The notes: a model not told the origin generated them from the letters alone. A DNA stretch of 64,000 nucleotides from Nitrospirota bacterium (GCA_963754875.1 CAVWHO010000016.1:32001-96000); one strand, 5' to 3'. Counted from the stretch's first letter, positions 1 through 64,000 are shown. Numbers and translations are program-made.

Positions 1-69
1 GCCTATGTAGAAATACATGGCGATGTAGTACCATTCCCAGTGCGGTGCCTGCGATTCCAGGGCCATCAT
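1..69 (-). CDS. NrfD/PsrC-family membrane anchor subunit, 5' fragment (runs off window)
   Basis: Hand translation MMALESQAPHWEWYYIAMYFYIG resembles the NrfD N-terminal W-x-W..I..YF..G pattern. GGAGG RBS at 76-80. Follows the FDH beta gene. Confidence 0.7.
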   Translation of the reverse strand, partial: MMALESQAPHWEWYYIAMYFYIG

Positions 70-94
70 AGTACACCTCCAAATCATCATTTAT

Positions 95-260
95 CACCGC
101 GGAGACGCTGAGAAAAGCAATAGAGACGAGAAGAGTGTTGTCATTCCTGCGAAAGCAGGAATCCAGATCCTTTTTAAAAAGTCGCTGGATTCCGGGTCAA
201 GCCCGGAATGACGAGGCTGACTTATGATTTTCTTCGCGTCCTCTGCGTTCTCTGCGGTAA
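95..260. repeat. Nested palindromic intergenic element: 9-mer (CGCAGAGAA-like) inverted arms enclosing a GTCATTCC...GGAATGAC REP-like hairpin (140-212)
   Basis: accgcggagacgctgag pairs with ctctgcgttctctgcggt. Inner GTCATTCCTGCGAAAGCAGGAATCCAG pairs with CTGGATTCCGGGTCAAGCCCGGAATGAC. Confidence 0.8.
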
Positions 261-271
261 AATAACGTTGT

Positions 272-1087
272 TTACTGCTTCTTTTCCGTTTCCTTCATCC
301 CTTTATCTCTGAAGCTGATGAGCGCGGCAACTGCCACGGCAATTGCGGTCACCACCGTAAGAGCCGCGGACTTGAACAGCCTGCGCTGCGGGACCACCGG
401 GTTCAGCGGCTGGCCGTACACGATGGGGTCGTCCATGAACAGGTAGAAGACGTTCAGGCCGCCAGCTTCGTTGTACCCGTAGATGTTCGCTTTACTGTTG
501 CCGATTGATCTCAACTGAGCCAGCCGGGCATCGGCTTTCTGCTTCAGTTCCACGACTTCGCCGAAGGAAATCGAGCCCGTGGGGCAGGCCTTTGCGCAGG
601 CCGTGCCCAGACCGTTGTGGATGCGGTCGTTGCAGAGCGTGCATTTGTGCACCGTGCCCGTCTGTTCGCTGAAGGAGATCACGCCGTACGGGCATGACGG
701 GATGCAGTACTTGCACCCGATGCAGACGTCCTGCTGAATGAACACGTTGCCCATGTCGGTCCTGACGATGGCCTTGACCGGGCAGGCGTTCAGGCACCCT
801 GCGTCGTTGCAGTGCTTGCAGGAATCGCTCGAAAAGAACCAGTGCCCGTCAATGCGGTTCTCGTTGAACTGTTCGATGAAGCGGACGTGCCGCCAGTCCG
901 TGGCCGAGAGATTTCCCGTGTTGTCATAGGAATTACCCGTGAAATTGAACGCCACAGGATAAGGCCGGTCAGGCACCTTGTGAAAATGTGCCGGTTCGCC
1001 CGGAAGCCCGTTCCATTCCTTGCATGCGACCTGGCAGGCCTTGCAGCCGGTGCAGATCGAGGTGTCTACGAACATTCCCTTTGCCAT
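272..1087 (-). CDS. fdnH: Formate dehydrogenase iron-sulfur (beta) subunit
   Basis: Four Cys clusters (CTGCKACQVAC, CKHC..AGC...CP, CIGCKYC...CP, KCTLC..R......ACAKACP) and a C-terminal TM helix. Abuts the alpha-subunit stop. Confidence 0.9.
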   Translation of the reverse strand: MAKGMFVDTSICTGCKACQVACKEWNGLPGEPAHFHKVPDRPYPVAFNFTGNSYDNTGNLSATDWRHVRFIEQFNENRIDGHWFFSSDSCKHCNDAGCLNACPVKAIVRTDMGNVFIQQDVCIGCKYCIPSCPYGVISFSEQTGTVHKCTLCNDRIHNGLGTACAKACPTGSISFGEVVELKQKADARLAQLRSIGNSKANIYGYNEAGGLNVFYLFMDDPIVYGQPLNPVVPQRRLFKSAALTVVTAIAVAVAALISFRDKGMKETEKKQ

Positions 1088-4000
1088 TACGCAGCACCTC
1101 CTCTCTTGCCTGCCTGGATGTTGCAGGTGAATACCTTCCCTTCGTGGATCGTAACGTTCGGGTCGGCAACGAGCGGCGTAAGATTATTCACTACGTCTCC
1201 TTCGGCCCGGGCCTGCCAGCCCCAGTGCCAGGGAAGGCCGATTTCGTGCACCGTTTTCCCGTTCATGGTAAACGGCCGCATGCGCCTGGTCACGAGCGCT
1301 TTTGCCTGGATCTTGCCGCGCGCTGTCTCGATGGTCATGTACTCGGCGTTCTTGATGCCCTTCTCCGCGGCAAGCTCCGGAGAAATCTCACAGAAGAGCT
1401 CGGGCATCAGTTCCGCGAGCCACGGAAGCCAGCGGGTCATTACACCGGTCAGATGGTGCTCTGTCAGACGGTACGTGGATACGACGATAGGATACTTCGG
1501 GTCAGCTACCTCGTGATAAGGGTTGCCCGGGACCTTCCATGTCTTGGCCACCGGGTTCGACTGCTGTTTGTACAACTGGTTCTGGACAGGTGATTCATAA
1601 GGCTCGTAGTGCGCTGGCATCGGGCCGTCTACGAGGCCTGCAGGAGCAAAGAGCCATGCCTTGCCGTCCGCGCGCATGATGAAGGGGTCGTTCCCTGAAA
1701 GCCAGTCAAACCCGATGCCGTTGTCTTTGCCGCGGAAGTGTGGGGCCTTGGTGGGCAGGAAGTCGATGCCTTCCCCTGCCGGAGAGACCCAGGAGCCATG
1801 GGTGATCTTGCCGCTCGGGTCTTTCACTTCCTTGTTCGGGTCCCAGTAGATAAGCTTCTTCTTCTCCGACCACGGCCTGCCCTGGAGATCGGCAGATGCC
1901 CGGTTGTACATGATGTGGCGGTTCGCGGGCCAGGCAAAACCCCAGTTCGGAGAGATCCAGTTGTCGCCCTGGCGGCTGCGCGCTTTGTTCACGCCTTCTT
2001 CGGGGATCACGCCGGTATAGATCCAGGCGCCACAGACAGTGGAACCGTCTTCCTTGAGAACTGCGAAGGTCGGAAGCGGCTTCTTGTCGTCCCACGTGTA
2101 ACCGTTGATCTCCTTCAGGACCTTATAAGCAGAAGGCTCGTCCTTGATCCGGAAATTCGCAACCTCGGCCGGCTCGGGCTCGTACTCCCAATAGAGGTTC
2201 CTGATCGGCCAATCGTGATCTTTTGGGGAGTTCGCATACATCTTCTTGAGCTGTTTGCCCAGCTTGTACGTGAACCAGATGTCGCTCCTGGCGTCATCGG
2301 GCGGGTCCGCAGCCTTTTCGTGCTGCTGCAGCAGGCGCTGGGTATTCGTGAACGAGCCTTCCATCTCCGAGACCATGGCAGCAGGAAGGAAGAAGACCTC
2401 GGTCTTGATGTCCGACGGCTTCACCTCGCCCTCGGTGACCTCAGGCGAGTTTCTCCAGAAGGCAGCAGTCTCGGTCTCGAAAAAGTCGCGCACCACCATC
2501 CAGTCAAGCTTCGCCAGCGCCCTGCGCTGGTACCTCGCGTTCTGACCGCCCACGGCCGGGTTCTGGCCCATGACGAAGAAGCCCTTGATCTTTCCGTTCA
2601 TCATGTCTACGAACATGGGCAGATGGGAATGATCGCCGGTGATCTTGGGATGGTAATCGTAGCCGTAGTTGTTCTCTTTCGTGGCCGCATCTCCCCACTG
2701 GGCCTTGAAGTAGGAAACAGCGAACTTGGGGTAATTTCCCCAGTAGCTCGTTGCAAGCGGCACGGATTCGGTCAGAATAAAATCCTTGAACGTTTCGTGG
2801 TTCTTCCTGGCATCGGGCATGTTCAGATATCCCGGAAGGGAGTGGTACAGCGTTGCGATGTCCGTCGATCCCTGGATCGTGGCATGGCCGCGAAGCGCGA
2901 GCACTCCTCCGCCGGGACGGCCGATGTTGCCCAAGAGCGCCTGCAGCATCGCGGCCGTGCGGATGATCTGGACACCGACCGTATGCTGGGTCCAGCCCAC
3001 CGCGTAGACTATGTTCGACGTCTTGTCCCTGCCGGAGTTATTGAGCAGCGTCTCAGCGACCTGAAGGAACTTCTCCTTGGGACAGCCGCAGATTTTCTCT
3101 ACCATCTCGGGTGTGTATCGTTTGTAATGCCTCTTCACTATCTGGAACACGGTATGCGGATTCTTGAGCGTAGGATCGGTCTTTGGCCTTCCGGGCACGC
3201 GCTGCAGGAGAAGATCGGTGAAGGTCTTTGCCTCGGAAACGGCAGGCGCAGGCTTTGGCCCGCGCTGGTACGACCACGTCTCGTTGGAGTAGGCCTTGCC
3301 GTCAGCGGAAAGGCCGGAGAACACTCCGTTCAGGTCCTCCGTGTCCTTGAAATCGGGATTCACGAGCGTTGCCGCGTTCGTATAATTCGCCACGTATTCC
3401 TTGAAGAACGGGTCCGTGTTCCAGCGTTTGCTGTTGATTACGTGATTGATAATTCCACCGAGGAACGTGATGTCCGTGCCTGCACGGATGGGCGCGTGAA
3501 TATCGCACAAGGCCGAGGTGCGGGTAAAGCGCGGGTCAACATGCATCAAGACAGCTCCGTGGTCGGTTTTCGCTTTGAGCGGCCAGCGGAATGCCACAGG
3601 ATGGCACTCGGCCATGTTCGAACCCATGATCATGACTGCATCGGAGTTGACAAGATCGCGCGGGAATGTTGTTGAACCACCGCGACCGAAGGAGACCCCC
3701 AGACCGGGGACCGTGGAAGAGTGTCATATCCGCGCTTGATTTTCGAGGTAGACCACGCCCAGGGCGTGGAAAAGTTTCTGGTGAACGTAGTTCCATTCGT
3801 TGTCCATGGTCGCGCCGCCGAGAGAAGCAAGCGCGTACGTGTTCATCACGCGCTTCTTGACGGTCCCGCCCTTCCCGTCGGGCATGTCCTGGTACTCGTT
3901 GAAGTTGTCATCGCGCATTTTTTTCGTGAGCTCGGCGATCCGGTCCATGGCCCAGTCGAGGGGCTTATCTTCCCAATGGTCGCTGCCCGGCGCCCGGTAC

Positions 4001-4329
4001 TTGACCTTGGTCCAGCGCAGATCGTTGTTTACGAACTGGTACGTGGCCGCTCCCTTGGGACAGAGCGTCCCCTGGTTGATCGGGGAATCGGGATTGCCCT
4101 GGATGTCGATGATCTTGCCCTTGTCATCGACCGTCACGATCTGGGCGCAGCCCACGGAACAGTAAGGGCAGAGGCTCGGGACCTGTTTTCCCGACTTGAT
4201 GGGGACCTTTTGGGCCTGCATCTTCGCGGCGATCGTGTCGGCGCCCAGGCCCACGGCTTCGGCGGCAACCGTGGCGCCGATGGCCCCTGATGATATTTTC
4301 AAGAACTGTCTTCTCGTAACTTCCTTCAT
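1087..4329 (-). CDS. fdnG: Selenocysteine-containing formate dehydrogenase alpha subunit (FdnG/FdoG type, Tat-exported), about 1080 aa
   Basis: ORFs 3724-4329 and 1087-3633 are in the same frame, joined by TGA at 3724-3726 in ENQARI-U-HSSTVPGL. Tat motif TRRQFLK; CPYCSVGC...LCPKG cluster; ALRGHATIQG; C-terminal molybdopterin dinucleotide-binding domain. Confidence 0.95.
3690..3723 (-). promoter_or_regulatory. Bacterial SECIS element immediately 3' of the Sec UGA
   Basis: UGA CAC UCU UCC ACG GUC CCC GGU CUG GGG GUC: CCCC/GGGG stem around GGUCU, at the same spacing and with the same apical sequence as the E. coli fdhF SECIS. Confidence 0.8.
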
Positions 4330-4582
4330 GAGTATCGCGGCTCCTTTCCCAAGCTGGCTTCATCCCTATATTTTGAATAATTTTCAAAAATTTGCTGTAT
4401 GCAAAAAAGATAGCGCGCAGAAAGTATGATGTCAAATTGAGCAGCAGTTTTTTGACACGAAAGGCTTACGAATGAGACGGGAAATGCTCTTTGTTGCGGA
4501 ATTGTTTGGCCTATACTTTTACGAAGGCAGTGATTCGTCTCTCCTTTTTCCCTCAGAACTTCCTTTCAAAAGCTAAAAGCCG

Positions 4583-4685
4583 TCTCGCGCAAAGGCGCCA
4601 AGCTCGCAAAAAAAAGCCAGGTCATTTATATTTTAGAACCATGACGTAACGGTTTTCTTTGCGTTCTTTGCGTCTTTGCGCGAAA
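4583..4685. repeat. Inverted repeat of CGCAAAG-based 8-9-nt tandem units
   Basis: tctcgcgcaaaggcgccaagctcgcaaaaaaaa vs the reverse complement of ttttctttgcgttctttgcgtctttgcgcgaaa. Confidence 0.8.
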
Positions 4686-4736
4686 TGATTCTGATTTTGT
4701 CCTTGGGAAATGAAGCAAGGAAATATCTATAAATGA

Positions 4737-4920
4737 TGATGCATTCGTAAAAAGTCGTCATTCCCGCTTGCCTGCGGCCAGCGTTTACGAGTGTATGGCG
4801 GCGAGTGCAGGCTGTCGGGAATCGTAGTGCGTTACAACGTACTGAAAAAGAACGATTCCGGATTCCGGACAAGCCGGAATGACATCAAAGAGAGGGGCTC
4901 GACTTTTTACGAAATCGTCA
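4737..4920. mobile_element. MITE-like element with 20-bp terminal inverted repeats and an internal GTCATTCC...GGAATGAC palindrome
   Basis: Left end TGATGCATTCGTAAAAAGTC; right end (reverse complement) TGACGATTTCGTAAAAAGTC; 17/20 match. No transposase inside. Confidence 0.65.
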
Positions 4921-5964
4921 TAAATAGAGGACAGCAAAAAAGAGGGCCATCAGGCCCAGCCCGAAAGGTACGCCGATCGCGGCCCACGCCCTGCTCGATA
5001 TGCGCAGTTTGTTCGCCGCGATAATGTTAGGAATGTTGCCCGGAACCAGCATGCCGCCGGAAATGATAAGACCCATGATTATACCTTTCACCTGTGCAGT
5101 GGACATTGATGGTCCCAGCTCCGCAGCAGCAAGAGTGGCGTTGTCGAGGATTGCCGACATGATGTTGGCCCAGTAAAGCGCCGGGGCAGGCATGTGCAGG
5201 ATATACCGATCGACCAGCGGCTTAAAGCCCGCGCCGAGCAGTATCAGCGCCATGACGAACACATAGACCTTGAATGCCCGCAGCGCTATATGTTTGAAGG
5301 GCTCGACAAAATCTTCGGTGAGACTCTCGGAGCGCGCGACCTGCTTACCCCGGGAAAGACCTCCGACCAGGGAGATAACGACGAGCCCCGGTAGTATGTA
5401 GGCCCCGAAGACACGCAACAGCATCAAGAAATCGTTGTCGAACGCCCCGCCCCTGAGCTTGGCAGCGGCTATCGTGGACAAGGGCTCGCCGATCGGGGTC
5501 AGGGCCGCGCCCATGCCGATCGAGAAGCAGGCAAAGACGACGAGGCGCGTTTCATATTTTTTGTCGAGGCTGATGGCGCTCACGACCTCGCACAGGACCA
5601 GCGCGGCGATGATCGCGGTGATCACGCTCGAAAGCAGTCCCAGGGAAAAAATAAGCAAAAAGGCGAAGGTCCGCGGCCCGAGCGCATTTTCGATTGCAAC
5701 GATTTTCTTCCTCAACGGCTCGCGCAACGCCCGGAACGCGAGCCCGAAAACGAGTGTGGCAATGGTCAGCTTTACAGGTTCGAGAAATGCCGACTCAGCA
5801 AGCCGCATGGTCAGAAGCGGCTCCGGCCCCATCAGGTGAGAGAGCACCAGCGTACCAGAACCGACAACGAGCAGGAACAGTTCGAGGTTATGCTCGACTT
5901 TCTTCACGAGCAGGGGGAAGAGCAGAATCAGTATAAAGATGAATATGAGAACGTAGATGATCAT
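4918..5964 (-). CDS. DUF1646-family multi-pass membrane protein (putative ion transporter)
   Basis: KKVEHNLELFL, GAALTPIGEPLST, ILDNATLAAAE and GGMLVPGNIPNII motifs. Start moved to MIIYV (AAGGA RBS). Confidence 0.8.
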   Translation of the reverse strand: MIIYVLIFIFILILLFPLLVKKVEHNLELFLLVVGSGTLVLSHLMGPEPLLTMRLAESAFLEPVKLTIATLVFGLAFRALREPLRKKIVAIENALGPRTFAFLLIFSLGLLSSVITAIIAALVLCEVVSAISLDKKYETRLVVFACFSIGMGAALTPIGEPLSTIAAAKLRGGAFDNDFLMLLRVFGAYILPGLVVISLVGGLSRGKQVARSESLTEDFVEPFKHIALRAFKVYVFVMALILLGAGFKPLVDRYILHMPAPALYWANIMSAILDNATLAAAELGPSMSTAQVKGIIMGLIISGGMLVPGNIPNIIAANKLRISSRAWAAIGVPFGLGLMALFFAVLYL

Positions 5965-5992
5965 CGTGAGAGTCCTTGTGCACGTACCAGCT

Positions 5993-6130
5993 AGTGCTGA
6001 GGGCTGGAGAAAAACAAGGACTGAGGTCAAAGTGCTGAGGACTGAGTAAAGGCGCACTGCTCAGTTTTTCACTCAGTCCTCGTCTCTCATGCCTCAGTCC
6101 TCAGTCCTGCTTTTGGTTTTACTCAGCCCT
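5993..6130. repeat. Heptamer (GGACTGA/GTGCTGA vs TCAGTCC) tandem inverted repeat
   Basis: agtgctgaggactgag on the left; ctcagtcctcagtcct on the right. Confidence 0.75.
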
Positions 6131-8615
6131 GCATCACCGAACTAAGCACCTTCCGCAGCCCGTCGAAGCTGTACGGCTTTTGGAGGAAGGCCTTGAAGCC
6201 GTGGGCTGTATAGTTCGAAACCAAGGCATCGTCTGAATACCCGCTCGAAACGACTGCGACCACCGCAGGGTCGATTTCCCTCAATCTTCTCATCGCTTCT
6301 TCGCCGTTCATCCCGCCGCCGCGGACCGTCGCATCCAGAATGACCACGGAAAACGGCGAGCCCGCTGCCTGAGCCGCACAATATTGTTCAATAGCAGACT
6401 CGCCATCGTACGCGAAAACCACCTCCTGTCCGAGCGCTTTCAGCATCTCGCCCACCGAATCGCGCACGACCTCTTCATCGTCCATGACCAGGACCCGGCC
6501 GCTTTGGATCGTGACGGCGGTTTCCGTTTGCTCGGATACAGGCACTGCCGAGTCGCTGGCCGGCAGCCAGATGGTGAAGCAGCTTCCCTGGTCCACGACG
6601 GACGTTACTTCGATCATCCCGCCGTGGTTCTTGACGATCGAGTACGACGTTGCCAGACCCAGGCCGCTCCCGGTCTTTTTGGTCGAGAAATACGGTTCGA
6701 AGATCCGCTGGACATGTTCCTCCGGGATGCCGATGCCGGTGTCCTTGATTTCAATCTTGACCCATCTGCCGGGTCCGGGGACGCCCGACGGGGTCGCACC
6801 CCGGTCGAAATTCTGCGCCGAGATCGTCACGAACCCGCCCGAGGGCATGGCCTGGTCGGCATTGAGTACTATGTTCTGGATTACCTGGCCGATCTGGCCC
6901 TCGTCCGCCTCAACGGGCCAGAGGTCGTCGGCAAGTGCAAAGCGGCAGTCGGACCGCGAACCGCTCAGGGCAAAGCGGGTCGCGTTCTCCATGACGGGCC
7001 CCAGGGACATCGTTCTTTTCACGGGCTGCCCGCCCTTGGAAAACGTCAAAAGCTGGCTCGTGAGGTTCACGGACATCTGGAGCGCTTTCTCCGCCTTGTC
7101 GAGCATAAGGACGGCCTTGTCACGCTGGTCTATCTTGAGCTTGGCCACGGTGAGAAAGCCGAAGACGCCCTGCAAAAGGTTGTTAAAATCGTGGGCGATG
7201 CCTCCTGCCAGCACGCCGATCGCCTCGAGCTTCTGGGCCCGAAGCAGCTCGGCTTCCGCGCGTTTCCTCTCGGAGATGTCCCGGGACACGGCAATGACCA
7301 CGCTGCGGCCTCCGTACATAGCCGGCATGAGGCGTACTTCCTGGGGGAAGGCGGTACTGTCGGATCGCACGCCCCAGAAGTCGATCATTTGGGGTTCGCC
7401 GTCATATGCCCGCCGGATTGCTGCGGCCACTGCGGCGCGGTCAAACATTCCCGGCACGGAAAGCTGCTCCGCCGTTTTGTTCAGGAAAAATTCGCGCGAA
7501 TACCCGTACATGTCCTCGGCCCCCTTGTTCACGTCCAGGAAGCGTCCCTTCTCGTCCTGGATGCAAATGGCGTCGGTTATGCTGTTGAACAGGTTGCGGT
7601 AACTTGCTTCGGACTCGCGCAGACGCTCTTCCGCCTGTTTTCGTTCAGTAATGTCGTGAATGATGGAAAACAACAGGACCCTCTCTTCCGTCTGGATGGG
7701 AGAAGTATGGACCTCGACGGCGCGTATTTCTCCGTTTGAGAGGCGATGGGGGAAGGTGAAATAGTTGCAGTCCTCATGCAGGGCTTGAAGCCGTATCGAA
7801 CGCACCTCTTCCGCAGACAACGTGTTGATGTCCTGGATGCGCATGCGTTTGAGCTGTTCGGAGGAATATCCGTAAAAGCGCTCGGCTGCCGCATTGGCAT
7901 CGACGATTTCTCCGGTATCCGGATCGATGAGCAGCATGACGGCATTGTGTTTCTGGAACATCAGGCGGAAACGTTCCGCACTCTTTTGTACTTCTTCGAG
8001 GAGCTTCACGTTTTCAAAACGAAGCGAGATGGACGAGGTGATGGTCCGGTGGTGGTTGAACGAATACGAGGTAAGGGTCATCAGGTAAATGATGATCAGA
8101 ACACCGATGGTATATTCGATTTCTCCGCCTTCGATGAAGCAGCGGATGGCGTAGAACAGCAGGGCCGGGGCCATCCATGCCGTAGGGCCCAACCGCAGGG
8201 AGGAATGGGACACTGTCGTGGCCGCGGACAAACTGGCAATCACCAGGACGAATAGGGAGATGAGCCCGACGTTGTGCGCAGGGAAAATGATGAAGGAGGA
8301 GAGTCCCCAGATAACGCCCGACACCAGGGCGAGGAGGATATAGACGTTTTTCCAGTATCCACCGTCAAAGGGATGTTCCCGCACCCTGGCGTATCGGAAA
8401 TAAAACACGATCCTGCTCAGGACGATCGCCAGGACCATCCCTATCCATACGACGATGTGCGTTCGGGGGACCGCGGCGCGCGCTGCATAAGCGAGGACGA
8501 GGGCCACGACGAAGGAGGCAAGCTGCATCGTCGGGAGGTCCCTGAGTGCGAGGTTGACCTGCTCGCGTACAATGCCGACCTGAAAGTCCTTCCCTGGTTC
8601 GGTTTTCTTATGCAT
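6123..8615 (-). CDS. Hybrid sensor histidine kinase (multi-TM, 2 PAS, HisKA, HATPase, REC)
   Basis: AGGIAHDFNNLL H-box; DTGIGI and GSGLGLA G-boxes; C-terminal VLVMDDE...VILD...QKP receiver. Confidence 0.92.
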   Translation of the reverse strand: MHKKTEPGKDFQVGIVREQVNLALRDLPTMQLASFVVALVLAYAARAAVPRTHIVVWIGMVLAIVLSRIVFYFRYARVREHPFDGGYWKNVYILLALVSGVIWGLSSFIIFPAHNVGLISLFVLVIASLSAATTVSHSSLRLGPTAWMAPALLFYAIRCFIEGGEIEYTIGVLIIIYLMTLTSYSFNHHRTITSSISLRFENVKLLEEVQKSAERFRLMFQKHNAVMLLIDPDTGEIVDANAAAERFYGYSSEQLKRMRIQDINTLSAEEVRSIRLQALHEDCNYFTFPHRLSNGEIRAVEVHTSPIQTEERVLLFSIIHDITERKQAEERLRESEASYRNLFNSITDAICIQDEKGRFLDVNKGAEDMYGYSREFFLNKTAEQLSVPGMFDRAAVAAAIRRAYDGEPQMIDFWGVRSDSTAFPQEVRLMPAMYGGRSVVIAVSRDISERKRAEAELLRAQKLEAIGVLAGGIAHDFNNLLQGVFGFLTVAKLKIDQRDKAVLMLDKAEKALQMSVNLTSQLLTFSKGGQPVKRTMSLGPVMENATRFALSGSRSDCRFALADDLWPVEADEGQIGQVIQNIVLNADQAMPSGGFVTISAQNFDRGATPSGVPGPGRWVKIEIKDTGIGIPEEHVQRIFEPYFSTKKTGSGLGLATSYSIVKNHGGMIEVTSVVDQGSCFTIWLPASDSAVPVSEQTETAVTIQSGRVLVMDDEEVVRDSVGEMLKALGQEVVFAYDGESAIEQYCAAQAAGSPFSVVILDATVRGGGMNGEEAMRRLREIDPAVVAVVSSGYSDDALVSNYTAHGFKAFLQKPYSFDGLRKVLSSVMQG

Positions 8616-8796
8616 ACGGAGCTCCCTGCTGGTTCTCGGTCAATGCGTTTTTTTATAATACCATATAAGCTTTGCGAGGTCTTTATTTTTTTAGCGGATC
8701 AAGAAATACAAAGGAGCTTGGTAGGGAAGAGTTGAGAGACGGGGGGGATAGGAGCGGGCCTGACATGTTTCTCGGGCGGGGATCCCGCCCAGACAC

Positions 8797-8833
8797 AAAA
8801 AAGGGCCGGCAAGCAATTGGGACATGCCGGCCC
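8797..8833 (-). terminator. Intrinsic terminator downstream of norB
   Basis: GGGCCGGC-N15-GCCGGCCC followed by T6 on the minus strand. Confidence 0.6.
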
Positions 8834-8973
8834 AGGAGTTAGACAGCGACATCTCAAACCGCCCCGTATCCGCGTTGCTGTCCCTGCAACCGGGCGGCGA
8901 CGCCTTTGGATGAACTAGGATGGACCGAACCCGAGATGAGCGTCGCGTCCATCCCGGTATGCCATCAATCAGC

Positions 8974-10293
8974 TTAAGCTTTCACCTTAGCAAGTTTGAA
9001 GAAATCGATGAGAAATATCACGACACCTGCGGCAAACCCCCATGCCGAAACCCAGAACACGGCATACCATAATCTCATATACCCCTGGGTTGTAAGGAAA
9101 TCCATGCCTAGAACTCTCTGGAAATAAACCTGCACGATGCCTGCAATAGCAAGGGACAAGGCCATAAGCCCCATGAAGGAGCACATGAACCAGAAGGCCT
9201 TGATACCGAGCGACTGTTTGAAATTGGGCAAACCCTTCAACTGCGGCATTGCGAAATAGAACATCGTGAGGTTCAGCATGGCATAAGCGCCGAAGAACGC
9301 GAAATGGCCGTGAGATGCTGTTATCTGGGTACCGTGAGTCCACTTGTTGATCTGCGGCAGTGTATGTGCGAAACCCCACACCCCGGCACCGAAGAAATGC
9401 ATGACAGCACAGCCGACTGCCCAAGAGAGGGCCACCCTGTTCGTAATCTCGGACTTTCGCTCCCGCACAACGCGAAGGGTATCAAATACCATGAAGAGGA
9501 TCGGCAGTGGTTCAAGGGCGCTGAAGATGCCCCCCCACCAGAACCAGTAGTTCGGCGTTCCAATCCAGTAGTAATGATGTCCTGTGCCCACAATACCGGT
9601 GAACAAGACAAAGCCGACTTCGATGTAGAGCCACTTCTCCACCAGTTCCCGGTCAACGCCGGTGAGTTTCATAAGCATGAAGGCCATGATCGCGCCGGTA
9701 ATAAGCTCCCAGGCACCTTCCACCCAAAGGTGGATCACCCACCACCACCAGAAGTACTGGTCCGAAAGGTTCTTCATGAAGAATACGCCGAAGAGAAACA
9801 TTCCTGCAAGCATGACCAGTCCGCCCAAAAGCACGCCCTGGATCACGGTCCACTTCTTGGTCTTCAGCATGGTCATGAAAATATTAAAGAGGAAAATCAG
9901 TGCCACGACGACTATCCCGAACTTCAGTACCGTGGGCTGCTCCAGAAACGGCATGCCCCATGTCCAGCCAAGAAGATAACCCACGATTGCCGTGACGCCG
10001 ATGAGCGCAAACAGCACAAGCTGGAAATTCGCAAGTTTTTTACTGTAGAGCTCGGTCTGCGCCTCTTCGGGAATTATGTAGTACGTACCGCCCATAAATC
10101 CGAACAGAAGCCAGACCACGAGCAAGTTGATATGTATTGCCCGCGAGGTGTTAAATGGAACGATGCTGATGAGCGGGTCAAAATCCCACACGTACTTGGC
10201 GCCCGTGATCAGACCGAAAACGATCTGGAGCCCGAACAGGACCGCCGCAATCATGAAGTAATTCATTGCGATCTTCTGTGATTCGTATTTCAT
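8974..10293 (-). CDS. norB: Nitric oxide reductase large subunit (cNOR)
   Basis: RAIHIN, HLWVEG, GTGHHYYW, ALEP and THGTQITASHGH haem-copper-superfamily NOR motifs; many TM helices. Confidence 0.95.
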   Translation of the reverse strand: MKYESQKIAMNYFMIAAVLFGLQIVFGLITGAKYVWDFDPLISIVPFNTSRAIHINLLVVWLLFGFMGGTYYIIPEEAQTELYSKKLANFQLVLFALIGVTAIVGYLLGWTWGMPFLEQPTVLKFGIVVVALIFLFNIFMTMLKTKKWTVIQGVLLGGLVMLAGMFLFGVFFMKNLSDQYFWWWWVIHLWVEGAWELITGAIMAFMLMKLTGVDRELVEKWLYIEVGFVLFTGIVGTGHHYYWIGTPNYWFWWGGIFSALEPLPILFMVFDTLRVVRERKSEITNRVALSWAVGCAVMHFFGAGVWGFAHTLPQINKWTHGTQITASHGHFAFFGAYAMLNLTMFYFAMPQLKGLPNFKQSLGIKAFWFMCSFMGLMALSLAIAGIVQVYFQRVLGMDFLTTQGYMRLWYAVFWVSAWGFAAGVVIFLIDFFKLAKVKA

Positions 10294-10304
10294 CTCATCC
10301 CTCC

Positions 10305-10976
10305 CTATCGAAGCCCCGCGAGATAGCTCGCAAGGTCGTCAAGATCTTTCGGGGCAAGCTTTGCAAAGCCCGGCATGATGGATTTTGCATTATGCGATTT
10401 CGGGTCCCTGAGTTGGGCCTCGATCCATGCCTTGTCTCTCCTGCTGCCGACCTTAGTGAGGTCCGGCCCTACGGCACCGCCGACACCGTCCAGCAGGTGG
10501 CATGCGGAACATCCCTGGGCCTTGTAGACCGCTTCGCCCGGACTGCCGGAGGTCACTGCCGTGGCCAGGAGGGGTTTCGGAGGCCAGTTGTTCGTATCGA
10601 TGCCGTTCACCCAGGTGAGGAAAGCGACCACATCAACGACCTCCTGGTCCTGAAGATGAAGGTTCGGCATCTTCCTGGCATTCGGCCATACTTTCTCAGG
10701 GTCTTTCAGAAATCTGGTGACCCACTCGGCGTCGCGAGAGCTCATAACTTTCGTAACATCAGGAGCATAATAGCCTCCGATGCCGAGAATCGTGTGACAG
10801 TCATTGCAGTTATATTTCTGCCAGACCCACTTGCCCGCGACGACGTGAGCATCCAGCTTCTCCTCCTGCGTTCTCTTCGGCATTTGCACCAAAGAGTCGT
10901 AGGTGAGGGCCAAAAATATCACGGCCGAGATCACGGTACCCCAGATAAAGACTGCTTTTGCCTGCGACAGAGTCAT
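10305..10976 (-). CDS. norC: Nitric oxide reductase cytochrome c subunit, di-haem
   Basis: N-terminal TM; CNDCHTILGIGGYYAPD...MP; second CSACH...GPDLTKVG...MP domain. GGAGG RBS. Directly upstream of norB. Confidence 0.9.
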   Translation of the reverse strand: MTLSQAKAVFIWGTVISAVIFLALTYDSLVQMPKRTQEEKLDAHVVAGKWVWQKYNCNDCHTILGIGGYYAPDVTKVMSSRDAEWVTRFLKDPEKVWPNARKMPNLHLQDQEVVDVVAFLTWVNGIDTNNWPPKPLLATAVTSGSPGEAVYKAQGCSACHLLDGVGGAVGPDLTKVGSRRDKAWIEAQLRDPKSHNAKSIMPGFAKLAPKDLDDLASYLAGLR

Positions 10977-11029
10977 GACTCCTCCTTTCGACTAAAGGAA
11001 TTTAATCCCCTTTTTCGCTCCCTGTTATA

Positions 11030-11166
11030 GCCCGGATAGGTATCTATTCGCATCCTGGCAATTACTGGTCCCGCATTTTGCCCCGACCGACTACCGTGGA
11101 CTTTTCGTCAGCGTTAAGTTCGAACACGTGAGGGCAAACCTCGGCACAATGATCGCAACCGATGGA
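11030..11166 (-). pseudogene. Decayed single-cluster ferredoxin
   Basis: Hand translation SIGCDHCAEVCPHVFELNADEKSTVVGRGK / CGTSNCQDA / IDTYP across two frameshifts. No start codon; first and last Cys positions read Ser and Tyr. Confidence 0.7.
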
Positions 11167-11174
11167 ATGCCGCC

Positions 11175-11219
11175 ATTATATTTAGTCCTTCACCAATAGG
11201 TTATGATGTATATCATAAC
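11175..11219 (-). promoter_or_regulatory. Class II Crp/Fnr-family-type promoter for norCB
   Basis: Perfect palindrome GTTATGAT-gtat-ATCATAAC (11200-11219), centred about -41.5 relative to TATAAT at 11175-11180 (minus strand). Confidence 0.65.
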
Positions 11220-11282
11220 AGAAAAGGGAAGGAACCCCCTGAAACCCTCCCTGCCCTGGTCGTACCTGTTCAATTCTGATCA

Positions 11283-13831
11283 TCATTCCAGAAATCTACG
11301 GAAGAACCACTGCTTGGTCCCTTCCACGGCAAAGAGGTAGAAAAACACGAGACCGGTAAGGATCAAATAAAAGGACAATGGCGGTTCTACAAACCCGAAG
11401 TATCTGCCGAGCGGCGTGTACGGGAATATGACGGCAAGCAGTACAACCGTGAGAGAACACAAGGTAAGCCAGAAGCTCGGACGGCTTTTGAAGGGGTTCC
11501 TGCGGGTCCGGATAATGAAAATGACGAGCACCTGGGTCGCCATGGACTCGACGAACCATCCGGTATGAAAAAGCTTTTCCCCGGCATGGAACACATGAAG
11601 CATGATGTAGAAGGTCAGGAAGTCGAAGAGAGAACTGACCGGTCCCACGGCCAGCATAAAATTTTGAATGAACTTCATGTTCCAGTGCCGCGGGTGGGTA
11701 AGGTATTCCTCGTCCACGCTGTCGAGCGGGAATAGGGATTTCCGATACATCGTACAGGAGGTTGTTCAAAAGGATCTGCACCGGCAGCATGGGCAGGAAC
11801 GGCAGGAAGAGCGTTGCTCCGGCCATGCTGAACATGTTGCCGAAGTTGGAGCTTGTTCCCATGGCGATGTATTTCATGATATTCCCGAAGGTGCGGCGGC
11901 CTTCTACCACGCCTTCGTAGAGCACGTTCAAGTCCTGCTCCATCAGGATCATCTCAGCCGATCCCTTTGCCACGTCCACGGCGCTGTCCACGGAAATCCC
12001 TATGTCGGCCGAATGGAGCGACGGTGCGTCATTGATGCCGTCTCCCATATATCCGACGACCCTGCCGCGCTGCTTCAAGGCAAGAATGACCCGGTTCTTT
12101 TGCGTAGGGTTCACGCGGCAAAAGAGATTCACGTTCTCTACGCAGGCCGCGAGCGCCTGATCGTTCATCTCCTGCATTTCCGTGCCGGTCATTACGCCGA
12201 TGATCGGGAGGCCGAGCTGCTCGCAGATATGCCGGGTCACGAGTTCATTATCGCCGGTCACCACCTTGATCGCCACGCCGGCCCGGGTGAGCTTTGCTAA
12301 TGCTTCTTGAGCGCTCTTCTTCGGCGGATCGAGAAAAGCGGCGAAGCCGGCAAAGACCAGTTCCGTTTCATCGTTCACCACGGCATGATGCTCGGTTTGT
12401 TCTATTCGCTTCCAGGCAACGCCGAGCACCCGGAAACCCTCGCGCGCGAGCGATTCCGAGAGCGCCTGGACCCGTGCCAGGCTGGACTCGTCCATCGGCT
12501 TGAGATTGTCATCACGGTCCTCCTCATAATGAGTTGAGAGCCGGAGGATGTCCTCGGGTGCGCCTTTTACCACGAGGAGTCTCTTCGCACCGTTATCAAC
12601 GATCACGGAAACCCGTCTACGCTCGAAATCGAAAGGGACCTCGTCGATCTTTTTCCAGGAGGTGATGTCTATCTCTTTGTGCTCGAGGATGGCGTCGTCC
12701 ATCGGGCTCCGTAGCCCTGATTCGAAAATAGCTGTTCAGAAAAGCAAGCTCAAGAACACGGCTGCTTTCGCGGCCGAGGCCGTCCACGTGGCGCTCGAGC
12801 CGGATGCGCGCCTCGGTGAGCGTGCCGGTCTTGTCCGTGCAGAGCACGTCCATGCTCCCCAGGTTATGGATGGATTCGAGCCTTTTGACGATCACCTTCT
12901 TCTTTGCCATGCGCATGGCGCCCCGCGCCAGGGTCACGGAAACCACCATGGGAAGGAGTTCGGGCGTGAGGCCGACGGCAAGCGCCACGGCAAAGAGGAA
13001 TGATTCGAGCCATGGCCGGTGGAAGTAGGCGTTGACGAGAACGACAAAGAGCACGAGCAGGATCGTGAAGCGCATGATAAGAAGCCCGAAGCGCTGGGTG
13101 CCCTGCTCAAACGAAGTGGGAGGAGCCTTTGTCGTGAGCGTGTCCGAGATCTCGCCTAACGAGGTGTTCGGCCCGGTGCGACAGATCAGCACCGTCGCAG
13201 AACCGCTGACTACCGACGTGCCCATGAAAACGGAGTTGACCGCATCAGCCATGTCCTGTCCTGCATCGGGCAGGTCGCGCGAAAACTTTTCAACAGGATA
13301 GGATTCCCCGGTCAGGAGCGCCTGGTTCACAAAGAAGTCCTTTGCCGCAAGCACGCGACCGTCCCCGGGGATCAGGTCTCCTGCCGCAAGAAGCACCACA
13401 TCCCCCGGCACGAGCGATGCCACGGGAATTTCGATGCTCTTCCCGTCGCGCAGGGCCTGGACGCGGATGGCGACGGACTGGCGCAGCTGTTCTGCAGCCT
13501 TGCCTGCCCGGTGCTCCTGGACAAAGTCCAGGGTCACGCTCATGACAACGATCGCGCTGATGATCAGGAAGCTGGTCACGTCGCCGGTAAAGGCGGATAC
13601 TGCGCTGGCGACGAGGAGGATGAGAACAAGGGGGTTTTTGAACCTTGCGAGGAACTGGAGCAGGAGCGCGCGTTTTCGCGGCGGACGCAGCATATTCGGG
13701 CCGGTTTGCGAAAGCCGGTCAGCTGCCTCGCTGCTCGAGAGGCCGGAGGCGGTCGAGTTCAGTTGTTTGAGAAGTGCTGGTACGGATTGCTGCCAGAAAA
13801 GGGTTTCTGTCTTGGATGGGGAAACAGTCAT
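11283..13831 (-). CDS. mgtA: Mg2+-transporting P-type ATPase, split by two +1 frameshifts (about 12725 and 11729; probably sequencing errors)
   Basis: LTGES, AVGLTPELLP, CTDKTGTLT, VPFDFERRR, GDGINDAP, SSNFGNMFS and FHTGWFVES across three ORFs. Removing one base from each homopolymer restores NSYFESGLRSPMDDAIL and EIPIPLDSVDEEYL. Confidence 0.9.
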
Positions 13832-13934
13832 GATGCGGTTTCCTTATGTAGAGCGAGAACACGAGACGACTTATGAAAGGGCTCGTTTGCGTCGCTCCCC
13901 GGCCCACAACGCTAATACGATAAGAGAGGCAGCA

Positions 13935-14642
13935 TCAAGGCACGTCACTTTCTTCCCAGATGACTTCCTTCATATCAGGCATGGACGACAGGCGTTTGAC
14001 GATATCTGACCAGTGTTTCTGGCTTTCGTCTCCGTGATGCAGACGAATCCGGTAGGTTACCGTGTTCGCAGTGACATCCCGATGGTAATTAACGAACTGG
14101 AGGGACAGGTCGTGGTATTCGGCAAGGACGTCCTTGATGCTGCCCAAGAGTCCCTCGGTTGTAACAGCCTTCACCGAGAGGATCGTATATATCCTGCGAT
14201 GGGTAAGGGCCTTGACCGGATAGGCAAGGTAGAGACTCGCGAGGATGACGATTGTCGTAGCAATAGCGGGGACGATGTATCCTGCACCGATGGAAAGGCC
14301 GATGCCGGTTACGGACCACAGTCCGGCCGCGGTCGTCAAACCGCGCACAGAGCCCTTGCCCTTGATGATCGCGCCGGCCCCCAGAAAACCCATACTCGCG
14401 ATAGCGTACGAGGCGATCCTGCCGGGATCAAGGCGCACGACCGATTTGTCTACGGCTAGCTCTCTGAAAAGTTCTTCCATATGCAGCGAGAGCATCATCA
14501 TCAAACAGGACGCGATCCCGACGATGAGGTAGGTCCTGAAACCGGCCGCTTGCCCGTGTGATTCCCGCTCGAAGCCTATTGCGCTGCCAAGAACGCTCGC
14601 AAGCAAAAGCTTGCCGATATCAGAGAGGAGCTGAGAGTCCAT
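13935..14642 (-). CDS. mgtC: MgtC/SapB family protein
   Basis: IGFERE..GQAAGFRT, DPGRIA and GFLGAGAI..GSVRGLTTAAGLW motifs. Upstream of mgtA. Confidence 0.9.
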   Translation of the reverse strand: MDSQLLSDIGKLLLASVLGSAIGFERESHGQAAGFRTYLIVGIASCLMMMLSLHMEELFRELAVDKSVVRLDPGRIASYAIASMGFLGAGAIIKGKGSVRGLTTAAGLWSVTGIGLSIGAGYIVPAIATTIVILASLYLAYPVKALTHRRIYTILSVKAVTTEGLLGSIKDVLAEYHDLSLQFVNYHRDVTANTVTYRIRLHHGDESQKHWSDIVKRLSSMPDMKEVIWEESDVP

Positions 14643-14693
14643 GCAAAGACCTCCTTCGTATATTCGGGCTCTTTCCCGGTCCGTCTGGTTCTG

Positions 14694-15269
14694 CTATTTT
14701 TTAAACTTCTCCCGATAAGTAGCGCCGTCCTTCCAGGCATGCCCCACGTTTTCTCCCACAGACCAGAAGCGGTTGTCGGGCATGGTCAGGAGAAATGGCC
14801 TGATCTTCTTGACATCGGGCTTGCCGTCGGAGAGAAAGCGTTCCTCGGTGAAGATCGTGATTATTTCGCCGATAAAAAAGGCATTCGTAGGCAGGTCAAC
14901 GGTCTGAACAACCCGGCATTCAATGTTCAGCGGACAGGAGGTGATGAGCGGCGCCGACTTCAGTTCGCCGTAATACACTTCGAACAGTTTTGACTTGTCC
15001 TCACGTTTGGCCGAGGCGATGCCGCAGTAATCGGTCACCGCGATCATGTCCACGGTAGGGACGTTAATGCTGAACTGACCCGTTTCCCGGATGGCCTGGT
15101 TGCTGGCGTGGGTATTGCCCACGCAGATGCCGAGCATGGGCGGGTTGAAGTTAGTCCGCGTAAGCCAGTCGAGGGCCATGAAGTTGACTTTGCCCTGTAC
15201 ATGGGTCCCCAGGAGCGTCTGCGTCCAGGGCAAACAGAACAGATTCTTTTCAACGGTTATCTTGCCCAT
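14694..15269 (-). CDS. Flavin reductase / flavoredoxin-family protein
   Basis: NFM..W......PPM, FSINVP, DYCGIAS, APLI..CPLNIECRV. Confidence 0.85.
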   Translation of the reverse strand: MGKITVEKNLFCLPWTQTLLGTHVQGKVNFMALDWLTRTNFNPPMLGICVGNTHASNQAIRETGQFSINVPTVDMIAVTDYCGIASAKREDKSKLFEVYYGELKSAPLITSCPLNIECRVVQTVDLPTNAFFIGEIITIFTEERFLSDGKPDVKKIRPFLLTMPDNRFWSVGENVGHAWKDGATYREKFKK

Positions 15270-15289
15270 TTTCCCCTCCTTTGACGATG

Positions 15290-18253
15290 TTACGAGCTGA
15301 GCAGCCTGTTCAGTACTTCTTGCAGTTCACCAACAGTGTAGGGCTTTTTGAGAAATGCGACGAAGCCCTGCTCACGGTAGTTCGAGGTGACAGCGTCATC
15401 GGAGTACCCGCTCGATACAACAGCCTTTACGCCGGGATCGATCTCCGACAGCTTTCGCACTGTTTCTGCGCCGCCCATCCCGGCGCGGATCGTAAGGTCC
15501 AGAATGACAACGTCGAAAGAGTCCCCCGATCGTTTTGCCGCAAGATACTTTTCGATCGCCTCTTTACCGTGCACGGCAAACTCCACACTATGCCCAAGGT
15601 CCCTGAGCATTTCTCCGGCAACATCACGGATGACTTGTTCATCGTCCATGACGAGCACCCTCCCGCTCCGTCCCGCAGTTGCTGCTGATTTGACCTGCGT
15701 TGCTGTTCTTACTGCAGCGATCGCCGGGAGATAAATAAAGAAGGTCGTCCCCTTACCCACTTCTGACCTCACCTTGATTGAACCCGCATGGTTCTTAATG
15801 ATGGAATAGGATGTGGCAAGGCCGAGTCCGCTCCCTTTCTCCTTGGTCGTGAAATAGGGGTCGAATATCTTCGTGAGATATTGTTCCGGGATACCGATAC
15901 CACTGTCCTTGATGGCGATCTCCACGTAGAATCCTCCCTGCAAACCCGGCGGCAGATCTTTGCCGGCGGGTTGAACGTTCTTCGCCGCGATCTCCACCCG
16001 TCCACCTTCGGGCATGGCCTGGTCGGCATTCAGGATGATGTTCTGGATCACCTGACCGATCTGGCCCTCGTCCGCATCTATCTGCCGGAGCCCGGCATCG
16101 ATAACCAGGTGGTAGTCCGATCGTGAACCGCTCAGGGCGAACTTCGCTGCATTCTCGATTACCGGGTGGAGATCAATTGGTTTTTTTACCGGCTTGCCGC
16201 CTTTCGAGAAGGTAAGAAGCTGGTTCGTCAATTTCACCGTGAGGTGAAGCGCCTTCTCGGCTTCCTCAAGCGCGGCAAGGCTTTTCTCTCTGTCGTCTCT
16301 TTTCAGCTTTGCGAGAGAGATATAGCCGAAGACCCCCTGAAGTAAATTGTTGAAATCATGGGCGATGCCGCCTGCCAGCGTTCCAATGGCTTCGAGTTTC
16401 TGGGTCTTGAGACGCTCCTCCTCCAACAGGTTTTTTTCAGAGACATCTACTAAGAATCCAACAAGGCTCTGCCAGCCGTCTACCTCCATGGGAACGCTTT
16501 CGATGCTCATCCGCACGGAGGAGCCGTCCTTCCGTTTGATGGTCCTTTCCGTAGTATGCACTTTCCCCTCTGCATGGGACTGGAACGCCGAAACCGATTC
16601 CGAAAGTTCCTCCTCGGCGGTCAGTTCGGTTGCCTTGCGGGAATGGAGGTCTTGGTCGCTATAGCCGAGCATCCGGCAAATCTCGGGATTGGCGTACCGA
16701 ATCTCACTCGTCACGATGTCGGCAACCAGGATCCCGATGGGTATTTTTTCGATGATGGTCCGGAAACGGGCTTCCGAAGACCGCAGGGCATCTTCCGCCC
16801 TCTTACTGTCGGTGATGTCCCGTCCCGTGGCCTGATACTCAATGATATTTCCGTCTTTGTCGAATATCGCGCTGTGCGCCCATTTATGCCACACGACGCG
16901 TCCGTCGGGCAACACGACTCTGGCTTCAGCAATCAGAGAAGTGTTACGAGAATCAAGTGACTCGATTTGACGAATAAATGACGCCCTATCATCTTCATGC
17001 ATGAAGGGATAGTAGGATTTCCCAAGCAAATCTTCTCGCTTCATGCTGAGATATCTGCACAGCGTATCGTTGACAAAGGTCATGATCCCGCCCGGGAGAA
17101 AGCGCACAACGAACTCTGCCTGGTCTTCTACAATTGCTTTATATCGTCTTTCGCTTGCCCTGAGTGCCTCCTCCGCCCGTTTGCGCTCGGTCATGTCTTC
17201 TATCACGGCCAGGGAGCGGACAACGTTTCCGTTGGCGTCACGCTCGCCGGTGGCCGAAAGCAGCACATCCACCAGGTCGCCTTTCTTTTTGACGAACTGA
17301 TAGGAAATATCCTGCACAGCACCATCCCTGAAGAAGGCAGGCTGGACGACCTCCCGTGCGTATTTCCGAGATGCCTCGGTATAAAAATCCGTCACCGGTC
17401 TGCCGATCACCTCGCTCCGCTCGTATCCCATGGTTTTAAGCCAGTGGTCGTTGACCTCGACAAGCGTACCTGTCCGGTCGATAGAATGGAGCATCACCGG
17501 CGTGTTATTGTACAGGATGCTGAACTTATTCCTGCTCTGATTCAGCTGGTCAATGGTTTGTTTCAGCTGTTCCGCCATCTGGTTGAAGGCGCTGATGGTC
17601 ACGGCCATTTCTGCCGGACCCTGTTCAGGGATTCTTGCGGAATAGTCCCCAGAGCCGATACGATGGGCTCCAACGGCAAGTTCGACCAGGGGACGCAGGC
17701 CAAATCTTACGAACAGAGAAGTAATAGTGATGGCAAGCACCAGCGCGAGCAGTAGCACCTGCATATTCCCCACGAACATGGACCACATGTGATTTACTGA
17801 GGGCGTTGTGGTCAAATGCAGTTCAACGGTCCCATACTTCCTCGTTCCGACAACGATTGCTTCTTTTTTCGAGAACGCAGGCATAGCGATCTGCGAAGTG
17901 AACCACTGCGGAGCAATTGACGTTACCGGTTTGTCTTTCGCCGAGATGCTCTTACCAAAGGAATCTGTGTAGACGATACCAGCAATATATATGTCCTTTA
18001 CGTTAGCGTTCAGCATGTTTTCGATCGTGGCATAGTCACCGATCACCGCCTGCTCAGGGAGGGTTATAAGCAGCAGGCTCATGTCATCGTTGAGCTGTTC
18101 GTTGAGTTCCTCTATAGAGTGCCTCTTCTCATGCATCATGGACGTGAAGAGCAGCACAGCCGCGCCGATTAGCATGGCGCCGGCCATCAAGATACTAAAA
18201 CGGCCGGTCAGCCCCATGCGGTTCCATGCCCTGGGAATCAATGTCCTTTGCAT
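15290..18253 (-). CDS. Hybrid sensor histidine kinase (2 TM, HAMP, 3 PAS, HisKA, HATPase, REC)
   Basis: HAMP (RPL..L..GA..IG.GD), three PAS/PAC units, AGGIAHDFNNLL, C-terminal receiver. Confidence 0.92.
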   Translation of the reverse strand: MQRTLIPRAWNRMGLTGRFSILMAGAMLIGAAVLLFTSMMHEKRHSIEELNEQLNDDMSLLLITLPEQAVIGDYATIENMLNANVKDIYIAGIVYTDSFGKSISAKDKPVTSIAPQWFTSQIAMPAFSKKEAIVVGTRKYGTVELHLTTTPSVNHMWSMFVGNMQVLLLALVLAITITSLFVRFGLRPLVELAVGAHRIGSGDYSARIPEQGPAEMAVTISAFNQMAEQLKQTIDQLNQSRNKFSILYNNTPVMLHSIDRTGTLVEVNDHWLKTMGYERSEVIGRPVTDFYTEASRKYAREVVQPAFFRDGAVQDISYQFVKKKGDLVDVLLSATGERDANGNVVRSLAVIEDMTERKRAEEALRASERRYKAIVEDQAEFVVRFLPGGIMTFVNDTLCRYLSMKREDLLGKSYYPFMHEDDRASFIRQIESLDSRNTSLIAEARVVLPDGRVVWHKWAHSAIFDKDGNIIEYQATGRDITDSKRAEDALRSSEARFRTIIEKIPIGILVADIVTSEIRYANPEICRMLGYSDQDLHSRKATELTAEEELSESVSAFQSHAEGKVHTTERTIKRKDGSSVRMSIESVPMEVDGWQSLVGFLVDVSEKNLLEEERLKTQKLEAIGTLAGGIAHDFNNLLQGVFGYISLAKLKRDDREKSLAALEEAEKALHLTVKLTNQLLTFSKGGKPVKKPIDLHPVIENAAKFALSGSRSDYHLVIDAGLRQIDADEGQIGQVIQNIILNADQAMPEGGRVEIAAKNVQPAGKDLPPGLQGGFYVEIAIKDSGIGIPEQYLTKIFDPYFTTKEKGSGLGLATSYSIIKNHAGSIKVRSEVGKGTTFFIYLPAIAAVRTATQVKSAATAGRSGRVLVMDDEQVIRDVAGEMLRDLGHSVEFAVHGKEAIEKYLAAKRSGDSFDVVILDLTIRAGMGGAETVRKLSEIDPGVKAVVSSGYSDDAVTSNYREQGFVAFLKKPYTVGELQEVLNRLLSS

Positions 18254-18256
18254 TCG

Positions 18257-19108
18257 TCAGAATCCTTTTAGTACCGTCGTCTTGTAAAACTCACGCTGGT
18301 TCTCATAATCCTGCATCCCTGCTGCCACGAAACCAAAGGGTGGGCTTTGCTTGATCACCGCCGCGCTGGCAGCGAGGATCTTCCGCCCCTCCGGGTCCGA
18401 AGCCATACCAACGAGTGCATCGCGGACGGCCTTCACCTTCTTCCGGTTGACCCGGCGGTTGACCGCTATGGGCATATCGGAAAACTTGGAGGAAGACCAC
18501 AGTACACGGTATTTGATGTGCTCCCGCATCGCAAATTCCTGCATAACCTGCGAGTTGATTGACGCGGCAGGCACTCTCCCTGCTTTCAACTGGCCCATGG
18601 CTCCTTCCTGGTTTCCCGCGAACACCGGCTCCACGTGAATGCCTTTCCGAATCAGGGCATCCATCGTCACGGTATAAGCGACGAACGCCGTTTCGGACGG
18701 GAAAGCGACCTCCCTGCCTTTGAGGTCCTCCAGGACACGGATCGGCGTAGTATCGAGCACTACGATCTGTCCCTGGATCAATTCCTCGACAGGACGGGCA
18801 ATCACCTGGTAACCTGCCTTGGATATACGAGGGATGAAAATATGGTTCGAAAACACAAAATCGAACTCTTTCTGTTCAGTCAATCTGTCCGTTTCCTGGA
18901 CGGTTTTCCCCATCTTCAACTGAAGCACGACCCCGCTCTTTTTGCTCACATAGTCCAGAATAGGATTCCAGTATTGCGCCGTCAGCACCGGGTTTCGCTG
19001 GTTCAGAACGCCGAAGGTGTGGACCTGCTCTCCGGCGAATGCCGTACTCATGAACAGCGGGAGCAGCAATATTGCAACCGGCTTTATCATTCGTTTCGGT
19101 TTCAACAT
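18257..19108 (-). CDS. PhnD-like phosphate/phosphonate substrate-binding protein (no transporter genes nearby)
   Basis: Signal peptide ending AFA; W.PILDYVSKKSG and LEDLKGREVAFP. AAGGAAGG RBS. Stop 3 nt before the kinase start. Confidence 0.8.
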   Translation of the reverse strand: MLKPKRMIKPVAILLLPLFMSTAFAGEQVHTFGVLNQRNPVLTAQYWNPILDYVSKKSGVVLQLKMGKTVQETDRLTEQKEFDFVFSNHIFIPRISKAGYQVIARPVEELIQGQIVVLDTTPIRVLEDLKGREVAFPSETAFVAYTVTMDALIRKGIHVEPVFAGNQEGAMGQLKAGRVPAASINSQVMQEFAMREHIKYRVLWSSSKFSDMPIAVNRRVNRKKVKAVRDALVGMASDPEGRKILAASAAVIKQSPPFGFVAAGMQDYENQREFYKTTVLKGF

Positions 19109-19313
19109 ACCTTCCTTATATATACTCAGCGGCGGCTTGACCGCGGATGTCCTGCTATCTGTCCCATTATGCAGCTGGCCCTCGTGACCGTGACTGTTGC
19201 AGAACCCCGCTTTCGGGAACCTGCAATGACTGAGTAGAAATGTCATCAAACAGGATATTTATCGACAACACATGCGCGAGCGCATTCATTTAGGATCTTT
19301 GTATGATTTATTG

Positions 19314-19832
19314 CTATGGTTTAACTTGCTCGGCAAATCTTCCCCGATAGGTAGCATGACCATCGCACTTCTCAAATATAAATTGGCAAATCTTGGTGCC
19401 AGGATACAGGGCCAACGGCCCATGCCCTAAATTCACTATTTCAAGGACCTGATGGTTGGAGATGCCCGGATGCATAAAACCGGCCGTAACATGAACAGCA
19501 AGTCCATACCGTGCGAATCTGCTTCTTCCTTCAAGCCGACCGGACATATTATCGGCAAGAGTAATTTTTTCTTTTGTGATTCCGAGGATCATCTCTCCCG
19601 CTTGAATAACGATATAGCCGCCGTCTTTAACGTGAACATCCTTGGATATCGCTTGAAAGAGAGAATCATTCTTTACGTGATAGACCTTTGAATGTTTTTT
19701 AAAAATTCTGAAATCATTCCCCAGCGTCAGATCGATTGATCCGGGCCCGATCTGCGCTTTGTCCAGGGGTTCAATGATGATCAATTTATTTTTTAAAGCT
19801 TTTTCGATTTCTTTCCCGACCAATACGCTCAT
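19314..19832 (-). CDS. dcd: dCTP deaminase
   Basis: QIGPGSIDLTLG, LEGRSRFAR.GL.VH.TAG, LEIVN, ICQ. Start at MSVL (GAGAGG RBS). Confidence 0.9.
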   Translation of the reverse strand: MSVLVGKEIEKALKNKLIIIEPLDKAQIGPGSIDLTLGNDFRIFKKHSKVYHVKNDSLFQAISKDVHVKDGGYIVIQAGEMILGITKEKITLADNMSGRLEGRSRFARYGLAVHVTAGFMHPGISNHQVLEIVNLGHGPLALYPGTKICQFIFEKCDGHATYRGRFAEQVKP

Positions 19833-19986
19833 CGTTCTCTTCCTCTCAATGAATACGGCTTTTATTCTCTGCACGTGCTTCTTACGTCCATCATGAATGC
19901 CCGCTCAGTCCGTCGCGTACCTTACAGGTCCAACAACACTTATCGACAGTGTCGTCCGGGAGGTAACTACAGGGTCACGGGCTATC

Positions 19987-20127
19987 TCAGGAGGACCTGC
20001 GGTTCCAGGGATATCTTCTCTCTTTTCCTTTTCTCCGATCAGCGCCCTCGTAGTTCGGATCATTACCTTTTCTCCGGTCTTCACCTGACCTTCGGTTATT
20101 CTCTGACCTGTGTTCTTTTTTCCCCAT
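19987..20127 (-). CDS. 46-aa Arg-rich [DEN]RR-repeat microprotein
   Basis: MGKKEHRSENNRRSGEDRRKGNDPNYEGADRRKGKERRYPWNRRSS; GAGGG RBS before ATG at 20127. Confidence 0.6.
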   Translation of the reverse strand: MGKKEHRSENNRRSGEDRRKGNDPNYEGADRRKGKERRYPWNRRSS

Positions 20128-20650
20128 AAGCCCTCGCTGTCTTTTGTAAAGCGGGCGTACAAGCCCTACACATCCACACCGTGACTGAAGCATATCAACG
20201 GCAAATTAATCTGCAAAAACTGTCGGTTCTTCAATGATATCCGTGCGTCAGCTATATACTTTTCGGCGGTGATTTTTGCATAATGGTTAAACGATACTCT
20301 CTGATTGAAGTGTAGCTAAATGACAGGAGGGAGTCAATTTAAAACGACAGAATACAGTGCCGGGTACAGGGCTGCGTTCTGCGTTTTGTCCCCTGGGCGG
20401 GATTGATACGGCAGCATATCTTGCCCCGCACTTCAGGAACCCTGTTTTGCTTGCGCAAGTAATTTCTGTTTGTCACTTCGGGAGGCGGGCCTGTGCGGAA
20501 CGATACCGCAAGAGCGAACGAGCGATGATCCGCATTCCCAGGGTAGCGGGCGCCGGTCAGTTCGTAATGGGGTAAAGTTTCTTCCGGAGCGGCAGATCCC
20601 CGGTTATGTCCCGGCGGGAGGGCGAAGACAGCAGCAAGGGTGTACGGAAT

Positions 20651-21772
20651 TCACAACGATTTTCTGCGGTCCCCGCCGAATCGTCTGTCTCTCAAACTTC
20701 GCCGTTCAACAAACTTTTCAGGCCCTGTTGCAACGGGCCCTTCCCAGCTGCCGAGACCGCCGCGGAGACACTTTGCGTTAAAGCCGCGGTTATTTAAAAG
20801 GAAGGCGGCAACCATGCCGCGTGAATCGTTGGTACAGTAGGTAATATAGGCTTTCGTGGTATCAAGGTCGGCATATTTCTGGCGAAGGGCCTCGACAGGA
20901 ATGCTCAGCGCGCCCTCAATGTGCTCTTGCTCATATTCAATCGGGACCCGGGCATCGATGATCACATACTTATCCCGGTAGTGCTGAACAGAGATGTCCT
21001 CGGTAAACATATTGTCGAGAAAGGCCGACTTCAGGATCTGGTCGAAATCTATCTTGTCCAGGGCATACACCGTCGTCTCCTCCAGTGCCCGGCAGGTCGC
21101 ATTCCGGGGGTCGTCGCGGATAAGCGCTTCTTCTCCGAACCCGGCCCCTTCAGCCAGTACGGCCACTTGTTTTTCTTCGCCCTCTCCTTTACTCTTTTTT
21201 AAAACGGACACGCGGCCCGATTTCACGATGTAGTAGTAGTCCCCCTTTTCGCCCTGGACAATGATATCTTCGCCGAGGGCATACGTTTTTTCAGTCATTC
21301 GCGCCAGCAAAGCATACATCCTGTCCGGCTCCAGGAGGATAAAGGGCTGAAGCGTCTTTATTTTTTCGTACTGTGAAATTTCTCCGGCTTTCTTGAGGAG
21401 AACGTTCTTGAATGCGCTCTCGCGGTGCAGGATACTATCAAAATCCGGCTTTGGCAGCTGATAGAGGGTGACTTCGTTGAGGGCCCGGACCGAGGCCGAG
21501 TGTATGGAGCTCGTGAGGAGCGCGACCTCGCCGAATCCCTGGCCGCTGGTGATAATCGACAGCTTCGCCAGTCCGTATTTCGTATTCTTGGTTACTTCGA
21601 GCCTGCCCTGTTTCACAAAATAGAATGAATCGGCCAGATGGCCCTCTTTTGATATTTCCGTACCTTTGGGATGGGTTACTACGTTGAACTGACGGGCAAG
21701 AATTTCGAGTGAATCCTGGGACAGACTTCTAAAATAATTATGCTTTTTCAATTCATAAACCTGCAACGACAT
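20651..21772 (-). CDS. Tandem cyclic-nucleotide-binding domains + rhodanese domain + Arg-rich tail
   Basis: GFGEVAL and GFGEEAL..PRNAT CNB cassettes; IIDAR...EY...HIEGA and YCTNDSR rhodanese; tail ERRSLRDRRFGGDRR. GAGGAG RBS before MSLQ. Confidence 0.85.
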   Translation of the reverse strand: MSLQVYELKKHNYFRSLSQDSLEILARQFNVVTHPKGTEISKEGHLADSFYFVKQGRLEVTKNTKYGLAKLSIITSGQGFGEVALLTSSIHSASVRALNEVTLYQLPKPDFDSILHRESAFKNVLLKKAGEISQYEKIKTLQPFILLEPDRMYALLARMTEKTYALGEDIIVQGEKGDYYYIVKSGRVSVLKKSKGEGEEKQVAVLAEGAGFGEEALIRDDPRNATCRALEETTVYALDKIDFDQILKSAFLDNMFTEDISVQHYRDKYVIIDARVPIEYEQEHIEGALSIPVEALRQKYADLDTTKAYITYCTNDSRGMVAAFLLNNRGFNAKCLRGGLGSWEGPVATGPEKFVERRSLRDRRFGGDRRKSL

Positions 21773-21970
21773 ACTATTCTCCTCATGAAATGGATAGGGA
21801 TAAGACTGCATGACTCAGTTCGATAGGATGTGCTAAAAGCAGTCAAACGGTGTTAATATCCGGCGTTCCAAAGCCCGAACAAGAGAGATTTACTTAATCA
21901 CTTTTTTAAAAAAATATCAACGTAAAGTTCCAATTTTAGCTGGGTATTTCTAGGGTAGCCGTTGCATAGG

Positions 21971-22345
21971 TTAGCCGTGAAAACAAGAAATGCCGCGTCG
22001 TACCTCTTCGAGCCGGGTCTTGGCATCCGGTTCTGCGACAAAAAAAGTCTCGAGCCTGTCACAGATATAGTCGGCACAATGTGCACAATTCTCGACCCCC
22101 TTCTGCAGGGCGCACTTTCTGATTTTGCAGGCCTGGGAAGCAGTGAAGAGCCTTCCTCGTTCGGTCCGGCAGCCGTCGCAGTCCGATATGTCTTCCGGTG
22201 CGTACATCACCCCGTACTTCTCGTTACAAATGTGGGCGATATGAGTTCTCATTCTTGTTTGTTGTTCCTCGTTGTCTTCCCTTGTTGCAAGATAGATAGG
22301 GCAGGTATGACAGACCAAACCGCAGAAAGCGATCGTTTCTTTCAT
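21971..22345 (-). CDS. DUF3795-family Cys-rich protein
   Basis: IAFCGLVCHTCP, CDGC, CKIRKC...KGVENCAHC..Y.C. Confidence 0.8.
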   Translation of the reverse strand: MKETIAFCGLVCHTCPIYLATREDNEEQQTRMRTHIAHICNEKYGVMYAPEDISDCDGCRTERGRLFTASQACKIRKCALQKGVENCAHCADYICDRLETFFVAEPDAKTRLEEVRRGISCFHG

Positions 22346-22610
22346 CTGTTTCCCTTTCAAACGGGTTATCAATGTATGCCCAATAAGCTGACTGGCTTAG
22401 GAGATTCGAGACTAGTAAAAGTCTATCTAAAGGGCTGGTGCAAGTCAATGCAAAATAATACAACAGAGTCGGACCCTCGGCACGATCGTCCATCCATAAA
22501 ATGTAATACCCCGGTAACACGCAAAGTTGCACGAAGCGTTGACAAGCACCTATGCAGCGTTATATTTAAAGTAGGTAATTTTATAGACAAAAAGAAAAGA
22601 GGCGATAACG

Positions 22611-22958
22611 ATGAAAAAGATTTTAGCCATTTTGATGGGAATGGCGTTTATCCTTACCTTGGGGTTGGCGTTCGCCGCAGAAGACATGTCGGGGCCCCAG
22701 GGTACAAGTGATAAAATTATTCGCGATGAGGATATCCAGCATCTTGACATGGATCAAGATCGCGCAACGGTCAACCAAATGCCCACGGAATCAGGTACCG
22801 AAGGCTCGGGTGCAGGAGGAGTGAACAAGGATTCCGACAGTACGTACAAGGATAGTGACCAAAGCACAGCTCCTCTTGAGAAGACCCCGGCAAAGCCAGG
22901 CGCTGAAGGGTTGGGAGCGGGCGGTTCGAGCAACGATTCTTATAGTCCCGGTTATTAA
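22611..22958 (+). CDS. Small secreted acidic low-complexity protein
   Basis: Signal peptide MKKILAILMG...AFA; two GxEGxGAGG motifs; GAGG RBS. Confidence 0.75.
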   Translation: MKKILAILMGMAFILTLGLAFAAEDMSGPQGTSDKIIRDEDIQHLDMDQDRATVNQMPTESGTEGSGAGGVNKDSDSTYKDSDQSTAPLEKTPAKPGAEGLGAGGSSNDSYSPGY

Positions 22959-23216
22959 GGAACGTCCTGCGAGTATATAGGAATTCTCTTACTGAGCGGT
23001 TTCGCGAGTGGCCCGGACGCTCCGTCAAGGGGAAGAGTGAGGATGGAGAAGCGCTTCCCTTGCCTACTCGCAGACGATATCCTGCGGCCGTGTGGTAATT
23101 CAATAATCTGGCGGCAAGAACGGGTTTAAGCCCTGTTCCGTGGCCAGGGTAAAGTTATTGTTAGTCAATGCGAATTTCCCGCGTTATCGAGCACACTTCG
23201 TGAACGTTTTTATGGT

Positions 23217-23950
23217 TTAGTACCGCGGTACGGCGAGGGCGAGCGGAAAATCAGGTTCATCGTGCTTCCATACCTGGATGGCAGAACCTCTCTGAAGCAG
23301 TTCACGCCATATCTCGGGAGACTTCTTTTCAAAAACCGATTGTGCATCAGCCAGGACGACGAGCCAGTCGCCCTGCGCGACTTCCCGGTCAAGCTGTCCT
23401 GATGACCACCCAGCATACCCGGCATAGATCCGGAATTGTCGTCCCTTCTTGTCGACGCCAGCCAGATGTTCCAGGGTATTCTTGCTCGAACTGACATAAA
23501 CGTTTCCGAACACAGAGATTGACTCAATTGGTTTTTCACGGACCGAATGAGCATCAGCATCCGGTATCCTTCAACGGGGCCCCCGTAGTAGACGAGTGCC
23601 TGTTTTTTTCAGACCCGGAACAGAGGGAAGCACTTCAAGCAAAGGCACGTCGGTGGGACGGTTGATGATGAGACCTGTCGCGCCCTTGGAACTGTAATCG
23701 ATCAGCAGGACAACGGTCTCCTGGAAACGGGGGTCGATAAGATTTCGGGTTGCAACGAGGAATTTACCCTTGGCAGGCAGCACGCTGAACGGATCCGGCT
23801 CAGTCATTGCAGGCGCGTCGGACATTCGGGCAGGCAAAACGTCAACACTTTCCCCGGCATTTACGACGGTCAGAAAGTTAGACAAGCGCTGCGGCAATAA
23901 CGGCTCGCGAAAAGCATCTTTCGCAGAGATCTGATGATTCCAAACAGCAT
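23217..23950 (-). CDS. YqgE/AlgH-family protein with N-terminal extension, split by several frameshifts
   Basis: GKFLVA...DPRF.ETVVLL...GA.GLIINRP, then YYGGPVE, then YAGYAGW..GQL..E...GDW, in successive frames separated by A-run insertions (about 23605 and 23535). AAGGGAG RBS before ATG at 23950. Confidence 0.8.
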
Positions 23951-24037
23951 TGACAGCTCCCTTGGTCAGTCCAGTGCTTCTGTCTTAAGGTTAACAAAAG
24001 TTCGTCGGAGTGTCAATGCGAAGCCGTGTTAAAAACT

Positions 24038-24127
24038 AGTCTCAAGTCTCAAGTTTTAACCCCTCAAGCTTGAACCCCCAGGTCAGACTCGTGGTTTCAC
24101 GACCTGAGACTTGAGACCTGAGACTTG
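24038..24127. repeat. Heptamer (TCTCAAG vs CTTGAGA) tandem inverted repeat
   Basis: agtctcaagtctcaagt on the left; acctgagacttgagacctgagacttg on the right. Confidence 0.75.
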
Positions 24128-24174
24128 CAGCACGAAAGCGAGGTTTCGAAGAGGTGATTGGGGGAAGCCGGCAA

Positions 24175-24874
24175 TTACTTCAGGTAGGAAGAAAATAAGG
24201 GGCGTAATTTCCTTCAGTATTTTTTCCGCCTCAACCGGGACCATGACCGCAAAAACGTTGAGCTTCACGAGGGCATGGATATTGGCATCGCTCTTCGCGG
24301 CAGCTCTCATCCTCAGGCCGAAGTCCTTGTTCAATTTTTTTACTTCTCCGTAGATCCTGAAGATACCGTCAAGCGTCCATTCAGGCTTCTTTCCGGCCTG
24401 ACTCCTGATATATTGCGCCATAAGATACATCGAGACCATCCTGAAAATGGTCTCTTCCAGGCTTGCAAAAGGCAGATGGTATCGGACCATCGGTTTGAGG
24501 GGTTCCATGATGGGGCAGCCGCTGGTCGTCATGATAATGCCGAGCAGCGGACTTAAGCCTTCCTGTATCGAGCCGGCTTTAGTATAAATACGTTCCTTCA
24601 CCGTCACCGTTGTCGTTGCTATGTCGGGACCGGTCACGTCCTTGAACGCCTGGGCAATTTCCGAGAGATTTGCCGCAATCGGGCAGTACCGCGTAAGCGT
24701 GGTGTTCAAAGGGCAGATCGAACACTGCTGGAAGTCCAGGTGCGCCCAATCCGGCGGTTCAACGTTCTGCTCCCGGATGAGGGCGAGGGTCTTTCGGTCA
24801 AGGAGGATCGTAAATTTTTTTTCCTGGCCTTCGTTCAGTTTGAAATCATAAACGATTTTGATATGGTCAATCAT
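24175..24874 (-). CDS. DUF6901-like protein (probable +1 error near 24200; corrected end ITPLFSSYLK*)
   Basis: PPDWAHL..QQCSICPL...YCP and LLGIIM.TSGCP...LKPMVRYHLPFA. The ORF-track tail runs into the heptamer repeat. Confidence 0.65.
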
Positions 24875-24964
24875 GTGCTCTGCCTCTATACGGTGAAGTG
24901 AAATTGTGTTTCATAATATACTGCACGCCGGGGATTGTCAAGATCGGCTCCGATTCCGGCAAAC

Positions 24965-25004
24965 AAAAAAGCCCTTCACCATGTACTGGCAAAGGGCTTT
25001 CTTT
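24965..25004. terminator. Intrinsic terminator after the glutamate synthase operon (A/T tracts on both sides)
   Basis: aaaaaaGCCCTT...AAGGGCtttcttt. Confidence 0.65.
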
Positions 25005-25022
25005 ATTGATCAGGCGGGGTCT

Positions 25023-25088
25023 CCCCTCACACACTGCTCTCGCGATAGCGCGGGTGCAAGGCCTATCCTCTCCCCCAAAGGGCGAGGG
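25023..25088. repeat. CCCCTCAC...CCTCTCCC-n-GGGCGAGGG palindromic element with an internal insertion
   Basis: cccctcac [about 30-nt insert] cctatcctctcccccaaagggcgaggg. Confidence 0.5.
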
Positions 25089-25097
25089 ATTAATAGA

Positions 25098-27425
25098 CTA
25101 CACGTTCTCTACCATCTCCCATACACCGCAGGGACAGATGCCCGAGCAGAAGCCGCAGCCGATGCACTTCGATTCGTCCACCACGTACTCGAAGGACTTG
25201 TTCGGGAGTTTCTTACGCGTGATGGCGCCGTAGTAGCACGACTGTTCGCACATGCCGCAGTCGCGGCAGGAGCCGCAGGACATGCAGCGGTCAGCTTCTT
25301 TCTTCGGCGAAAATTTTATGTCGCTGAGCCTGCATACTTCATAATACTCGGTCTTGATCCTCTCGTAGGGGATCATTCGCCGTTCTTCGGGCACGTAATC
25401 GGTGTTCATGAGCAGGGAGTGGATCTTGTCCGCAGCGACCTTGCCAGCTCCGATGGCGTGGGTCACGAGGCCGGGCTTGGTTGCGTCGCCGATGGCGAAG
25501 ACCTTCACGTCCGAGGTCTGGCCGAGATCGTTGATCGTGATGTAGCCACGGTCCGTGTTGATGGACTGCGGCAGGAAATCAAGGACCGGCTTATCGCCGA
25601 TCGAAATGATCACCAGGTCCGCGTCGAGCGAACTGCAGTCCTTGAAGAAGATCTTCTTCGCTTTCGCGTCGTACTTCTCCGTCAGCTTCGGGAACAGGAC
25701 CTGCGTGCCCTTTGACGAAGCAAGCTCCATTTCCTTGCCGAACGCGGCCGGCTTTTGCACGTCAACGGCGATCACGGATTCCGCGCCGTGGTCCCAGGCC
25801 TGGCACGCGATGTCCATGCCCACGTTGCCCGCGCCGATCACGACGACCTTCTTCCCCTTCACGCTCCGGGGTTTGCCGAAGTTGATCTCCTTCAGGTAAT
25901 CGATGCCTTTTACCACGTCCTCGTGACCCGGGAAAGGGATAACGCGGCCTTCCTGGGCGCCAACGGCAATGACCACCAAGTCGTGGTCCTTGTAGATTTT
26001 CTCGAATTTCTTTTTGTCAACCTTGGCCCTGGTCTGGACGTTTACCCCGATCTCGGCAAAACGCGCAAGCTCCTTGTCCAGGATCTTCTTGGGCAAACGC
26101 TCGCGGGGAATGCACATCTCGATCTTCCCGCCGATCTTGGGCGATGCCTCGTAAAGATCAACTGTATGGCCTTTCAAGCCGAGCTGCCATGCTGCCGAGA
26201 GGCCCCCCGGACCGCCGCCGATCACGGCGATCTTGTTGCCCGTTGCCTTTGCTTTCTTCGGTGCCTTGAGATTCAAGGCAGCTGCGCCGTATTCTTTAAT
26301 GTTGAGCGGCTCGTCAACTCTGCCGCGCGTGCAGTCGGTCATGCAGAGGTTCGGACAGATCGTGCCGCAGACCGTTGCCGGGAGCGGGCTGTACTGGAGT
26401 ACGAGAGCAAGCGCTTCAGCCGTTCTCCCCTGCCGTATGAGAGACGCGCGCTTGTGCGACGGTATGCGCGACGGGCAGGCATAGGCGCAGGGGGGGAGGT
26501 ACTTGTCGTTCTTCCACTGCGGCTTCCAGCGCCGCTCCTCGCCGGTTGTGATGTACGGAAGCACTGAGCGGTCGTGAGTGAGATAAGCGCCGAACATGCC
26601 GCCCTTGCCCACTTCCTTTTCCCACTGGTTCAGGCGAAACTCGGTGAGCCCCATCTTAAGCTTACCCTTTGCCTTGTTCTTCTCAGCCGGCGTAAAAGCA
26701 ATGAACTTCTTCCAGGCACTCCTGTCCTTCGTAAGTTCTTCATAAGAGGACATGCGGTCGATGGCCGTAAGATACGGTTTCATGTTCGTGGTGAGCCACT
26801 CCCAGTCCTGCTCCGAAAGGTCCACGAGCTGAACATCGCCCTTGCTGTATTCCTTGATCGGACCGCGGAAATAAATCGTGCCGCCCACCATGCCCACGCA
26901 GGGACGGTAGCCGAGGATGTTTTCGGGATCGCGGGGATTCACGCCGCAGACCACGGCAATGCCGCCGGCCTTGAACTCGGCAAAAGAGTCTCCCACGCCC
27001 CGGAAATACCAGGACTCCAGATTATCGAAACGCGGGTTCTTCTTGGTCATGGTATCGCAGCGCGCGCCGCCGCCGCCCTGGACATAGAGCTTGCCCTGGG
27101 CGCCTGCGTTATGCGCACCGTTCGTCACGTCGCCCAGGACCGTAATGACAGCTCCGCAGTTGAGCCAGCCTGCGTCGTCGGAGGACGAACCCTTTACCAG
27201 GATCTCCGTCCCCTCCATGCCCATGCTGCCCACGCGCTGGCCGACCGTGCCCTCGACAACGACCTTCACCTTGCCGTACTGCGGCCAGATGCGTCCGCCG
27301 ATGCCGTGCTGGCCATCCGCCGTGATGAAGAGTTCCTTGGCGCCGTCCTTGATGGCTTTCTGGATCTGCTCTTCTAAATTTTTCGAAGAGACCCGTTTTC
27401 CGTCGATATTGCCCTTGATTATCAT
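25098..27425 (-). CDS. Glutamate synthase subunit: GXGXG domain fused to a GltD-like FAD/NAD(P) oxidoreductase and a C-terminal ferredoxin
   Basis: GQHGIGG...AEFKAGG; PPCAYACP, VCGTICPNLC...C; IAVIGGGPGG; VIGAGNVGMD; CMSCGSCRDCGMC; CIGCGFCSGICP. Confidence 0.88.
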   Translation of the reverse strand: MIIKGNIDGKRVSSKNLEEQIQKAIKDGAKELFITADGQHGIGGRIWPQYGKVKVVVEGTVGQRVGSMGMEGTEILVKGSSSDDAGWLNCGAVITVLGDVTNGAHNAGAQGKLYVQGGGGARCDTMTKKNPRFDNLESWYFRGVGDSFAEFKAGGIAVVCGVNPRDPENILGYRPCVGMVGGTIYFRGPIKEYSKGDVQLVDLSEQDWEWLTTNMKPYLTAIDRMSSYEELTKDRSAWKKFIAFTPAEKNKAKGKLKMGLTEFRLNQWEKEVGKGGMFGAYLTHDRSVLPYITTGEERRWKPQWKNDKYLPPCAYACPSRIPSHKRASLIRQGRTAEALALVLQYSPLPATVCGTICPNLCMTDCTRGRVDEPLNIKEYGAAALNLKAPKKAKATGNKIAVIGGGPGGLSAAWQLGLKGHTVDLYEASPKIGGKIEMCIPRERLPKKILDKELARFAEIGVNVQTRAKVDKKKFEKIYKDHDLVVIAVGAQEGRVIPFPGHEDVVKGIDYLKEINFGKPRSVKGKKVVVIGAGNVGMDIACQAWDHGAESVIAVDVQKPAAFGKEMELASSKGTQVLFPKLTEKYDAKAKKIFFKDCSSLDADLVIISIGDKPVLDFLPQSINTDRGYITINDLGQTSDVKVFAIGDATKPGLVTHAIGAGKVAADKIHSLLMNTDYVPEERRMIPYERIKTEYYEVCRLSDIKFSPKKEADRCMSCGSCRDCGMCEQSCYYGAITRKKLPNKSFEYVVDESKCIGCGFCSGICPCGVWEMVENV

Positions 27426-27460
27426 TTTTTCCTCAAATGATTTTTATCAACTTCAAAAGA

Positions 27461-27573
27461 TTCAGGGGAAAAGGGGAAGCGAGAGGCGAAATGGTGAAAT
27501 AGAAGACTTAGTTTCAAAACTTAGTCTCTGATTCATTTCTCCCTTTCTCCGTGTTTATCCCCATTTTCCTGAA
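27461..27573. repeat. Degenerate purine/pyrimidine 8-mer (GGGGAAAA-like) inverted repeat
   Basis: ttcaggggaaaaggggaag on the left; tttctccctttctcc and ccccattttcctgaa on the right. Confidence 0.5.
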
Positions 27574-27594
27574 AGATTCTGAATTCTATTTTTT

Positions 27595-29250
27595 CTAACA
27601 AACGTAGCTGATCTGCAGCCTATCAGCGATTTCCTTGTCGTTCACGCCCAACGCATCGGACATGCCGATCGGAAGTTCGGTGCTGCGGCCCAGGGGCGCG
27701 AAGATCTTCTTGAGTTCCACATCCGCTGCCTTGAACACTTCGACGACCCGTTCTGCCACTTTGTCGGGATCGAGCCTGCGGTACAGTTTAGGATCTTGCG
27801 TCGTAATGCCGCGCGGGCACTTGCCGAGGTTGCAGACGTTGCAGCGGTTGTACTCGTCGCCGAAACAGCCTGCTGCCGCCTGCATCATGTACTTACCGGT
27901 GTCCACGGCAGATGCGCCGAGCATGATGAGCGCAGCAGCGTTCGCTGCCAGGTTCCCGCCCTTGCCCACGCCGCCTGCGGCGATGAGCGGAAGCTCATTC
28001 TGCTTGCCCTGTTTCACGAGATCGAGGTAGCAGTCGCGGATGTTGGAGGCAATGGGATGTCCCATCTTGTCCATCGATACGTTATACGCGGCGCCCGTGC
28101 CGCCGTCCTCGCCGTCGATACAGAGTGCAGCGGCATAAGGATTACGCGCGAGGTTGTTCAACACTGCACGGGCCGTTTTGGTGCCTGAGATTTTCGGATA
28201 GACCGGCACGCGGAAGCCCCAGGCCATGGACATGGACTGGATCATCTTCGCAACAGCCTCTTCGATAGAGTACTTGGTCTGGTGTGTGGGCGGTGATGCC
28301 AGGTCAACGAACTGCGGCACGCCGCGGATCTTGGCGATCAGGCCGAGAACTTTGTATGCCTGGAGCAGGCCGCCGTCTCCGGGCTTTGCGCCCTGGCCGT
28401 ATTTGATCTCGATTGCTGCCGGATCTTCGATCATGTCAGGAAGAGCACGGATGATCTCGTCCCAGCCGAAGTAGCCCGACGCGATCTGGAGTATGAAATA
28501 TTTCATATACCGCGATTTCAAGATGCTCGGGGGCATGCCGCCCTCACCCGAGCACATGACCACCGGCAGACCTTCAACTTCGTTCAGATAGGTGATGCCC
28601 ATGGCAAGGCCTTCCCACATGTGGGGAGAGAGAGCGCCGATGGACATGCTGCCGATGCGGATGGGATAGATCTCGCGCACCGGCGGGATGAACGTCTGGT
28701 TCGCGAGGATAAGCCGGTCGCCTTCCACCTTGAGCGGGAGCTGCTCAGCGGGCAGGTTCCTGCCCAAAAGCGTCCTGATGCGGAACTCATGACGACCGGC
28801 GTCCAGGGCCGGGTCGGTCAGCATCGAGATGCGCGTGAACTTGAGCTTGTCCAGGGTCGACTGCGACGGATCGTTCCTCCGTCCGCCGCGCATGAAAGGA
28901 ATGCCGCCCTTGTTTTTATAGTGGTACAGCTTGTGCTGGAAATTGTATTCCGGGAAAATGGCGTCCGTGGGACAGACGAGCGAACAGGTCCCGCAGCCGA
29001 TGCAGTAACGGTCGATTTCCGTGACCTGCCGCACCACCTGGGTAAGCCTGCGCGTGACCTTGGGCTCGGGGCTTGCGCCTTCCGAGGACACGACGCGCTG
29101 GGTGTAGACCGTGGCCTCGATGGACTTCATGGGACAGACGGCTGTGCAGCGGCCGCAGCGGGTGCAGCGGTCCTCGCGCCATTGAATGATATAAGGAAGC
29201 TCTTTTAACGAGAGCTGATGATTTTTATCTAACCGTGAAGCTGATTCCAT
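27595..29250 (-). CDS. gltB: Glutamate synthase FMN-binding (synthase) subunit with N-terminal ferredoxin
   Basis: CTRCGRCTAVCP, CIGCGTCSLVCP, MSIGALS, SGEGG, EIKYGQGAKPGDGG, C...CP.GITTQDP. Confidence 0.9.
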   Translation of the reverse strand: MESASRLDKNHQLSLKELPYIIQWREDRCTRCGRCTAVCPMKSIEATVYTQRVVSSEGASPEPKVTRRLTQVVRQVTEIDRYCIGCGTCSLVCPTDAIFPEYNFQHKLYHYKNKGGIPFMRGGRRNDPSQSTLDKLKFTRISMLTDPALDAGRHEFRIRTLLGRNLPAEQLPLKVEGDRLILANQTFIPPVREIYPIRIGSMSIGALSPHMWEGLAMGITYLNEVEGLPVVMCSGEGGMPPSILKSRYMKYFILQIASGYFGWDEIIRALPDMIEDPAAIEIKYGQGAKPGDGGLLQAYKVLGLIAKIRGVPQFVDLASPPTHQTKYSIEEAVAKMIQSMSMAWGFRVPVYPKISGTKTARAVLNNLARNPYAAALCIDGEDGGTGAAYNVSMDKMGHPIASNIRDCYLDLVKQGKQNELPLIAAGGVGKGGNLAANAAALIMLGASAVDTGKYMMQAAAGCFGDEYNRCNVCNLGKCPRGITTQDPKLYRRLDPDKVAERVVEVFKAADVELKKIFAPLGRSTELPIGMSDALGVNDKEIADRLQISYVC

Positions 29251-30338
29251 ACTTTAACCTCCCGCGCACCGGGCGCGATGATCACCATGTCGTACTTCAT
29301 GGGGAAGATGTCCGTTGACTTGTCCCGGTCCGGGATCGCGCTGTCCACGCCGCAGACCTCGGACATGAGCGCGTACTTGCCGGGCTTGCCGCCCACTGCG
29401 CCGGGCCGGAGCTTCTTCGAGTCCTGAACCATGAAGACCGTGCCGTCGGGTGTGAACCCGATGACGCAGTTCGGACCGTCGATGCAGAGCGGGCGGAGCG
29501 ATTTCTTGAGGAGCCTGAGCGCAGCAGCGTCGGAGCGCTGGCTGATCTCCGCGTCTTTCATCGGCGTGATGATGTCCTTATAATAATGGAGCGGATACCC
29601 GAGGGACCGGTTCGTGTAGTGCATGATGTGCGTGAAGACCTCGGAGTCCGAATTGTAGCCCATGTAACCCGGGTTGCCCCGGCCCATGAGGAACTCGCGG
29701 ATCGGCACGAAAGCCGTGTTCTCTCCGTTCGTCATCGTTGCGTAGCCCTCAATGAAGAACGGATGGCAGGCGTAAAGGTAGATCGCGTAGTTGGTATTCT
29801 GCCTTCCCTGGGCAAGGACGATCTTCGATTTGAGCCCCGATTTTTCAAGCCCGAAAAATTCGCCGAGCTGCAGGGGATCACCCACTTCTTTCAGCGTCAG
29901 CACATCGGGATAAAAGGAGAAGACAAAGAGCGATCCGTCCGGTTCACCCATGCACCTGAGCGTGAGCCGCGTTTGCATGAGCAGGTCTTCCTGCTCTTTC
30001 TTTGATTTGTCTTTGTACGCAGCGGGATAGTCGTAAACCTTCGCGATATAATGATCGCGCCGCTCGACACCGGGAACGTTCTTGATCGATGGCTCCCAGG
30101 AGAACTTCTCAGCGAAGCCCTGGGCCTTCATGTAGTCCTCGAGCATGCCGAGGCCTTTGTTCGAGCAGATGGCCGACAGCGTAGGGTATTGTTTGAAGTC
30201 CGCGAACGGTCCCGCCATGTCCTTCAGCATGAGCCCGAGGCCCGACCCGTCATGGCCTTCCTTCATGGTCTCGAGCGAGTGAATATTTTCCATGGGCGAG
30301 ATATAGTCGCCCGACGTGATTGCACTCAACCGGCACAT
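29229..30338 (-). CDS. Glutamate synthase class II glutamine amidotransferase subunit
   Basis: N-terminal MCRL nucleophile; GHDGSG, QGRQNTN, HPF, NGE, SDSE, LRP. Confidence 0.88.
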   Translation of the reverse strand: MCRLSAITSGDYISPMENIHSLETMKEGHDGSGLGLMLKDMAGPFADFKQYPTLSAICSNKGLGMLEDYMKAQGFAEKFSWEPSIKNVPGVERRDHYIAKVYDYPAAYKDKSKKEQEDLLMQTRLTLRCMGEPDGSLFVFSFYPDVLTLKEVGDPLQLGEFFGLEKSGLKSKIVLAQGRQNTNYAIYLYACHPFFIEGYATMTNGENTAFVPIREFLMGRGNPGYMGYNSDSEVFTHIMHYTNRSLGYPLHYYKDIITPMKDAEISQRSDAAALRLLKKSLRPLCIDGPNCVIGFTPDGTVFMVQDSKKLRPGAVGGKPGKYALMSEVCGVDSAIPDRDKSTDIFPMKYDMVIIAPGAREVKVWNQLHG

Positions 30339-30457
30339 TCTCGTACTCCTGTCCTTTGGTCGCTAAGTTTCTGAGGGATCTGGTTTGGGCTTGGTTCCGG
30401 CGGGATGACCCTCTGCATGCAGATGCAAACGCTCCTGCACACTTTTTCAGCAAAGGT

Positions 30458-30485
30458 AAAAAAAGCCCCTCATTCGGGGGCTTTT
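30458..30485 (-). terminator. Terminator-like hairpin in the glutamate synthase leader
   Basis: AAAAGCCCCCGAATGAGGGGCTTTTTTT, downstream of TTGACA(30540-45)-N18-TATTGT(30516-21). Confidence 0.55.
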
Positions 30486-30758
30486 GGCTCTCGGGAAACA
30501 TGACCGAGTCGAAGTACAATACACCTGATCGCGTTCTGCTGTCAAGCCGAAATTTCGCTATACTCCCGGAAGAACAGGAGGAATTAGGAGATGCGCGAAG
30601 GCATCCTCGCATTAGAAAGTATGATATTTCAGGCGGGGTATCTTCATGCTGATTTGCGTCTGAGAACGGGTAGAGAGGCGCTTGTGTGGTAAAAGATTAT
30701 TGCAGGTGAACGTCTTTTGAACATTCCCGCCTTCTGTTAGGAAGGCGGGAATTGACCA

Positions 30759-30950
30759 CTACTGGCACTTCCTGCAGGTCTTTATGCCGAGGAGCGCATA
30801 GGGCGGGCACCAGCCCATGACGCCCGTAGCAAGCGGTACGATACCGAGAAACGCCCAATTGGTCTTCGGCCCCACAAAAGCGAGGGAGAGAATGAATAAA
30901 CCCGCGACGATCCTGATCGTCCTTTCCCAAGAACCGACATTTTTCTGCAT
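30759..30950 (-). CDS. DUF2892 (YgaP-like) small membrane protein
   Basis: MQKNVGSWERTIRIVAG...LATG..GWCP.YALLGI.TC; AAGGAGG RBS; 13-bp hairpin at 30723-30752 downstream. Confidence 0.88.
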   Translation of the reverse strand: MQKNVGSWERTIRIVAGLFILSLAFVGPKTNWAFLGIVPLATGVMGWCPPYALLGIKTCRKCQ

Positions 30951-31035
30951 AATCTGTTCCTCCTTGATTGCGGTATGAGCCGGCCGCGCTCCCGGCCGTT
31001 TATGTAGATCACCATACCAGATCAAAGGAACGATG

Positions 31036-31054
31036 TCTGTGACTTTGTCACAGA
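31036..31054 (-). promoter_or_regulatory. Palindromic operator upstream of DUF2892, probably bound by the adjacent Crp/Fnr protein
   Basis: TCTGTGAC-ttt-GTCACAGA, centred about -41 relative to an extended -10 TGgTATGGT (11 nt span ending 31011; hexamer 31011-31016). Confidence 0.65.
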
Positions 31055-31060
31055 GGTACC

Positions 31061-31154
31061 GAGGACGACGGATGACCGCTCACTCCGTTCGCTACGACGA
31101 TGGACGAAAAATCTTTCCTTCACTCGTCCGTCGTCCGTCGTCTCTCGTGCATCA
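31061..31154. repeat. Heptamer (GGACGAC/GGACGAT vs CGTCCGT) tandem inverted repeat
   Basis: ggacgacggatgac and gacgatggacg on the left; ctcgtccgtcgtccgtcgtc on the right. Confidence 0.7.
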
Positions 31155-31796
31155 TCACCTCAGGAGGGCTATCGAATTCCGGGACAGCTTGACCAGCTGT
31201 TTTCGTTCAAAATCCTTGAGCAGGCGGCTGATTACTTCGCGGGACGTGCCGAGGTCGTTTGCGATCTTCTGATGCGTGGTCTCAAGACTGCCGTCCTTTG
31301 ACTTCTCGCTGAGATAGTCCATGAGCCGCTGGTCCATCCTGCCGAAGGCCACCTCCTCCACGAGTTCCATGACCGAGGCAAGCCGCCGGCTCAGAAGAGT
31401 GAAAACAAAGTCCCTCATCGTTTCATGCTCCATCACGAGCCGGCGGAAAACCGGAGAAGGCACGAGCAAGAGGTTTACGTCCGAGGTCGCCACGGCGTTA
31501 GCGGGATAGGTCGTTCCGGAGAGGATGCAGGAGGCGTTCAGGATACAGGTTTCGCCGGGACCGATCTCATAAAGCGTGATCTCCCTTCCGGTATCGCCGA
31601 CCTTGAACACCCTGATCCCGCCCGACAAAATAAAGGCGATCGCCGAACAGGCGTCGCCTTCGGCATATATTTGGGCATCGCGGGGGATTGACTGCTGTCG
31701 TCCGGCGGCAAGCAAGTCCTGTACAAGGTTTCGCAGACCGCCCTGGAACGGTGGAAATGTTTTTACAAAATCGTCTCTGGACATCATGGCCGGCAC
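31155..31796 (-). CDS. Crp/Fnr family transcriptional regulator
   Basis: GREITLYEIGPGETCILNASC effector domain; THQKIANDLGTSREVISRLLK HTH. Confidence 0.92.
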   Translation of the reverse strand: MPAMMSRDDFVKTFPPFQGGLRNLVQDLLAAGRQQSIPRDAQIYAEGDACSAIAFILSGGIRVFKVGDTGREITLYEIGPGETCILNASCILSGTTYPANAVATSDVNLLLVPSPVFRRLVMEHETMRDFVFTLLSRRLASVMELVEEVAFGRMDQRLMDYLSEKSKDGSLETTHQKIANDLGTSREVISRLLKDFERKQLVKLSRNSIALLR

Positions 31797-31843
31797 CTCC
31801 CTGCTTTTCCTATTATATCGGACTTCCTGGGCCGGGCAAATAG

Positions 31844-31870
31844 AAAAAGAAGGGGCTGTAGCCCCTTCTT
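31844..31870 (-). terminator. Intrinsic terminator
   Basis: AAGAAGGGGCT-ac-AGCCCCTTCTTTTT on the minus strand. Confidence 0.65.
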
Positions 31871-32072
31871 CGTTCAGGATAGCATCCGAGGCATATTTCC
31901 CGCCGCGTGTGATGCCGAGCGTAGCAAAGCACTATTCGAATATTCCGCATGGGACTAAACATATTTTTGTCCAGAATAGTCAACACCTCTAGCCGGGTTT
32001 TTCAGGGGACTATGCTACTATGCTGATGAGATGAATGGCCGCACAAAAAATTCCCGGGAGCTCGCAAAACTA

Positions 32073-34040
32073 TTACGATAGAACCCTGAGATCGTTGGGC
32101 TCATGGATCGGTTCAGAACACGCATTTTGGCCGCAGGGTATGACGCGGTCATGATCGTCCCCATAAACGATCGCTGCGTACACTTTCCCCGTGAGAGCCC
32201 GGGCAGTGGCGGCAAGGTCGCTCCCCGGCGCCGCTTCAACAGCAAGTTTGAGCATGCGAAACGACGCATCAAGACTGCAAAAGTAGGTGCCTGCATGCAC
32301 GCCTATTTCGCGCGCAAAGCCGGCAAAGAGCCTGAGCGACTGCTCGCCGAACTGCCGGTATTCGTCCTTTCCGGTCATGAGGGACAGTTTCAGCAGCAGG
32401 AGGATGGCCACGGCGTTTGCCGAGGGATGAGGAGTGTCCTCGATCTTCTTGAGCCTCGTGCCCAGCACCTCCTGTTCCGTGTCGAAGAAGCCGCCGTGAG
32501 CGGGATCGAAAAAATTTTTGATGCAGGTTGTCATGAGCTCTTCAGCCAGGAGAAGATAGCGCTGCGCGGCCGTTGCTTCGTAACCGGCAACCAACGCGTC
32601 GATGAGGTGAATATAATCATCCAGGCCTGCTGGGATAGTCTCTGCGTGCATCAGGGCGCGGCCGCCGTACCGTTCCTTCAGGATGCGTTCAAGGCTCTTC
32701 ACACCGAGGGCCCTGATTTCTTCATCGCCCAGCACGTTAAATGCATGGAAATAGGCGGCAATGAGCATACCGTTCAGGGACGTATAGAGGGTCCGGTCGA
32801 TAAAGGGCGTCACACGCTTTGACCTGGCAATGAGCAATTTTTTCTTTCCGCTCACAACGATCCGACGCGCGTCTTCGACGCTCTTCCCGAGACTTTTTGC
32901 AATCTCCTCAAGGGGCCGTTCTTCGAAGACGACCTTTTTTGCGGGATCATGATGCATGCTCCCCTTTTCATGCAGTAAATAAACCGACAGTACGCCATAC
33001 TCTTCCGGGCCGAGCGCCGATCTCAAATCTTCATCGGTCCAGGTAAAGTATCCTCCTTCGTCATCCGGCGTTACGTCGGCATCCTGGCTCGCGTAGAATC
33101 CGCCCTGCGGATCGGACAGCACTTCCCGCGTAAAAGTGATAATGTCCATAGCGATGTCGCGAAACCGCTTGTCTCTGAATACTGCGAAAGCATCCGTGTA
33201 ATTTCTGAGGAGCCCCGCATTGTCATCAGCCATCTTTTCGAAGTGCGGTACAATCCACGACTCGTCTGTAGAATACCGATGAAACCCGCCGCCGAGGTGG
33301 TCGTGGAACCCGCCGCGCGCCATGGCATCGAGCATTCCGCGCGCGGCTTTGGCCGCCGCAGGATCGTCCTGTACCCGGGACCTCCGTAGCAGGAACTCGA
33401 GGGCCCCGGGCATGGGGAACTTGGGGGCCGAACCGAACCCGCCGTGTTCCCTGTCAAATTGAGAAAGCAGGGAGCGCTCAGCCTCACTGATCAGCGTCTC
33501 GCTGATCGTAGACGGCTCAAGGGCCTCTGATTTGAGCGCGTCCATCACCCGCCGGGAGAATGCCGCGGCGTCTGCATGTTTGGTTTCGTAGAAATTACTC
33601 ACCGCCGTAAGTACTTTCTTGAACCCCGGCCTTCCCTGTCTGTCCTCGGGCGGGAAATAGGTCCCCCCGTAAAAAGGCTTTTTGTCCGGCATCAGAAACA
33701 CGGAAAGCGGCCATCCGCTTCCGCTCCCCATGGCCGCAACCGCCTGCTGATACCTTCGGTCAATGTCGGGCCGCTCGTCACGGTCCAGTTTGATATTGAT
33801 GAAGAGTTCATTCAGGAGCCGCGCGGTCTCTTCCTCTTCAAAGGACTCTTTCGCCATCACATGGCACCAGTGGCACCATACGGCTCCCGTGCTCAGGAAC
33901 ACGGGTTTGTTCTCCCTGCGTGCGCGCTCGAAGGCCTCTTCGGACCAGGGATACCACTCGATCTTCTGGTTTGCGGCGTGCTTGAGATAGGCCGACTTTT
34001 CATTTGCGAGTCTGTTCATAGCAAAAGACAAATCCGCCAT
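32073..34040 (-). CDS. yyaL: YyaL/SSP411-family thioredoxin-domain protein
   Basis: NRLANEKSAYL.HA, WCHWCHVM..ESF, GGTYFPP, GGF..APKFP, VPHFEKM. Confidence 0.92.
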   Translation of the reverse strand: MADLSFAMNRLANEKSAYLKHAANQKIEWYPWSEEAFERARRENKPVFLSTGAVWCHWCHVMAKESFEEEETARLLNELFINIKLDRDERPDIDRRYQQAVAAMGSGSGWPLSVFLMPDKKPFYGGTYFPPEDRQGRPGFKKVLTAVSNFYETKHADAAAFSRRVMDALKSEALEPSTISETLISEAERSLLSQFDREHGGFGSAPKFPMPGALEFLLRRSRVQDDPAAAKAARGMLDAMARGGFHDHLGGGFHRYSTDESWIVPHFEKMADDNAGLLRNYTDAFAVFRDKRFRDIAMDIITFTREVLSDPQGGFYASQDADVTPDDEGGYFTWTDEDLRSALGPEEYGVLSVYLLHEKGSMHHDPAKKVVFEERPLEEIAKSLGKSVEDARRIVVSGKKKLLIARSKRVTPFIDRTLYTSLNGMLIAAYFHAFNVLGDEEIRALGVKSLERILKERYGGRALMHAETIPAGLDDYIHLIDALVAGYEATAAQRYLLLAEELMTTCIKNFFDPAHGGFFDTEQEVLGTRLKKIEDTPHPSANAVAILLLLKLSLMTGKDEYRQFGEQSLRLFAGFAREIGVHAGTYFCSLDASFRMLKLAVEAAPGSDLAATARALTGKVYAAIVYGDDHDRVIPCGQNACSEPIHEPNDLRVLS

Positions 34041-34116
34041 GGAGGTTGGTACTGCGACGCGGAGCTATAATTGTACCCGTGACCGCGGCGCTCTGTGCCT
34101 CTGGCTTTTCTGATTT

Positions 34117-34563
34117 TTAAAACGTCTTCGGGTCTTCCGGCGGGAGAGATGTTTCGTCAAAGGGCATTACGCCAAGCTGGACCATCACGGAATCGATGTC
34201 CCTGACAAGTTGCCGATACTCATATCCCGGCAGTTCTTCGTGCAAGGCCCGTTCGGCTAGACGGTCGAACGCATCGAAATCAAAGGTACCATCGAGCACG
34301 CGCGAACGAACGAGCGCGGCATACAGCGTCCTCTCGTTATTCAGGTCCTCGCCAGGTCGAACATCGAGGCGCACGCGGAGGCCTGGATCTTCAACATAGG
34401 ACCTCATTGCTCCTTCGAGCGCGTCATAAAGCGTCACGACCCCCGCAGCGATTTTACCCTCTCTCAGTCTGCGTTTACCGCCGCGAATGTGGAGCCGCGC
34501 GCGCAGGAACGGCCCTTTCCCGGGTCCGAGTTTTTTTTCGTCCATCAAACCAAAGTGCGGCAT
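34117..34563 (-). CDS. Hypothetical protein
   Basis: 148-aa ORF with GAGG RBS, co-oriented with its neighbours. Confidence 0.65.
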   Translation of the reverse strand: MPHFGLMDEKKLGPGKGPFLRARLHIRGGKRRLREGKIAAGVVTLYDALEGAMRSYVEDPGLRVRLDVRPGEDLNNERTLYAALVRSRVLDGTFDFDAFDRLAERALHEELPGYEYRQLVRDIDSVMVQLGVMPFDETSLPPEDPKTF

Positions 34564-34745
34564 AAAAACCTCGCCTCGCTCAGGAAAACGACTCTCTAGG
34601 GGCTGCCTTCTAATCGTCTCTTGTAGCCTGATTAAAGTATAGCACAGGGGAAGGATGCGGACATTATCCGGAAACGGATGGCCCCGCGAACAAAAAGGGA
34701 GGAGAGGAGTGACGATGCTCCTTAAAAATGGAAACAGCGCCTTGG

Positions 34746-36050
34746 TCAGACCGGGGAGGAATAGGCGTAGCCGTTGTTTCTGTTTTCCTTTACGACGTAC
34801 ATTGCAGCATCGGCTTTATTGACGAGCGTTTCCACGTCATCGCCGTCCTGCGGATAAATGCTGATACCGATGCTTGCGCCGATCGTGCACACATGTCCCT
34901 TGAGATGGAAAGGCTCTGAAAGAACGGCAAGGATCTTCTCTGCCACGATACCGGCATCCATTGGCGCCGCGATACGGCCGCAGATGCCGATAAATTCATC
35001 TCCCCCCATACGCGCAACGGTGTCGGCTTTGCGGGTACAGGTGGTCATCCGTTTCCCTGCTTCGACGAGGAGCAGGTCCCCCACTTCGTGGCCGAGCGTA
35101 TCGTTGATCTTCTTGAAGCGGTCCAGGTCCATGTACAGGAGAGCGAGGACATAGTGGTTCCGCTTGGCGAGCGCCAGCAGCTGGTTCATGCGGTCAAAAA
35201 AAAGCGTGCGGTTCGGCAGCCCCGTAAGCGTGTCGTACAACGCGAGCCGCTGAAGCCTTTCTTCCACGATCTTCCGTTCGCTGATGTCCCGGAAAATCTG
35301 CTGGATCGCCGGCCTCCCCTCGTAGGTGAAGAATACTCCCGCGACTTCCACGTTGATCTCCTTGCCGTCGAGGCGGATGAATTTTTGTTCGATCCAGGGC
35401 GCGCAGTTTTTGTTCTGTTCAATGAGTCGCACCCGTTCGGTCGTGATCTGCCGGAAATCAGGATGAACGAAGTCCATGATGTTTGCGCCGATAAGCTGCT
35501 CGGGACCCGCTGCTCCGAGGAAACGCGCGCCAGCAGGGTTCAGAAAAACGAATTTCCCTTCGGCATGCACGGCAATCCCGTCCGGAGAAAGCTCCACGAG
35601 CAAGCGGTAGCGTTCTTCACCTTCCTGTACCGCCGCTTCCATCTGTTTTCGTTCCTGGAGAAGATGCTGCTGGTAAAGTACGCGGTCGATGACCACGGGA
35701 AGCAGCTCGAAGTACTTCATCTCGACGTCTTTGACGATATAGTCCTTGGCCCCGAGCCTGAGCGCTTCGACGGCCACTCCTTCGTTCCCTTGCCCGGTGA
35801 CCATGATCGTCGGAACGACAGTTCCCCGCTCGTTAAGCGCACGGATGACGTCGATGCCGCCGCGAAACGGCATATTGTAATCGACGAGCAGCAAATCGTA
35901 GTGCGTTGCCGCAAGTTTCGCGAGCCCCTCCTCGCCGTCTGCGGCGGTGTCGATGATGTAACCGCGGCGCTGCAGGCTCTTCTGCAAAAGACGGGCGAGC
36001 CCGGGGTCGTCTTCCATATAGAGGATGCGGTTTGCCGTTCTATCAACCAT
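34746..36050 (-). CDS. Diguanylate cyclase (REC-PAS-GGDEF)
   Basis: ILYMEDD...LLVDY.MP receiver; PAS; YDTLTGLPNR; RKAD I-site; RMGGDEF. Confidence 0.93.
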   Translation of the reverse strand: MVDRTANRILYMEDDPGLARLLQKSLQRRGYIIDTAADGEEGLAKLAATHYDLLLVDYNMPFRGGIDVIRALNERGTVVPTIMVTGQGNEGVAVEALRLGAKDYIVKDVEMKYFELLPVVIDRVLYQQHLLQERKQMEAAVQEGEERYRLLVELSPDGIAVHAEGKFVFLNPAGARFLGAAGPEQLIGANIMDFVHPDFRQITTERVRLIEQNKNCAPWIEQKFIRLDGKEINVEVAGVFFTYEGRPAIQQIFRDISERKIVEERLQRLALYDTLTGLPNRTLFFDRMNQLLALAKRNHYVLALLYMDLDRFKKINDTLGHEVGDLLLVEAGKRMTTCTRKADTVARMGGDEFIGICGRIAAPMDAGIVAEKILAVLSEPFHLKGHVCTIGASIGISIYPQDGDDVETLVNKADAAMYVVKENRNNGYAYSSPV

Positions 36051-36498
36051 TGCCGTCCCCCCTCGTGGGAATTTTTACAACGGTGAGGAATATCCTGAGC
36101 TTTTTGAGGACATCGGAGAATTGATCGTACACGACCGGTTTGGTGATGTACATGTTGCAGCCGAGGTCATGGCACCGTTCGATCTCCTGCGGGTTGTCGG
36201 TCGTCGTCAAGACCACGACAGGGATGCGCCGTGTGCGCTCGTCTTTTTTGAGCCGTTTAAGCACGGTGTAGCCATCGATCACGGGCAGGTTGAGGTCGAG
36301 GAGAACAAGCATCTGCGGGGGGGCCTGCGGTCTTCCTGAATTTTCCGGGGGAAGCAGGAAATCCAGGGCCGTAGCGCCGTCTCGAATCAACGTGATCGGG
36401 TTGATAAGCCCGGCGCGTCTGAGGTTCTTCTCAATCAGTATCGCGTGGCCAGGATCGTCCTCGATCAGGACAATAGGGACCTCCTCGGATCCATTCAT
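36043..36498 (-). CDS. Single-domain response regulator (Rcp-like)
   Basis: LIEDD, LLDLNLP..DG, LTTTD, YITKP. Confidence 0.92.
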   Translation of the reverse strand: MNGSEEVPIVLIEDDPGHAILIEKNLRRAGLINPITLIRDGATALDFLLPPENSGRPQAPPQMLVLLDLNLPVIDGYTVLKRLKKDERTRRIPVVVLTTTDNPQEIERCHDLGCNMYITKPVVYDQFSDVLKKLRIFLTVVKIPTRGDGNG

Positions 36499-36522
36499 CT
36501 TTCTCTCTGTCTCCTCAGGATA

Positions 36523-39174
36523 TCAGACCTCTTTTTCGGGCCGCTGTATCGTAAAGCTGAATGTCGTCCCGACGCCAGGCACGGACTCGCACCAGATGCG
36601 GCCTCCCTGGAGCCGCACCAGCGTTTTCACGAACGCGAGCCCCATGCCTTCCCCGGAAACATCCTGTTTCCCGACGCGCCGGAATATCTCAAAGGCTTTA
36701 GGGATGTCCTCTTTCGCCATACCTCTGCCGTTATCCCGGACATGGAAGACCACCTCGTTGCCGTGCTCCTCGGCCGTTACTTCGATCTCACCCGGACGCC
36801 CGGGCTCGAGATATTTTATCGCGTTGTCGAGCAAATTGCCGACGATCTGTTCGAGCGCCGTCTTGTCCGCAATCACTTCCGGAAGGTCCTTTGAGACTAC
36901 GCGGACGTGCCCATTCTCGATCTGGTGGGCGAAGGAATTGAGGATGCTGTGGATCAGTTCCCTCATGCATACGGGTTCCGGATTCAGCTTGCGCCGGCCG
37001 GCGCGGGACAGCTTGAGGATGGAGCTGATGAGATTGTCCATTCTCGTGACCGACGACCGGATAAAAGTGAGGGCCTCGGGAATATCCTGTTGCAAAATGG
37101 GGCCAAGCTTCATTTTCTCAGACGCATCAAGCACCGGAAGGTGCTTCCGGAAGCACGGCTCGATTTCCTGGAGCGACCGGTCAAGCTCCTCGGAGAACCC
37201 TTTGATGTTGACCAGCGGTGCGCGCAGGTCGTGGGACACGATATAAGCAAAGTTCTTGAGCTCTTCATTGATCTCACTCAGCTCTTCAGAGTATTTCTTC
37301 AGTCGTTCCTCCGCCCGCTTGCGCTCGGAGACATCTCGGAAACTCCACACCCTGCCGACGCTCTTGCCTTCCAAACGGTGTGGGATGGAATAGCGTTCGA
37401 AAATGCGTCCGTCCTTGAAGTGCACCTCATCGAAGTCTTCGGCCTCCGGCTTATCGTACAGCTCTTTGACCTTATTAACAAAAGACTCCGGATCCTTTAG
37501 CTGGCTGAGGACGCGCCGAAGGAGCCGATCATCGTCCTTTTGTTCCATGAGATCCGGAGGAATACCCCAAAGCTCCATGAACTTCTTGTTAAAGTCGACA
37601 ACTTTTCCCTGGCCGTTGACGACAAGTATTCCGTCCGCAGTGGATTCCAGCGTGGCCCGCTTTAGAGAGAGTGATTCCGTAAGTCGCTCCTCAGCCTGTT
37701 TGCGCTCGGTGATATCGCTAAAATACCAGACTCTTCCATAGTACTTCCCGTTGGAAGCAAACATCGGCGAGGAATATCGATCAATTACCCTGCCGTCTTT
37801 CAGCAGGATTTCCTCATGACTCTTTTCTTCCTTGTGCGCGTACAGGTACTTGACCCGCGCTATGAAACCTGCCGGATCAGCGGTCTGGCTGGTGACCAGC
37901 TGCAGCACAGGCAGATCATCCTTGGCTGCCGCCATATCAGGCGGAATGTGCATGAGCTCAATAAACCGTTGATTGTACGATATGATAGTAGCGTCTTCAT
38001 GGACCACCAGAATACCGTCGAGGGAGGTTTCCTGCTGGGTGGAGAGGATGAGATTCCTAAATTCCAGCTCGTTCTGGACGCGCCGTCGCTCGGTGATATC
38101 CTGTGCCACGCACACGATGCCCTGGACGCGGCCGTTGTCATCGTGCATGACCGAAGCGGAAAAGAGCACCGGAATTTTTCTCCCGTCCCAGGTTCGATAA
38201 GTCCGCTCACTCGTGCCGGCCGTCTCAGCGGCGAGCATTGCCAGGATATCTGATGTCCTGCCAGGCTCCGTCGCAACGATCGTGTCTATGTGCCGGCCGA
38301 TGAGTTCCGCCTCAGCATAACCCAGCAACGTGCAGGCAGCGGCGTTCAGCCTCATGATCGTACCTTCGGGCGAAACCACGATCAGTGTATCCAGCATGCT
38401 CGCAATGATGTTGTCGACATAATCCCGGGAAACCGTGGTCCTCTTGAGGTCCTCGGTCATCTGATTAAAGCCGTCAACCAGCATCTGCAGTTCCCCCACT
38501 GTCTTGACCGTGACATGAGTGGAAAGATCGCCTTTTGCAACCCGCGCAGCGGCATGACCAAGTTCTATGATCGGATCTAATATTGTCTTTTTTGAAGTAA
38601 TAAACAGCACCCAACCAAGCACTATTGCTACCATAAGATTGAGCGTAACGACAAAGAGTGCTGTTTTCACGATCTGTTTACTGATATTATGCTCCGACAT
38701 GCCGATAGATACTTTGCCCAGAATGTCCGTGCCGATCATGATGGGAACAGAGATCTCTCTGACAGCAACGTGCTTTTTGATGGTTTCGATAATGTCCGAA
38801 AGTTCGCTGTCTCTTGACAACATCGGGAGGATTTCTTTAAGCCCCGGCCACTTAAAGTTAACACTCTCAAATTGGGTGGTAAGAATTTTCCCGTTGTTGT
38901 CCTGGATAATCGTATAGATGATTTCTTCATCGGTAATCAATTCGCTGTAAACAGTACTCAGTTGGGTGCCGCCATTCATGATTAAGGCGTTTTCGTTGCG
39001 TTTGGCTATGTTGGTCGCGAAACTGAGCCCCTTGCTCGTCAAAGCGTTTTCGAGTGTTGTTCCTACATTGAGTGCAATGACAGCGCTCAGCACACAGGTG
39101 CCGACAAAAAGGATGACAGATATGTCCTTTAAGAATTTATATCGGATGCTTTTCTTAAAACCCTTTTTGAACAT
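36523..39174 (-). CDS. Sensor histidine kinase (2 TM, HAMP, 3 PAS, HisKA, HATPase); start uncertain (39174 or 39219)
   Basis: FAYIVSHDLRAPL H-box; NLLDNAIKY; DNGRG; GEGMGLA. Confidence 0.9.
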   Translation of the reverse strand: MFKKGFKKSIRYKFLKDISVILFVGTCVLSAVIALNVGTTLENALTSKGLSFATNIAKRNENALIMNGGTQLSTVYSELITDEEIIYTIIQDNNGKILTTQFESVNFKWPGLKEILPMLSRDSELSDIIETIKKHVAVREISVPIMIGTDILGKVSIGMSEHNISKQIVKTALFVVTLNLMVAIVLGWVLFITSKKTILDPIIELGHAAARVAKGDLSTHVTVKTVGELQMLVDGFNQMTEDLKRTTVSRDYVDNIIASMLDTLIVVSPEGTIMRLNAAACTLLGYAEAELIGRHIDTIVATEPGRTSDILAMLAAETAGTSERTYRTWDGRKIPVLFSASVMHDDNGRVQGIVCVAQDITERRRVQNELEFRNLILSTQQETSLDGILVVHEDATIISYNQRFIELMHIPPDMAAAKDDLPVLQLVTSQTADPAGFIARVKYLYAHKEEKSHEEILLKDGRVIDRYSSPMFASNGKYYGRVWYFSDITERKQAEERLTESLSLKRATLESTADGILVVNGQGKVVDFNKKFMELWGIPPDLMEQKDDDRLLRRVLSQLKDPESFVNKVKELYDKPEAEDFDEVHFKDGRIFERYSIPHRLEGKSVGRVWSFRDVSERKRAEERLKKYSEELSEINEELKNFAYIVSHDLRAPLVNIKGFSEELDRSLQEIEPCFRKHLPVLDASEKMKLGPILQQDIPEALTFIRSSVTRMDNLISSILKLSRAGRRKLNPEPVCMRELIHSILNSFAHQIENGHVRVVSKDLPEVIADKTALEQIVGNLLDNAIKYLEPGRPGEIEVTAEEHGNEVVFHVRDNGRGMAKEDIPKAFEIFRRVGKQDVSGEGMGLAFVKTLVRLQGGRIWCESVPGVGTTFSFTIQRPEKEV

Positions 39175-39223
39175 GCTGCATTTCCCCATGCCGACTATGG
39201 TTTTCGCAGTCGGCTCCACATTG

Positions 39224-40612
39224 CTATTCTATGGTCCTTGTTACTTTTTTCATAAAGTCAGCAGGAATCTGAAACTGGCCGGCGTTTGCCGACCTCATGT
39301 TGAGAATCAAGTCTAATTTTTTCTGAACTCCTATGGGAAGAGAGGATGGCTTTGCGCCGTTCAAAATCATTGCTGCCTTCCTTCCCGCCAGACGACCTAC
39401 GCGATAGGAATTTGCGCATACCCCGAGGAGCGCCCCCTTCTCTGCCAGGTCATCGAGGTGGGTTATGGTGATCACTTTTGCTTTATTCGCTATCGTTGCA
39501 ATTATTGGAGCTGTCTCTCCGACAATACTGCTGCCCGTAAGATAGATTGCATCTGCGGTATGTACGACCTCCGGCAAAATCTGGCCCACTTCCTCTTTGT
39601 TGGTCAAAGGTACCGCGACGATCTTTATTTCAGCACCGGTTTGAAGCCCCTGCAGTTCTTTCAGTTGTGACTCTGAGTTTTTCTCGCCGGGAGTAAAAAG
39701 CACCGCCAGTCTCTTGAACGGCCCAAGTTCCTGCAGCCTTTGCATGAGGACCGACAAGGGGAACCGATTACTGGCACCGGTACTGTTGTTGCCTGAACTC
39801 TTCCAATTCCTGGTTATTCCTGCCTCTACAGGGTCATAAACCATGCTGAAGACTACCGGCACGTCTTTAATCTCTCTCGTGACCGCAGTGGTGGCAAGGG
39901 TGCCTAAGGTAACGATCAAATCCAATTTTGCTGCGGCCAATTTCGACACCTGTTCCGCCGCCCTTACATGACTGCCCTGCGCGTTTTCTATGATGAATGT
40001 TACTGCCGGTTTTTTATAACCGTCTCGCTCAAGCTGGTCCATAATGCCTTTCAGGGACTCGTCGTAACGGGTCTGTTCAAAAGACACAAGGATGCCTATT
40101 CTTTTCTCCGCCCATGGCTGGGCTTCTTTCCCGTATACGCCACAGCCTATCCAGATATTGTCGTCGATTTTTTTCACATAGGTCATTTTTGCTTCGATCT
40201 TCTTTGTTACCGGGTTTGTCCATTTATAGACAGGGGACCAGCCGCTCCCTTTTTTAGATGCAATATCGATATGCCCCCTTATGTTATATCTGCCGTCCGC
40301 ATCCTGCCAGTCAAAGAGATTTTTCCCTACCAGCTTGGGGTTGTCCCCTTGCGCCAGACAAACGCCATGAAAATCGTAGGCGAATATATAAAGGTCCCTG
40401 TCTTTAAACGCGCCTTTCTTTTCAATTCCGGCGCGCGTGATCTCCGCCAGGGTCCTCTCTTTACCGTACTTTTTGAACCAATACGCAGCCTTTTCGACCA
40501 AGGCTTGTGCCTCTTCTTTTGTGCCCTGCTCGCTTTTTTGTTTGGCAAAGACAAAATTCACAGACCCTATCAAGAAAAGACTCGCCACAAGGGCTGCCAG
40601 TATCTTTTTCAT
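39224..40612 (-). CDS. Secreted single-Cache domain fused to an ABC-type substrate-binding domain
   Basis: Signal peptide; GTKEEAQALVEKA...DRDLYIF...LVGKN..D..DADG...KGSGW..YKWTNP...IGCGVY (Cache), then DLIVTLGT.A...PVVF..V.DPV.AG...N.TG (ABC_sub_bind). Confidence 0.8.
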   Translation of the reverse strand: MKKILAALVASLFLIGSVNFVFAKQKSEQGTKEEAQALVEKAAYWFKKYGKERTLAEITRAGIEKKGAFKDRDLYIFAYDFHGVCLAQGDNPKLVGKNLFDWQDADGRYNIRGHIDIASKKGSGWSPVYKWTNPVTKKIEAKMTYVKKIDDNIWIGCGVYGKEAQPWAEKRIGILVSFEQTRYDESLKGIMDQLERDGYKKPAVTFIIENAQGSHVRAAEQVSKLAAAKLDLIVTLGTLATTAVTREIKDVPVVFSMVYDPVEAGITRNWKSSGNNSTGASNRFPLSVLMQRLQELGPFKRLAVLFTPGEKNSESQLKELQGLQTGAEIKIVAVPLTNKEEVGQILPEVVHTADAIYLTGSSIVGETAPIIATIANKAKVITITHLDDLAEKGALLGVCANSYRVGRLAGRKAAMILNGAKPSSLPIGVQKKLDLILNMRSANAGQFQIPADFMKKVTRTIE

Positions 40613-40732
40613 CTTCTTGCCACCTTTTTATAAGACATTTTCAAGCACCGCGTCCTGTCTGCTGATCCTTGTTCCTTATCCATAAATCACGCTGAATCTG
40701 CACTGTTCTTTTTCTTCTTCAGGGAGCGTCGA

Positions 40733-42979
40733 TCACCCTGTCTTCTCCTGCAGCGGCCCGTAAGAATGATGGTCCCGGGGGATGACGAAGCTGAAGGTGC
40801 TGCCCACCCCCTCCTCGGAATCGCACCAGATCCGGCCCCCGTGCAGGCGGACGAGGGCCCGCACGAAGGCAAGACCCACCCCTTCGCCCGGCACGTCCAG
40901 TTGCCCCAGACGGCGGAAAATGTTGAAGAGTTTCGGCAGATCGTCCCGGCTGATACCGCGGCCGTTGTCCCGGACACGGTAGATCACCCCGGTCGGAGTC
41001 CGTTCACCGCTGATTTCTATTCTTCCGGGCCGACCGCTGTCCAGGTATTTTACCGCATTGTCCAAAAGATTTCCCATTATCTGGTTCAGTGCCGTTCTGT
41101 CCGCCGTCACGTCCGGAAGGGAATTGACGATCACTGCAGCGTTCTTCTCCCGGGTTTGACAAGCAAGGCCGCGTATCGAGGACGCCACCAGGTCTTTCAT
41201 GGAGATCGTCTCCGGTCTCAGTTCACGGTAGCCGATCTGTGACAGTTTTAGTAAAGCGTCGATGATACTCGCCATGCGTTCTACCGACGACCCGACAAAA
41301 CCTGCTGCCGCCTGGATGTCATCCTCAAAAAGGGCGGCAAGACGTTTCCGGGCATAACCGGGAAGGTATTCAGCATTTCGATCGACGATAGCCTGGATAT
41401 CCTGGAGTGAGCGGACAATCTCGTCGGTAAAGCCCTTGATGTTCACCAGCGGCTGGCGGAGGTCATGGGCCGCGCTGTAGATGAAGGACTTAAGCTCAGC
41501 GTTGCTGTCCTGCAGTTCCTCTGAATAGTTCTTAAGCTGCTCCTCAGCCTGCTTGCGCTCTGAGACACTTCGAAAACTCCACACCCTGCCTACGCTCTTG
41601 CCTTCCAAACGGTGTGGGATGGAGTAGCGTTCGAAAATCCGTCCGTCCTTGAATTGGACCTCATCGAAGTCTTCGGCATACGGATGATCATACAGCTCTC
41701 TGACCTTATTAACAAAAGACTCCGGATTCTTTAGCTGGCTGAGGACGTGCTGAAGAAGCCGATCATCATCCTTTTGCTCCATGAGATCTGGAGGAATACC
41801 CCAAAGCTCCGTGAACTTGTTGTTAAAGTCGACAACTTTTCCCTGGCTGTTGACGACAAGTATTCCGTCCGCAGTGGATTCCAGCGTGGCCCGCTTTAGG
41901 GAGAGAGATTCCCTAAGTCGCTCCTCAGCCTGCTTGCGTTCGGTGATATCATGGGCTATATAGACAGTTCCCACAAACGAGCGGTCCCGGTCATCCATTG
42001 CCGGTGATGCGGATACGCTGACGTCAAACCGCCTTCCGTTCCTACCGTACCAAGTCATCTCGTGGGAAACTGCGCGCTCTCCGGCATCGACGGTGGCTTT
42101 GAATTCGGCAAGAACGGGAAGAATCAAAACAAGATCGCTGTCGATAAGCTCCGTTTTTTGATAACCGAGCATCTCCTGGGCAGTACGGTTGATAACCCGG
42201 ATCCTGCCTTCAAGGTCTACGACGATCACGGCACCTTGCATGGTTTCAAGGACCTGTTTGGTTACCAACTCCGGCGTAATGTCTACCAGCCGGTAGCGGA
42301 GGATGATGTATGCCATGCTCACGACGAAGATAGAAACAGGGATATAACCGAAAGCATAGAGGGGAATACCCAGCGCCGGGAGAATGTCGATCGCACCCAG
42401 GTATCCGCTGCCGAAGGTCAGGATCATGGCTCTGAGTCTTTTCTTATGCAATTCCGTCGTACTTCGCCGGTATTCCTTCCAGAAGAGTCGAAGGCTGAAC
42501 ACCATCATGCAGACGAGATACGCCATGGCGAAAACGGCAAAGGGGCCGTACCGGGGATAGTATCCCCAGGAATAATGGTACAATCCCGATATATACTCAT
42601 CGCCCGTATAGACGCCGCAGGCGAACAGGAAAGAGAGCAGCAGGCCGGCCCGAAGCACGATGCGAAACTGTTGTCTCCTCTGGATGATCGCAAGCGTCAA
42701 GGCGATGATGCCGGCGGGGATGAAGACGACGCCCGCTTGCGCGGCCCTGATCCACCACAAGGCCTGGGTTTGATCGATACTCGCGTAGTCCGCACCATAG
42801 GCAAGAAGCCAGGTGCTGATGCACAGCGCAAGAAACAAAAACGTGAGGCCTAGATACGATCCGTGCTCCCGGATCATGACAAAAAGTCCAAGAGCCGCAA
42901 TCGAGCCCCCCACCAGCAAAAGGGGGACGGCATAGATCGTGAGCGTGTAGTTGTCCGGATTCAGGACCTGCAGTATCAT
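40733..42979 (-). CDS. Sensor histidine kinase (HisKA_7TM-like N-terminus, 2 PAS, HisKA, HATPase)
   Basis: About seven TM helices ending YIILRYRLVDI; AAHDLRQPL; NLLDNAVKY; GEGVGLA. Confidence 0.9.
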   Translation of the reverse strand: MILQVLNPDNYTLTIYAVPLLLVGGSIAALGLFVMIREHGSYLGLTFLFLALCISTWLLAYGADYASIDQTQALWWIRAAQAGVVFIPAGIIALTLAIIQRRQQFRIVLRAGLLLSFLFACGVYTGDEYISGLYHYSWGYYPRYGPFAVFAMAYLVCMMVFSLRLFWKEYRRSTTELHKKRLRAMILTFGSGYLGAIDILPALGIPLYAFGYIPVSIFVVSMAYIILRYRLVDITPELVTKQVLETMQGAVIVVDLEGRIRVINRTAQEMLGYQKTELIDSDLVLILPVLAEFKATVDAGERAVSHEMTWYGRNGRRFDVSVSASPAMDDRDRSFVGTVYIAHDITERKQAEERLRESLSLKRATLESTADGILVVNSQGKVVDFNNKFTELWGIPPDLMEQKDDDRLLQHVLSQLKNPESFVNKVRELYDHPYAEDFDEVQFKDGRIFERYSIPHRLEGKSVGRVWSFRSVSERKQAEEQLKNYSEELQDSNAELKSFIYSAAHDLRQPLVNIKGFTDEIVRSLQDIQAIVDRNAEYLPGYARKRLAALFEDDIQAAAGFVGSSVERMASIIDALLKLSQIGYRELRPETISMKDLVASSIRGLACQTREKNAAVIVNSLPDVTADRTALNQIMGNLLDNAVKYLDSGRPGRIEISGERTPTGVIYRVRDNGRGISRDDLPKLFNIFRRLGQLDVPGEGVGLAFVRALVRLHGGRIWCDSEEGVGSTFSFVIPRDHHSYGPLQEKTG
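41550..41950. repeat. About 400-bp PAS-coding segment duplicated at 37316-37716
   Basis: Near-identical DNA encoding ITERKQAEERL.ESLSLKRATLESTADGILVV...GRVWSFR in both kinases. Confidence 0.9.
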
Positions 42980-43024
42980 GCCTTCCCCATCGCCTTCTTG
43001 CCCGGAAGAATTCTCATCAAGATA

Positions 43025-43468
43025 TCAGCACTTCTCCGGAACCTTGACGACCGCAAGAAACAGGCCGAGCCTCCGGATTGCCTCGCTAAACTTGTCGTAC
43101 TCCACCGGTTTCGTAACATATGCATTACACCCCAGTTCGTAGCATCGCGAGACCTCGTGCGGCGTATCGGTGGTTGTGAGCATCACGACCGGGATCTGTT
43201 TGGTACGATCGTCGTTCTTAATAATCGTGAGCACCTGAAAACCGTCCAGGACCGGGAGGTTCAAATCGAGCAGGATGAGGTGCGGTGCTGTGTGCTCGTC
43301 CCCGCTGTAGCTGCCCTGCTTGAAAAGAAAATCAACGGCCTTCCGCCCGTCGTCAAGCGTAATGATGTCATTAACGATCCCTGCTCTTCGAAGGTTCCTT
43401 TCGATGAGGAGAGCATGGCCTTTATCGTCCTCGACCAGAAGGAATGTTACGGGTTGATGTTTTTCCAT
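43025..43468 (-). CDS. Single-domain response regulator (Rcp-like)
   Basis: LVEDD, LLDLNLP.LDG, LTTTD, YVTKP; paralog of 36043-36498. Confidence 0.92.
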   Translation of the reverse strand: MEKHQPVTFLLVEDDKGHALLIERNLRRAGIVNDIITLDDGRKAVDFLFKQGSYSGDEHTAPHLILLDLNLPVLDGFQVLTIIKNDDRTKQIPVVMLTTTDTPHEVSRCYELGCNAYVTKPVEYDKFSEAIRRLGLFLAVVKVPEKC

Positions 43469-43495
43469 GTTTAGTTTTTTTCCTCTCCGTCCGAG

Positions 43496-43570
43496 TTACG
43501 CTTTGCGCGAGACGCGGTCCGGCACCGTCGATGTGAACGTCGTTCCATCCCCGGCAGTGGATGGATACTG
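43496..43570 (-). pseudogene. Possible relic of a histidine kinase C-terminus
   Basis: QYPSTAGDGTTFTSTVPDRVSRKA* resembles WCESVPGVGTTFSFTI of the neighbouring kinase and sits just upstream of an RR. Confidence 0.4.
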
Positions 43571-43906
43571 GAGGAGACTTTCGCGCAAGGGGACGCATCA
43601 GGACCAACCGCAGCCTTCTCGGGCAGTGAGGCGGCTACTTCGGCACCGGGTCGAAAAGCCGGTGCGCCCCAGGACGAAAGCATGCAAACCAGGGAGCCCC
43701 TCCGGCAGGAGCCGGGGGATTGCACGTCGTGGGATTCAAAACCGCTGTTGTTTCAATGTCTCGGCCAGACAGTCCTTGATGGGTGAATAAGCACGCTGAC
43801 GGAAATCATGGAGACCACGCTGTACGGACGACAAGCGACGTCAACTGCATTTACGCGCACGGCCCATCATTACCGTTACGCTCAAAAACCCGGCAATGTA
43901 CATTTT

Positions 43907-43933
43907 TTATCGGCATTTCATGCAAAATCTTTA
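43907..43933 (-). promoter_or_regulatory. Sigma28 (FliA)-type promoter
   Basis: TAAA-gattttgcatgaaat (15 nt)-GCCGATAA, an exact match to the consensus. Confidence 0.75.
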
Positions 43934-43967
43934 TGGATTTTTTTGTAGTTCAGCGCAGGTAACGGTC

Positions 43968-45251
43968 TCACGGCGACCAGGCCGGCGACGTATAGTTTGC
44001 ATCATTTGGCGTTATTCGCTCGACGTCGGTGCCGTCCGCATTCATGATATAGAGGTTGAATTTTCCTTCGCGGTTCGAGCTGAAAATAATCTGCCTGCCC
44101 GAGGGCGACCAGGAGGGGTTTTCATCGCTGCCCGGGCCGTTCGTAAGGATGCGGAAATCCGAACCGTCGGGGTTCACCGTCGCGATCTTGAACAGGCCAT
44201 GGACCTGTGAGGCGAACACGATCCGGTCTCCCCGCGATGACCAGTTTGGAGATGCATTGTAGCTTCCTTCAAACGTGACCCTGCGGACATCGGTCCCATC
44301 GGTGCCCATGATATACACCTGAGGCGTGCCTGCCTTGCCGGACGTAAAGGCGATCTCCCTGCCGTTTGGCGCCCACGTAGGAGACACATTGTCCGACGCC
44401 CCGTAAGTGAGACGCTCCAGGTCGTTTCCGTTCCGGCTCATGGTGTAGATTTCCGTGCCGCTGTCCTTGGTCAAGGCCAGCGCAAGACGCTTCCCATCCG
44501 GCGACCACGCCGGGGATATGTTCAAGCCTTCGGTACCGGACATTTTCCACCGTTTGCCGGTTTCCATGTCAAGTCCATAGAGATCGGGGTTCTTGTCGCG
44601 GTAGGATACGTAGGCGAGCACCTTGCCGTCCGGACTCCAGGCCGGTGACAGACAGATGGAGCGGTCCGCCGTGATTCGCAACGGGCTCTGGCCGTCGTAG
44701 TCCATGACGTATAGTTCTTTGAATCGAGTCTTGTCCGACACATAGGCGATATGGGTCCGTGCAATGCCACGCTCGCCCGTGTACCGGGACACAATCTCGT
44801 CGGCGAAGCTATGGACCATGCGCCGAAAGGTTTCTTCATTGCCAAAATACTCCTTGTTCGTGATGCGCATTCCCGATGCGGCATCAAAGAGCTTTCCCTG
44901 CAGCACGAGGTCCTTGTTTTTTCTCTTGAGATTGACCCAGACCACGCCGCTCAAGCCGAAGGTGCCGCCGCGCTTGATCACGTCCACTGGCGGCTCGGTC
45001 TTGCCCGCGTAAACTACGTCCAACTTTTTCGGGTCCATGACGTCGAATATCTGGGAGCGCCTCAGATCGGCCTGCAGGACGTCGAGGGCCAGGGCGCGGA
45101 GCGCGGGCGAGCCTGCTTCATCGTTCACATCGAGCACTGCGATCGGGATCTTCTTGCTCTCTCCCTGAACGACTCCGAGGTAATACTGAGCAGACACGGG
45201 TGCGCCCGTGAGAACGCAGAGCAGTATGAGCACTATGAGACGTTTTATCAT
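43968..45251 (-). CDS. tolB: Tol-Pal beta-propeller protein TolB
   Basis: Signal peptide; KIPIAV...ADLRRS..F; T.IAYVS; repeated SP.WSPDG (PD40) units. Confidence 0.93.
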   Translation of the reverse strand: MIKRLIVLILLCVLTGAPVSAQYYLGVVQGESKKIPIAVLDVNDEAGSPALRALALDVLQADLRRSQIFDVMDPKKLDVVYAGKTEPPVDVIKRGGTFGLSGVVWVNLKRKNKDLVLQGKLFDAASGMRITNKEYFGNEETFRRMVHSFADEIVSRYTGERGIARTHIAYVSDKTRFKELYVMDYDGQSPLRITADRSICLSPAWSPDGKVLAYVSYRDKNPDLYGLDMETGKRWKMSGTEGLNISPAWSPDGKRLALALTKDSGTEIYTMSRNGNDLERLTYGASDNVSPTWAPNGREIAFTSGKAGTPQVYIMGTDGTDVRRVTFEGSYNASPNWSSRGDRIVFASQVHGLFKIATVNPDGSDFRILTNGPGSDENPSWSPSGRQIIFSSNREGKFNLYIMNADGTDVERITPNDANYTSPAWSP

Positions 45252-45338
45252 GAGTAATGAGTAGAGGTCATGGACCAATGGCGTACGCATCAAAAAAACA
45301 TGCCCGATATACGCTTGACCGTGTACCTTGATTGATCG

Positions 45339-46082
45339 TTATTCCGCCATCAGATCGACGCTGAACTCCAGTGACTGCTTTCCAAACTCTTCCGGCAACG
45401 GTGGAAAGGGGTTCGACGACTGTATTGCCCGTATCGCCGCCTGCATAAACATTGTAGCTCCGCTTGAGTGATCCCCGTCGATGTTCACATTCAATACCCA
45501 ACCTGATCGGTTAATTGCAAATATGACCCTGGCCTTGGCATCCTTAGCGTCCGGCGGAGGTCTCCAATTCTGTCCTATCTTATCGCGGACTTGAGTGAGA
45601 TACCAGGAATATTTAAATTCCTCCTGCGGTGTTGTTACTGCGACGTTTTCAGTCTTGGCCGTTGACTTCTGCAGCTGCCCCTCGGCCGCTTCTGAAGGTT
45701 TTATTTCTTCAGGTTTCTGTTTCTGTTTCTGTTTCTGTTTCTGTTTCTGTTGGGAGAACTCCGGCATAGCGGCTTTTTTTGCGGTTGTTCTGGCCGCCTT
45801 GGGCGCTGCCTTTTTTGCCTTTTTGGGTTCCGCCTTCCTTTCTTCCTTCGGCGGAGGAGGAAGCGGAGCAGTCTGCTGGACCGGCGTCGGCGGCGTGGTC
45901 TCCGCCGGCAATCCCACAAGCTTTACGTTATAGAGCGGAGGGACATACACTTTTGGGGACACTGCCATATAGAGGAAGAGCGCGGCGGCAATGATGGCGG
46001 CATGGATGAAAAAAGAAAAGAAGACCGCAAGCGCCAGTTCGTAGCCTGACTGCCCGATCCTCTTCCCGGAAAGCAGTTTCAT
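45339..46082 (-). CDS. tolA: TolA/TonB-like energy transducer
   Basis: N-terminal TM with SFFIH; Pro/Lys-rich linker; C-terminal YL..V..KI..NW.PP...PFPPLP. Confidence 0.8.
   Translation of the reverse strand: MKLLSGKRIGQSGYELALAVFFSFFIHAAIIAAALFLYMAVSPKVYVPPLYNVKLVGLPAETTPPTPVQQTAPLPPPPKEERKAEPKKAKKAAPKAARTTAKKAAMPEFSQQKQKQKQKQKQKPEEIKPSEAAEGQLQKSTAKTENVAVTTPQEEFKYSWYLTQVRDKIGQNWRPPPDAKDAKARVIFAINRSGWVLNVNIDGDHSSGATMFMQAAIRAIQSSNPFPPLPEEFGKQSLEFSVDLMAE
45715..45750. repeat. (TTCTGT)6 microsatellite encoding a (QK)n tract in TolA
   Basis: Six perfect hexamer copies. Confidence 0.95.
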
Positions 46083-46498
46083 TTACCGGTCTCGCCCCCG
46101 GACGAGGCTTCGGTCACCATCCCGAGTCGGTCGATGCCCGCCCGTTTCACTACGTCCATCACCTGCACTACGGCGCCGTAGGGCGCGTCTTTGTCCGCCC
46201 GGAGATACACATTGATGAGCGGCTTGGTTTTACGAATAGCGTCAAGCACGTCTTTCAGTTTTGCAACGCTCACCCGTTCTTTTTCAACGAAGACCTCCTG
46301 GTCACGGGTGACCGTCAGCACGATGCGGTCCTCGGGCTTGACGGTGTTGGCCTCGGACTTGGGAAGGTTCACATCCAGCCCCCTGCTCATCATGGGGGAG
46401 ACGATCATATAGAAGAAAAGGATCGTCAGCAGCACGTCGATGAGCGGCACGAGGTTCAACTCGCGGATAATATGCCGTTCCCGCCGTTCGAAGCTCAT
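46079..46498 (-). CDS. tolR: TolR/ExbD
   Basis: LNLVPLIDVLL...SPM...VNLP; LRADK..PYG.V. Confidence 0.9.
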   Translation of the reverse strand: MSFERRERHIIRELNLVPLIDVLLTILFFYMIVSPMMSRGLDVNLPKSEANTVKPEDRIVLTVTRDQEVFVEKERVSVAKLKDVLDAIRKTKPLINVYLRADKDAPYGAVVQVMDVVKRAGIDRLGMVTEASSGGETGK

Positions 46499-47211
46499 GA
46501 CTTCCTCCGGAGGAGGTTCCGCTCGAGATAGCTCAGAAACTCCATGGAAAATGAATCACACCGGATCGCAATATCGCGGATTTTATCGGCGAAATAATTG
46601 TAGGCGATGATCGCGGGAATCGCCACGAACAGTCCCGAGACAGTGTTGATCAGCGCCGCCGCAAGACCCGGGGCCAGTGCCCCGATATCGCCTGCACCCT
46701 TGAGACCGATACCGTAAAAAGCGTCCATGATTCCCCAGACAGTTCCGAACAGTCCCAGGAGCGGCCCCACGGTCCCTGTAGTGCCCAGAAACGCAAGATA
46801 GCGCTCCATGTACACGATCTCGTCCTGCGTCGTGATCTTGAGCGAGCGCTCGATTTCCTGGGAGATGAGCGGCCGTTCGTCATCGGTCACCAAGCCATCG
46901 GGGAGGGTCTTGATGATGGACTCGGCTTCGCGGTACCCCTCGACAAAGAGCGTCGCCAGGGGGCTGAACTTCTTCGTTTCCGCGTACTTCAAAAGATCAT
47001 GAATATTTTTGGTCTTCCGGTAAGTCTGAAGGAAGGAATGGGATTCCTTCTCTGCTCTTCGCAGGAATTGATACTTGAGCAGGATCATGGCCCAGGACAC
47101 AACGGAAAAGCCCATCAGGATGAACACGATCCCCTTGCCGACCCATCCGGTCTCGCCGAAGAGACCGAGCACTCCCGTGCCCAAACCGGGCATTGCTGCT
47201 ATTGCGAGCAT
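46495..47211 (-). CDS. tolQ: TolQ/ExbB proton channel
   Basis: FSVVSW; GPLLGLFGTVWGIM; APGLAAALI.T..GLFVAIPA. Confidence 0.9.
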   Translation of the reverse strand: MLAIAAMPGLGTGVLGLFGETGWVGKGIVFILMGFSVVSWAMILLKYQFLRRAEKESHSFLQTYRKTKNIHDLLKYAETKKFSPLATLFVEGYREAESIIKTLPDGLVTDDERPLISQEIERSLKITTQDEIVYMERYLAFLGTTGTVGPLLGLFGTVWGIMDAFYGIGLKGAGDIGALAPGLAAALINTVSGLFVAIPAIIAYNYFADKIRDIAIRCDSFSMEFLSYLERNLLRRKS

Positions 47212-47232
47212 GTATAATACCTCCGTCAGTCA

Positions 47233-47312
47233 ATTGTAAATTGAAGATTAGAAATTTTAAATTTCGAGGCCTTACAACTACGATCTAAAATTTCTAATCT
47301 TCAATTTCCAAT
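47233..47312. repeat. AT-rich heptamer (ATTGAAG/ATTAGAA) tandem inverted repeat
   Basis: attgtaaattgaagattagaaattttaaat vs the reverse complement of atctaaaatttctaatcttcaatttccaat (28/30). Confidence 0.85.
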
Positions 47313-47318
47313 ACCCCG

Positions 47319-49252
47319 TCAATAGACGCCGATCACTTTTCCCATCTCCGAAATATCATAGCCCCCCATGGCCACGATCTGGTCCCGGAATGCTTTGTCC
47401 TCACGAATGATGGCCAAGAGCGCCTGCATCATGGGCATGTCATAGAACTCCTGTCGTGATTGCCAGATCATACCGCTCCTGCGCCACAGGGATGAAATCC
47501 AGCTGGAGCGCCTGGGCTGCAGAGAGTACGGCAAGCCCCGTATCCGCTGCCCCGGAGAGCACGGCGGCAGCCACGGCCATGTGCGTAAATTCCTCGTGAT
47601 CATACCCTTTTACATTCTTTGGGTCAATCTTTAATCGTTTCAAGTACAGGTCCGTCAGAAGCCGCGTGCCTGCGCCGGCCTGGCGGTTCACAAAGACCAC
47701 GTCCTCGCGCACAAGGTCTTCGAATCCTTTGATGCCCTTCGGATTGCCTTGGGGAACAATGAAGCCCTGGGTCCGGTACACGAGGTTAATGAGCACGGTT
47801 TTTTGGTCCAGGAAGCATTTTTTTGATATAGCTTACGTTATATTCCCCCGTCTCCTCGTCAAGAAGATGGGTCCCGGCGAGATGGGCCTCCCGGCGCTTC
47901 AGCGCCAACAGCCCGCCCATGCTGCCCACATGGGCCGAGGAGAACGAAAACTCGGGATGTTTTTTCTTGAGGAAGTTCGCAAGCACGTCGAGCACATTGT
48001 CGTGAGAGCCGATACAGACGATCGTGTTCTCGATATCGTGGGAAGAACGAAGCAGTTCGACCGTTACCTCGTGGTTCGATGCAATACCCTCGCTCGAGGC
48101 CGGTACGCGGATGATGCCGTCAGCGCGTACGAGCGACATGAGTGCCCCGGCCCCCCGGGTCACTGGCGTGGCGATCAGGTTCCCTGCGACGCTGCCGAGC
48201 TTGACGCGGATGAATTCCTCCTGCCCCAGCGATGACGCCACCTGGCGGCTCAGCTTTGCCGTAATCGTTCCCGGGTTAGGAGGCATAGTGCCGAGGAGGG
48301 CGTAGATGAGCGGCTTGACGAAGAGATTGAACGTGAGCGCTGCCGAGACCGGATATCCGGGGATGCCGACGACCGGTTTCCCATTCACGATGCCCAGAAT
48401 GACCGGCTTCCCGGGTTTGATCGCGACACCGTGCACAACGACCTTGCCAAGGTCGGCGATCACATCGGAGGTAAAATCCTCTCTCCCGGCTGACGAGCCG
48501 GCGTTGATCACCACGATATCCGAGTCAGCGAGTGCAGCAAGAATCGTCTTGCGCAGGAGAGCGGCATCGTCCTTGACGATGTTCTTGCGAATCGCATGGG
48601 CGCCACACTCGCTCGCCATCGCGGACAGCATGGTTGAATTGAAATCGATGATATCGCCCTTTTTGGGTAGGCTCCCCGGATCGACCAGCTCCGTTCCCGT
48701 AGGGATGATCGAGACAACGGGCCGCGGTCGCAACATGACTGAGGTATGCCCGCTCGCGATCATGGCGGCCATGTCCACAGGACGGACCACGTGGTTCTCG
48801 GAGATGATGAGCTCCGTTGCAACGATGTCCTCGCCCACGAGCCGCACATGCTGCCACGGAGTGGACGGCTTCAAAATTTCGATCTCGGAGTCGGAAACTT
48901 TTTCCACGTCCTCGATCATGATCACGGCGTTAAACTCATCGGGCAGGGGATCGCCGGTGTCGATGGCAACGGCCTGGGTCGGTACTGTGAGGCGTTTGGG
49001 TCTTGTTTCTGCGGCGCCGAAGGTGTCGATGAACCGGACGGCGTAACCGTCCATAGCAGCGGAATGGTAAAAGGGCGACGAGATTTTCGCGATCACGGCC
49101 TCGGACGTGACCCGGCCGAGCGCATCGCCTACTTGTATGCGTTCTCCTCCAAGCGATCCGCCAAGAACGGCGGTTTTGAGCGCTTCTTGATATTTCCGGA
49201 TTGCATCGGCAAGCGGCTCGTTATCGAGATATTTTTTTTGCTTGAATGCCAT
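47319..49252 (-). CDS. moeA: MoeA fused to a C-terminal PBP/LysR-type substrate-binding domain, split by two +1 frameshifts (about 47810 and 47457)
   Basis: SPFYHSAAMDGYAV, GSSAGRED, IKPGKP, GYPVSA, IGSHD, HVGSMGGL, then FVNRQ.GAGTR, THMAVAAAV, ERYDL, MGGYD. Confidence 0.88.
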
Positions 49253-49381
49253 ATTGAGTGACCTGTCTGTTTCGCGGGGGTTATCCCGCCATCCCACGGT
49301 GCGTGATCAGCACAACCTCCGACTGGCGAGGCGAGGTTTTTTTGTTTCGACCTGTCACGGTGCCTCTGTGGCGAACATCCT

Positions 49382-50662
49382 TTAAAACAATCTCACTTCC
49401 ACTTCTTCACCTGCTTCGATCCCGATTTTTTTTATTGGCACAACTACCGTGCCCACCGCCTTGACCAGCGTGCTGATAAGCCCTGAAGCGCCGAAGATGG
49501 GCCGGGCCCAGAGCCCGTCGTCCCGTTTTTCGAGCGCTACGCGAACATGGTCCTCGCGGCCGGGGCTGGAGGCGATACTTCGCGCGAGACGCGCCCTGAC
49601 CGTGCGATAGGGCGTTACATTTTCGAGTGCAGGATCAAGGATCTCGCCGGCCAGACGGGTGAGTACCGGCTTAACAAAAAGCTCGAAGCAGATGCTGACT
49701 GCTGCCGGGTGGCCGGGCAATCCGAAGATCGGGACAAGGCCGTGGGACGACCCGACGAGGCCGACGACAAGGGGCTTGCCCGGTTTGATCGAAACACCGT
49801 GCACAAGTACGCCGGGCTGACCTGCACCGTTGATCACTTTTGCAGTGAGATCAGCCGTGCCGACCGAACTTCCGCCGGTCATCAGGACAAGAGCGCTGTC
49901 CTTGACCGCTCCATCGAGCGTTTGCCGCAGGCTTTCGTACTCGTCACGGATGATGCCCTTCTTCACCGGTTCGCCGTAACATTGCCTTATCAGACCTTCT
50001 AAATTATAAGAATTGCTGTCTCGTATCTGGCCCGGTCCTAGGGCCGCGTCTGCAGGTACGATCTCATTCCCCGTCGAGATAATGGCCACTTTCGGTTTTT
50101 TGAAAACACTGATGCTCATGATGCCCACGCTTGCGAGCGCCGACATGTCCTGAGGGCGCATGCGGTGGCCGCGGCCGAGGATGGTCTCGTCTTGTTTGAT
50201 GTCGTCTCCGGCCTGGACGATATTTTCCAGCGGTGCAACGGACTTCACGACTTCGATATTACCGGCATCGACGGACTGGGTCTGCTCGAACATGACGACT
50301 GCATCGCCGCCCTTCGGCAGTGCGCCGCCGGTGGCGATCTTCATGGCTTCGCCTTTGGCAAGGGTACGATCCGGCATAGTCCCCATAAGGATATCGCCCA
50401 CGACATGAAGAAAAGCCGGCCGCGATTCTGCGGCTCCGAACGTGTCTGCGCTGCTAACCGCATATCCGTCCATGGTAGACCGGTCAAACTCGGGAAGGTT
50501 CGAAGGGGAGATAATGTCATTCGCGAGGACACGTCCCAAAGCGGAGCTGATCGAAATCTCTTCCGTGGAAAGGCCAGGGAGGACAAAGTGCTCGTTCAGG
50601 ATCTTGAGTGCATCCTCACGGGTAATAACACCGCTCCTGCCAAGCATGTCTTTAACGGTCAT
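49382..50662 (-). CDS. moeA: Molybdopterin molybdenumtransferase MoeA
   Basis: LPEFDRSTMDGYAV, IATGG.LP.G.DAVVM.E, GQIRDSN, GGSSVG, KPGKP. Confidence 0.93.
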   Translation of the reverse strand: MTVKDMLGRSGVITREDALKILNEHFVLPGLSTEEISISSALGRVLANDIISPSNLPEFDRSTMDGYAVSSADTFGAAESRPAFLHVVGDILMGTMPDRTLAKGEAMKIATGGALPKGGDAVVMFEQTQSVDAGNIEVVKSVAPLENIVQAGDDIKQDETILGRGHRMRPQDMSALASVGIMSISVFKKPKVAIISTGNEIVPADAALGPGQIRDSNSYNLEGLIRQCYGEPVKKGIIRDEYESLRQTLDGAVKDSALVLMTGGSSVGTADLTAKVINGAGQPGVLVHGVSIKPGKPLVVGLVGSSHGLVPIFGLPGHPAAVSICFELFVKPVLTRLAGEILDPALENVTPYRTVRARLARSIASSPGREDHVRVALEKRDDGLWARPIFGASGLISTLVKAVGTVVVPIKKIGIEAGEEVEVRLF

Positions 50663-50766
50663 GAATTACCCCAAGATGAAACAAATGAACCGTGAAGGTG
50701 TACGGTACCTGATGTTTTTTTATGATCGGAGCGTCCTTGCGGTTCGGTATTTATTTTATTGAGGAC

Positions 50767-51699
50767 TTACTTTCCTGCCGCCTTCGTCTTCAACTTGCGT
50801 ACATAGGATGCAGCGCGCATGCCGGCAACGGACCCTTCACCGGCCGCTGCCACGATCTGCATGCCGCCGCAGGTGCAGTCCCCCGCCGCAAACACGCCGT
50901 CGAGGTTCATCCGCTGGTGTTTATCGACAATCAGGCAGCCGCGGTCATCGGTCAGACCTCCTGCCTTCAGGATAAGCTGCGAAATGGGTGTGGAGCCCAT
51001 GGCGATGAACACGCCTTCGAGGTCCAACACGGTCTCCGCGCTGTCGCGGCTGATCCGAAGTCCGGTGACCAGTTCATCGCCGACGACCGCGTGGATCTTT
51101 GAGACCGGCAGAATTTCGACGTTCGATTTGGACTTGAGCCTGTTCATGACCGCAGTCACAACATTGAGTTCCCTGTGCGGGACCATGATCACTTTCTCCG
51201 CGAGGTCGGCCAGGTGAAGCGCTTCTTCTGCCGCTTCATCATCGGCGCCAACGACCGCCACGGTTCGTCCTTTAAAGAAGTTGCCGTCGCAGGTTGCACA
51301 ATAGGACACACCCTTGCCGAGGAACTCCTTGGCGCCGGGCACTTCAAGCTTCTTCCTGGCCACGCCGATTGCGATGATCACAACGTGGGCTTCGTACACC
51401 TCATCACGCGTGCGTACCCGCTTTACCTCGGACTGCAGTTCCATGTCCACGACTTCCACGGGAAAGGTTATCGTCGCGCCGAATTTTTCAGCTTGTTTTG
51501 CCATGATCTGGGTCAAATCCATGCCGTTGATGGTTTCATACCCTGGATAATTTTCGATGTGCGCGATCTTGGCCGTATAACCACCGACGAAATCTTTTTC
51601 CAGCACGATACATTTCTGGCCTGCTCTGCCGAGATAGAGTGCCGCAGTCAGCCCTGCCGGGCCGGAACCGATGATGATTACGTCATAAAACTGTGCCAT
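50767..51699 (-). CDS. trxB: Thioredoxin reductase
   Basis: IIGSGPAGLTAA, IENYPG, GKGVSYCATCDG, GVFAAGD. Confidence 0.9.
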   Translation of the reverse strand: MAQFYDVIIIGSGPAGLTAALYLGRAGQKCIVLEKDFVGGYTAKIAHIENYPGYETINGMDLTQIMAKQAEKFGATITFPVEVVDMELQSEVKRVRTRDEVYEAHVVIIAIGVARKKLEVPGAKEFLGKGVSYCATCDGNFFKGRTVAVVGADDEAAEEALHLADLAEKVIMVPHRELNVVTAVMNRLKSKSNVEILPVSKIHAVVGDELVTGLRISRDSAETVLDLEGVFIAMGSTPISQLILKAGGLTDDRGCLIVDKHQRMNLDGVFAAGDCTCGGMQIVAAAGEGSVAGMRAASYVRKLKTKAAGK

Positions 51700-51895
51700 G
51701 CAAATCCCTCCTTGATGCCGATGAATACTCCATTTTATCCGAGAGCTGGGGACAAGTCAACTGCGTAAACGTTTTTGAAGTTTGAGAGAGCGGGTCCTGT
51801 CCCGGGAGTAACCAGAAAAGTGATGCTTGTTCTCTTCTTGTCTTGCGGAGAACGTCGCGATTCGGGTACTATGGTGCGATGCCAGAGGAGGGTTC

Positions 51896-52069
51896 ATGAC
51901 AAAGGAAAAATTAATTGACGCGATTCGGTCCGGAACGGTTGACAACCGGCTCAGCTGCGAAAAGGCGCATGAGCTGTCTGCTGCGCTGCGCATCCCGTTA
52001 CGGGAGATCGGCGTGCTTTGCAACGAATTGAAAATAAAAATATCCACCTGCCAGCTCGGCTGTTTTTAA
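51896..52069 (+). CDS. Small Cys-containing hypothetical protein ending CQLGCF
   Basis: MTKEKLIDAI...LSCEKAH...GVLCNELKIKISTCQLGCF; GGAGG RBS. Confidence 0.75.
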   Translation: MTKEKLIDAIRSGTVDNRLSCEKAHELSAALRIPLREIGVLCNELKIKISTCQLGCF

Positions 52070-52189
52070 CTTTGGCCACGAACGCGTTCGCTGGTGCACG
52101 GACACGGGCATCTGTCTTAGCCCGTAATGATAAGCGGTGAATGCTCTCGCTGGTTCAAGGTTCACGGGGAAATAGGCCAGGTTGGGGAA

Positions 52190-53348
52190 TCAGGAGATAG
52201 AGGTAGGGCCTGGGGAACTCTGGTCGCCCCTTATGCCGGGCATGGTCAACTTGTCGCAGTAACAGGTGACTCTGTTCTTGCCCAATGATTTCGACCGGTA
52301 GAGAGCTATATCGGCTTCGTGGATCAGCTCGGAGACCGGCTTCATCGAGTCCACTTCCATGGTAGCGACGCCGAGACTGACGGTCACTCTTTCATTCGGG
52401 TGGGCGACTTTTACGGTAAAGGGATACTCATCAACGGATTTTCGTACGCGTTCGGCAACTGCCATGGCTTCTTCGATGTCGGTCTCCGTGAGCAGGACGG
52501 AAAATTCCTCGCCGCCGTACCGGAAGCAGGTGTCAGTGCTGCCGGTCCGGCATGCCGCTTTCAGCAACGGGCCCATCTGCGCGATCAGCCTGCTTCCTTC
52601 GAGGTGCCCGTAGCGGTCATTGATCCGTTTGAAATCGTCAATATCGATCATGATGAACGAAAACTCGCGGCCGGTTCGAAGCTTCCTGCGCACCTCGTCG
52701 TCAAGTTTTTCGAGCAGCACACGGTAGTTTAACATCCCCGTCAATTCATCTACCCGCGAAAGTTCAAGAGTCTTTCGAAAGAGTTCCGCCTTCTCCAACC
52801 CGGCCGAGATGAGGTGGGACAGGGTCCGGAGAAGGTCGAAATCCTCGACCCGAAATGCCGACGTTTTACTATGGCTGAATCCCATGACGCCGACAATGCG
52901 GTTTTCATTCTTGAGCGGAATGCCGATATAACTGCCGTAGTCTTTCTGCTCATCGGGGTGGTGCAGAAAACTATCGAATAGGGCGGTGTCATCCAGAAAG
53001 AGCGGCTCGCCGCTGGCGGCAATAGTGCCCGGCGCCCCGTTATCGAAGTAGATGACGTCCTTCATTTTTGACTGCGAGGAGGGGATTATACAGGAGGATC
53101 GGTTCCAGTCCCGTCAGGTCTTTTTTTACGATGTACACGGAAGCATCTTCAAAAATGATGGTCTTGCCTATGATGGCGACTATTTTTTGGATCAGTTCGG
53201 TCGGTTCGAGTTCCGACGCGATGATTTTCCCGACCTCATAAAAAAGATGAGTCTCCGTCAGTTTTCGGTAGAAGAGGGTCTTGAAATCCCGTTCTCCGGC
53301 AGACGGCGTACCGAGTTTTTCCGCGGTTTTTTTCACTTTTGGCATCAC
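52190..53348 (-). CDS. GAF-GGDEF diguanylate cyclase, split by one +1 frameshift (about 53065-53085)
   Basis: GAF (SYIGIPL...IVGV); DELTGMLN; DIDDFKRIND.YGH; FRYGGEEF. N-terminal part is ORF 53040-53348. Confidence 0.85.
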
Positions 53349-53639
53349 CCACCTGCTCGATCCATAAAATGGGTACTTCTACAAAAGGAGTATACCACAT
53401 TTTTATTTTTTAAACCACAATTAATTTTCATTTTTTCTGCTTAAAACTTTTTGTTCATTAAAATGCTACTTTCTGTCTGTTCCAGCGGGCAATAGCCGTA
53501 GTTATGGCGGTACTTGACAAGTTTCGCGGGCGCTCGACGGAATCATGGACAGGCCGCATCAGACAGGCCGAATGCCGCTTGGGAAATATGCTCTCTCTAA
53601 AGGACGAGGTCGGCAGTTCCCGTTTCGGCTACTCAAACA

Positions 53640-56240
53640 TCATAACGCTCCAACCGTCTGAACGCCCGTTCTGAAAACGAGATGTCTGTTCTCGCGGTCG
53701 ATAACCACCCGCGTTCCTTCCTTCACTTCCCCGGAAAGGATCTTCGAGGCAAGCGTATTCAAAATTTCCCGCTGGATCACCCGCTTGAGCGGCCGTGCGC
53801 CGTACATGAGGTCGAAGCCATCTTCGGCCATCAGCTCTTTCGCACCGTCGGTAAGTTCGATCTCTATTTTCTTGTCCGCCAGCCGCTTCTGGACCTGACC
53901 GACCTGGATCGCAACGATCTTTTTCAACACCTCCGCATCGAGTGGATGGAAGATGATCGTGTCATCGACGCGGTTCAGGAATTCAGGCCGGAAGTGCTGT
54001 CGCATCGCCTCCGTCACGCGTCTCCGCATCTCGTCCTCGTCGTTCTGGAGGTCCTGAATATATTGACTCCCGATGTTCGACGTCATGATGACCACCGTGT
54101 TCTTAAAATCCACTGTCCGTCCCTGGCCGTCGGTAAGCCTGCCGTCGTCAAGGAGCTGGAGCAAAACGTTAAACACTTCGGGATGCGCTTTCTCGATCTC
54201 GTCGAAGAGAATCACGGCATAGGGCCTGCGACGGACCGCTTCGGTAAGCTGTCCCCCTTCTTCATACCCGACGTATCCGGGAGGAGCTCCGATCAGGCGG
54301 GAAACCGTATGTCGCTCCTGGTATTCGGACATGTCGATGCGTATCATGGCCTGCTCGTCGTCGAAAAGAAACTCGGCAAGCGCACGCGCGAGTTCGGTTT
54401 TGCCCACACCCGTGGGCCCCATGAAGATGAAGCTCCCGATCGGCCGGTTCGGGTCCTGGATCCCTGCGCGGGCACGGCGCACTGCATCGGACACGGCAAT
54501 GATCGCGTCGTCCTGGCCGATGACACGCATGCGCAGGCGGTCCTCCATATGAAGGAGCTTCTGCATCTCGCCCTCGAGCATCTTGCTCACCGGAATACCG
54601 GTCCACTTGGACACGATCTCCGCCACGTCCTCCTCGTCAACTTCCTCTTTCAGGATCTTTGTCTCGGCCTGCACGGCACTCAGTTTGACCGATTCCGCGT
54701 CGAGCTGCTTCTGCAAATCGAGCAGCTTGCCGTAGCGCAGTTCCGCCGCACGGCCGAGATTGCCTTCCCGTTCGGCCTTCTCAGCTTCGATCTTGGCCTT
54801 TTCGATCTGTTCCTTGGTGCCCCGTATTTTCTGGATGCCCTCTTTTTCCGATTGCCACTGCGCCCTGAGGCCGCTTTTCTTTTCACCGAGCTCGGCGATT
54901 TCCTTCTCTATCTTCGCGAGCCGCTCGCGCGAGGCCGGATCATGCTCTTTTTTTACGGCTTCGCGTTCGATCTCGAGCTGCCGCGTCCTGCGTTCGACCT
55001 CATCAAGTTCGGTCGGCATGCTGTCGATCTCCATACGGAGGCGCGAGGCTGCTTCATCTATCAGATCAATGGCCTTGTCGGGAAGGAACCGGTCGGCAAT
55101 ATAGCGGTGCGAAAGGATCGCCGCGCTCACCAGCGCCGCATCCTTGATCTTGACGCCATGGTGGATCTCATAGCGCTCCTTGAGACCGCGCAGAATGGAT
55201 ATTGAGTCCTCGACTGATGGTTCGCGCACAAGTACCGGCTGGAACCGCCGTGCGAGCGCCGGATCTTTCTCAATGTGCTTGCGGTATTCGTTCAAGGTCG
55301 TTGCGCCCACGCACCGGAGTTCGCCGCGGGCAAGGGCCGGTTTCAGCATGTTCGATGCGTCCATGGCGCCTTCGGCTGCCCCTGCTCCCACGACGGTATG
55401 GAGCTCGTCAATGAATAAAATCACCTCGCCGCTCGCTTCGGTCACTTCCTTGAGAACCGCCTTGAGCCGGTCCTCAAATTCGCCGCGGTATTTTGCGCCG
55501 GCAATGAGGGCACCCATGTCGAGCGCAATGACGCGTTTGTCCTTGAGCCCCTCAGGCACGTCACCGGAGACGATACGCTGCGCGAGCCCCTCGGCGATCG
55601 CGGTCTTGCCCACGCCCGGCTCGCCGATAAGCACCGGGTTGTTCTTGGTCCTGCGGGAAAGCACCTGGACCACGCGCCGGATCTCTTCATCCCTGCCGAT
55701 CACGGGATCGAGCTTGCCACGCCTGGCCAGATCGGTCAGATCCCGCCCATAACGGGCCAGGGCCTGGTACTTGTCTTCGGGATTCTGGTCCGTAACACGC
55801 TGGCTGCCGCGGATATCGACGAGGACCGTAAAGATCGCGTCTTTGGTAACCCCGTGCCTCGCAAGAATGTCCCGGGCCGCGCCGTCGCCGTCTGCAGCCG
55901 CGATCAGGAGATGTTCGGTGCTCACATATTCGTCCTTCAGCCGCTCAGCTTCCTGTTCGGCACGCTCGAACAACTTGCCGAGACGCGGAGAGAGATAGGT
56001 CTGCACCAGCCCTTCGACTTTCGGAAGTCTGTTTAAAACATCCTCAATATCCCCCTTGATCCTCCCCGGGTCTGCACCCAGTTTTTTGAGCAGGGGAGGA
56101 ACAACCCCATCCGTCTGCTCAAGCAGCGCGAGCAGGAGATGTTCCGTTTCAATGTGCTGATGATGCCGCTTCGCCGCGCCGTCTTGCGCTGTTTGCAGTG
56201 CCTCTGACGCTTTCAACGTTAATTTATCGAACCGTGCCAT
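53640..56240 (-). CDS. clpB: ATP-dependent chaperone ClpB
   Basis: Two AAA+ modules ([16 protein letters not shown]), long middle coiled coil, GYVG loop. GGAGG RBS before MARF. Confidence 0.97.
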
Positions 56241-56260
56241 GCTAACCTCCGTATGAATCA

Positions 56261-56360
56261 ACGAGAGACGACAAATCCTGATGGATATCGTTCGCTGCGC
56301 TCACTCGGATGATGGACGAAAACCTTTGCGCCCTTCATCCTTCGTCCCTCATCCCTCGTT
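56261..56360. repeat. Heptamer inverted repeat of the same family as 31061-31154
   Basis: Shares the cgctcactc/gttcgct core and gatggacgaaaa; right arm ccttcatccttcgtccctcatccctcgt. Confidence 0.65.
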
Positions 56361-56729
56361 TCTAATAATCCGGATCCTTCTCACCGGCACGAGGGCGTTC
56401 CGCAGCTCTTCCCTGCGCCTCATCTCGCGGGCAAGTTCCTCGCGGAGCTGCAGAATAGTATCCTCCATTTCCTTCTGCATCTGCTCCATTTTCTCGCGCA
56501 TCGAGAGAATAACTTCCACACCGGCGAGGTTCACGCCGAGTTCCCTCGTGAGCCGCAGGATCATCTCGAGCTTTTCTACGTCTTCCTCGGAATAAAGCCG
56601 CGTGTTCCCATCGCTCCGCTTGGGCTTGATGAATCCCTCACGCTCGTAAAGCCTGAGTGTCTGGGGATGGATCCCCAGCATCTCCGACACGACGCTGATC
56701 ATGAATAGCCGGTGCTCACGCGATGCCAT
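56349..56729 (-). CDS. hspR: Heat-shock repressor HspR (MerR family)
   Basis: ISVVSEMLGIHPQTLRLYEREG..P.RS.GNTRLYS..D...LTRELGVNLAGV; lies between dnaJ and clpB. Confidence 0.92.
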   Translation of the reverse strand: MASREHRLFMISVVSEMLGIHPQTLRLYEREGFIKPKRSDGNTRLYSEEDVEKLEMILRLTRELGVNLAGVEVILSMREKMEQMQKEMEDTILQLREELAREMRRREELRNALVPVRRIRIIRNEG

Positions 56730-56804
56730 AATTTGTTCCTTTTGTACCAAGACAACCATGTTGCCGTTTTTTTATTTACGCCGACGCGGTCGGCTCGCTC
56801 CACA

Positions 56805-57935
56805 TTACCTTTTCCTGAACCCCCTGAAGGTAATAGCGCTCCTCGGGTTGGAAGGGTGTAATCGGTCAAGCTCCCGAAGGAGTTCCTTGCCTCGATCAGA
56901 AAGTCCTATCGGCGTAACGACTTTAATCGTCACGTAGTGGTCACCTACGCCTACGCCGCCGAAATGGGGCACGCCTTTGCCTTTCAGTTTCATCTGTTGG
57001 CCCGTCTGCACCCCCTCCGGAAGGGTCAGAGATACGATTCCGTCAACCGTCGGGATCTCGATTTTCTCTCCCAGCGCAGCTTCCTTGACGGTAACGCTTG
57101 ATTCCGAATACAGATTATCGCCTTTCCGTTCGAAATAGGGGTGCGACCTCACCTTGGTTACAATATATACATCACCCGGAGGTCCGCCTTTTTCGCCGGG
57201 ACCGCCTAAGCCTGCCATACGTACTTTGGAACCGTTGTCAACACCCGGAGGGATCTTCACACTGATCCGGTCCGCCTTGGACGTAACTCCCCGGCCCGCG
57301 CAGTTCTTGCAAGGATTCTGATTGATTGTTCCTTCGCCGCGGCAGGTGGGACAGGGCTGCGCGATTTGCATGAATCCTCTGCCCTGCGAGATGCTCCCTG
57401 TGCCCATACACGTCGGGCAGGTACGGGGCGTGGTCCCCGGCTGCGCACCTGAGCCGTTGCAGACCGTACACGTTACTTCACGCTGAAGGTCAACCTGCAT
57501 GGTTTTACCGAGGATTGCATCCTCCAGGTCGACCTCGACGGCATAGGTAATGTCCTCACCTTTTACCGGTCCCCGCTGTCTTGCGCGCTCACTGAATATA
57601 TTGCCGAATATGTCCTCAAAGCCGCGAACGCCGGAAAAACCAGCGTTGCGCCCAAACCCTTCAAACCCCTGCCCAGGACCGGCACCTTGTCCAAAACTCT
57701 GATCAAATGCAGCATGGCCGAACTGATCGTACTGCTTTTTCTTTTTTGCGTCCGAGAGTACCTCATAAGCTTCATTGATTTCCTTAAACTTCCCCTCGGA
57801 AACTTTATCTCCAGGGTTGACATCTGGATGGTATTTTCTCGCGAGTTTTCTGAATGCCTTCTTTATTTCAGATTCAGTAGCGCCTTTTTTTATGCCGAGG
57901 AGCTCGTAATAATCTTTTTTTGTCGTTGGTCCCAT
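56805..57935 (-). CDS. dnaJ: Chaperone DnaJ
   Basis: J-domain with HPD, G/F-rich region, four CxxCxGxG repeats. Confidence 0.96.
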
Positions 57936-57972
57936 AATGTATGCATACCTCTAATAATGTTATTATGTTAGT

Positions 57973-58002
57973 ATTATAAAATATGAGTGCATCATTGTCA
58001 AG
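57973..58002 (-). promoter_or_regulatory. Consensus sigma70 promoter of dnaJ-hspR-clpB overlapped by a HAIR-like operator
   Basis: TTGACA(57996-58001)-17-TATAAT(57973-57978). tATGAGT-N7-tgTCAAG (57982-58002) resembles HAIR CTTGAGT-N7-ACTCAAG. Confidence 0.75.
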
Positions 58003-58129
58003 TATAGCAAAAAAAATTATGGTAGCGTATAACCACCATAAAGCAATACTTTCAAAAAAATGAGTACTATTACCCACTTTTATATACTTTTTAGCATTTT
58101 TTACATCAAACTAACTATTTCTTGACTGT

Positions 58130-58816
58130 TTATAGGTTATTTTTCAAATTGTCATAAGCTTTTTTTGCAACTTCCCTTACTTCCAAATCCTCAAATCCAT
58201 CATTTCTATATACCCAAACCACGGCTCCATCCTGCTTCAGATTCTCAACCTGGCAGATTATTTTTTTAAAATCCTGAGGGCTAAACCGTTCTTTTAACAG
58301 AGGTACAATTTCAAGAGCATAAATTCTGGCAAGCGGATCTTCCTCAGCAAGTCCGCGCAAAACCACGCTCTTGAACGGCACGATCGACTCGGGACGGGCC
58401 TCGGAGATCTTTTTCAGTGCATAGAGAACTCCGGGTCTGAAGACGCGTTCGTCAATTGCGAATATTTCGGCAATTAAGGGGATAACATCCGACATTTTTA
58501 CCGGATCAGCGCTGACAATTTCTCCCAGAATCTCAGGAGCTGACCATCCAATACCGCCGGATTCATCTGACAGGGACCATAACAGCTTCCGGATGGCATC
58601 TCGGAGGAAATCATAGTTGTTCTTTACGAACAGCGACGAAACGTGACCGATTGCCTTGATTGCCCGCCAGCCGACGAGCGTGGTCTTGTCATAGGAAAGC
58701 CGGACCAGAACGCTAAACACCTTCCTGCTCTGCAAGGCCAACGTTGTGACGGTTTCGTAATCATTTGCTTCCAGAGCATGCACAAGCGTCTGCTTCATTT
58801 CCAGCTGGGTTAACAT
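58130..58816 (-). CDS. DVU0298-like HEAT-repeat protein
   Basis: WRAIKAIG and RKLLWSLSDESGGIGWSAPE.LGEI motifs. Confidence 0.75.
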   Translation of the reverse strand: MLTQLEMKQTLVHALEANDYETVTTLALQSRKVFSVLVRLSYDKTTLVGWRAIKAIGHVSSLFVKNNYDFLRDAIRKLLWSLSDESGGIGWSAPEILGEIVSADPVKMSDVIPLIAEIFAIDERVFRPGVLYALKKISEARPESIVPFKSVVLRGLAEEDPLARIYALEIVPLLKERFSPQDFKKIICQVENLKQDGAVVWVYRNDGFEDLEVREVAKKAYDNLKNNL

Positions 58817-58830
58817 CGTTCACCTGCAAT

Positions 58831-59337
58831 CTACACACGGACCTCTTTGAAGGTAATCAACTCCGACAGTGTCATGGCCAGCCATGCCATGACCTGGACC
58901 GCGATGGGCAGGACCAGGCTGGAGAAAACTGCCATGGCGGCCCGGTTCTTCGAGGTCTTCTGTTCCTGCAGAACAGGCCCCTTGGCCGTTGTCAAGGCAT
59001 AATTCAGCAGGATGGCGAGGGGCAGATAGGCAAGGACCCGAAAATAGAATTTCGTCTGGAGAATGACTAAAATCGCAACGAGGAGGACCACCTCAATGAA
59101 GGTGATAAGAGCTGTTCTTTTCATTGAAAGCTGCCATATTTTTTTAGAAAGGAAATATTTAACAACCAGCGTCAGGCCTACGCCGATCACAAACATTGTC
59201 GAGACGAATACGAATGTGCAGAAACATCCCACTTCCACGGCGCTTGCGGACGACGGATATGCCAAGAGTCCCGCAATAAGGACTGCAGTGCAAAAAAAGG
59301 AATTTAACCCCGCCTTGAGCCTCCCCTGAACATCCAT
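58831..59337 (-). CDS. Hypothetical membrane protein
   Basis: About five hydrophobic segments; GGAGG RBS. Confidence 0.65.
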   Translation of the reverse strand: MDVQGRLKAGLNSFFCTAVLIAGLLAYPSSASAVEVGCFCTFVFVSTMFVIGVGLTLVVKYFLSKKIWQLSMKRTALITFIEVVLLVAILVILQTKFYFRVLAYLPLAILLNYALTTAKGPVLQEQKTSKNRAAMAVFSSLVLPIAVQVMAWLAMTLSELITFKEVRV

Positions 59338-59708
59338 ACGGACCTCCCTTGAAAAAAGGCCGCTCCTCCCCTTTTGATGAGCGTACCCGCGGAACTAGGC
59401 TTGCCCTTTCCGGCAACAGACACCTTGCCCAGAATATTAATGAATGCGGTTCTTCTTGTCAAAGGAATTCGCAATAAAATGCAGCAGGACATGCCGATCA
59501 CGTGAATTTTTGTTACAACTTTATGAGCTGCCCTCAAGAGGAAGGCGTGAAATACTCTATGACCAGTGCTTTTGCTTTAAGCGAATAAATATAATCGAGG
59601 GGAAAATCAGGCTCCCTCAACTTTTTCATTTTTCGACTTGCGTCGCGACGGCTACGAACCGCCCCAACTTCGGCCCATTATTATCTTCATGCCGCACGCC
59701 CTTTCCTA

Positions 59709-59936
59709 TCACGGCCCTTTTTTATGACAGATGAGGCATTGCTCTTTGGGCGGATGAGTCGCCTTGAGCGGGGCCAGTTTGCCCGGAGCATGGCAATCTA
59801 TGCAGGAAGCGTCGGTGGCCGCGTTTTTATGGCGTTCGTCCTGCGGAACAGGAGGAACTTTATGGTTCGAAGACAGGTAAAAGAGAAAGATCAGAATAAA
59901 AGCAGCTACGACAATAAGTATGCGGCTACTTTTCAC
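59709..59936 (-). CDS. Small membrane-anchored di-haem cytochrome c
   Basis: GTG start with GGAGG RBS; N-terminal TM; CIDCH and CLICH motifs; extra His residues (ERH, THPP). Confidence 0.8.
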   Translation of the reverse strand: MKSSRILIVVAAFILIFLFYLSSNHKVPPVPQDERHKNAATDASCIDCHAPGKLAPLKATHPPKEQCLICHKKGP

Positions 59937-60218
59937 GGAGACCTCCTGTTTGCAGTAACGGGAAACGACGCCTGCCCGCACGAAATCACGATCCTCGGGC
60001 GATTTTCTGCTCCCCTGATTTTCAGGGTACCGGCATTACGAGTATGCCGGTAACGAGAGCTTCTGTCAAGTCTTCATGAAGCTCACTTCGCCAATTGCAC
60101 GATCTAAACATGGTCAGAGGAGAAGGTTTCTGGTATACTTTTTCTTAGTAACTCTTTTCCTCCACAAACTTCAGACTTCACGCCTCTTCACATCGATTTT
60201 CTTGTATAAGGAGCGTCC

Positions 60219-63200
60219 ATGAACCATTATCGATTCGATGTCGCTATTATCGGGGCCGGACCTGCCGGAGTAGCTGCTGCAGGATCGCTCGCCGGCTCCG
60301 GTATAACCGTGGCTCTGGTTGAAGCTGGTGTGTACGCCGGGGCCGAAAACTGGTCCGGCTGCGTTTACTTCACGGAAAACCTCGCTGAAAAGGATTGTTT
60401 CGGCGCCGAAGCAATAGAGGCGGCCCCTTTTGAACGGCGTATTGCGCGCCGGGGCACTCTTATGCACAACGGGATCGACGTCATCGGCATCGAACTTACG
60501 AGTCTGGAGGCATTCAAGAACTGCTATACCGTTCTCCGCCCTGTCTTCGATCCCTATTTTGCTCATCTTGCCCGGGAGAAGGGCGCGGTCCACATCACCG
60601 GCACGACGGTGACCTCACTCATCAGGAAAGAAGGAAGGGTCGTCGGCGTCATGACGGATCGCGGTCCGCTTTATGCCGGCGTCGTTTTCCTGGCAGAGGG
60701 CGATGCTTCTCACCTTGTCCGGTCGGAGCAACTCGAGAACACCGCGCAGCCGCACTTTCTTCAGGGAGTGAAAGCCGTACTTTCGCTCGCGTCGGAGGAG
60801 ATCGAAAAACGGTTCAAACTCGATCCGGGCAAAGGCGCGGCCTACGAACTGCTCCTTCGGAACCCTTCCCTCTCCGGCAGGACCGCAAAACTGAACGTCG
60901 GCGGTTTCCTGTACACAAACCGGGACAGCCTTTCGATGGGCTACGTTGTCCCCCTCGACAATCTGCGGGACTATTACCGTGGCAGCCACGACATGCTCTT
61001 TGAATGGATGCGAGGCCTTCCGTATCTCCGGGAACTGACCGAGGGCGCGGCGCTATCGGCTTACGGCACGAAGATCATCAGAAGCGGTGGATGGCGCGAA
61101 CGGCCCGTGCTCGTTCAAAACGGCCTTGCAGTCGGTGGAGCATCAACGGGCCTCGGCGTGGACATTCCCTTCCCGAACTTCACCGGCCCTGCATCCGCAA
61201 CAGGACTCTATTTCGCGCGGGCAGTCAAAAATATTTTCAAACGAGGGGGCGCCTTTGATGCCAAAACACTGAGCCGGGAATATCTTGAGCCGCTCCTCGA
61301 AAGCGTACATGGGGAAAACTCCCGCTATCTTTCCGCGTGGCCGGGCTATTTCGGGAAATCGAACGTCCTCTTCAGCAGGACCGTGGACATGGCCTGCGGC
61401 AGCGTTCACTTCTTGTCAAAGAAAGATATTGTCGAAACAGGGCGGTTTCTCAGAAACCATGTCCTTTCCGTTCGGGGGATCAAGGAATCAATCGTTGACA
61501 CGATGCATGCAATCAGCGCGCTCAGGCTCTGGAGGCCCCTGGCAAAAACAGTGATCAATCCCCTGACGATCGGTCGCTGGTTCGCCAATCTTTTTAAAAG
61601 AGCGCCCGCCCCGGACCGGAAACTCGGCTTCATCATACAGATTGCCGGAAAAGAAAGGAACGCTGCGTCGCTGCCCTGGCCTACGGGCTCGCTTGTCAGA
61701 CGGCTCTCTCCTGCACTTGTCCTTGCGCTCGAACAGATCTATGCAAATGACAACCGGCCTGCAGAGAAAAAGTTTTCTCACGCTGTCCGGAGTCTTCTGC
61801 AGGGACTCAAGCTGACTGATTTCATAATCCTTCCCGCCTTTGGCTTCGTTCTCGTTTTCTTTGCGCTCGGAACTGCGCTCTGGGATGCCTTTCGTTTCTA
61901 TTTGCTCAAGACGCCTGTGGACAAGCTCCTTGCGGAACCGGTCATGGCGTACAATGAATCCCTAAGGAAAGCGCGTGATCTCGACGCAGTGAAACCCCGG
62001 CAGAGCCTGGAGGCGAAACTGGCGACGAACACCTACCATGTCGGGGACGCGTCGCACATCAGGACGCTCTGGCCCGAGGCTATCCCCGCCCATCCGGACA
62101 TGTCTCAGGCAGCGCTCTGGTGGCTATGCCCTGCGCGGGTCTACGTGTACGACGCTCCACTCGCAGGCCGCGGCAAGGTCACGGTAAACTTCGAGAACTG
62201 TATCAAGTGCGAATCCTGCTGGAGGGCGGAACCTCAACGCGTGCTCTGGGGGCGCCACACAGATCACAAGCTTATTTACCGGCCCGACAGCGCAGCGATA
62301 CCGGTTCTCCTGCATGCTCTTCGGGAAAATCTCCCTTCAAGAAAAGGGACGCATCCGGCGATTGCCCCCCTGGACGAAAAGCTCTGGTACCTGAACGAAG
62401 ACGTGCTGCAGCTTGGACAGGAGGCGTTCAATGCATCATCGGCTTTCATTGATGCCGTTGCAAAGCTGCCCGCTTCGTCCGACCGAGGCAGAAATGCCTG
62501 GCCGCTTTCGCTCGGGAAAAGACTGTCCGAAAAACTCTTGAAGCTCGAAGCCGCTTTCACGAACGACGGCAGATACGCGCAGGCTGAAATTATTCAGGTC
62601 GAAAGGAAAGACATCGAGCTCAAGCTTACGGAAGGAAGACTTCTCCATGCGCTCTATTGCTGCCGCAGGTTTGAGCAGGGCATTCTGTCGTGGGTGCGTG
62701 AGGATGATGGTTATACGATTCCCGCATCAACAGTGAAAAAATATGACCGCACCCTCTCTTACGAAGAAGTCTCCCGCATCTTCCCTGACCGGATCGTAAA
62801 ACAGTGGGAGGAAGAATTCATGCCCGATGCATGGGCAGAAACACTGCGGCAATTCATCCTCGAGCAGCGCGATAAACCGCTTGAGGCAATACGGGCGCTC
62901 TCCTCAGTGAACCCGGCCCTCGGACTGATTGCAGCGCACCAGCTTCTTGCCAATGAACTGCTCACGAAATCGAGTATCGAGCCTGGCCCGGGCATCTGCG
63001 CCGCAGCCGCCGACCATCTCGATATCGAAGAGGAGGGCAGCGGCAGCGTCCGCATAAAAGGCCCCCTGTCACTCGTCCCTATTGCGGCGAGCCGCACCCT
63101 GCTGCTCACGTCCGGTGGGAAAGGATACATTATCCCCCTTGCCGACGCGGGTGTTACGATCTCACACACGCCGACGATCGGGTTCAGGGCTGCGGGATTT

Positions 63201-64000
63201 GCCGATGTTTCGCTTGACGTGACCGTAACAACGTACGCTGTGCTATCGGCCGAAAGAACAGACATCCCTGAAGCTGCTTCCTACCTCGCCATCGCACTTG
63301 GAGCCGGCGACTACCTCTGCAAGAGGATAAAAGAACACGCTGCAGGAAGAGTTCAATTCCCGGGCCAGATGCTCGACACCGAGGGCAGGGATGGTATTGC
63401 GAAGCTCGGCGCAGTCAAGGCCATGATCGCCAGAACTGAAGCGTGGCGGCTCCTGCTTGAGAACCTTTACGACGTTTATGCCAAACCGGAAAGCCGAAAT
63501 CCGCAAACCGAAATGAATTTCTCCCTCATCTGCACTTCGCTCGCTGCCATGTCTTTCAGCCCGGAGCCGGGCGCCATGGGATACGATGCGGGCCAGGTCT
63601 TCGGCGGATTCGCGTACTCCGAAGACGACCTGCTCTCGCGGTTCTACCGGGACAGCGCTCTCTTCCGGTTCCTGGCGCCGGGATACGGCGCATCGACTAA
63701 GCTGCATGCCGCTCTCGTCTCCCTCAGTGATGACATCGTGTTTTCCGGCTTTGGCGACCTCGGAAAAATTCAAAATGCACCGCTCAGGGACTTCGTGCAC
63801 GGCCTTTCGGACGTTGAGAACAAATGCCGTACCCTGCCCGAAAAAGCAGATCCGGGTCTCACGGGTGAAGCGCAAGCCGTCATCATCGGCATTCGCAGGC
63901 TTCTCATCAGCATTGAAAACGGACTGAACCAGGGCAGGAGCACGGAACGAGAAGCTGCTGCCGCAGAAGTGCTCCTTGGTCTGGCGGAAGACGCGCTTCA
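60219..64000 (+). CDS. Giant multidomain flavoprotein: FixC/ETF-QO + hydrophobic helix + FixX-like [4Fe-4S] + acyl-CoA dehydrogenase-like module (3' end beyond window)
   Basis: Hand translation is open for 1260 codons from ATG 60219 (AAGGAG RBS): FDVAIIGAGPAG, GAENWSG, APFERRI, YTVLR..FD, AEG, GGFLYTNRDSLSMG; LCPARVY...NFENCIKCESC; RVQFPG...IAKLGAVKAMIA...AGQVFGGFAYSED..LSRFYRD. Absent from the ORF track, presumably because no stop lies in the window. Confidence 0.88.
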   Translation, partial: MNHYRFDVAIIGAGPAGVAAAGSLAGSGITVALVEAGVYAGAENWSGCVYFTENLAEKDCFGAEAIEAAPFERRIARRGTLMHNGIDVIGIELTSLEAFKNCYTVLRPVFDPYFAHLAREKGAVHITGTTVTSLIRKEGRVVGVMTDRGPLYAGVVFLAEGDASHLVRSEQLENTAQPHFLQGVKAVLSLASEEIEKRFKLDPGKGAAYELLLRNPSLSGRTAKLNVGGFLYTNRDSLSMGYVVPLDNLRDYYRGSHDMLFEWMRGLPYLRELTEGAALSAYGTKIIRSGGWRERPVLVQNGLAVGGASTGLGVDIPFPNFTGPASATGLYFARAVKNIFKRGGAFDAKTLSREYLEPLLESVHGENSRYLSAWPGYFGKSNVLFSRTVDMACGSVHFLSKKDIVETGRFLRNHVLSVRGIKESIVDTMHAISALRLWRPLAKTVINPLTIGRWFANLFKRAPAPDRKLGFIIQIAGKERNAASLPWPTGSLVRRLSPALVLALEQIYANDNRPAEKKFSHAVRSLLQGLKLTDFIILPAFGFVLVFFALGTALWDAFRFYLLKTPVDKLLAEPVMAYNESLRKARDLDAVKPRQSLEAKLATNTYHVGDASHIRTLWPEAIPAHPDMSQAALWWLCPARVYVYDAPLAGRGKVTVNFENCIKCESCWRAEPQRVLWGRHTDHKLIYRPDSAAIPVLLHALRENLPSRKGTHPAIAPLDEKLWYLNEDVLQLGQEAFNASSAFIDAVAKLPASSDRGRNAWPLSLGKRLSEKLLKLEAAFTNDGRYAQAEIIQVERKDIELKLTEGRLLHALYCCRRFEQGILSWVREDDGYTIPASTVKKYDRTLSYEEVSRIFPDRIVKQWEEEFMPDAWAETLRQFILEQRDKPLEAIRALSSVNPALGLIAAHQLLANELLTKSSIEPGPGICAAAADHLDIEEEGSGSVRIKGPLSLVPIAASRTLLLTSGGKGYIIPLADAGVTISHTPTIGFRAAGFADVSLDVTVTTYAVLSAERTDIPEAASYLAIALGAGDYLCKRIKEHAAGRVQFPGQMLDTEGRDGIAKLGAVKAMIARTEAWRLLLENLYDVYAKPESRNPQTEMNFSLICTSLAAMSFSPEPGAMGYDAGQVFGGFAYSEDDLLSRFYRDSALFRFLAPGYGASTKLHAALVSLSDDIVFSGFGDLGKIQNAPLRDFVHGLSDVENKCRTLPEKADPGLTGEAQAVIIGIRRLLISIENGLNQGRSTEREAAAAEVLLGLAEDAL

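Follow-up and report, generated by a model that had tools for sequence, protein, structure and literature searches.

A single gene of an anaerobic Nitrospirota bacterium encodes, in one chain, all the parts that are normally separate in the transfer of electrons from acyl-CoA to quinone. ACAD, ETF and ETF-QO are normally distinct proteins that act together in this transfer. Here, HMM and PDB-profile matches give the domain order FixC/ETF-QO flavoprotein, helical insert, FixX/ETF-QO FeS module, ACAD-like module, ACAD, EtfB and EtfA. No description of such a one-chain arrangement was found in the literature searched, and database entries bear generic names only. Since all the acyl-CoA-to-quinone parts lie in one chain, the protein is likely to be a self-contained wire from acyl-CoA to menaquinone. 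We consider it fairly probable, though well short of certain, that it is a non-bifurcating acyl-CoA:menaquinone oxidoreductase serving a fadD-thiolase-fadB operon that lacks its own dehydrogenase; both its function and the direction of electron flow are what we infer from sequence.

The window, that is, the whole stretch of 64,000 nucleotides analysed, ends within the gene. Features beyond it are given in the coordinates of the fetched contig locus L002 (window position = L002 position + 57999).

60111..60139, +: sigma-70-like promoter match, TGGTCA-17-TATACT with extended TG (L002 2112-2140), a consensus match only
60208..60213, +: Shine-Dalgarno AAGGAG, 5 nt upstream of the ATG, read from the sequence
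60219..64000, +: one gene, codons 1-1,260, with ATG start and 3′ end open at the window edge
60219..61538, +: FixC/EtfC-type FAD quinone-reductase domain, residues 1-440 (HMM, PDB profile, fold)
61539..62003, +: helical insert, residues 441-595, without counterpart in FixC and ETF-QO
61818..61886, +: hydrophobic helix, residues 534-556, putative membrane anchor
62004..62288, +: FixX/ETF-QO-type [4Fe-4S] module, residues 596-690, with C637, C661, C664 and C667
62397..64000, +: ACAD-like module 1, residues about 727-1265, last few codons past the window, with R-x-Q-F and G-Q-x-F-G-G
L002 6090-7919, beyond the window: true ACAD (ACAD2), residues 1291-1900
L002 7920-8369, beyond the window: helical extension, residues 1901-2050
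L002 8370-9029, beyond the window: EtfB-like domain III, residues about 2051-2270
L002 9087-9629, beyond the window: EtfA domain I, residues 2290-2470
L002 9630-10136, beyond the window: EtfA FAD domain II, residues 2471-2639
L002 10137-10139, beyond the window: stop codon of the giant gene

One ORF was called in this part of the window (60219..63998, +, 1,260 aa), and its translation contains no stop, as the initial annotation had read for 1260 codons from 60219. The full frame comprises 2,639 codons (L002 2220..10139 in the contig; 2,639-residue protein), the gene end corresponding to window position 68138. It had been predicted that an ACAD and/or ETF alpha/beta would follow downstream; both are present, fused in the same frame. 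Four sigma-70-like consensus sites were found in the region, versus 0.6 expected. The flanking genes have housekeeping functions (aspS, obg, proB, engA, metK, dnaJ/clpB), and a functional link to the giant gene was absent from the neighbourhoods examined. None of the RNA runs searched contains the stretch.

The fusion is conserved. Among the matches listed, 88 of 119 relatives (33-84% identity) align to 100% of the query length, and forms at 33-40% identity retain the same domain order; the call for full-length homologues made on first inspection is thereby answered. The frame is uninterrupted in all 22 fetched loci, 21 of which are complete while one (L125) reaches a contig end. A search of 401 genomes of the phylum detected the middle segment in 48 (E <= 1e-98), with no stop within any best match, and whole giant genes in the phylum have frames of about 2,600-2,760 aa. 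In addition, dN/dS was 0.04-0.56 in 10 of 11 regions (ETF base 0.19-0.56 versus 0.04-0.22 for FixX and ACAD2), indicating purifying selection on all domains in one frame. For EtfA domain I, one pair gave no value, dS being undefined, and the 19-residue EtfB-EtfA linker was unstable: three of five pairs gave 0.27-0.48, the remaining two 3.8 and an undefined value. Shorter or split frames do occur in P0089, P0096, G173, G227 and G242, as would be expected if an assembly or indel error had joined modules that are really separate genes. However, P0089 breaks off inside the ACAD middle domain, which suggests a broken call rather than a natural split, and the TGA in G242 lies in a weaker fragment. 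With independent assemblies uninterrupted at every locus, most of the listed relatives full length and selection acting on one frame throughout, we rejected this explanation; within the reach of the loci, relatives and selection analysed it is refuted, and its probability is negligible.

The N-terminal domain matched NCBIfam FixC (PRK10157, 2.8e-38) and the PDB profile 7koe_C (1.3e-49 across positions 4-436). Its AF2 model (pTM 0.81) retrieved 7koe_C in Foldseek (3.1e-26, TMt 0.79), followed by ETF-QO 2gmh (8.9e-18). HMM, profile and fold thus bear out the FixC/ETF-QO FAD domain proposed earlier. The GxGxxG of an FAD fold is present as GAGPAG at residues 12-17, with G12, G14, P15 and G17 invariant, and 27% of the columns of the domain are invariant. 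The NCBIfam score (131.7) is below the 610-bit FixC cut-off, making the domain a distant family member. The FAD of this domain would reduce quinone, with menaquinone the probable acceptor; two matches to the MqnA/MqnD family were found in the genome.

The FixC chain 7koe_C stops at profile position 436, before the helical insert, which AF2 models as helices with pLDDT 84-94. Within it, the hydrophobic stretch noted initially, FIILPAFGFVLVFFALGTALW, was located at residues 535-555 (61821-61883), inside an AF2 helix of residues 534-561 with pLDDT >90. It is the sole strong hydrophobic peak of the protein (Kyte-Doolittle 19-residue mean 2.43; runner-up 1.66), and all 22 sequences retain its hydrophobic character. 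This helix may anchor the protein in the membrane.

The iron-sulfur module matched both the ETF-QO cluster domain (2gmh 525-566, E 0.0013) and T. maritima EtfX (7koe_D 2-68, E 0.0027), in line with its earlier FixX-like assignment. Pfam Fer4_ETF_QO is weak here (0.0043-0.009) and stronger in distant relatives (5.8e-5 to 6.9e-4), and the AF2 model of the module is poor (pLDDT <50). Four cysteines in a C-P-A...C-x2-C-x2-C arrangement, already recognized in the initial annotation, were placed at residue 637 (CPA, 62127) and within CIKCESC at residues 661-667 (62199-62219). All sequences compared, 18 of 18 and 22 of 22, carry C637, C661, C664 and C667, which correspond in the alignment to the C528...C553-C556-C559 region of 2gmh, whose residues we take to be cluster ligands. 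EtfX is a separate small subunit that carries two [4Fe-4S] clusters; the module studied here is fused and has one, since the cysteines of the second EtfX cluster are missing and the Cys-rich stretch of 7koe_D before CPA aligns to a Cys-free stretch.

The following module had been described as ACAD-like from RVQF and QVFGGFAY. These motifs were found at residues 1044-1047 (63348) and 1126-1133 (63594-63617), and all 22 sequences contain R-x-Q-F and G-Q-x-F-G-G; however, the module is a remote relative only, matching the PDB profile 4m9a_A at E 0.0018 over ACAD positions 190-366. The catalytic YEG is absent in 22 of 22 sequences, and our reading of the sequence found no equivalents of TEPxAGSD or WITN, leaving the module with neither catalytic base nor FAD motif of its own. 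ESM features placed it at 0.92-0.93 in the ten listed match sets, nine of them with ACAD Pfam families, and AF2 gave the helix / beta / helix domain order of ACADs (pLDDT about 80-92). A model of both ACAD modules (pTM 0.52) had VLCAD/ACAD9 as best Foldseek matches at 2.3e-7, a score for the two-module model as a whole. By these comparisons, module 1 is a remote ACAD relative, with kinship at the fold level only.

ACAD2, located beyond the window, is the true dehydrogenase. It has Pfam N (0.0058), M (4.9e-16) and C (4.4e-17) domains, matched PDB profiles of CarC (3.4e-49) and ACAD9/VLCAD (about 5e-46), and carries LTEPxAGSD, KMWITNG and (I/V)YEGTNE, including FAD motifs and catalytic Glu, in 22 of 22 sequences. 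The R-x-Q-F-G stretch is missing from ACAD2, and E-x-x-aromatic-G-P-x-G-Q (G-A-x-G-Q in one sequence) replaces the canonical Q-x-x-G-G-x-G-Y. The motifs of module 1 and ACAD2 are therefore complementary in 22 of 22 sequences, while a profile comparison between the two was not significant (E 0.42). In ChsE4-ChsE5, the catalytic Glu and the site that binds the isoalloxazine both lie in the alpha subunit, and contact with the ADP-ribose of FAD is made by the beta subunit (PMC11153573). By analogy, module 1 is probably the partner of ACAD2 that contacts the ADP part of FAD, which would give one FAD per pair.

Some features of ACAD2 might point to another substrate, namely an amino-acid-derived, aromatic-ring-derived or carrier-protein-bound thioester, with the FadB co-occurrence described below reflecting shared ancestry. 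ACAD2 contains two large insertions, one of about 130 aa past the N domain and one of about 105 aa within its beta domain. It shares only 32% identity with the genome's own ACAD and has NCBIfam matches far under all equivalog cut-offs, and the giant gene lies among housekeeping genes. However, fatty-acyl, butyryl or VLCAD-type enzymes head the NCBIfam and PDB matches of ACAD2, and the phyletic link to fadD-thiolase-fadB persists within genus g3. We regard a different substrate as very unlikely.

The C-terminal part contains all three ETF domains: EtfB domain III, EtfA domain I and EtfA FAD domain II (Pfam ETF_alpha, 2.6e-17). R2549, T2567 and H2587, at the positions of the human EtfA ET-flavin residues, are invariant. 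Invariant columns make up 4% of EtfB, 4% of EtfA domain I and 23% of EtfA domain II, the cofactor domains ranging over 23-42%. From the few invariant columns and from the higher dN/dS relative to FixX and ACAD2, we infer that EtfB and EtfA domain I, which make up the ETF base, would serve as a scaffold without a bifurcating flavin. Bifurcating and canonical ETFs match the module about equally, so that a second FAD is possible: EtfB matched A. fermentans EtfB (4kpu_B) at 3.5e-15 and canonical 1efv_B at 5.9e-13, and EtfA matched CarE at 2.4e-24 and human EtfA at 1e-22.

If the base still had binding sites for a second FAD and for NAD(H), the protein would be a bifurcating or confurcating machine merging Bcd-EtfAB and FixABCX, in which NADH electrons are split between a low-potential carrier and menaquinone or enoyl-CoA. 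The best PDB matches do include the FixC of T. maritima EtfABCX, CarC/CarE of caffeyl-CoA reductase and A. fermentans EtfB; D/N-G-D/E is kept at the DGDT position in many of the 22 sequences; and the organism is an anaerobe with dsrA and dsrB. Against this stand the near-equal canonical matches, the few invariant columns in both base domains, the loss of the stretch aligned to DGDT-x-QVGP of bifurcating EtfB in the four most distant of 22 sequences, and the single cluster where EtfX has two. Moreover, no conserved ferredoxin or flavodoxin neighbour occurred in the neighbourhoods examined, and a separate Fer4-EtfA/EtfB/ACAD set is encoded in the genome. Bifurcation thus appears unlikely. A hybrid of two known ETF-based bifurcating systems, one chain coupling NADH, low-potential carrier, enoyl-/acyl-CoA and menaquinone, is distinctly unlikely; were it true, anaerobic Nitrospirota could choose as high-potential outlet either a soluble thioester or the quinone pool of the membrane, or a second downhill reaction could pull the uphill acyl-CoA-to-menaquinone step.

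In the non-bifurcating oxidoreductase that we favour, acyl-CoA would reduce the FAD of ACAD2, on which module 1 would pack like the beta subunit of an alpha2beta2 enzyme, touching the ADP part of the single FAD. The flavin of a mobile EtfA domain II would take single electrons to the [4Fe-4S] cluster, from where they would pass to the FixC FAD and to menaquinone at the membrane surface, with the hydrophobic helix as possible anchor and the ETF base as scaffold without a bifurcating flavin. The protein would thereby supply the missing dehydrogenase-to-quinone step of the fadD-thiolase-fadB beta-oxidation operon (C13), which is encoded elsewhere in the genome and contains no ACAD or ETF. A comparison within the family used genomes of at least 90% completeness: an orthologue of the FadB of this operon was present in all 24 giant-positive and in 4 of the 14 giant-negative ones, which are related and not independent samples; the four giant-negative genomes that carry it count against this reading. 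Within genus g3, G081 alone has the giant gene or a FadB orthologue. In 12 of the 24 giant-positive genomes, the only ACAD_M matches were a gene of roughly 390 aa and the giant gene. The genome also contains another ACAD-EtfBA set, within a fab cluster.

The potential of acyl-CoA oxidation is about -10 mV. With menaquinone at -74 mV (PMC10734219), this oxidation is uphill under standard conditions, which also counts against our reading, and the transfer from menaquinol to enoyl-CoA is downhill. The same wire might then run in reverse, a direction also raised initially, as a menaquinol:enoyl-CoA reductase that serves as electron sink or as reductase of reverse beta-oxidation; co-occurrence with FadB and thiolase fits either direction. 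However, the co-occurring operon begins with the acyl-CoA synthetase fadD, which fits uptake and degradation, and the ACAD-EtfBA set in the fab cluster could serve reduction instead. We consider the reverse direction unlikely.

Compared with known systems, the acyl-CoA:menaquinone oxidoreductase proposed here resembles in logic the mitochondrial/bacterial chain of ACAD, ETF (EtfAB) and ETF-QO, with which it shares four functions in logical order: flavin dehydrogenase, mobile ET-FAD domain, one [4Fe-4S] cluster on C-x(23-24)-C-x2-C-x2-C, and FAD quinone reductase. Unlike that chain, it is a single polypeptide (QO - FeS - ACAD′ - ACAD - EtfB - EtfA), its quinone is probably menaquinone, its flavoprotein is closer to FixC (1.3e-49) than to ETF-QO (1e-15), and it adds a 155-residue helical insert with the hydrophobic helix. 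FixABCX/EtfABCX (T. maritima 7KOE; A. vinelandii) provides the best sequence and fold match for FixC, an aligned FixX N-terminal motif, and EtfA and EtfB in common. These complexes have four subunits, bifurcate NADH electrons and carry two clusters in EtfX, whereas the giant protein is one chain with a single cluster, an ETF base of low conservation and an added ACAD pair.

The only characterised ACAD-ETF fusion that we found in the literature is the F. nucleatum butyryl-CoA reductase BCR of BOOR (Bcd - EtfA C-terminal domain - rubredoxin), likewise an ACAD fused to the EtfA FAD domain and a precedent for intramolecular ACAD-to-EtfA transfer (PMC12288474). BCR has no EtfB, EtfA domain I or quinone reductase, and its electrons reach O2 by way of rubredoxin and a flavodiiron protein. 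Sulfolobus acidocaldarius SaETF has EtfB followed by EtfA in one chain (PMC12042025), as in the giant protein, but is stand-alone and experimentally bifurcating, with two FAD and partners encoded by separate genes. In M. tuberculosis, ACADs of the alpha2beta2 type (ChsE4-ChsE5 = FadE26-FadE27; ChsE1-ChsE2; IpdE1-IpdE2) split the work between two chains of ACAD fold (PMC11153573), and the motif pattern of the giant protein agrees with this; unlike these enzymes, the giant protein has both partners, putatively paired from their motifs, in one chain, beta-like then alpha-like, far diverged and within a larger fusion. Finally, alternative ETF-to-quinone routes are represented by M. tuberculosis EtfD, in which EtfAB works with a CCG-type membrane FeS oxidoreductase (PMC8593149), and by the HdrF-linked EtfAB of Desulfobacterium (PMC2702500). 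These systems use an unrelated quinone reductase (CCG/Fer4), and separate genes encode their parts; a cluster of EtfAB with a CCG-type oxidoreductase is also present on contig C11 of the genome analysed here.

The architecture of the giant gene is real, conserved and uncharacterised, and is assembled from known parts. A stop-free frame from position 60219, read by hand in the initial annotation, was recovered both in the ORF listing and in the translation: a single ORF at 60219..63998 (+), of 1,260 aa, begins with ATG, has no stop and is open at the end of the window. In the contig (C16, of which the window is 32001-96000) this frame extends to 2,639 codons (2220..10139 of L002, the locus on the same contig that holds the whole gene). 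A promoter-like site and an AAGGAG box lie upstream of the ATG. The translation also placed the landmarks where the annotation had put them, namely a hydrophobic stretch at residues 535-555, the Cys of the CPA motif (C637) at 62127, CIKCESC at 62199-62219, RVQF at 63348 and QVFGGFAY at 63594-63617. The complete chain contains the following parts.

Domains of the giant protein (residue numbers; gene on the plus strand)
1-440: FixC/EtfC-type flavoprotein (NCBIfam FixC, 2.8e-38, under the family cut-off)
441-595: helical insert outside the FixC coverage, containing helix 534-561 (AF2 pLDDT 84-94)
596-690: iron-sulfur module; alignments to the ETF-QO iron-sulfur domain (E 0.0013) and to EtfX of 7KOE (E 0.0027)
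about 727-1265: ACAD-like module 1, with helical, beta and helical domains in that order (AF2 pLDDT about 80-92)
1291-1900: module 2, a true ACAD (Pfam; CarC 3.4e-49; ACAD9/VLCAD about 5e-46)
beyond a helical extension after module 2: EtfB, then EtfA (profile and Pfam matches)

The fusion is real and old. A database search returned 449 proteins matching at E <= 0.001, and 88 of the 119 relatives listed among them spanned 100% of the query, with 33-84% identity and lengths of 2,620-2,865 aa. The listed relatives were named only acyl-CoA dehydrogenase family protein, FAD-binding protein or ETF-quinone oxidoreductase, and came from metagenome-assembled Nitrospirota, Nitrospiria, Leptospirillia and Acidobacteriota and from one "Betaproteobacteria" bin. 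The same Pfam order was present in forms of 2,798-2,888 aa at 33-40% identity. Shorter database entries stop within domains and, judged by their sequences, look like broken calls. When residues 560-1260 were searched in 401 genomes of the phylum, 48 strong matches were found: 39 of 63 in the window's family (its own genome also matched but was not counted), all 7 genomes of a second family, and one further genome; five additional weak matches were short unrelated frames. In a pattern scan of genome contigs, the generic ACAD pattern was unspecific, yielding a true relative in 1 of 80 loci. We compared 22 loci (20 full loci fetched, L003 and the window's own), in all of which the giant frame was unbroken, one of them (L125) reaching the end of its contig. 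Values of dN/dS ranged from 0.04 to 0.56 across domains (EtfA domain I gave no value in one pair), and the 19-residue EtfB-EtfA linker gave unstable values (0.27-0.48 for three pairs, 3.8 for a fourth and undefined for the fifth).

The best PDB profile match of the FixC domain was along the whole chain of T. maritima EtfC (7koe_C, 1.3e-49). Foldseek with the AF2 model of residues 1-700 (pTM 0.81) likewise placed 7koe_C first (3.1e-26, TMt 0.79), followed by ETF-QO (2gmh, 8.9e-18). All four Cys residues of the iron-sulfur module are invariant, and the additional Cys residues of EtfX are absent; therefore, on the sequence, a single cluster is expected, as in ETF-QO. The region of helix 534-561 is the only part of the protein with strong hydrophobicity, a character that 22 of 22 relatives preserve. 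A true transmembrane helix is unlikely on topological reasoning, as one membrane crossing would separate FixC from the remainder of the chain. The helix may be buried, or may serve as a surface or monotopic anchor.

Module 1 matched ACAD profiles weakly (E 0.0018), and language-model features also pointed to ACAD. With the two-ACAD model as a whole, Foldseek ranked VLCAD/ACAD9 at the top (2.3e-7, 12-14% identity over about 540 columns, the aligned module not being specified). The motifs of the two modules are complementary in the aligned sequences. In all 22, module 2, which has two large insertions, carries LTEPxAGSD, KMWITNG and (I/V)YEGTNE; compared with a canonical ACAD from the same genome, it is without the R-x-Q-F-G stretch, and E-x-x-aromatic-G-P-x-G-Q (G-A-x-G-Q in one sequence) replaces the canonical Q-x-x-G-G-x-G-Y. 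All 22 copies of module 1 keep R-(V/I/L)-Q-F and G-Q-x-F-G-G, and no YEG motif, TEPxAGSD or WITN was found in them. We take its two kept motifs to be the cross-subunit FAD contacts of canonical ACADs. An hhalign comparison of the modules was not significant, and an internal duplication therefore cannot be claimed. A division of labor is described for two alpha2beta2 ACADs, ChsE4-ChsE5 and ChsE1-ChsE2 (PMC11153573): isoalloxazine binding, the catalytic Glu and the substrate site all belong to the alpha subunit, and the beta subunit contacts the ADP-ribose of FAD. Given this precedent and the complementary motifs, we infer that modules 1 and 2 would form an intramolecular alpha/beta-like pair sharing one FAD.

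The C-terminal ETF part matched EtfB (4kpu_B, 3.5e-15; 1efv_B, 5.9e-13) and EtfA (CarE, 2.4e-24; human EtfA, 1e-22; Pfam ETF_alpha, 2.6e-17). Its distances to bifurcating and to canonical ETFs are similar, so the base formed by EtfB and EtfA domain I may hold a second flavin, as in a bifurcating ETF. However, only 4% of columns are invariant in each base domain, where the bifurcating FAD would sit, compared with 27% in FixC, 38% in FixX, 42% in the C domain of ACAD2 (module 2) and 23% in EtfA domain II. In addition, the base domains have the highest dN/dS among the domains, and the stretch aligned to DGDT-x-QVGP of bifurcating EtfB is lost in the four most distant sequences. Because of this poor conservation, high dN/dS and motif loss, a scaffold role of the ETF base is favored.

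The proposed mechanism is as follows. The FAD of ACAD2 would be reduced by acyl-CoA and pass single electrons to the FAD of EtfA domain II; these would reach the single [4Fe-4S] cluster, which would reduce the FixC FAD, and the latter would reduce menaquinone. The hydrophobic helix may keep the quinone site at the membrane. Acyl-CoA oxidation has a potential of about -10 mV. With menaquinone at -74 mV (value from PMC10734219), the overall transfer is uphill under standard conditions, and therefore flow may run in reverse or be coupled to another reaction. Acyl-CoA oxidation with menaquinone as the acceptor would be the likely function of the giant protein.

The genome has dsrA, dsrB and two genes of the MqnA/MqnD family, as well as three ACAD loci and three EtfA loci, with two ETF sets besides the giant gene. 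Neither an ACAD nor an ETF accompanies the fadD (572 aa), thiolase (427 aa) and fadB (706 aa) genes of contig C13. A classical anaerobic beta-oxidation cluster occurs on contig C11 (G000:C11:40000-59000, L153), with an AMP-ligase, a FadB in HADH-ECH order (a different type from that of C13), thiolase, a FadH-like reductase, EtfB, EtfA and an EtfD-like 661-aa CCG/Fer4 protein. Its ACAD, of roughly 600 aa, is broken into three or more pieces (154, 164 and 233 aa), reflecting either a pseudogene or assembly frameshifts. On contig C20 (G000:C20:276000-288000; L151 2363-9620, minus), an ACAD (385 aa), EtfB (266 aa) and EtfA (396 aa, with an N-terminal Fer4 domain) lie within a fatty-acid-synthesis cluster, plsX-fabH ... 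fabD-fabG, whose fabH appears as two ORFs (203 and 135 aa). A possible role for this set is that of an ETF-dependent enoyl reductase in lipid synthesis. In the family, 38 of 38 genomes have an ACAD of about 390 aa that scores almost identically.

Each of these 38 genomes is at least 90% complete, and the giant gene occurs in 24 of them. The C13 FadB has an orthologue (identity 62% or higher) in 24 of 24 giant-positive versus 4 of 14 giant-negative genomes (G158, G087, G200 and G123, the last with a partial copy); as these are related genomes and not independent samples, the co-occurrence is a lead and not a test. Within genus g3, the giant gene or this orthologue was found in G081 only. Most giant-negative genomes instead have an 800-aa type of FadB adjoining a 600-aa ACAD. 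For half of the giant-positive genomes (12 of 24), ACAD_M matched nothing but the roughly 390-aa gene and the giant gene. Among the sequencing datasets listed for the stretch, none was RNA, and the DNA datasets each contained a small share.

The giant gene looks monocistronic. Its flanking genes are on the opposite strand or unrelated, and no conserved functional partner was found beside it when the neighbors in the 22 loci were clustered (43 of them Pfam-scanned). Several genes in its surroundings are of note.

Genes around the giant gene (all on the minus strand)
Window 47786-50662: tandem MoeA-type molybdopterin molybdenumtransferase genes, the second fused to a PBP-like domain, followed by a thioredoxin-reductase-like flavoprotein and a GAF-GGDEF protein
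Window 53640-57935: heat-shock set upstream of the giant gene, with ClpB (873 aa), a MerR/HspR-like regulator (136 aa) and DnaJ (376 aa)
L002 10512-11162: Lcl_C/DUF1566 lipoprotein-like gene just past the window, convergent with the end of the giant gene
L002 11364-12305: 313-aa ORF with an ArsR-type HTH in its C-terminal third
L002 15921-16642: two neighboring short ORFs rich in Cys, of 105 and 120 aa, containing CWE(L/F)K(G/N)CGR motifs

In 4 of 22 loci a homolog of the Lcl_C/DUF1566 gene lies downstream on the other strand; it adjoins the giant gene in three of them (L002, L003, L115) and is separated by four genes in L113. The N-terminal part of the 313-aa ORF, compared by eye, presumably corresponds to the tail of a pyridine-nucleotide-disulfide or sulfide:quinone-type oxidoreductase, and this ORF may be a frameshifted or fused gene.

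These findings provide a candidate function for several hundred giant proteins with generic database names, and help to interpret the metabolism encoded in Nitrospirota and Acidobacteriota genomes from soil and sediment, whose beta-oxidation otherwise seems to be without a dehydrogenase. They also bear on the open question of how sulfate-reducer-like bacteria couple the oxidation of acyl-CoA to low-potential menaquinone, and the fusion may show how anaerobes insulate one electron route from other ETF pools. A single chain fixes stoichiometry and geometry, making the protein well suited to cryo-EM and to kinetic study of how the ETF domain swings between its donor and its acceptor.

Full-text searches of the literature revealed no description of a protein joining all these parts. 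Partial precedents exist: EtfB and EtfA are fused in SaETF (PMC12042025), and the characterised BCR/BOOR of F. nucleatum joins an ACAD to the FAD domain of EtfA and to a rubredoxin (PMC12288474). FixABCX/EtfABCX and ETF-QO are the parents of its N-terminal half. In the textbook pathway, three or more freely diffusing proteins (ACAD, ETF, and ETF-QO or FixCX) act separately, whereas the giant protein has all redox centers on one natural chain.
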